From: a virus
Taxonomy: Duplodnaviria > Heunggongvirae > Uroviricota > Caudoviricetes
Virus record (IMG/VR): IMGVR_UViG_2531839619_000023
DNA: 40,950 nt
Direction: 5' to 3' (one strand)
The notes under the pieces are model-generated. The model did not search any database and was not told the origin of the DNA. It saw nothing but the letters and a program-made list of their open reading frames with translations. Position numbers and translations under genes: made by a program. Positions 1 to 40,950 of the stretch are shown one piece after another (positions within the stretch are counted from its first letter, which is position 1; every line of letters starts with the position of its first letter).

Positions 1-267
1 ATGAGGGTATCCAGACAAGCATCGAATAATTTGTTTGTTCGAGAGGGGTGTGACTGGTCTGCTAAAGCGGTATATGCAGCCCTTGAAAACAAAGGCACAG
101 ACCTCCCTGAACTGGAAAGGGAGTTAGGATTAAAAAGCGGATCAATGCGCAATGTGTTTTACCGCCAGTGCCGTAAATACGAAGCCGCCATCGCCGAAAA
201 AATAGGGGTTGAACCTGCTGTAATCTGGCCCAGCAGATACCAGGTGGACGCCAGAGAAGTGGCTTGA
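1..267 (+). CDS. ner: Ner-like DNA-binding protein (Ner/Nlp family); possibly 5'-partial at the window edge
   Basis: Translation aligns with Mu Ner across the conserved C-terminus (EPAVIWPSRYQ versus KPEVIWPSRYQ) and lies directly upstream of the transposase. It has a 17-aa N-terminal extension relative to Mu Ner, so the true start may be upstream of the window. Confidence 0.75.
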   Translation: MRVSRQASNNLFVREGCDWSAKAVYAALENKGTDLPELERELGLKSGSMRNVFYRQCRKYEAAIAEKIGVEPAVIWPSRYQVDAREVA

Positions 268-277
268 TGGGGGATGT

Positions 278-2368
278 ATGTGGGTAACAGCAAAAGAATG
301 TGTTGGTCTTCCTGATTTACCAATGATGGAACATAACATTCGCCATCGACTCACAAAAGCAGCTGCGGGAAATGCAGCCATGTTACGCAAACGTAAGGGG
401 ACAAAAGCAATCGAATTTAATATCGATTGTTTGCCTTCTGGCGCGCAACAAGTATTGCGTGAACGTTATGCCCTTCAACTGATGACGCAAAAAGCTGATG
501 AATCACCGGCTCCGGTGGTGACAAAGGCCAGACGCTCGCCTGCCGTGGTTGATGCGGTGGAGGCATATCGCGGATCACCACAACTGATGGTTGAACGCCT
601 TAATGCCCTGACTGAAAACCAGCGCCAGGTGGCTGATGCACGAATTGCGATCGTCAGCGAAGTGATGAAAGTCGCGCAACAACCCGGTTTCAGCTGTGCG
701 AAAGCTATCCGGTTTATCGTTGACAACCTGGCACGTTCGCAACTGGACGAGCGCATTGTGGCAATGGTTGAGACGGCGAACGCCAAAAAGGGAAACAGCC
801 GTGCGTTGAGTGAAATAACGCTGAAACGCTGGATTGCGGCCTTTAACAAGGCGCAGAACGCCGCTGAACGCCTGCTTTTACTGGCACCGGGTAAGCGCCA
901 GGAAATAAAAGCCGAAGATATTAACTGGCTGCCCGAATTTCTGGCGCAGTATCGCCAGTCAAACGGCCGACCAATGACCGAGGCTTACGAGGATTTTGTC
1001 GCTGAATGGCAGCACCGGCACGCTGATGAGCCTTATATGCTCGATATCATGCCGTCTTATGACACCATTCGCCGCGCAATGAAGAAACTGCCGGAAGTGG
1101 TGAAACAAAAAGGCCGGGTGACCGGCAGTGAATACCGCCAGCTTGAGGGATTCACGCGCCGCGACTGGTCCAGAATGCCGGTGAATTATGTCTGGATTGG
1201 TGACGGTCACGGCATGAAGCTGAAATGCGCACACCCGGTTCACGGTCGGCCATTTGCACCGGAAGTGACCTTTGTTATCGACGGTGGCACGCGCTTTGTG
1301 GTGGGCTGGAGCCTTGACCTGGCTGAAAATGTTTTCGCCGTAGCCGGTGCCATACAGCACGGCATTCGCCATCACGGCAAACCGTTTCTGTATTACTCGG
1401 ATAACGGCTCCGGGGAAACCGCCGACATCCTGGATAAGGAGGTTGTGGGGATACTGCCGCGACTGGGGATTAATCACCCGACCGGGATTGCCGGTAATCC
1501 GCAGGGACGAGGCATTATCGAACGGCTTAACCGCACATTACCGATGCGCATAGCCCGTAAATACCGCACCTATTTCGGGAAAGGTGCAGATCGCGAGACG
1601 TTACGCAAAACCAACCGCGATTTACGCTCGGCATTTACTGCCCTGCAACAGGGCAAACGGCTGAACGCCCGGCAGCAGTCAGCGATGCGTGATTTACCGT
1701 CCTGGTCTGAACTGATTGATGCCATTCGTGACGGTGTTGAGTGGTACAACAACCGGCCGCACGATGAATTACCGGTGAAGCCGAACGGCAAGCATTACAG
1801 CCCGGCGGAGTTCAGAAAAAAACGCCTGGCGGAAGAGGACACGGAAATTGAATGGCTGTCCGATGTTGAGCTGCGGGATATGTTCCGGCCGATGGTGGAA
1901 CGCCCTGTAAGACGCTGTGAAATACGCTGGCTGAATAATATTTACTACGCGCCCGAGCTGCGTGACGAGCATGGTCGTAAGGTGCTTATCAGCTATGACA
2001 TTCATGATGCCGAACGAATTACCGTACGTCGCCTGGATGGCAGCGTGATTTGCGAGGCGGTATGGGACGGTAATAAACGCGAAGCCTTCCCGGTTAGCGC
2101 GGAATACTACAAACAGCAGCAACGCCTTAAAGGCATGCGTAAACGCGCAGAGGAAAAAATCCGTGATGCCGAGGATGAGGTTGTCAACGTGCTGGAGCAC
2201 AAGCCGCAGGAGCCCTGGCTGGAAAACATATACCGCCCTGTGGGTAATACGGTGACCGTTCAGCAACCGGTCGCTGACGATGAACCTGATGAAGAATACG
2301 AGCGTAATTTCCAGCGGGGATTGCAGTTGCTGGAAGCGAAATTAAAAGAAAATGACCCGCTGGCCTGA
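278..2368 (+). CDS. A: DDE transposase, MuA family
   Basis: 696 aa. N-terminus MWVTAKECVGLPDLP matches the MuA N-terminus (ELWVSPKECANLPGLP); central DDE-type core (WIGDGHG...YSDNGSGE); position after ner and before B. Confidence 0.95.
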   Translation: MWVTAKECVGLPDLPMMEHNIRHRLTKAAAGNAAMLRKRKGTKAIEFNIDCLPSGAQQVLRERYALQLMTQKADESPAPVVTKARRSPAVVDAVEAYRGSPQLMVERLNALTENQRQVADARIAIVSEVMKVAQQPGFSCAKAIRFIVDNLARSQLDERIVAMVETANAKKGNSRALSEITLKRWIAAFNKAQNAAERLLLLAPGKRQEIKAEDINWLPEFLAQYRQSNGRPMTEAYEDFVAEWQHRHADEPYMLDIMPSYDTIRRAMKKLPEVVKQKGRVTGSEYRQLEGFTRRDWSRMPVNYVWIGDGHGMKLKCAHPVHGRPFAPEVTFVIDGGTRFVVGWSLDLAENVFAVAGAIQHGIRHHGKPFLYYSDNGSGETADILDKEVVGILPRLGINHPTGIAGNPQGRGIIERLNRTLPMRIARKYRTYFGKGADRETLRKTNRDLRSAFTALQQGKRLNARQQSAMRDLPSWSELIDAIRDGVEWYNNRPHDELPVKPNGKHYSPAEFRKKRLAEEDTEIEWLSDVELRDMFRPMVERPVRRCEIRWLNNIYYAPELRDEHGRKVLISYDIHDAERITVRRLDGSVICEAVWDGNKREAFPVSAEYYKQQQRLKGMRKRAEEKIRDAEDEVVNVLEHKPQEPWLENIYRPVGNTVTVQQPVADDEPDEEYERNFQRGLQLLEAKLKENDPLA

Positions 2369-2439
2369 AATAAAAAAATAACCCGAGCGGCGACTCAGGT
2401 TATTTGATTAAACAAGGTATCAAATGAGAGGTTAATAAT

Positions 2440-3372
2440 ATGACTGATATTAACGATGTAATCAAGACCATTGATGAACTTATTGATGGCGGCGTACTGA
2501 CGCAGTATGCCATCGCCAGAGAGGCGGGAATTTCCGACGGCACATTATCGGCTTTCCGTAAGGGAAAATATAAAGGCGATAACGCTGCTGTGGCTGCTTC
2601 CCTGCGTTCCTGGTATGAGAACTGGAATAAACAAAGCGCACTGCCGGAACCGCCGCAGTTTGTGGAAACGCAGACAGTCCAGGAGCTGCGCGCACTGTTT
2701 CAGGCGGTTCGTCTGATGGGCTGTATTAACGTTATTGTGGGCGTACCGGGTGTGGGTAAAACGGCCACTGCCCGTAATTACTGCCAGGAGCAACCAAACA
2801 CCTGGATGATCACCCTGTCACCCGCGCACTCCAGCGTCACGGAGTGTCTGCTGGAGCTGGCCGATGCGCTGGGGATTGATTACACCCGCGCGAACAAAGG
2901 GGCATTATCCCGCGCCATCCGCCGTCGCCTGATGGGAACGCGTGGACTGGTGATTGTGGATGAGGCGGATCATCTTGGTATTGACGGTCTGGAGCAACTC
3001 CGGGCAATTCAGGACGCCACGGGGATCGGGATGGTGCTTATTGGTAACCCGCGCGGATTGTTTAAAGGTGGACGCCGCGCCTTTGATGATTTATCGCGCC
3101 TGTTCAGCCGTCTTGCCCGTACAAAACAACTTCGCAAGGCCAAAAAGGCGGATGTGCTGGCCATTGCCAGGGCGTGGGGGATCAGTGGTGAGGCCGAGCT
3201 GGCCGTCATGCAGGCTATCGCTGAAAAGCCGGGAGCGTTACGCGTTCTGACACATACGCTTAACCAGGCGTGGCTCACCGCCAGCGGTGAAGGCGCGGCG
3301 CTGACAGAAAAACATATTAATGCGGCCTTTAAAGAGGTTTATACCAACCCTGAATTACTCTCACAGGTGTGA
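2440..3372 (+). CDS. B: Transposition target-DNA activator ATPase, MuB family (AAA+)
   Basis: 310 aa with a Walker A motif (GVPGVGKT) and a Walker B-like IVDEADHL; size and position match Mu B. Confidence 0.9.
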   Translation: MTDINDVIKTIDELIDGGVLTQYAIAREAGISDGTLSAFRKGKYKGDNAAVAASLRSWYENWNKQSALPEPPQFVETQTVQELRALFQAVRLMGCINVIVGVPGVGKTATARNYCQEQPNTWMITLSPAHSSVTECLLELADALGIDYTRANKGALSRAIRRRLMGTRGLVIVDEADHLGIDGLEQLRAIQDATGIGMVLIGNPRGLFKGGRRAFDDLSRLFSRLARTKQLRKAKKADVLAIARAWGISGEAELAVMQAIAEKPGALRVLTHTLNQAWLTASGEGAALTEKHINAAFKEVYTNPELLSQV

Positions 3373-3374
3373 TT

Positions 3375-3596
3375 ATGGCGGTATTTAATATTCCTGATAT
3401 TTACGGACGCTTTTACCTGGTTAATTTCGATAACGTGAAGGTGATTTCACTGGCCGAAAATAAAGAATGTGGCGATTTTCTTTTTGAATTTAATGACCGC
3501 ACACGAATGGTGATATCTGCCGGACTTGATCGCGAAGGTGCGACAGACGTTTACAGCGGAATATGCCGTTCTGTTGGTGCGAAACAAGTCAGCTAA
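3375..3596 (+). CDS. Hypothetical early protein
   Basis: ORF overlapping the B stop (GTGTGATTATGG); the ATG at 3375 is preferred over the GTG at 3369. No recognisable motif. Confidence 0.45.
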   Translation: MAVFNIPDIYGRFYLVNFDNVKVISLAENKECGDFLFEFNDRTRMVISAGLDREGATDVYSGICRSVGAKQVS

Positions 3597-3608
3597 ATGA
3601 GGTGTTAT

Positions 3609-3863
3609 ATGAATATGCAATCCTGCGGTAACAAAATGAATTTATTCGACTCCCTGAACAGCGCGCGCCGTCTGACCGAACTTGCCGGTGCGGTACTGGA
3701 ACGCAGTAAGCGCTATCCGCAACGTTTTGCACTGAAAACCACGCCGCCGGTAGGCAACGTGCAGGGAACCGGTGAAATTGAAATCACCATACAGACCAAC
3801 GGCCTGCGCCGCCGTGTGAAGGCCACCCGCATCAGCGGCTGCACGGTTTACTGGGAGGTGTGA
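3609..3863 (+). CDS. Hypothetical early protein
   Basis: ORF in the early operon; a GAGGTG Shine-Dalgarno at 3600-3605 favours the ATG at 3609 or 3615 over the track start at 3597. Confidence 0.4.
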   Translation: MNMQSCGNKMNLFDSLNSARRLTELAGAVLERSKRYPQRFALKTTPPVGNVQGTGEIEITIQTNGLRRRVKATRISGCTVYWEV

Positions 3864-3864
3864 G

Positions 3865-4146
3865 GTGAAAAAAAATCTCATTGCATGGGCGTGGTCGAGT
3901 GGTCTTATTGAGTTTGGTTACGTCCTGCCGGAAGGTGCATTGCCGATAGTTGCCGGAAAGCCTGCCACGGTACGGCATGTGATTGAGGTTATGGCGCGTC
4001 ATGGACGTGATGAACAGGAGCAGTTACTGGTTCCGGGGATACCGGAAGCGGTGACGGAGGAAGAAGCCTTTAATGCCATGATTCGGTTCTGCCGTGAGGT
4101 CAGACGCCGGGTCAGTTATCCAAACAGAACGAGGACCAGAGGATGA
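3865..4146 (+). CDS. Hypothetical early protein (GTG start)
   Basis: 93-aa ORF tightly packed with its neighbours; GGAGGTGTGAGGTG precedes the start. Confidence 0.4.
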   Translation: MKKNLIAWAWSSGLIEFGYVLPEGALPIVAGKPATVRHVIEVMARHGRDEQEQLLVPGIPEAVTEEEAFNAMIRFCREVRRRVSYPNRTRTRG

Positions 4147-4415
4147 GTAAAGTCGTACGCATTATTTTCGAATACAAGGAGCACGTTATCCATAAAAACG
4201 CTGATGGAACAGTGCGCATGGGGGTAAGTCTGGACATACGTTCAACCGGGATAAAGCAGAACGGTGATGGACCCGCCATGATTTTTGGGGTGGTTATGCT
4301 CGCGGAAAGCAGAGACTTTGCTGAACTTGTGGCAATGAAAGCCAGTGCGCTCATGAAAGATATGAGCATGCGTTCCGGGGTTATTAAAGGTAATGAATTT
4401 AATCAGCAGGGGTAA
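4143..4415 (+). CDS. Hypothetical early protein, first of a tandem paralog pair
   Basis: N-terminus MSKVVRIIFEYKEHV closely matches the next ORF (MSKVRVIFEFKHV). Confidence 0.5.
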   Translation: MSKVVRIIFEYKEHVIHKNADGTVRMGVSLDIRSTGIKQNGDGPAMIFGVVMLAESRDFAELVAMKASALMKDMSMRSGVIKGNEFNQQG

Positions 4416-4419
4416 TTCC

Positions 4420-4713
4420 ATGAGCAAAGTACGCGTTATTTTTGAATTTAAGCATGTTTCGCATGACGAAAAACCGGCAGGCAATGACTGTGTTGAAGTG
4501 CATGAAAAGATTGGTGTGGATGTAAAAACAGAACGTGATACGAATAACAGGCCGACGTCACTCTGTGACGTTTATGCAAGTATTCTCCAGTATCACAGTC
4601 CTGAAATTATTCAGTTTCTCTCAGCGGAATTTCAGGCATCTGTACAGGCTTTTGGGGCGGATGCCATCATTAAACGCCACCGCGTGCATAAAGCATCAGG
4701 CACACTGCAATAA
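4420..4713 (+). CDS. Hypothetical early protein, second of a tandem paralog pair
   Basis: The internal ATG at 4420 gives MSKVRVIFEFKHVSHDE, paralogous to 4143..4415; the track start at 4393 is probably too far upstream. Confidence 0.5.
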   Translation: MSKVRVIFEFKHVSHDEKPAGNDCVEVHEKIGVDVKTERDTNNRPTSLCDVYASILQYHSPEIIQFLSAEFQASVQAFGADAIIKRHRVHKASGTLQ

Positions 4714-4724
4714 GGAAAAACAAA

Positions 4725-5255
4725 ATGGCTAAACGTGTTACAAAATTAAAGGCCGCAGCCGAGGCTGCACCGCAGACCCGCGAAGAAGTCAGCCGCGATA
4801 TCCGTACCCTGGGCGATATTCAGCGAGAGGCGCTGCGGCTGGAAACGGCGATGAATGATGAAGTGGCAGAAATCACCGCCCGTTATACGCCGCAGATTGA
4901 AAACCTTAAAAAAGAAATCAAAGTGCTTTTTAAGGGGATTCAGGACTGGTGCAAAACCAACCGCGATGAGCTGACGAACGGCGGCAAAACCAAAACAGCC
5001 AATCTGACCACCGGAACAGTATCATGGCGGCTGGGAAATCCATCATGCAGCGTCAGCCGTGATGTGGAAGGTGTGATTGAAATGCTGCGCCGTATGGGGC
5101 TTGAGCGATTCATCCGCACGAAAGAGGAAGTGAACAAGGAAGCGGTCCTGGCGGAGCCGGATGCAGTGAAAGGCATTGCCGGTATTAAGGTGAATAAAGG
5201 CGCTGAAAGTTTTTATGTCGAGCCTTTTGAACAGGACGCCGGACTGAATAAATAA
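4725..5255 (+). CDS. gam: Host-nuclease inhibitor Gam (Mu Gam / Ku-like DNA-end-binding protein)
   Basis: 176 aa with a coiled-coil N-terminus and the conserved TGTVSWR segment; size and position in the semi-essential early region match Mu gam. Confidence 0.8.
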   Translation: MAKRVTKLKAAAEAAPQTREEVSRDIRTLGDIQREALRLETAMNDEVAEITARYTPQIENLKKEIKVLFKGIQDWCKTNRDELTNGGKTKTANLTTGTVSWRLGNPSCSVSRDVEGVIEMLRRMGLERFIRTKEEVNKEAVLAEPDAVKGIAGIKVNKGAESFYVEPFEQDAGLNK

Positions 5256-5352
5256 CACCGCATTAAATCTTTAAATATCACATCGTTTTAAGTATGGCGC
5301 TCGCGTCAGGGGACTGCCTGCGCCTGTAAACTGAAAATAAGGAACAGGATAT

Positions 5353-5895
5353 ATGGCATATTTTTATTTCAAATTAGACCGTGTGCAGACAAATAAATAT
5401 TTCACCAAATATCAACAGACTGTTTTACCGCTACGCAACAGTATTCTTCGGGCATTACTGAAAAATACAGGCGCTGCCGGATTGCGCTTAAAGCCGTTTG
5501 CCATGGACGTAATCAGTGAGTTTTATTTTTCTGGTGCTCTGCCTGCGGGCTGGCGTAAGCGCGATGATGTGGCTTTTATCGGGGACGGACCGTGCTTTAT
5601 TGCCAGACCTGATGAGTCATGCCCTGAAGGACCGGCGATTGCCGCAATGATTGAAGCCGCTGAACGCGAGTTAAGAAAGCGTCCTGATTTCCTTGTCTGG
5701 CTCTGTGAAAAGCTGGGGGTAATGAGAATCCCCTCCATGTTTAACATGGACTCCTGGTGGACCCCGTCGCTCTCCCGTGATGCCCTGTGCGTGGTGTTTA
5801 AAGTAGGCGCTTATGGCAGGGAAATAAAAGGGGGTATTCCTGAAGAATGCCAGGAGATTAAACATTCTGAATATGTGGCGCTGACGGAGGAATAA
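5353..5895 (+). CDS. Hypothetical early protein
   Basis: 180-aa ORF on the early-operon strand; no motif recognised. Confidence 0.45.
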   Translation: MAYFYFKLDRVQTNKYFTKYQQTVLPLRNSILRALLKNTGAAGLRLKPFAMDVISEFYFSGALPAGWRKRDDVAFIGDGPCFIARPDESCPEGPAIAAMIEAAERELRKRPDFLVWLCEKLGVMRIPSMFNMDSWWTPSLSRDALCVVFKVGAYGREIKGGIPEECQEIKHSEYVALTEE

Positions 5896-5898
5896 TTC

Positions 5899-6432
5899 AT
5901 GATTGATGCAAAAGTGCTTGAAGGGGTTAAAAACTGGCTGAGTATTTACGGGCGTCTGACCTGCGGCATTCTGGCTGAAAAAATGAATATGCCGCCATCC
6001 TCGATGGTTTATTTTCTGCGTGATGCGGTCGATGCCGGGGTGCTGACGGAATGTAACGGTTTTTATGATATTCCGCGTCCCCGCCCGGTGCAGCCGGTTC
6101 GTCGCAAATGCAGCCAGGAAGGTGCGGCTGATGATGTTCAGTGGTGCAGCTTCAGAAAATCCCTGCCGTGGATTGAGGGGCATGATATTCCGTCAATGGC
6201 GTGGGAATTTGCTCAGGGCGTTCTGACCTGTGAAACCGTTTATGTGGTGGCTGAAGTTGATGAGCAGGCCATGAAAGAAGGCGTGCCCCAGTTTGTGATG
6301 GCGTATATCGACATACGCCTGGGTGTCATTATCTGCGGTTTAAGCGGCTGGAATATCACCTCGCGCGTTCTGCGTTACCTGATTGTTGACCGGACGGCCG
6401 CGCCTGCCGGGATATCTGCGGAGGTGGCGTAA
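5899..6432 (+). CDS. Hypothetical early protein
   Basis: 177-aa ORF separated from the previous stop by 3 nt; no motif recognised. Confidence 0.45.
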   Translation: MIDAKVLEGVKNWLSIYGRLTCGILAEKMNMPPSSMVYFLRDAVDAGVLTECNGFYDIPRPRPVQPVRRKCSQEGAADDVQWCSFRKSLPWIEGHDIPSMAWEFAQGVLTCETVYVVAEVDEQAMKEGVPQFVMAYIDIRLGVIICGLSGWNITSRVLRYLIVDRTAAPAGISAEVA

Positions 6433-6947
6433 TGTTCTTTAAAACATCAAACCCTTCCGCGCTGGCCGCGTGGCAAAAATATCAGCAGGACTGCCAGAAA
6501 GTTAAGGATGAGGCAAAACGCCTTGAGGCCGTGCTGAATGTTGCGTGCCGGTCGGTATTTGTATCCGGTATCAGTGGCTTTTGTTTTAAAGGGCTGCGCT
6601 TTATGGATGACAAATATCCTTTTCATCGCGACTTATGGCGAAAACCGACTGCGTCGAATGGCTGGAGCTGCACACCGCGCACATCACGTATTCCCAAAGC
6701 CCTGCGCGTTGCCTCTGACGAACTTAACAGTCTGTGGCGTGAATATTCGCCCGTCACGTATGCCAGAACCGATGCACTGTTGTTCTGGCTGGGTATTGAT
6801 TTCTCGGCAATCATGTTTGGCCCTGTGAAGTGGTTCTGCGTTGACGATGTGATTTACCTTGAGTGCGGCGTAAAACCCGCAAATCAGAAAATGACCGAAA
6901 TTCTGTCTGATGAGTTTTATGCTGCTGAAAAGCGAGTCAGGGGGTGA
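6432..6947 (+). CDS. Hypothetical early protein
   Basis: 171-aa ORF; start overlaps the upstream stop (TAATG). Confidence 0.45.
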   Translation: MFFKTSNPSALAAWQKYQQDCQKVKDEAKRLEAVLNVACRSVFVSGISGFCFKGLRFMDDKYPFHRDLWRKPTASNGWSCTPRTSRIPKALRVASDELNSLWREYSPVTYARTDALLFWLGIDFSAIMFGPVKWFCVDDVIYLECGVKPANQKMTEILSDEFYAAEKRVRG

Positions 6948-6950
6948 TGT

Positions 6951-7502
6951 ATGATGATTTTACAACCCATGGGGCGAAAAGGTCAGGCACCTGCTCATGT
7001 CCGTGCGTGGACACCTGAAGAAGATGCGCTGCTGATTGCGCTTTATCCATCCACCCCGGTTAAGGATATTGCTGTCAGGGTAAAAAGAAGTTTCTGGGGT
7101 GTACATAACCGGATTGTTTTATTACGCGGTACTTACCCGGAGTTGCTCAAATGCAAACGTCCAAGATTTAAACATGATGAAGATAAATTTATCCGAAAAA
7201 ATGCCAGAACGATGACCGGTAAGCAAATAGGAGAATATCTGGGGCGAGACCGGGATTCTGTCCACAATCGGGCGCGATATATTGGCGTAAGCATGAAAAA
7301 ATACGGAGAATTGCTGCCCTTCACCCGTATACCTGACGATGATGTTCATCTTATTCGTGAATTACGGGATGCTGAATCACCACGACGTCTTACCTTCCGG
7401 GAAATAGGCGAGAAATTTGAATTATCCGAGAGTACGGTGAATTTTATTTATCACCATCGCCGGACTGCCGAGGACGCTGTATTACGGGAGTTAACGCCAT
7501 GA
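6951..7502 (+). CDS. Putative DNA-binding protein with three tandem helix-turn-helix-like segments
   Basis: Three repeated HTH-like segments (WTPEEDALLIALYPSTPVKDIAVRV; MTGKQIGEYLGRDRDSVHNRARYIG; LTFREIGEKFELSESTVNFIYHHR). The region is more AT-rich than its surroundings. Confidence 0.45.
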   Translation: MMILQPMGRKGQAPAHVRAWTPEEDALLIALYPSTPVKDIAVRVKRSFWGVHNRIVLLRGTYPELLKCKRPRFKHDEDKFIRKNARTMTGKQIGEYLGRDRDSVHNRARYIGVSMKKYGELLPFTRIPDDDVHLIRELRDAESPRRLTFREIGEKFELSESTVNFIYHHRRTAEDAVLRELTP

Positions 7503-7684
7503 TAAAGAGACTTGTATTTTTCGCAATTTTCGTTCCGGTGTTGGGGGGTGGTTTTATATTTGCGATTACAGGAAACCTGTCCATGATGCCAGATATTTGG
7601 TTCTTTATCAGGATGTCGCTCTTCCTGTTTATTATGAATCTTCTTATCGACATATATATCCGTATTACTGGAAAACATAAATGA
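7499..7684 (+). CDS. Small hydrophobic membrane protein (two predicted transmembrane helices)
   Basis: 61 aa, FFAIFVPVLGGGFIFAITG and IWFFIRMSLFLFIMNLLIDIYI; strongly AT-rich codon usage; start overlaps the upstream stop. Confidence 0.4.
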   Translation: MIKRLVFFAIFVPVLGGGFIFAITGNLSMMPDIWFFIRMSLFLFIMNLLIDIYIRITGKHK

Positions 7685-8055
7685 GAAAAATCACGTCCTT
7701 GTCAGAGTTACAGGAGATGAATATGAGTATTGAATTAAGATCGTCTTATGAGTATCGCAAATTTCTTATCGCCGGAGGCATGAAACCGGAAGATGTGGAA
7801 AAAATCGTTTCTTTTATGGATAAGGAATGTGATAAGCGGGATGTGTCAGAAATTATTATGGATGACATGATTCTGGATTCAGTCGTGGCGTTAAGTCCGT
7901 TATGGATTGTGCATTCTCTTGCGGAAATTGCCAAAGGCACCGATAAACAGGCAGCTGTTGCTGCCCTTCAGACGCTTAATGAAATGCGTATATCTCCACG
8001 CCCGACATTAATACAGATGATTTTGTCCAGTATGGAGGATAAAGCAAATGAATAG
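7681..8055 (+). CDS. Hypothetical early protein
   Basis: 124-aa ORF in the low-GC block, overlapping its neighbours by 4 and 8 nt. Confidence 0.4.
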   Translation: MRKITSLSELQEMNMSIELRSSYEYRKFLIAGGMKPEDVEKIVSFMDKECDKRDVSEIIMDDMILDSVVALSPLWIVHSLAEIAKGTDKQAAVAALQTLNEMRISPRPTLIQMILSSMEDKANE

Positions 8056-8245
8056 TCTACCCGCTGGATGGGCGCGCCCTCTGATGGCTAAGAAGCATCA
8101 TTTTTTTAAAACTGGCGATAATATCAGTATATGTAGGCGGTGGTTATATCTGGCTCATAATCGCGAGCCGGATACATTTGAAAGCCCTGATGACTGTGCC
8201 GAATGTCGCAGAAGACTGAATAAGGAGAAAGATAATGGACAATAG
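8048..8245 (+). CDS. Hypothetical small protein
   Basis: 65-aa ORF containing a CAEC motif; start overlaps the upstream stop. Confidence 0.3.
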   Translation: MNSLPAGWARPLMAKKHHFFKTGDNISICRRWLYLAHNREPDTFESPDDCAECRRRLNKEKDNGQ

Positions 8246-8531
8246 TTCTCTGTTGTTCTGGTGCTTATATATCACATCCTTTTTCGGCGCATTTGTTATT
8301 ACCCGGTGGTTATGTCGAAAAATCATCTGCTTTTTTGATAAAAGACATCCGGTTGAACGGGCGGCTGATGCGCTCATTCAGCAGGCCATTGTGTTATATA
8401 GCGGTGAATTTTTCTGCCGGATAACAACCAGAGATGGCTGGCACATAATGATTATTCCACCAACACACCATGCCCGGTGGGATGAGGCAGAAAAGGCTTT
8501 CCATGTCCGTAAAAAGGTAAATACGGTATGA
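8235..8531 (+). CDS. Hypothetical protein with an N-terminal transmembrane segment
   Basis: 98 aa, N-terminal hydrophobic stretch LLFWCLYITSFFGAFVIT; overlaps its neighbours. Confidence 0.4.
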   Translation: MDNSSLLFWCLYITSFFGAFVITRWLCRKIICFFDKRHPVERAADALIQQAIVLYSGEFFCRITTRDGWHIMIIPPTHHARWDEAEKAFHVRKKVNTV

Positions 8532-9037
8532 GAGGAAAACTGATATCCGCCATTCATGTGGCAAAGCGCGAGCTTGCCCTGGATGATGAGACTTATACAT
8601 CCGCGCTGCTGGCAGCCACCGGCAAAACCAGCTGCCGGGATATGTCACCGGATGAGTTATCCCGCGTGCTGGATGTTTTCAAAAAACGCGGTTTTAAAGT
8701 GCGTCAGAACCCGGTTAACCGGGCCTTAAAACCGGGTACGGTGACCGCCAAAATTCGCGCCATCTGGAAGGTGATGCACCGGCAGGGCTTTATCACCGAT
8801 GGTGCGGAAACCGCCCTTAACCGCTGGGTGAAATCGCAGACGGCCGCGCAAAACGGCGGCGAAGGTGTGGCAAACTGGCAGTGGCTGGAGCAACACCCCG
8901 CCCTGGCCTCAGATGTGCTGGAGCGTCTCAAGCGATGGCACCGCCGCAAAATGCTGGCCGCGATGGGAATGCCCGAACGCACGCTGATGGGGTATGACGC
9001 CGTTTGCAGGCAGTATGAAAAATCACTTCCCCGTTAA
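8528..9037 (+). CDS. GemA-like protein (Mu gp16 family)
   Basis: 169 aa, last gene before the strong terminator, the position GemA occupies in Mu; sequence character fits the Mu gp16/GemA family. Confidence 0.65.
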   Translation: MRGKLISAIHVAKRELALDDETYTSALLAATGKTSCRDMSPDELSRVLDVFKKRGFKVRQNPVNRALKPGTVTAKIRAIWKVMHRQGFITDGAETALNRWVKSQTAAQNGGEGVANWQWLEQHPALASDVLERLKRWHRRKMLAAMGMPERTLMGYDAVCRQYEKSLPR

Positions 9038-9041
9038 CTCC

Positions 9042-9072
9042 AAATCCCGCCACAACGCGGGATTTTTATTTT
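9042..9072 (+). terminator. Rho-independent terminator ending the early operon
   Basis: Perfect 9-bp stem AAATCCCGC / GCGGGATTT with a 6-nt loop, followed by TTTTTATTTT, immediately after the GemA-like stop. Confidence 0.85.
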
Positions 9073-9106
9073 AAACTTACCGGGAACGCGAGAACCGGAG
9101 GCTGAT

Positions 9107-9532
9107 ATGGCAGAAACTCAGATGAGCATGTTTGGTGGTGACAGTGAGCAACTGCACGCCCTTATCGACCGCCTTGATGACATCCCTGATGATGTTCTCA
9201 AAAAGAACTGGCCGCGGACCCTGTCAGAACTGGTTGAAGTCACCGGCGCAGAACTTCAGCGTCAGGGGATTGAGCCGGTACTGGCCGGTAAACTGGCACG
9301 CAAGGTGGCTGCGGCTCAGGCAGCCTATATGGGCGGACGGGGTTATTACCTGCCGGTCGGGGAATCTCTCTTTGCCGAGCTGCGAAACAATGAGATATTT
9401 TCGCGCTGGGACCGGGGCGAGAAAATTGAATCCCTTCGCCGCCATTACCGGATGTCAGAAACCCAGATTTATACCGTCATACGCGAACAGCGCCGTCTGC
9501 ATCTGGCAAGAACGCAACCGCCACTTTTCTGA
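9107..9532 (+). CDS. Mor/C-family transcriptional activator (middle/late gene activator)
   Basis: 141 aa with C-terminal HTH (MSETQIYTVIREQRR) and the family's LPVGESL segment; sits between the early terminator and the lysis genes. I cannot tell whether it is the Mor or the C orthologue. Confidence 0.8.
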   Translation: MAETQMSMFGGDSEQLHALIDRLDDIPDDVLKKNWPRTLSELVEVTGAELQRQGIEPVLAGKLARKVAAAQAAYMGGRGYYLPVGESLFAELRNNEIFSRWDRGEKIESLRRHYRMSETQIYTVIREQRRLHLARTQPPLF

Positions 9533-9603
9533 TATTCCGCAAAGCCTGCCGCCTCTCCTTCACCGTTACGCTGACTCAGAGAACATCATGAGACAGCGTA
9601 ACA

Positions 9604-10104
9604 ATGCCAAAACTCCCCGCACCACTGCGTAAAAAGCTGATTGCCCTTGTTCTGGCCGGTGCCGGGACGTTCACGATTGCCACGCATTACACCGGTTACT
9701 GGGAAGGGAAAGAAAACTCCACGTATATCGATCCCACCGGTACACCCACCATCTGTTACGGCCATACCGGCCCGGATGTGAAACCGGGTATGACCCTGAC
9801 AGATGAAGAATGCCTGGAACTACTGGAAAAGGACATGAAATGGGCCTTTGCGGCCATTGATCGGCGTGTTCAGGTGCCGCTTACCCGTGGTCAGACGGTG
9901 GCGCTGGCTTCGTGGATCTTCTGGGCCGGTGAAACGAACTTTCGCAACTCCACGCTTCTGCGCCTGATCAATGCCGGGCAGATGCCCGCGTCCTGTAAGC
10001 AGTATATCCGCTGGATTTATTCAAAGGGGGTGAAACTCCCCGGCCTTGAGGCCCGCCGTTCGGCGGATGAATGGTTATGTCGCTACGACTTGCCGAAAGT
10101 CTGA
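9604..10104 (+). CDS. lys: Signal-anchor-release (SAR) endolysin, phage lysozyme (T4-lysozyme-like fold)
   Basis: N-terminal weakly hydrophobic SAR-like segment (LIALVLAGAGTFTIATHY) followed by the lysozyme catalytic region (YIDPTGTPTICYGHTG). Confidence 0.85.
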   Translation: MPKLPAPLRKKLIALVLAGAGTFTIATHYTGYWEGKENSTYIDPTGTPTICYGHTGPDVKPGMTLTDEECLELLEKDMKWAFAAIDRRVQVPLTRGQTVALASWIFWAGETNFRNSTLLRLINAGQMPASCKQYIRWIYSKGVKLPGLEARRSADEWLCRYDLPKV

Positions 10105-10177
10105 ACCGCTTCTGGCGACCGCTCATGATAGCGCTGCTGTGTGCGGTACTGCTGTTACGGGGTGTCCTGTGGCTGCG

Positions 10178-10567
10178 GTGAATAATGCCTTACCGGCCCT
10201 GATTGCCGGGGCGTGCATGGCGGCGCTGGGGATTATCGCTGTACTGGTTGCCGCTATATGGGGAATGCACCAGAAGACGCAGCGCCTTGAAGACAATAAT
10301 CAGGTGCTTGTGCGTGAGCGGGATGAGGCGCGTCAGGTGCTGGCAAATCAGCAGCACACCCTGCAACTCATTTCACAAATCAGTGAGGCGGCCACGAATG
10401 AAAAACAACAGAACATTCAGCACAGCGAGGGGCAGCAGAGCGTTGTCCGCCGGTCGCTGGCGGCAGTGCCTGCGGCCTCTGCCCCTGTTCCTGATGATGT
10501 GGCTGATCGGGTGCGCCGGGCCGTCTGTGAAATACGTGCCTGTGAAGCCGGTGCCGATCCCCGCTGA
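10178..10567 (+). CDS. Inner-membrane spanin (i-spanin, Rz-like)
   Basis: N-terminal transmembrane helix (LIAGACMAALGIIAVLVAAIWG) then a coiled-coil periplasmic domain. GTG at 10178 is preferred to the track ATG at 10046, which would overlap the endolysin. Confidence 0.6.
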   Translation: MNNALPALIAGACMAALGIIAVLVAAIWGMHQKTQRLEDNNQVLVRERDEARQVLANQQHTLQLISQISEAATNEKQQNIQHSEGQQSVVRRSLAAVPAASAPVPDDVADRVRRAVCEIRACEAGADPR

Positions 10568-10769
10568 ATGGCTGGCTGACTGCCTGGTCCCTCCTGCGCC
10601 GGAGCCGTTCACGTTTGGGGCATCGGTCACTTACAACCTGCAACTGCTGGCGGTGATCAAGAACTGCAACGTGGACAAGGCCAGTATTCGTCGTCTGGAG
10701 GCGCGGCGACAACATGAATTTACTGATATGGCCGGAACGCCTGCTGTTCCGGCAGGAAAGACGAAGTAA
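10398..10769 (+). CDS. Outer-membrane lipoprotein spanin (o-spanin, Rz1-like), overlapping the i-spanin in the +1 frame
   Basis: Lipobox LIGC after a hydrophobic stretch (PLPLFLMMWLIGCAG), proline-rich mature region; the start lies inside the i-spanin gene. Exact start uncertain. Confidence 0.55.
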   Translation: MKNNRTFSTARGSRALSAGRWRQCLRPLPLFLMMWLIGCAGPSVKYVPVKPVPIPAEWLADCLVPPAPEPFTFGASVTYNLQLLAVIKNCNVDKASIRRLEARRQHEFTDMAGTPAVPAGKTK

Positions 10770-10779
10770 GGAAAAAGGT

Positions 10780-11007
10780 ATGGATGATTCAGATCGTGCT
10801 CAGGCTGTGATGGAGCGGGGATCAGAACGCGCCCTTTGTAACCGGCTGACACGTAAGCGCCGGGCAATGGATGCTCCGGGCAGACGTGTCTGCGCGGACT
10901 GTGGCGGAGAGATCCCCGCCGCACGTCTTGTTGCTGTGCCGGATGCCATCCGTTGTGTGAACTGCCAGAACATCATGGAGGCCCGTCATGTGGGTCAGCA
11001 TCGTTAA
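10780..11007 (+). CDS. TraR/DksA-family C4 zinc-finger protein
   Basis: CADCGGEIP...CVNCQ four-cysteine motif; the ATG at 10780 is preceded by AGGAAAAAGGT. Confidence 0.7.
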   Translation: MDDSDRAQAVMERGSERALCNRLTRKRRAMDAPGRRVCADCGGEIPAARLVAVPDAIRCVNCQNIMEARHVGQHR

Positions 11008-11296
11008 AGATTATGTTGTGCCGATCCTTTCGGCGACGGCAACCGCTGGCGGGATATTCATGGCGCTGATGCGCAAAACGTTTGTCCCCCGCGAGGCCTT
11101 TGAAAAACTCTCCGACCGCGTTGAGAAGGTGGAAACCCGCCTGTCGTCACTGCCGACAGAAGCCGAGGTCAACCGTCTGAATGTGGAAATCGTGACCCTG
11201 CGGGGTGAACTGAAAACCACGAACGCCACGCTCCGCTCTGTCTCCTATCAGAACGAACTGCTGCTGGAGCAGGCTGTAAGGAAAAAAACGCAATGA
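10988..11296 (+). CDS. Membrane-anchored coiled-coil protein, releasin-like (Mu gp25 position)
   Basis: N-terminal transmembrane helix (VVPILSATATAGGIFMALM) then a coiled coil; at the end of the lysis cluster. Confidence 0.5.
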   Translation: MWVSIVKDYVVPILSATATAGGIFMALMRKTFVPREAFEKLSDRVEKVETRLSSLPTEAEVNRLNVEIVTLRGELKTTNATLRSVSYQNELLLEQAVRKKTQ

Positions 11297-11583
11297 GTGA
11301 TTTCATTACTGAAGATCAGCGTCTGGTCATTCTGCGGTCGCTGGCAGATTACAACGGTGAACTGGGTGAATCCGTGCTCCAGGACTGTCTGGATGATTAC
11401 GGCCACCGCGTGTCCCGCGACACCGTTCACACCCACATTGCCTGGCTTGCCGAGCAGGGACTGGTGCGCAAACGCGTTCTGATTAACGGTTATTTCATCG
11501 CGGAACTGACCGGCCGGGGTCAGGATGTGGCGGAAGGTCGCGCCAGCGTTCCGGGTGTGAAGAAACCACGCGCAAGGGGGTAA
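11293..11583 (+). CDS. Hypothetical protein (Mu gp26 position), possible winged-helix fold
   Basis: 96-aa ORF between the lysis and packaging genes. Confidence 0.45.
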   Translation: MSDFITEDQRLVILRSLADYNGELGESVLQDCLDDYGHRVSRDTVHTHIAWLAEQGLVRKRVLINGYFIAELTGRGQDVAEGRASVPGVKKPRARG

Positions 11584-11585
11584 CG

Positions 11586-12167
11586 ATGGACAAGCCGACG
11601 CGTGGACGCGTGCGCAAGGTGGATTTGCTCCCCGACAGCATCCGTAAGCCACTGCTGGAAATGCTGCGTGAAAAACGTCTGACGCAGGTCCAGATACGCG
11701 AGGAAATCAACCGTCTGATCCGTGAGGCGGGCCTGCCGGAAGAGCAGCAGCTTTCACCGGCGGCCATCAGCCGGGAAGCCTCCCGTAATGAGCTGATTGC
11801 CCGTAACCTGCGTGATTTACGCGAGCAGACAAAAGCCATGATGGCCGAACTGGGAGACAAGCCAACCGGTGAAACCACAGCGCTGATTCTGGAGATGTCC
11901 CGCGCCCTGATGTACCGCCGTCTGCGTGCCGCGACCGAATCCCTGAACAGTGACAGCGACGTGGATATGCGTCTTATTAAGGACATCCTCCTGTCAGCAC
12001 AGCGTGCGGAAAGTGCCGCCGAGCGCAGCATTAAGCGTGAAAAAGAAATCCGGGCTGCATTTGCTGAAGAGATGGCAAACGCCGTCACCGACGAGCTGCG
12101 CGGCGTGGACGGGATGAGTGAACAGCTTGAGTCCCGTATTAAGGGGATTCTGTTGGGTAAAGCCTGA
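11586..12167 (+). CDS. Terminase small-subunit-like protein (Mu gp27 position)
   Basis: 193 aa, basic N-terminus and helical; immediately upstream of the large terminase with a TGATG overlap. Confidence 0.65.
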   Translation: MDKPTRGRVRKVDLLPDSIRKPLLEMLREKRLTQVQIREEINRLIREAGLPEEQQLSPAAISREASRNELIARNLRDLREQTKAMMAELGDKPTGETTALILEMSRALMYRRLRAATESLNSDSDVDMRLIKDILLSAQRAESAAERSIKREKEIRAAFAEEMANAVTDELRGVDGMSEQLESRIKGILLGKA

Positions 12168-13831
12168 TGAATAACGCCGAAGAACTCTCCCCCTTACTGA
12201 CGAATACCGTCTCCACCCGCAAAATTGATCTGGCCGGTGAAAAAGCCCTGCTGGGCGTGGATGTGCCGGACAGCCTTGATTTGCCCGGTGATATGCCGGT
12301 ATTTCTGGATTATCAGGCCCGCTGGTTTGAGGATGAAAGCGAGGTCTGCATCGCGGAAAAATCCCGCCGCACCGGGCTTACCTGGGCGGAAGCCGGGCGT
12401 AACGTCATTACCGCCGCAAAGCCTAAGCGGCGTGGTGGCCGCAATGTGTTTTATGTGGGGTCAAAGCAGGAGATGGCGCTGGAATATATTTCTGCCTGCG
12501 CACTGTTCTCCCGTGCCTTTAACCAGCTGGCAGATGCTGATGTGTATGAGCAGACCTTCTGGGATCGGGATAAAAAAGAAGAAATTCTGACCTACATGAT
12601 CCGCTTTCCGAACAGTGGATTCAAAATTCAGGCACTGTCTTCCCGTCCGTCAAACCTGCGCGGCCTTCAGGGGGATGTGGTGATTGATGAAGCCGCGTTC
12701 CACGAGTCACTGGATGAGCTTCTCAAGGCGGCAATGGCGCTCACCATGTGGGGCGCGCGCGTGCGTATTATCTCCACGCATAACGGCGTCGATAATCTGT
12801 TTAATCAGTACATTCAGGAAGCCCGCGAGGGGCGCAAGGATTACAGCGTCCACCGCATTACCCTGGATGATGCCATTGCGGACGGGCTGTACCGTCGTAT
12901 CTGTTATGTCACCGGCCGCGAATGGTCACCGGAAAGCGAGCAGAAGTGGCGTGATGATCTCTACAAAAACGCCCCGACCCGTGAGGATGCCGACGAGGAA
13001 TACGGCTGTATCCCGAAAAAATCCGGCGGTGCCTATATTCCTCACGCGCTTATTGAAATGGCGATGCTCCGCGACATCCCGATTCTGACGTTTGAAGCCC
13101 CGGACGACTTCATCAGCCGTGCCGCATGGCTGCGTGAATCGGAGGTTTTAACCTGGTGTGAAGAACATTTAAAACCGCTTTTAGAGGCGTTAAATCCCCG
13201 TTCCCGCTTCAGCTTCGGGGAAGACTTTGCCCGCATCGGTGACCTCTCCTGCTTTGTGCTGCTGGAAATCACTGAATCCCTGGCAAAACGCGAGGTGTTT
13301 CGCGTGGAGCTGCGCAACCTGCCGTATGCCCAGCAGGAGCAGGTGATGATGTACATCCTGACCCGCGTTCCGGCGCTGGTCGGTGCGGCGTTCGACGCCA
13401 CCGGTAACGGCGGCTATCTGGCCGAAGCCGCGCTGCTGGCCTTTGGCCCGGACATCATCGACTGCGTGATGTTATCGCCGAAGTGGTACGGCGAGTGGAT
13501 GCCAAAACTGAAGGCCGAGTTTGAGGATCAGAATATCCTCGTCGCCCGCCATCAGACCACGCTTGATGATTTGCGCCATGTGAAGGTGGTGAACGGTATC
13601 CCGCAAATTGACAAGGGGCGTACGAAGGACCAGAACGCAACGGCTGTGAACGCCCGCCGCCATGGCGATTTTGCCGTGGCGCTCTGTATGGCAAACCGGG
13701 CGTCATACATGGAGGGCTTCATCCTGGATGAATCAGCCTGTCAGGCGCTGCCGGAGCGGTCGCGGGCCATGGAGGGCGGTTATCGTGATGACGATGAGGC
13801 ATATCATGAATTTGATCGGGGGTGCTGGTAG
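12167..13831 (+). CDS. Terminase large subunit (Mu gp28-like)
   Basis: 554 aa with an ATPase N-terminal domain (VVIDEAAFH Walker B-like) and a nuclease C-terminal domain; position. Confidence 0.9.
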   Translation: MNNAEELSPLLTNTVSTRKIDLAGEKALLGVDVPDSLDLPGDMPVFLDYQARWFEDESEVCIAEKSRRTGLTWAEAGRNVITAAKPKRRGGRNVFYVGSKQEMALEYISACALFSRAFNQLADADVYEQTFWDRDKKEEILTYMIRFPNSGFKIQALSSRPSNLRGLQGDVVIDEAAFHESLDELLKAAMALTMWGARVRIISTHNGVDNLFNQYIQEAREGRKDYSVHRITLDDAIADGLYRRICYVTGREWSPESEQKWRDDLYKNAPTREDADEEYGCIPKKSGGAYIPHALIEMAMLRDIPILTFEAPDDFISRAAWLRESEVLTWCEEHLKPLLEALNPRSRFSFGEDFARIGDLSCFVLLEITESLAKREVFRVELRNLPYAQQEQVMMYILTRVPALVGAAFDATGNGGYLAEAALLAFGPDIIDCVMLSPKWYGEWMPKLKAEFEDQNILVARHQTTLDDLRHVKVVNGIPQIDKGRTKDQNATAVNARRHGDFAVALCMANRASYMEGFILDESACQALPERSRAMEGGYRDDDEAYHEFDRGCW

Positions 13832-15420
13832 TGGGACGTATAATTGATCTTGACGGAAAACCTTTCTCCTTTGACCCGGAGATGCAGAGCGCCGCGCTGG
13901 ATATTCCGCAGATTGCCAGCCGTTATATTGAACATCCGGCCTCGGGTATCACCCCGAACCGGGCGGCACAGTGCCTTCGCGGGGCTGAACGTGGCGATCT
14001 GATTGCCCAGTCCGATCTGGCCGCTGACATTGAAGAAAAGGATACCCACCTTTTTGCAGAGCTGGGCAAGCGACGTCTTGCCATTCAGGGCGTGCCCTGG
14101 AGTATTGAGCCGCCCCCGAACGCCAGCGCGAATGAGAAAAAGGACGCGGAAATGCTCGACGAATATCTGCATTCCGCCGACTGGTTTGATGCCATGCTGT
14201 TTGATGCCACCGATGCCATCCTGAAAGGCTATTCCTGCATGGAGATTGAGCACGGGATGCTCGGTAAAATGCACATCATCCGCGCCATCCGCTGGCGTGA
14301 CAGCGGGCATTTCTGCCTTAACCCGGATGATTTGAGCGAACTGCGGCTGCGTGACGGCAGCCATGCCGGGGTGGCGTTTCAGCCCTTTGGCTGGATAGTG
14401 CATCAGTCACGTTCACGCACCGGCTACGGTGGTGCGACGGGGCTTGTCAGAACGCTTATCTGGCCGTTCATTTTCAAAAACTATTCCGTGCGCGATCTGG
14501 CTGAATTTCTGGAGGTGTACGGCCTGCCGATGAAGGTCGGTAAATACCCCTCCGGGGCAACACCGGAGCAGAAAAGCGCCCTGATGCGGGCGGTGATGGA
14601 TATCGGTCGACGTACAGGCGGGATCATCCCGGCCGGGATGTCGCTGGAGTTTCAGGCGGCAGCGAACGGTCAGGCCGATCCGTTTGAAACCATGATTTCG
14701 TGGGGGGAGCGTTCCATCTCCAAAGCTATCCTCGGCGGCACGCTGACCACGGAAGCCGGAGACAAGGGCGCACGTTCGCTGGGTGAAGTGCATAACGAGG
14801 TGCGCCGGGAAATCAGGGATTCTGATTTACGTCAGCTGGCCGCCACGCTGAACCGCGATCTGGTGTATCCGCTGTATGCCCTGAACACCGCCCACGCCAT
14901 TGATATCCGTCGCCTGCCGCGTATCTGTTTCCAGACAAAAGAGCCGGGGGATATCACCAAAATCACCAGTGCGGTGATGCAGCTCAGTACGGGGATGGAT
15001 ATTCCTGATCCCTGGGTACGGGAGCAGACCGGTATTCCACAGCCTGCCCCCGGTGAAGCCATCTTCCGTGTCCGTCAGAGTGGCAATGAACCTGCTCAGA
15101 CAGACAAAGAGATGCCACCGGAAAAACAGGAGAAGACAGAGCAGACAGCGCTGGCTGCCAGACTGCCGGAAGCGAAAAGCAGCCCCCGAGATGAACTGGA
15201 CGACATGGGGGATGCGGTGCCTGCCCGCCGGTTACAGGAGGCCATCGACCCGGTACTGGAGCCGGTCATTGATGCCATCAGAACGCGGGGGCTGGCGGAG
15301 GCACTGGCAGACCTGCCTGCCCTTTACCGTGAAATGGATGATTCCCGCCTGATGACGCTGCTCAGTGATGCCATGTTTGCTGCGGAAATGAAGGGGATGC
15401 TGGATGGCACAGGGGATTGA
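13822..15420 (+). CDS. Portal protein (Mu gp29-like)
   Basis: 532 aa following the terminase; acidic C-terminal region; GTG start overlaps the terminase end. Confidence 0.85.
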   Translation: MLVVGRIIDLDGKPFSFDPEMQSAALDIPQIASRYIEHPASGITPNRAAQCLRGAERGDLIAQSDLAADIEEKDTHLFAELGKRRLAIQGVPWSIEPPPNASANEKKDAEMLDEYLHSADWFDAMLFDATDAILKGYSCMEIEHGMLGKMHIIRAIRWRDSGHFCLNPDDLSELRLRDGSHAGVAFQPFGWIVHQSRSRTGYGGATGLVRTLIWPFIFKNYSVRDLAEFLEVYGLPMKVGKYPSGATPEQKSALMRAVMDIGRRTGGIIPAGMSLEFQAAANGQADPFETMISWGERSISKAILGGTLTTEAGDKGARSLGEVHNEVRREIRDSDLRQLAATLNRDLVYPLYALNTAHAIDIRRLPRICFQTKEPGDITKITSAVMQLSTGMDIPDPWVREQTGIPQPAPGEAIFRVRQSGNEPAQTDKEMPPEKQEKTEQTALAARLPEAKSSPRDELDDMGDAVPARRLQEAIDPVLEPVIDAIRTRGLAEALADLPALYREMDDSRLMTLLSDAMFAAEMKGMLDGTGD

Positions 15421-16735
15421 TTTAGGTTATGCCGCCACGCTTCCCTCAAAAGAGGCGGTGGCATACTTCCGCGCCAAAGGGGCGCATATCAGCTGGAACT
15501 GGTTCGAAACAGACGCGGATGTTCATGCCCGTTCGTTCACGGCGGCAAAAGTGGCACGCCTGGACGTACTGACCACACTACAGGCGGAAGTGCAACGGGC
15601 CATTGATGAGGGGATTTCACAGAAAGCATTTATCCGCACACTGACCCCCCGCCTGCAAAAGCTGGGATGGTGGGGAAAGCAGATTGTGGTGGACAGCGCC
15701 GGTAACGCAGAAGAAGTGCAGCTGGGCTGTCCCCGCCGTCTGGCGCTGATTTACAACGTGAACACCCGCGTGGCTTACAATGCCGGGCGTTACACGCAGA
15801 TGATGAACAACACGGACACGCATCCGTTCTGGCAGTATGTGGCGGTGATGGACAGCCGCACCCGCCCGGCGCATTCCGCCCTTAACGGTCTGGTATTCCG
15901 CTATGACGATCCGTTCTGGAATACACACTACCCACCCAATGGCTGGAACTGCCGCTGCCGTGTCCGGCCATTGTCTCAGACCCGTCTGGATGCAATGGGG
16001 TTATCCGTTTCATCCGGTCAGGATCATCTTTCCACCCGCAATGTTGAGGCTGGCGTGGATAAGCAGACCGGAGAAGTCAGAGAAATGCCGGTGACCACAT
16101 ATTCAGATGGCACCAGAACCATGACACCGGATGTGGGCTGGTCATATAACCCCGGTTCGGCGGCGTTCGGCACAGACCAGGCGCTGCTCCGCAAGTTGAT
16201 CGAGGTGAAAAGCCCGGCGTTACGGGAAATGGTGGTTCAGGAGATGAACAACAGCCCGGAGCGGCAGCTGGCGTTCCGCATCTGGGCAAAAAACATCATG
16301 AAAACCCGGCGAGGCGGTAACGATATCCGCACGCTGGGCTTTATGACCGAAAGCATTGCGCAGGCGGTGGAAAGCCGGACGGGAACGCCACCGGCCCGCC
16401 TGCTGGCGATGAGCGGTAAAAATGTGCTCCATGCGGACAGCATGAAACATCAGAATGACGGTATCGCCCTGACACCGGAGGATTTCGGGCGCTTACCGGC
16501 AATGCTGGCAAGGCCAAAAGCGGTACTGTGGGACAAACGGCACAACAATCTGATGTATATCGTGGAAAATCAGGATGGCAGTGTGCAGATTGCCGTTAAT
16601 GCACCGTACAGCCTGAAGCGTCAGCCGGATAAACTGGATGTGATTGTTAATGCTTACCGGGTTATCAATATGGATAAGCTGAAATCGGATATCCGGGGCG
16701 GAATGCTTGAGGTACTGGAAGGAGATATTGATTAA
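15404..16735 (+). CDS. Head morphogenesis protein (Mu F / gp30-like)
   Basis: 443 aa after the portal, with the conserved WNCRCRV segment typical of Mu F-like proteins. Confidence 0.8.
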   Translation: MAQGIDLGYAATLPSKEAVAYFRAKGAHISWNWFETDADVHARSFTAAKVARLDVLTTLQAEVQRAIDEGISQKAFIRTLTPRLQKLGWWGKQIVVDSAGNAEEVQLGCPRRLALIYNVNTRVAYNAGRYTQMMNNTDTHPFWQYVAVMDSRTRPAHSALNGLVFRYDDPFWNTHYPPNGWNCRCRVRPLSQTRLDAMGLSVSSGQDHLSTRNVEAGVDKQTGEVREMPVTTYSDGTRTMTPDVGWSYNPGSAAFGTDQALLRKLIEVKSPALREMVVQEMNNSPERQLAFRIWAKNIMKTRRGGNDIRTLGFMTESIAQAVESRTGTPPARLLAMSGKNVLHADSMKHQNDGIALTPEDFGRLPAMLARPKAVLWDKRHNNLMYIVENQDGSVQIAVNAPYSLKRQPDKLDVIVNAYRVINMDKLKSDIRGGMLEVLEGDID

Positions 16736-16736
16736 C

Positions 16737-16817
16737 GGTCAGTGGCGGGGGTCGAACCCGCATACATGATCCACCCGGAGGCAGGCACCGACTTTACCAG
16801 TTAAGCGTACACTGACC
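16737..16817 (-). other. tRNA-like minihelix (acceptor stem plus T-arm) with a non-canonical anticodon arm; possible tRNA remnant or structured RNA
   Basis: On the minus strand a 7-bp acceptor pairing (GTCAGTG / CACTGAC) flanks a perfect T-arm (GCGGG TTCGACC CCCGC, loop fits T-psi-C-R-A) and a GG-containing D-loop region. No canonical anticodon arm could be folded by eye. Confidence 0.3.
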
Positions 16818-16856
16818 GCCTGCTTATTTTATATTCATATTTTATACGGAGGCAAT

Positions 16857-17330
16857 ATGTCATCCATTGATGCCGCCGTCGTTGTTGACGTTACGCGTCT
16901 CCAGCGGGTCTTTGCCCGGCTTCAGTTTGTGGGTGGCGGAAAAGACCTGGCCCGCAGTGTGGCGTCCAGCCTTCTGTCATCGTCAGAAATGGCGTTTGAA
17001 CAGGAAAAAGAGCCGGACGGCGAACGCTGGCATGACTGGTCAGATCCTTACCGCAAGTGGCGTACCCGTAAGGGATACATGCCCGGCAAAATCCTGACGC
17101 TGAACGGCGATCTGGCCCGACGCCTGACCACGGATTATGGCGACACCTGGGCGCTGATTGGATCAAATGAGCCTTATGCGGCCATTCATCAGTGGGGTGG
17201 CCTGCCAGGTATGCCGCCGGGACCGGCGGCCATTGGTGCACGTCCGTATATGGGCTTTGATCAGGTGGCAGAGCAGGAGATCATGGACGAAATCAGAAAA
17301 CGCTTTAAAAAGGCCACAGAAACGCCTTAA
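16857..17330 (+). CDS. Virion morphogenesis protein (Mu G / gp31-like)
   Basis: 157 aa after F, with an ACGGAGG ribosome-binding site. Confidence 0.75.
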   Translation: MSSIDAAVVVDVTRLQRVFARLQFVGGGKDLARSVASSLLSSSEMAFEQEKEPDGERWHDWSDPYRKWRTRKGYMPGKILTLNGDLARRLTTDYGDTWALIGSNEPYAAIHQWGGLPGMPPGPAAIGARPYMGFDQVAEQEIMDEIRKRFKKATETP

Positions 17331-17506
17331 TTGTTTAAGGTATGCAAATGCATTACCTTACCCCCTTCAGGCGCGTGTCGTGATTTTCTAACCTGTATTT
17401 AACGGGCTTTAAAATCTGCGTGAAGCGCCTTTGTATTTTTCCCCTGGAAGCACTTCCTGAAATCCCGCAAAACCCGCCCTGAAAATTCCCGGCCTATGCT
17501 GCCGGA

Positions 17507-40950: not shown

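Follow-up and report, generated by a model that had tools for sequence, protein, structure and literature searches.

The semi-essential early region of phage Mu has been familiar for decades, and most of its genes are still without a function. A region of this kind is found in the stretch of DNA analyzed here (40,950 nucleotides, referred to as the window), where an AT-rich block of five small genes raises the question of whether it represents a foreign islet, a set of factors directed against the host or against competing phages, or a regular part of the early operon. The explanation favored here, and considered probable, is that the block constitutes the variable distal part of the semi-essential early operon, formed by one fixed helix-turn-helix (HTH) gene and a swappable cargo of four genes.

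An AT-rich slot in a Mu-type early region

The window corresponds to a Mu-like prophage of STEC E. coli. Identity reaches 100% with the prophage of strain EH031 and 96.2% at the nucleotide level with Sp18 of E. coli O157:H7 Sakai; Sp18-type prophages are present in approximately 4% of complete E. coli genomes, mostly STEC. Its gene order is ner-A-B-...-gam-gp11-gp12-block-gemA-mor-lys, and the block and its neighbors all lie on the + strand, downstream of A, B, and gam in a rightward early operon. The block thereby occupies the slot between gp12 and gemA, which in Mu holds gp13-15. An earlier note, made from the sequence alone, had placed it inside a Mu-type early region, and the gp12 and GemA homologues that flank it bear this out (Table 1). 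The gp12 homologue retains 90-100% identity throughout the E. coli lineage, and the gemA homologue marks an abrupt rise in GC content to 57% (0.573).

Table 1. Genes of the block, their flanks, and the downstream hairpin (positions in the window)
Feature	Position	Strand	Details
Mu gp12 homologue	6432..6947	+	Conserved left flank; 54% identity to Mu gp12, E 4e-68; phrog_2314
183-aa basic protein, three Myb/SANT-like HTH repeats	6951..7502	+	pI 9.9; phrog_323 at 6e-59
61-aa protein, two hydrophobic helices, basic ends	7499..7684	+	pI 10.4; hydropathy peaks at residues 1-28 and 32-58
110-aa acidic all-helical protein, SfMu ORF14 homologue	7723..8055	+	pI 4.8; phrog_1988 at 5e-44; most likely start
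65-aa basic protein, H-C-C-C set	8048..8245	+	phrog_2358; dN/dS 0.11-0.16
98-aa protein, N-terminal membrane anchor and two-form C-terminal domain	8235..8531	+	phrog_17269; dN/dS 0.15
GemA (Mu gp16) homologue	8528..9037	+	Conserved right flank; PF06252 at 3e-30; 44% identity to Mu GemA
Terminator-like hairpin, 9-bp stem followed by a T-run	9042..9065	+	Between gemA and mor; first such signal downstream

Positions 6950-8531 have a GC content of 43.2%, compared with 53.3% for the entire window, and only 0.3% of intervals of equal length are as low, with the minimum at 6881. A two-breakpoint likelihood segmentation of 4500-11000 placed the boundaries at 7060 and 8560, separating segments with GC of 0.499, 0.424, and 0.574; the gain in log-likelihood was 42.7, against a maximum of 19.1 among 200 block shuffles. 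Third codon positions follow the same pattern, with GC3 of 0.39-0.46 in the five block ORFs and 0.48-0.65 in the adjacent genes. The left boundary is gradual: GC stands at 46% in the HTH gene, and positions 7400-8000 form the steep trough (39-40%). GC, GC3, and segmentation thus confirm the greater AT-richness that the earlier note had reported for 6950-8530. That note had named uniform GC as a result that would speak against it, and the computed profile is not uniform. Two other parts of the window, approximately 31.4-33.3 kb and 34.8-37.5 kb, come close to the AT-richness of the block.

All five ORFs were recovered as previously described, with the third read from 7681 to 8055, and each of them is under purifying selection (pairwise dN/dS 0.1-0.5). 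The genes are joined by ATGA or other short overlaps, or by closely spaced stops and starts; the start of the 61-aa gene overlaps the stop of the HTH gene, and the stop of the 98-aa gene overlaps the start of gemA, in both cases within an ATGA. The tight overlap attributed to the whole set holds for most joins but not for the start of the third ORF. This start is most likely at 7723, giving 110 aa instead of 124, because it is preceded by an AGGAG at a distance of 9 nt, is the one assigned by PGAP, and agrees with a PHROG profile match that sets in at residue 15. The 38-nt gap that results means that overlap is not shared by all five genes. The ATGA-coupled start at 7681 (124 aa) is retained as the alternative.

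Scanning of 5200-9700 returned four promoter-like sites against 5.9 expected and five terminator-like sites against 4.9 expected. No promoter was found on the + strand upstream of any cargo gene by a crude sigma-70 consensus match, which weak or activator-dependent promoters could escape. From the lack of an internal promoter or terminator, and with a promoter scan this crude, we infer that expression of the block genes is probably confined to that of the early lytic operon. Their transcription would come solely from the repressor-controlled early promoter, upon induction or infection. As the number of terminator-like sites does not exceed chance, the hairpin that follows gemA rests on the quality of a single site. 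Rfam and ARAGORN gave no matches in the window, and the idea that the block conceals an RNA gene was therefore rejected.

A fixed HTH gene followed by four cargo genes

The triple-HTH protein is encoded by a fixed gene of the lineage and is not part of the cargo. Its gene is invariably the first after gp12 in this prophage lineage, and it was located at 273 places (232 genomes), compared with 275 for gp11-gp12 (233 E. coli genomes). The AF2 model (pLDDT 85.5) displays three bundles of three helices each, spanning residues 22-61, 75-110, and 129-169, with a repeat period of approximately 52-55 residues, and a search with the family profile recovered c-Myb R2R3 at 9e-6. This fold, along with the pI of 9.9, suggests that the protein presumably binds DNA during early lytic development.

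According to the earlier note, this protein had no counterpart in Mu, a claim contradicted by three lines of comparison. Repeats 2-3 (residues 66-166) are homologous to Mu gp9 (E8) at 31-34% identity, with a BLASTP match at 5e-10, hhalign supports the relationship (97.9%, E 6e-13), and both proteins belong to PHROG 323, labeled 'transcriptional regulator, D5-like', which Mu gp9 matches at 1e-28. Mu gp9 is a 95-aa early protein and, like the 183-aa protein, is the product of an early-operon gene. The latter differs in having an additional N-terminal Myb-like repeat and a C-terminal helix. The two genes also differ in location: Mu gp9 is encoded just upstream of gam, where the window has no gp9 homologue, whereas the window gene follows gp12 and opens the slot, which in Mu begins without an HTH gene. 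The fixed gene would accordingly represent this lineage's version of gp9/E8, relocated from before gam to after gp12.

The three-helix repeats resemble those of eukaryotic c-Myb R2R3 and other tandem Myb/SANT domains, but this is a bacterial-virus protein with no catalytic or activation domain, and its third repeat is closer to sigma-70 region 4 or AsnC-type HTH than to Myb. Its fold matches include tandem-HTH phage proteins and the DNA-binding regions of homing endonucleases. A PDB fold search with the model returned only generic tandem-HTH matches, at E 0.1 or worse, and PADLOC gave one sub-threshold homing-endonuclease match, ascribed to the DNA-binding repeats. Relatives were absent from two scans of representative genomes, one run with the protein and one with its alignment; the family is confined to non-representative strains.

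The four genes that follow encode small proteins for which Pfam, NCBIfam, PADLOC, PDB sequence searches, and fold searches returned nothing specific. The 61-aa protein, encoded at 10 of the 33 distinct loci in the comparison, shows a weak match to phrog_19804 and dN/dS of 0.17-0.48. Its hydropathy profile indicates that it is probably an inner-membrane hairpin.

The 110-aa protein carries a conserved HEAT-like motif (LSPxWI..L..IA.G.DK.AAVAAL) and has a dN/dS of approximately 0.15. It shares 37% identity (1e-16) with ORF14 of the Shigella Muvirus SfMu, which is its homologue in that phage. A transitive link from this protein through SfMu ORF14 to Mu gp14 was rejected, as SfMu ORF14 is dissimilar to Mu gp14. 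The AF2 model contains six helices at a pLDDT of 67.6, and a PDB fold search with it found nothing below E 9; given the low confidence of the model, the absent fold matches carry little weight. An exhaustive HMMER search yielded 11 matches among 1.84 billion representative proteins, all of them small and uncharacterized. Word-indexed searches recovered 13 clusters for this protein and 7 for the 98-aa protein, and every match with a named source was from E. coli.

In the 65-aa protein, the CxxC motif recognized by the earlier note corresponds to C50/C53 and forms part of a larger set, H18/C29/C50/C53, which is invariant in seven sequences from at least five phage groups (an alignment of E. coli, Klebsiella, Pantoea, Sa179lw, and PB1-like Pseudomonas phage proteins). 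These residues probably constitute a zinc site, as judged from their conservation; no Pfam zinc-ribbon match was found. In unrelated phages, homologues of this protein are encoded by small early genes that stand alone.

The 98-aa protein has a single hydrophobic helix (residues 4-24). This N-terminal helix and the two predicted in the 61-aa protein agree with the previous description of both as membrane proteins. By the positive-inside rule, its C-terminal domain is probably cytoplasmic. The anchor is conserved and the C-terminal domain is far more divergent; over the whole protein, the two allele types are 49-51% identical. When one locus (L012) was compared with the window in 50-nt bins, identity was 98-100% over 6400-8200, fell to 44-72% over 8300-8549, and returned to 92-98% in gemA. 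PDB sequence searches with the 65-aa protein and with the 98-aa family found nothing.

Exchange of cassettes and the age of the slot

The description of the block as accessory holds for the four genes after the HTH gene, which behave as exchangeable cargo, and fails for the HTH gene itself, which is fixed (273 of 275). Of the 233 E. coli genomes that carry gp11-gp12, 108 have the four-gene cassette at a completeness of 80% or more. In other genomes it is replaced by alternative cassettes, one of which is the Mu-type gp13/gp14 set (phrog_5584, phrog_6075). The arrangement in the window is one of at least five that recur among the 33 distinct loci; the HTH protein served as bait in assembling these loci, so this comparison is restricted to lineages that possess it, a restriction that the gp11-gp12 and HTH counts offset within E. 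coli only. Each cargo gene has its own distribution among phages, and sister prophages on contigs of 35-40 kb lack some or all four of them. Breakpoints recur near 7710, 8225, and 8343, and a replaced patch extends from approximately 8250 to 8550.

The cassette encodes a two-helix membrane peptide, an acidic helical protein, a putative H-C-C-C zinc-finger protein, and a protein that joins a membrane anchor to one of two domain forms. In the proposed mechanism, it would be swapped by recombination at gene boundaries and, inside the last gene, at the point where the anchor meets the domain. The presence and absence of the cargo among prophages suggests that it would be dispensable for transposition and particle assembly.

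Comparison with known phages places this variation in context. Published work characterizes the semi-essential region of Mu and B3 by its length, its poor conservation, and the small proteins without known function that it encodes (PMC8705779). The gp13-gp14-gp15 segment of the Mu SEE region (E14, E15) agrees with the block in position, strand, operon, and conserved flanks; both consist of small ORFs and are AT-rich relative to their surroundings, and true homologues of gp13 and gp14 sit in the same slot of some sister prophages. The four cargo genes of the window, however, belong to PHROG families other than those of Mu gp13-15. BLASTP found nothing between the 61-, 124-, and 65-aa proteins and Mu gp13, gp14, and gp15, nor between the 61- and 98-aa proteins and SfMu ORF13 and ORF15, and homology by position was therefore rejected. 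For the 61-, 124-, 65-, and 98-aa ORFs, the earlier view that they have no Mu counterparts consequently stands, with no BLASTP or PHROG relation to gp13, gp14, or gp15; nor are all five ORFs homologues of Mu early proteins with housekeeping roles, the other result that would have counted against that note. Besides ORF14, SfMu shares ORF11, a homologue (40% identity) of the 180-aa ORF at 5353-5895, and both have been reported as absent from Mu and D108 (PMC4406740). SfMu lacks the HTH, 61-aa, 65-aa, and 98-aa genes.

Low GC might be taken to mean that the block is a recent foreign islet specific to this prophage, with a composition that has not yet drifted to that of the backbone. Its GC and GC3 values lie clearly below those of the flanks, and some of its components have relatives in unrelated phages. 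The rest of the evidence makes this origin very improbable. The slot is AT-rich in all 33 variants compared (GC 0.40-0.48), so the alternative cassettes share the property, and so do the corresponding segments of Mu (0.466, with flanks of 0.525 and 0.553) and SfMu (0.457 versus 0.54). Such equal AT-richness identifies low GC as an old and common property of the slot and not as a marker of recent insertion, an explanation that is thus largely refuted. Moreover, the cassette is found at 95-100% identity in more than 100 genomes, including Sakai Sp18. Finally, the homologues of the 183-aa protein in P2-like prophages (34-49% identity), encoded close upstream of gpA, have genes that match the GC of their surroundings. 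The low-GC cargo slot is an ordinary feature of this phage group.

Candidate roles of the cargo

The products of the cargo would act on host targets, in the envelope, on DNA, or on proteins, early in the lytic cycle. Host takeover, superinfection exclusion, and anti-defense were the roles considered for genes of this region, and the lack of an internal promoter makes exclusion expressed by the lysogen the least likely of the three. Phage exclusion is usually the work of small membrane proteins, as with Imm and Sp of T4 and SieA of P22. Two of the cargo products, the 61- and 98-aa proteins, are of this type, and the two-form domain of the latter could match different targets; on these grounds, the two proteins could protect the lysogen in an immunity-like, moron-like manner. 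Base composition unlike that of the neighbors, a hallmark of morons, is seen in the block but is common to all cassettes of the slot. As a further moron trait, a promoter and terminator of its own were sought, and none was found above chance, a provisional result since the scan was a crude consensus match. This, together with coupling to a repressed early operon, makes expression in the lysogen unlikely. At E up to 1, neither protein gave a functional match in Pfam or PHROG, whether to exclusion families such as T4 Imm and P22 SieA/SieB or to others. Superinfection exclusion is consequently regarded as improbable, although a version acting during lytic growth alone would escape the objection from expression.

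Counter-defense is a more plausible role, and still a doubtful one. Some or all of the cargo genes may encode early inhibitors of host immunity, such as restriction or abortive infection, with their variation reflecting an arms race. Small early-operon genes that vary while both flanks stay conserved would fit this role, as would their likely expression solely at lytic onset and the small size and acidity of one product (pI 4.8). Allelic variation is also consistent with it: the allele types of the 98-aa protein are sharply delimited, and HTH alleles are 100, 90, and 72% identical beside near-identical flanks. Mosaicism of this sort is nonetheless general in phage early regions and needs no arms race, and pairwise dN/dS values give no sign of positive selection. 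Gene neighborhood adds a further hint, as a 65-aa homologue adjoins DNA methyltransferases in a Klebsiella phage and another lies a few genes away from an annotated anti-restriction protein in Sa179lw, but this evidence is anecdotal. PADLOC returned nothing for any cargo protein, and across Pfam, NCBIfam, PHROGs, and PADLOC, neither the five proteins nor the alternative cargo matched a known defense or anti-defense family.

A broader proposal, just as tentative, sees the slot as a hotspot of counter-defense and host manipulation. The alternative domains of the 98-aa protein, directed at different targets, would neutralize host immunity or envelope targets, or avoid triggering them. The 65-aa protein would be a general early effector, common to temperate and virulent phages of several genera. 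The Myb-like protein, which is also encoded close upstream of the replication gene in P2-like phages, would reprogram DNA transactions by acting on host or phage DNA.

The preferred reading of the block as a fixed gene plus exchangeable cargo does not depend on the choice among these roles. It separates a gene of DNA-binding type, a relative of Mu gp9/E8, from the exchangeable cargo of Sp18-type prophages, and the boundaries of the slot and its alternative cassettes are now defined. Three experimental targets emerge, namely the two-form membrane protein, the widespread H-C-C-C protein, and the Myb-like protein that P2-like phages share. Should one of them turn out to serve host takeover or counter-defense, it would be worthwhile to seek further such factors in the slot; otherwise, the outcome amounts to a neat annotation of an unremarkable mosaic region.

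A full-text literature search with the Sakai locus tags and RefSeq accessions of the block genes found no paper, and a recent article that mentions Sp18 deals with prophage loss and not with these genes. In Sp18 itself, the same five genes are present in the same order (ECs_4956, ECs_5772, and ECs_4957-4959), all annotated as hypothetical, and they differ from those of the window only as alleles.

Prophage context and base composition

A Mu-like prophage of Shiga-toxin-producing E. coli makes up most of the window. Over 6900-8600 the sequence matches the strain EH031 chromosome at 100% identity, and the four cargo genes downstream of the triple-HTH gene share 96.2% identity with Sp18, a prophage of O157:H7 Sakai in which all five block genes are annotated as hypothetical; two Stx phage records contain the same sequence, labelled 'inserted Mu-like phage'. 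The EH031 annotation runs repressor, ner, transposase A, B, small genes, gam, three hypothetical genes, the block, gp16 (GemA), Mor, lysozyme and late genes, and direct comparison with Mu identifies Ner, A, B, Gam, Mor/C and Lys, together with gp11 (67% identity), gp12 (54%) and GemA (44%). Gene order and Mu homologues therefore place the block in the rightward early operon, in agreement with the early-region position given in the earlier note, at the slot occupied in Mu by gp13 (60 aa), gp14 (100 aa) and gp15 (55 aa).

The host tyrosine-kinase gene etk is split by the prophage: one fragment of it lies immediately left of the window start, and the other (Wzz/Etk N-terminal) is followed by etp, gfcE and gfcD, so that the final 3 kb of the window is host DNA. 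Upstream of gam, the 93-aa early protein matches the 'host nuclease inhibitor' family (4e-43) and its PGAP name agrees; it is therefore a second putative nuclease inhibitor besides Gam.

Coordinates of features in the window and, where indicated, in related prophage loci
Feature	Position	Sakai equivalent	Properties
Prophage	1-37700		
93-aa early protein	3865-4146		phrog_1518
180-aa ORF	5353-5895		between gam and gp11; phrog_2260
Triple-HTH gene	6951-7502	ECs_4956	183 aa, pI 9.9
61-aa gene	7499-7684	ECs_5772	two hydrophobic helices, basic termini
110-aa gene	7723-8055	ECs_4957	pI 4.8, all-helical
65-aa gene	8048-8245	ECs_4958	basic protein
98-aa gene	8235-8531	ECs_4959	N-terminal hydrophobic anchor, then basic stretch
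Hairpin with T-run	9042-9065		3' of gemA
RefSeq 'tRNA-OTHER'	16737-16816		minus strand; between head-morphogenesis and virion-morphogenesis genes
AT-rich stretch	31400-33300		tail-fibre, tail-fibre-assembly and Gin-like recombinase region
DUF6645 gene	about 33534-35552		672 aa
AT-rich stretch	34800-37500		DUF6645, DUF1378, DUF826 and com/mom-like genes at the right end
Host DNA	37706-40950		
Wzz/Etk N-terminal fragment	~37706-37942		
DUF2513 gene, locus L008	4121-4468		minus strand, just upstream of gemA; phrog_585
gemA-mor insertion, locus L007	3269-3926		antisense 140-aa gene and 78-aa gene
Frameshifted 61-aa gene, locus L014	5549-5731		

The AT-richness reported in the earlier note is real: GC is 43.2% in the block and 53.3% in the window, and only 0.3% of equal-length windows are as low (minimum at 6881). 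When 4500-11000 is segmented with two breakpoints, these fall at 7060 and 8560 (GC 0.499 / 0.424 / 0.574); the likelihood gain is 42.7, whereas block shuffles reach no more than 19.1. GC3 is 0.39-0.46 in the block and 0.48-0.65 in adjoining genes. A recent insertion could have produced such a dip, but the related prophages argue against it. Across 33 of 33 distinct variants the cargo interval has a GC of 0.40-0.48 independent of gene content; it stays below gemA (0.52-0.58) in each of them and does not exceed gp12 (0.48-0.57) in any; the gp13-15 segment of Mu stands at 0.466 between flanks of 0.525 and 0.553, and the equivalent SfMu segment at 0.457 versus 0.54. The low GC is therefore an old property common to the slot, typical of small accessory gene pools.

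A fixed HTH gene and exchangeable cargo

All five ORFs are present as described. Each has a plausible Shine-Dalgarno sequence, and dN/dS is 0.1-0.5 among diverged alleles with estimable dS, similar to gp11, gp12 and gemA; they are real genes under purifying selection. The exception in detail is the reported 124-aa gene, whose start is most likely 7723, giving 110 aa, because AGGAG lies 9 nt upstream, PGAP calls this start and the PHROG profile match begins at residue 15; an ATGA-coupled start at 7681 is the less probable option.

The label 'triple HTH' holds. An AlphaFold2 model (16-sequence alignment, pLDDT 85.5) contains three 3-helix bundles (helices 22-61, 75-110 and 129-169) and a C-terminal helix, and the family profile matches the R2R3 DNA-binding domain of c-Myb (9e-6) as well as a tandem-HTH protein from archaea that binds CRISPR repeats. 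Fold searches agree: the PDB returned tandem-HTH proteins only, with weak matches, and BFVD many uncharacterised phage proteins with tandem HTHs, along with DNA-binding regions of endonucleases (E down to 4e-6). What does not stand for this protein is the claim of no Mu counterpart. Its repeats 2-3 (residues 66-166) align with Mu gp9/E8, an early protein of 95 aa whose gene immediately precedes gam (BLASTP 5e-10; hhalign probability 97.9%, E 6e-13; both in PHROG family 323). At that Mu position the window lacks a gp9 homologue.

The HTH gene is present in 232 of the 5,426 complete E. coli genomes (273 places) and the gp11-gp12 backbone in 233 (275 places). These matching counts mark it as a fixed lineage gene, and it varies only by allele (100, 90 or 72% identity beside gp12 at 90-100%). 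The four-gene cargo, by contrast with the backbone, reaches 80% completeness or more in only 108 genomes and is partial in 221, with alignment ends recurring near 7710, 8225 and 8343; these four genes are exchangeable. The accessory character assigned to the whole block thus applies to the cargo and not to the HTH gene.

An IMG/VR scan with the HTH alignment as query yielded 77 loci, 42 of them Mu-like (L011-L052), and more loci were fetched from E. coli genomes. Thirty-nine loci contained gp12, the HTH gene and gemA; their HTH-to-gemA intervals fall into 33 distinct versions, 633-1903 nt long, with at least five recurrent architectures. The window's own (A) is 61 > 110 > 65 > 98 aa; B places two to three added genes of alternative families (F10, F2, F4) before 110 > 65 > 98; C is F2 > 98 aa only; D is F2 > F6 > F7 > F8, where F6 is truly homologous to Mu gp13, and F7 to Mu gp14 (phrog_5584, phrog_6075); and E is F4 > 110 aa with an antisense DUF2513 gene. 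Of all annotated cargo genes between gp12 and gemA in the examined loci, this one (in L008) alone lies on the opposite strand, which makes it a candidate autonomous moron. In L014 the 61-aa gene is frameshifted after ~17 codons while the rest of the IMG/VR cassette is 99-100% identical; either a sequencing error or inactivation of this copy could explain it.

The other 35 IMG/VR loci are P2-like prophages, with HTH homologues at 34-49% identity and no other gene in common with the window. Their neighbours include integrase, CI-like repressor, Dam methylase, Ash-family protein, gpA and ParM; in most, the HTH gene lies on the same strand at most 3 genes upstream of the replication gene gpA, and its GC is 0.511 versus 0.509 in the surroundings. 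A full-length homologue occurs in Citrobacter phage Shae_phiSM and two-repeat relatives in Vibrio phages, Klebsiella phages and P1-like phage D6, while mycobacteriophage matches fall in, or next to, annotated HNH endonuclease or DNA methylase genes.

Cargo proteins and their possible role

The 61-aa protein fits an inner-membrane hairpin with both ends predicted to be cytoplasmic. The 110-aa protein has an invariant core, LSPxWI..L..IA.G.DK.AAVAAL, resembling a HEAT-like repeat, and only 11 matches turned up when 1.84 billion representative proteins were searched exhaustively with HMMER. Its sole relative in a characterised phage is SfMu ORF14 (37% identity, 1e-16), which is absent from Mu and D108 according to the SfMu authors (PMC4406740) and shows no relationship to Mu gp14; a PDB fold search with the poor model (pLDDT 67.6) gave no match. 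Invariant H18, C29, C50 and C53 among homologues of the 65-aa protein suggest an H-C-C-C zinc site. Such homologues are carried by a temperate Klebsiella phage (where a DNA methyltransferase gene follows directly downstream), Pantoea phage PA1, siphophages Sa179lw, Sf11 and swi2, and PB1-like virulent Pseudomonas phages, in every case as a free-standing small gene amid a small early gene array.

The 98-aa protein exists in two allele types, 49-51% identical overall, whose anchors (residues 1-30) are near-identical and whose C-terminal domains are far more divergent. By the positive-inside rule this domain should be cytoplasmic. Between the window and sister locus L012, identity in 50-nt bins is 98-100% over 6400-8200, 44-72% over 8300-8549 and 92-98% in gemA. 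Phylogenetic range differs from one to the next of the five genes, as gene-by-gene mosaic exchange predicts.

Within 5200-9700, promoter-like sites (4 versus 5.9 expected) and terminator-like sites (5 versus 4.9) are at chance level, no plus-strand promoter precedes any cargo gene, and the first good hairpin with a T-run lies 3' of gemA. Stop and start codons overlap as ATGA at 7499-7502 and 8528-8531, and junctions between these sites include overlaps of 8 and 11 nt. The cargo would thus be co-transcribed from the repressor-controlled early promoter and translationally coupled, and the block genes should therefore be silent in a lysogen. This expected silence fits a role early in lytic growth and argues against exclusion expressed from the lysogen.

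Counter-defence, another function raised for such regions, is a possible but unlikely reading of the cargo; variable gene content, a two-form domain, a small acidic protein and occasional methyltransferase or anti-restriction neighbours are circumstantial features in its favour. Pfam, NCBIfam, PADLOC and PDB assigned no role to any cargo or alternative cargo gene, the PHROG families to which they all belong are of unknown function, and full-text literature searches found no paper mentioning the block genes. On the best account, the block would be an ordinary cargo slot, variable in content, within the semi-essential early operon, and its products probably act on host targets at an early stage of lytic growth. 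In a comparative study of transposable phages, the semi-essential region of Mu and B3 is described as long and poorly conserved, with small uncharacterised proteins (PMC8705779).

Overall, the observation is confirmed and its first interpretation partly supported. The run of hypothetical genes in Sp18 has been in databases since the Sakai genome, and the region type is well known; new are the separation of a fixed gp9-like Myb-repeat gene from swappable cargo, the catalogue of alternative slot cassettes, the two-form 98-aa membrane protein and the broad phage range of the H-C-C-C protein.

Other variable positions and window features

The 180-aa ORF lacks a Mu homologue and is 40% identical to SfMu ORF11 (DUF5420). 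Several sister prophages carry an allele at just 23-31% identity in this position and some loci have no match, so it looks like a second variable position of the early operon. Some sister prophages (L007, L018, L027, L030) have an extra gemA-mor insertion, annotated only in L007, whose genes gave no PADLOC or PHROG match; the window holds only the hairpin terminator in this gap. The RefSeq 'tRNA-OTHER' comes from the identical EH031 prophage, and ARAGORN and Rfam found no tRNA or other RNA in the whole window. Two other stretches of the window are AT-rich (43-47% GC), and the DUF6645 gene looks like right-end cargo.

Follow-up and report, generated by a model that had tools for sequence, protein, structure and literature searches.

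A tRNA-like RNA gene between two head genes

The window, by which we mean the whole 40,950-nucleotide stretch of viral DNA analysed here, is a Mu-like transposable prophage in which the genes for the portal, MuF, G, the protease and gpT all lie on the plus strand (Table 1). The spacer between MuF and G is 121 bp long and houses a gene for a tRNA-like RNA, the acceptor 3′ strand of which lies 2 nt past the MuF stop codon. An identical prophage is present in E. coli E2855, with a Mu-type transposase, a Mor-family activator, Com and Mom. The RNA gene is internal to the prophage and not at its edge. A search of 5426 complete E. coli genomes with a 131-nt spacer query returned 174 matching records, 168 of which cover at least 80% of the query, in 173 genomes (~3%); carriers of the prophage include O157:H7 strains. 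In the same 5426 genomes, none of the chromosomal tRNA genes was matched by the spacer query.

Wherever MuF and G were both contained in the fetched stretch of a related phage, the RNA gene was found between them in antisense orientation. MuF and G are its only consistently adjacent genes; there is no other constant neighbor. The two Pfam domains of MuF listed in Table 1 are the only ones detected, with no toxin domain among them and no PADLOC match to MuF, and no rsr gene is present in the prophage.

Table 1. Genes of the head region and parts of the tRNA-like RNA in the window
Feature	Position	Strand	Remarks
Portal gene	13822-15420	+	
MuF	15404..16735	+	Head morphogenesis; flanking context only; Pfam Phage_Mu_F plus MuF_C
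tRNA-like RNA gene (whole)	16737..16817	-	81 nt, acceptor 5′ strand to acceptor 3′ strand
Acceptor 3′ strand CACUGACC	16737..16744	-	Read from sequence
T-arm GCGGG-UUCGACC-CCCGC	16745..16761	-	Read from sequence
Variable loop GUAU	16762..16765	-	A55 invariant, T56 at least 90% conserved in the alignment
Anticodon-arm replacement GUGCCUGCCUCCGGGUGGAUCAU	16766..16788	-	23 nt, irregular helix; from folding
UCCG tetraloop	16776-16779	-	Caps the distal hairpin; from folding
D-arm (stem GCUU/AAGU, loop AACUGGUA)	16791..16806	-	Loop with A14, A15, G18, G19
Linker UAC	16807..16809	-	U8, A9 plus an extra C relative to canonical tRNA; family-invariant columns T9 A10 C11
Acceptor 5′ strand GGUCAGUG	16810..16817	-	Pairs with 16737-16744; read from sequence
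Predicted sigma-70 promoter TTGCCT-18 nt-TAAAAT	16826..16855	-	Promoter scan
Gene G	16857..17330	+	Virion morphogenesis; flanking context only; Pfam Phage_tail_S
Protease gene	17507-18631	+	
Major head protein gpT gene	18631-19578	+	

Architecture of the RNA

Read from 16817 to 16737, the RNA is GGUCAGUG-UAC-GCUU-AACUGGUA-AAGU-C-G-GUGCCUGCCUCCGGGUGGAUCAU-GUAU-GCGGG-UUCGACC-CCCGC-CACUGACC. Its ends form an acceptor helix (GGUCAGUG/CACUGACC). The preliminary description of the locus had recognized this pairing but had put it at 7 bp, and the sequence gives 8 bp; the T-arm, described there as canonical, reads exactly as stated. The same description had spoken of a tRNA-like minihelix. The first half of that term is apt, whereas the second is too modest, because a canonical D-arm and a tertiary core are also present. 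The D-loop of 8 nt shows the textbook pattern A14 A15 .. G18 G19 .. A21, and a Levitt pair is possible between A15 and the final U of the variable loop. The C of the UAC linker is treated as an insertion in the Rfam tRNA alignment. CCA is not encoded, and the acceptor 3′ strand is followed by GUUAAUC.

At the site of the anticodon arm, folding yields a proximal helix of ~3 bp (GUG/CAU) and then a distal 5-bp hairpin (CUGCC/GGUGG) with its tetraloop; the arm contains neither a 7-nt loop nor an anticodon. Compared with shuffled sequences, the folding energy is unremarkable on both strands (z = -0.51 for the minus and z = -1.18 for the plus strand). Since thermodynamic stability alone is ordinary, it is the homologs and their covariation that place the element beyond chance.

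tRNA searches and existing annotation

ARAGORN found no tRNA and no tmRNA in the window, and the result was the same at the element in many relatives. The whole-window Rfam scan at gathering cut-offs also reported nothing, RF00005 (tRNA) included. A sensitive scan of 351 nt (16600-16950) did match RF00005 at 16737-16816, scoring 31.0 bits against a gathering cut-off of 29 (E = 9.4e-5). The alignment covers the acceptor, D-arm and T-arm, and a local end skips 24 nt versus an 18-nt anticodon region. A covariance-model match thus exists at the locus, and a full cloverleaf with an anticodon does not, in agreement with the earlier failure to fold a canonical anticodon arm. When the loci of 11 relatives were scanned with Rfam, only one (L033) was reported as a tRNA. 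STnc480 matched weakly at 16812-16847, with 21.7 bits where the cut-off is 72, and this match was dismissed as the A/T-rich promoter.

In RefSeq, the PGAP annotation of the identical sequence is 'tRNA-OTHER', placed opposite in strand to the head genes. A large group of E. coli strains differs from the window's element by a single T-loop base, a purine-purine change (G57 to A), and then receives no tRNA call. In the literature that we searched, there is no description of the element or its family. Although annotation already shows it under the label 'tRNA-OTHER', it is apparently undescribed as a family.

Covariation and the selected strand

Searching viral, genome and metagenome collections by pattern, in addition to the E. 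coli search, recovered many relatives, of which 29 distinct sequences make up alignment A1. Pairs were counted on the cloverleaf minus the distal anticodon arm, giving 21 pairs and 609 cells. Standard pairs occupy 91.0% of the cells compared with 73.4% in column shuffles, and only 40-55% when partners are slid by 1-3 columns out of register. Both-sided changes were observed in 13 of the 21 pairs (115 cells). The covariation score is 0.511 for A1 versus 0.174 for shuffled columns, with none of 500 shuffles reaching 0.511. The changes fall in four helices: 7 of 8 acceptor pairs changed on both sides among the 29 sequences, pairs 13:26 and 14:25 of the D-stem covary, as do 30:64, 31:63 and 32:62 in the proximal part of the replacement arm, and T-stem pair 70:84 switches from C:G to U:A in 11 sequences. 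The nucleotides that shape the L (U8, A14, A15, G18 and G19) and the T-loop UUCGA are invariant in A1, as are D-loop alignment columns A16, A17, G20, G21, T22 and A23; the whole T-loop is invariant save for one C/U position.

The alignment also distinguishes the strands. On the minus strand, G:U occurs in 56 cells compared with 13 cells of A-C, and each G:U would turn into C-A on the plus strand; correspondingly, pairing drops from 91.0% on the minus strand to 83.9% on the complement. This excess of G:U together with the better pairing indicates that the selected molecule is the minus-strand RNA, rather than the late mRNA or a DNA cruciform.

We considered whether the conserved structure might instead be a cis element of the late mRNA, such as a terminator, an attenuator, a processing site or a stabilizer between F and G. 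A terminator hairpin had been among the initial suggestions, prompted by a T-rich tract that follows on the plus strand, and the complement does fold (-28.1 kcal/mol). The tract is indeed present (~16823-16845), but it corresponds to the A/T-rich promoter of the minus-strand gene, and a scan of the plus strand over 16737-16860 revealed no terminator-like site. The closing helix surrounds 65 nt, and the plus-strand U-rich tract begins ~6 nt past it. Moreover, gene G continues downstream in the plus direction without room for a promoter of its own. On these grounds, together with the G:U pairs that would be lost on the plus strand, we reject the terminator reading. More generally, the T-psi-C motif and the G18 G19 D-loop exist solely on the minus strand, and the RNA is also found outside any F-G mRNA. 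Considering the strand asymmetry as well, we judge a cis element of the late mRNA to be highly improbable.

A covariance model built from A1, designated R1, separated the family from ordinary tRNAs: in that search, members scored at least 61.5 bits and no ordinary tRNA exceeded 46 bits. In the window, R1 found a single match (82.7 bits, E = 1.8e-18) and no second copy of the RNA. A further, invariant hallmark of the family is the UAC linker with its extra nucleotide at 8-9. By contrast with this core, the acceptor sequence and the discriminator base vary, the closing helix ranges from 6 to 14 bp (14 bp in L086), and mismatches of the 1:72 type or extended stems occur among members. On account of these unconserved ends, mismatches and extended stems, the RNA may not serve as a standard tRNA substrate. 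A histidine-type identity (G-1:C73) would fit the window's copy, but G:C is found at this place in only 10 of 29 members. The alanine identity G3:U70 is absent. As judged from the aligned sequences, no single aminoacylation identity is preserved across the family.

One metagenome contig (L172) encodes an ARAGORN-valid tRNA-Met(CAT) that has the same body and the UAC linker and scores 62 bits with R1. Descent of the family from a tRNA of this kind is therefore plausible. Such an origin would also suit a functionless, decaying tRNA pseudogene or the remnant of an att site, and so would the rejection by ARAGORN and the lack of both an anticodon and CCA. Yet covariation and an invariant core are maintained across hosts from several orders, compensatory changes keep the fold where the flanking proteins are only 43-55% identical, the promoter is conserved, the E. 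coli variants compared depart from the window's element only by the base at position 57, and the element resides inside the phage rather than at its end. We accordingly consider decay extremely improbable and do not retain the tRNA remnant that had initially been proposed as one option. The alternative option, a tRNA-like structured RNA, is supported, and we regard a functional tRNA-like RNA gene as highly probable.

Position, mosaic exchange and other genomic contexts

Copies between MuF and G were found in phages of E. coli, Leminorella, Photorhabdus, Gilliamella and Shewanella as well as in metagenomes, and MuF identity to the window's protein falls from 81% to 43% across these phages. In Mu and in Yersinia phage vB_YpM_3, F and G overlap without a spacer, and R1 has no match in either phage. 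The absence of the element from these overlapping junctions points to an accessory insertion. The element is also absent from the more distant Mu-like loci L137, L138 and L144-L146. Two loci with a MuF only 29% identical (L141 and L142) have a degenerate version scoring 29 bits in the corresponding position, preceded by the promoter TTGATT-17 nt-TATAGT.

A comparison of the window with its relative L104 reveals mosaic exchange. The portal gene and gene G are 95-99% identical, whereas identity is 63-69% over 16500-16800 and 81% over 16795-16893. The divergent stretch comprises the last ~80 MuF codons, the RNA gene and its promoter, and the L104 RNA belongs to a different subfamily from the window's. 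This pattern indicates that the last ~80 MuF codons were exchanged together with the RNA gene. In L158 and L163, two different RNA copies flank a MuF C-terminal fragment, forming a duplicated module.

The RNA is not confined to the MuF-G junction. In another Mu-like element it is located past gpT, and isolate-dependent cargo comes next on the same strand as the RNA, either a DUF2971 protein, which matches the PADLOC candidate defense family PDC-S31, or an unknown 164-aa protein. L098 and L094 share the RNA and part 24 nt downstream into different cargo genes. A search for relatives of the DUF2971 neighbor, with a toxin/RNA-antitoxin pairing in mind, returned only self matches. An island with Mor, PerC, SSB, RepA and Icd genes, found at two different chromosomal insertion sites (L003 and L004), ends in a tandem array of three units in L003 and two in L004. 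The units have differing arms, and one of them is called tRNA-Tyr by PGAP; the array points in the direction of the neighboring genes. In Enterobacteriaceae bacterium G50, both type I-E CRISPR arrays are adjoined by family members, a different one at each array, which lie ~100-150 nt beyond the trailer-end repeat and converge with array transcription. The two equivalent CRISPR sites of E. coli K-12 have no copy (best R1 score, 12 bits).

The exchange of cargo raises the question of whether the conserved core acts at the DNA level, as a recombination or integration anchor providing a landing or crossover site for cargo exchange between phages. The divergence of L098 and L094 just past the shared RNA would be in line with such a role, and so would the duplicated 'MuF C-end plus RNA' module of L158 and L163 and the mosaic boundary at the start of gene G. 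However, no integrase is associated with the element, most of the phages have no cargo beside the RNA, and covariation of the RNA type, with G:U pairs, would not be expected from a function in DNA. We therefore view an anchor as very unlikely.

Promoter and terminator signals

The -10 hexamer of the predicted promoter ends 8 nt ahead of the first acceptor base, and the Shine-Dalgarno sequence of gene G, on the opposite strand, shares positions with the -35 hexamer. For each stand-alone copy, scans detected a sigma-70-like promoter that ends 4-13 nt ahead of the RNA. Among the E. coli variants, mutations occur in the spacer and in the discriminator region but spare both hexamers. In the copies from Leminorella, Photorhabdus and Gilliamella, a G+C-rich hairpin and a U-run lie directly 3′ of the RNA, so that, with a terminator-like signal immediately following, their product can only be the tRNA-like RNA. 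No obvious terminator accompanies the E. coli copies. Based on these signals, the gene is predicted to be separately transcribed from its own promoter.

It could be argued that the promoter itself is what matters. Read-through into the late genes of a lysogen, or past the end of a CRISPR array, would then be damped by a convergent transcription unit, and the tRNA-like fold would merely yield a stable, harmless and quickly released product. The conserved promoter sequence fits this scenario, as does the orientation of the gene, which opposes the late operon in the Mu-like phages examined and pre-crRNA transcription at both G50 arrays; in addition, antisense transcription from the E. coli copies would run on into MuF. 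Nevertheless, this scenario leaves the invariant tertiary core and the compensatory changes in four helices unexplained, the terminator-bearing copies would make no long antisense transcript, and the L003/L004 array is codirectional with its neighbors. A role of the promoter as such is, in our estimate, quite unlikely.

The arm in place of the anticodon arm

A 5-bp stem bearing a 7-nt loop is absent from all 29 members. The arm that occupies this site is 16-35 nt long and ends in a terminal loop of 3-4 nt in 22 of the 29. Its base consists of 3-4 conserved, covarying pairs, which in a tRNA-like fold would stack on the D-stem, and the rest varies freely. Exceptionally stable tetraloops recur on unrelated stems: UCCG in the window and L091, UUCG in L017, in L007 and L018 (at the very site of the window's UCCG) and in the metagenome members L154/L163 and L158, GCAA in the Photorhabdus copy, CUUG in L082 and GUAA in a further metagenome member (L171). 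Other members have 7-8-bp stems with 10-14-nt loops. The commonest subfamily keeps a 2x3 internal loop (AA/CAC), and its retention suggests that the arm is not merely inert. There is no arm motif common to the whole family, in which the strongest conservation is that of the tRNA core.

These features bear on the possibility that the tRNA body is only a scaffold providing stability and processing, with the hypervariable distal arm as the working part. The arm hairpin might, for example, titrate an RNA-binding protein in the manner of RNA anti-CRISPRs or pseudo-ToxI. A tRNA body is known to confer stability and processing in the engineered 'tRNA scaffold'. Consistent with a working arm, its distal part differs in length and sequence even among close relatives, is exchanged by recombination and differs between the units of tandem arrays, while one subfamily conserves the internal loop; the two copies at the ends of the G50 CRISPR arrays, and the arm of L003a, which may resemble the hairpin of the E. 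coli I-F repeat, would also suit a decoy hairpin. On the other hand, many arms are minimal and, with UNCG, GNRA or CUUG tetraloops, look like inert caps. The family-wide conservation of the core rather than of any arm motif likewise speaks for the body, and we hold the scaffold interpretation to be unlikely.

Comparison with known RNAs and accessory loci

With tRNA (RF00005), the RNA shares the acceptor helix, a D-arm with A14, A15, G18 and G19, a 4-nt variable loop and the UUCGA T-loop. It differs in having the extra linker nucleotide at 8-9, no CCA and an acceptor that is often at least 8 bp, as well as in its rejection by ARAGORN and the lack, in all 29 aligned members, of a 5-bp stem with a 7-nt anticodon loop. 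tmRNA (SsrA) is likewise a tRNA mimic without an anticodon. In contrast to tmRNA, however, the family RNA lacks an mRNA-like tag and pseudoknots, possesses a full D-stem and has C:G (in the window) or U:A as its 3:70 pair, but never G3:U70; no tmRNA was detected in the window by ARAGORN or Rfam. SsrA tRNA function reportedly affects Mu repression, so that tRNA mimicry has a precedent in Mu biology.

A third relevant RNA is YrlA, a non-coding and sometimes phage-encoded RNA that mimics the tRNA elbow and acceptor and binds Ro/Rsr. YrlA is permuted and ends in a Ro-binding stem, whereas the family RNA ends in its acceptor helix. Rfam reported no YrlA match in the window or at the relatives' loci scanned. 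The element is thus a tRNA-like non-coding RNA that fails the defining tests of tRNA, tmRNA and YrlA alike.

As for the location, Mu-like phages of Pseudomonas harbor an anti-CRISPR locus between G and the protease gene I. Like that locus, the RNA gene is a small accessory unit with its own (here, predicted) promoter in the Mu-like head-gene block, and it lies one gene away from the acr position. Unlike it, the window's gene specifies an RNA and is located on the opposite strand. RNA anti-CRISPRs and pseudo-ToxI offer, by analogy, a decoy principle comparable to the role proposed below. Phage morons are self-contained units of promoter, gene and terminator set between conserved genes. The RNA gene resembles them in its insertion between genes that overlap in Mu, its predicted promoter, a terminator in some relatives and its mosaic exchange. 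In our case, the cargo does not encode a protein but specifies a structured RNA; in organization, the sequence has the structural attributes of a moron.

A proposed role for the tRNA body

The fold and its covariation, the minus-strand structure, the conserved position, the absence from Mu and the promoter-like site were all established by computation. The account that we find best overall, and hold with moderate confidence, is that of a separately transcribed, anticodon-less tRNA-body RNA gene carried as an accessory moron. According to this account, an RNA of ~80 nt would keep the tRNA body, that is, the acceptor helix, the D-arm with G18 G19 and the T-arm with its T-psi-C loop, completed by presumed tertiary pairs U8-A14 and A15-U48, with an irregular helix and a very stable tetraloop substituting for the anticodon arm. 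The gene would have been inserted at the F/G junction of one Mu-like lineage, pointing against the late operon. Transcription by host RNA polymerase would start at the gene's own promoter, either in the lysogenic state or at an early stage of infection, when the gene has yet to be overrun by late transcription. The 5′ end would be set by initiation near the acceptor, tRNA-processing enzymes may make or trim the ends, and CCA may be added.

What such an RNA does may be suggested by what it retains. Being without decoding capacity, it would act as a non-translating mimic of the tRNA body, possibly binding a protein that recognizes the tRNA elbow and acceptor end, either as a decoy or as a cofactor. 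Proteins known to recognize the tRNA body include RNase P, the CCA-adding enzyme, EF-Tu, T-arm modification enzymes and toxins that target the acceptor end. Candidate partners would be a tRNA-targeting toxin, a defense effector or a tRNA-processing or tRNA-modifying enzyme. Among conceivable functions we place a decoy or cofactor first, because the body recognized by enzymes is kept while the decoding end is replaced by an inert-looking cap. Still, a decoy would face competition from the abundant tRNA pool, and we put forward the decoy or mimic mechanism only tentatively, as one possibility.

The proximity to the anti-CRISPR slot, the mosaic exchange and the defense-related neighbors fit a conflict-related role. 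One may speculate further that the family represents a class of RNA-based counter-defense or immunity factors in transposable phages, their relatives and defense loci. The RNA might then neutralize a protein recognizing the elbow or acceptor, or serve as its cofactor or sensor, with a toxin that modifies or cleaves the acceptor end as one example of a target, and an arms race would drive diversification of both the variable arm and the sequence of the acceptor. We regard this extension as doubtful.

The usual explanations for phage tRNAs are codon usage or the replacement of tRNAs cleaved by defense nucleases. Here, a family lacks decoding capacity, yet its tRNA body is under selection across several orders of Gammaproteobacteria. 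Should the RNA indeed mimic the tRNA body, this would suggest an interaction between a protein and tRNA that phages or prophages manipulate through RNA mimicry, and the RNA would be a natural counterpart of the engineered 'tRNA scaffold'. In practical terms, the family accounts for a recurrent 'tRNA-OTHER' annotation, and R1 is able to detect members that tRNA finders overlook.

Exchange of the RNA gene and its neighbors

Comparison of MuF between the window and L104, a fetched locus, revealed two mosaic patches (window 15800-16100 and 16500-16850) in a head region that is otherwise 95-99% identical. In the second patch, the C-terminal ~80 codons of MuF have been exchanged jointly with the gene for the tRNA-like RNA. 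Modules comprising the MuF C-end plus the RNA are duplicated in two further loci, L158 and L163.

L098 and L094 share the same tRNA-like RNA but have different cargo downstream of it on the RNA's strand. One type of cargo is a DUF2971 protein, which matches PDC-S31, a PADLOC candidate; the other is an uncharacterized ORF of 164 aa. The sequences begin to diverge 24 nt past the RNA.

Features located in the window and in the fetched loci
Feature	Position	Setting
T-loop variant of the element	L150:301-431	E. coli 2014C-3011; H22-H39 group
tRNA-like RNA + downstream cargo	L098:2293-3765	
tRNA-like RNA + downstream cargo	L094:428-1055	
Tandem tRNA-like units (n=3)	L003:4996-5296	E. coli STEC17-183
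Tandem tRNA-like units (n=2)	L004:4996-5192	E. coli JNEC-KY179
tRNA-like family member	L033:2392-2467	contig JALNTX010000003.1, Enterobacteriaceae bacterium G50
tRNA-like family member	L079:2877-2952	contig JALNTX010000003.1, Enterobacteriaceae bacterium G50
Degenerate RNA, four-way junction	L141:3777-3864 and L142:3777-3864	antisense, F-G position
679-aa ORF	window 33503-35542	between tail-fibre invertase and com/mom

Family members in an island and at CRISPR arrays

In E. coli, the tandem units belong to an island and are separated from its end by ~245 bp. This island encodes Mor, PerC, SSB, a RepA-helicase and Icd together with a C4 antisense RNA, and it occupies two unrelated chromosomal insertion sites. 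The arm, the variable helix replacing the anticodon arm, differs from unit to unit. PGAP calls one unit tRNA-Tyr; its arm is CAGCC-UGUACA-GGCUG, which may resemble the hairpin of the E. coli I-F CRISPR repeat.

In strain G50, a tRNA-like RNA accompanies each of the two type I-E CRISPR arrays, iap-array-cas2/cas1 and queD-array-queE, and the two RNAs are different family members. These copies lie ~100-150 nt past the trailer-end repeat and are convergent with array transcription. No family member was found at the equivalent sites of E. coli K-12.

Possible ancestor, distant forms and annotation

A metagenome contig (L172:1602-1676) encodes an ARAGORN-valid tRNA-Met(CAT) that combines the family body with the extra-C linker and scores 62 bits with R1, the covariance model built from 29 aligned family sequences. 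It may represent an ancestor type or intermediate of the family. In two distant Mu-like phages (MuF 29% identical), a degenerate RNA occupies the same antisense F-G position as in the family; it includes a T-arm-like hairpin, and its promoter is strong.

In many E. coli strains, O157:H7 included, the element differs by one base, with A in place of G at position 57 of the T-loop (UUCAACC). Annotation undercounts the element because PGAP makes no tRNA-OTHER call on this variant.

Other features of the window

The A/T-rich promoter region gave a weak hit in Rfam (window 16812-16847) to STnc480, an sRNA of enterobacteria. The hit scored 21.7 bits where the cut-off is 72 (E 0.73), and we judged it a composition artefact. 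The 679-aa ORF, whose counterpart in the same prophage of strain E2855 is named a DUF6645 protein in RefSeq, had no match in PADLOC and is probably a further accessory gene of the prophage.
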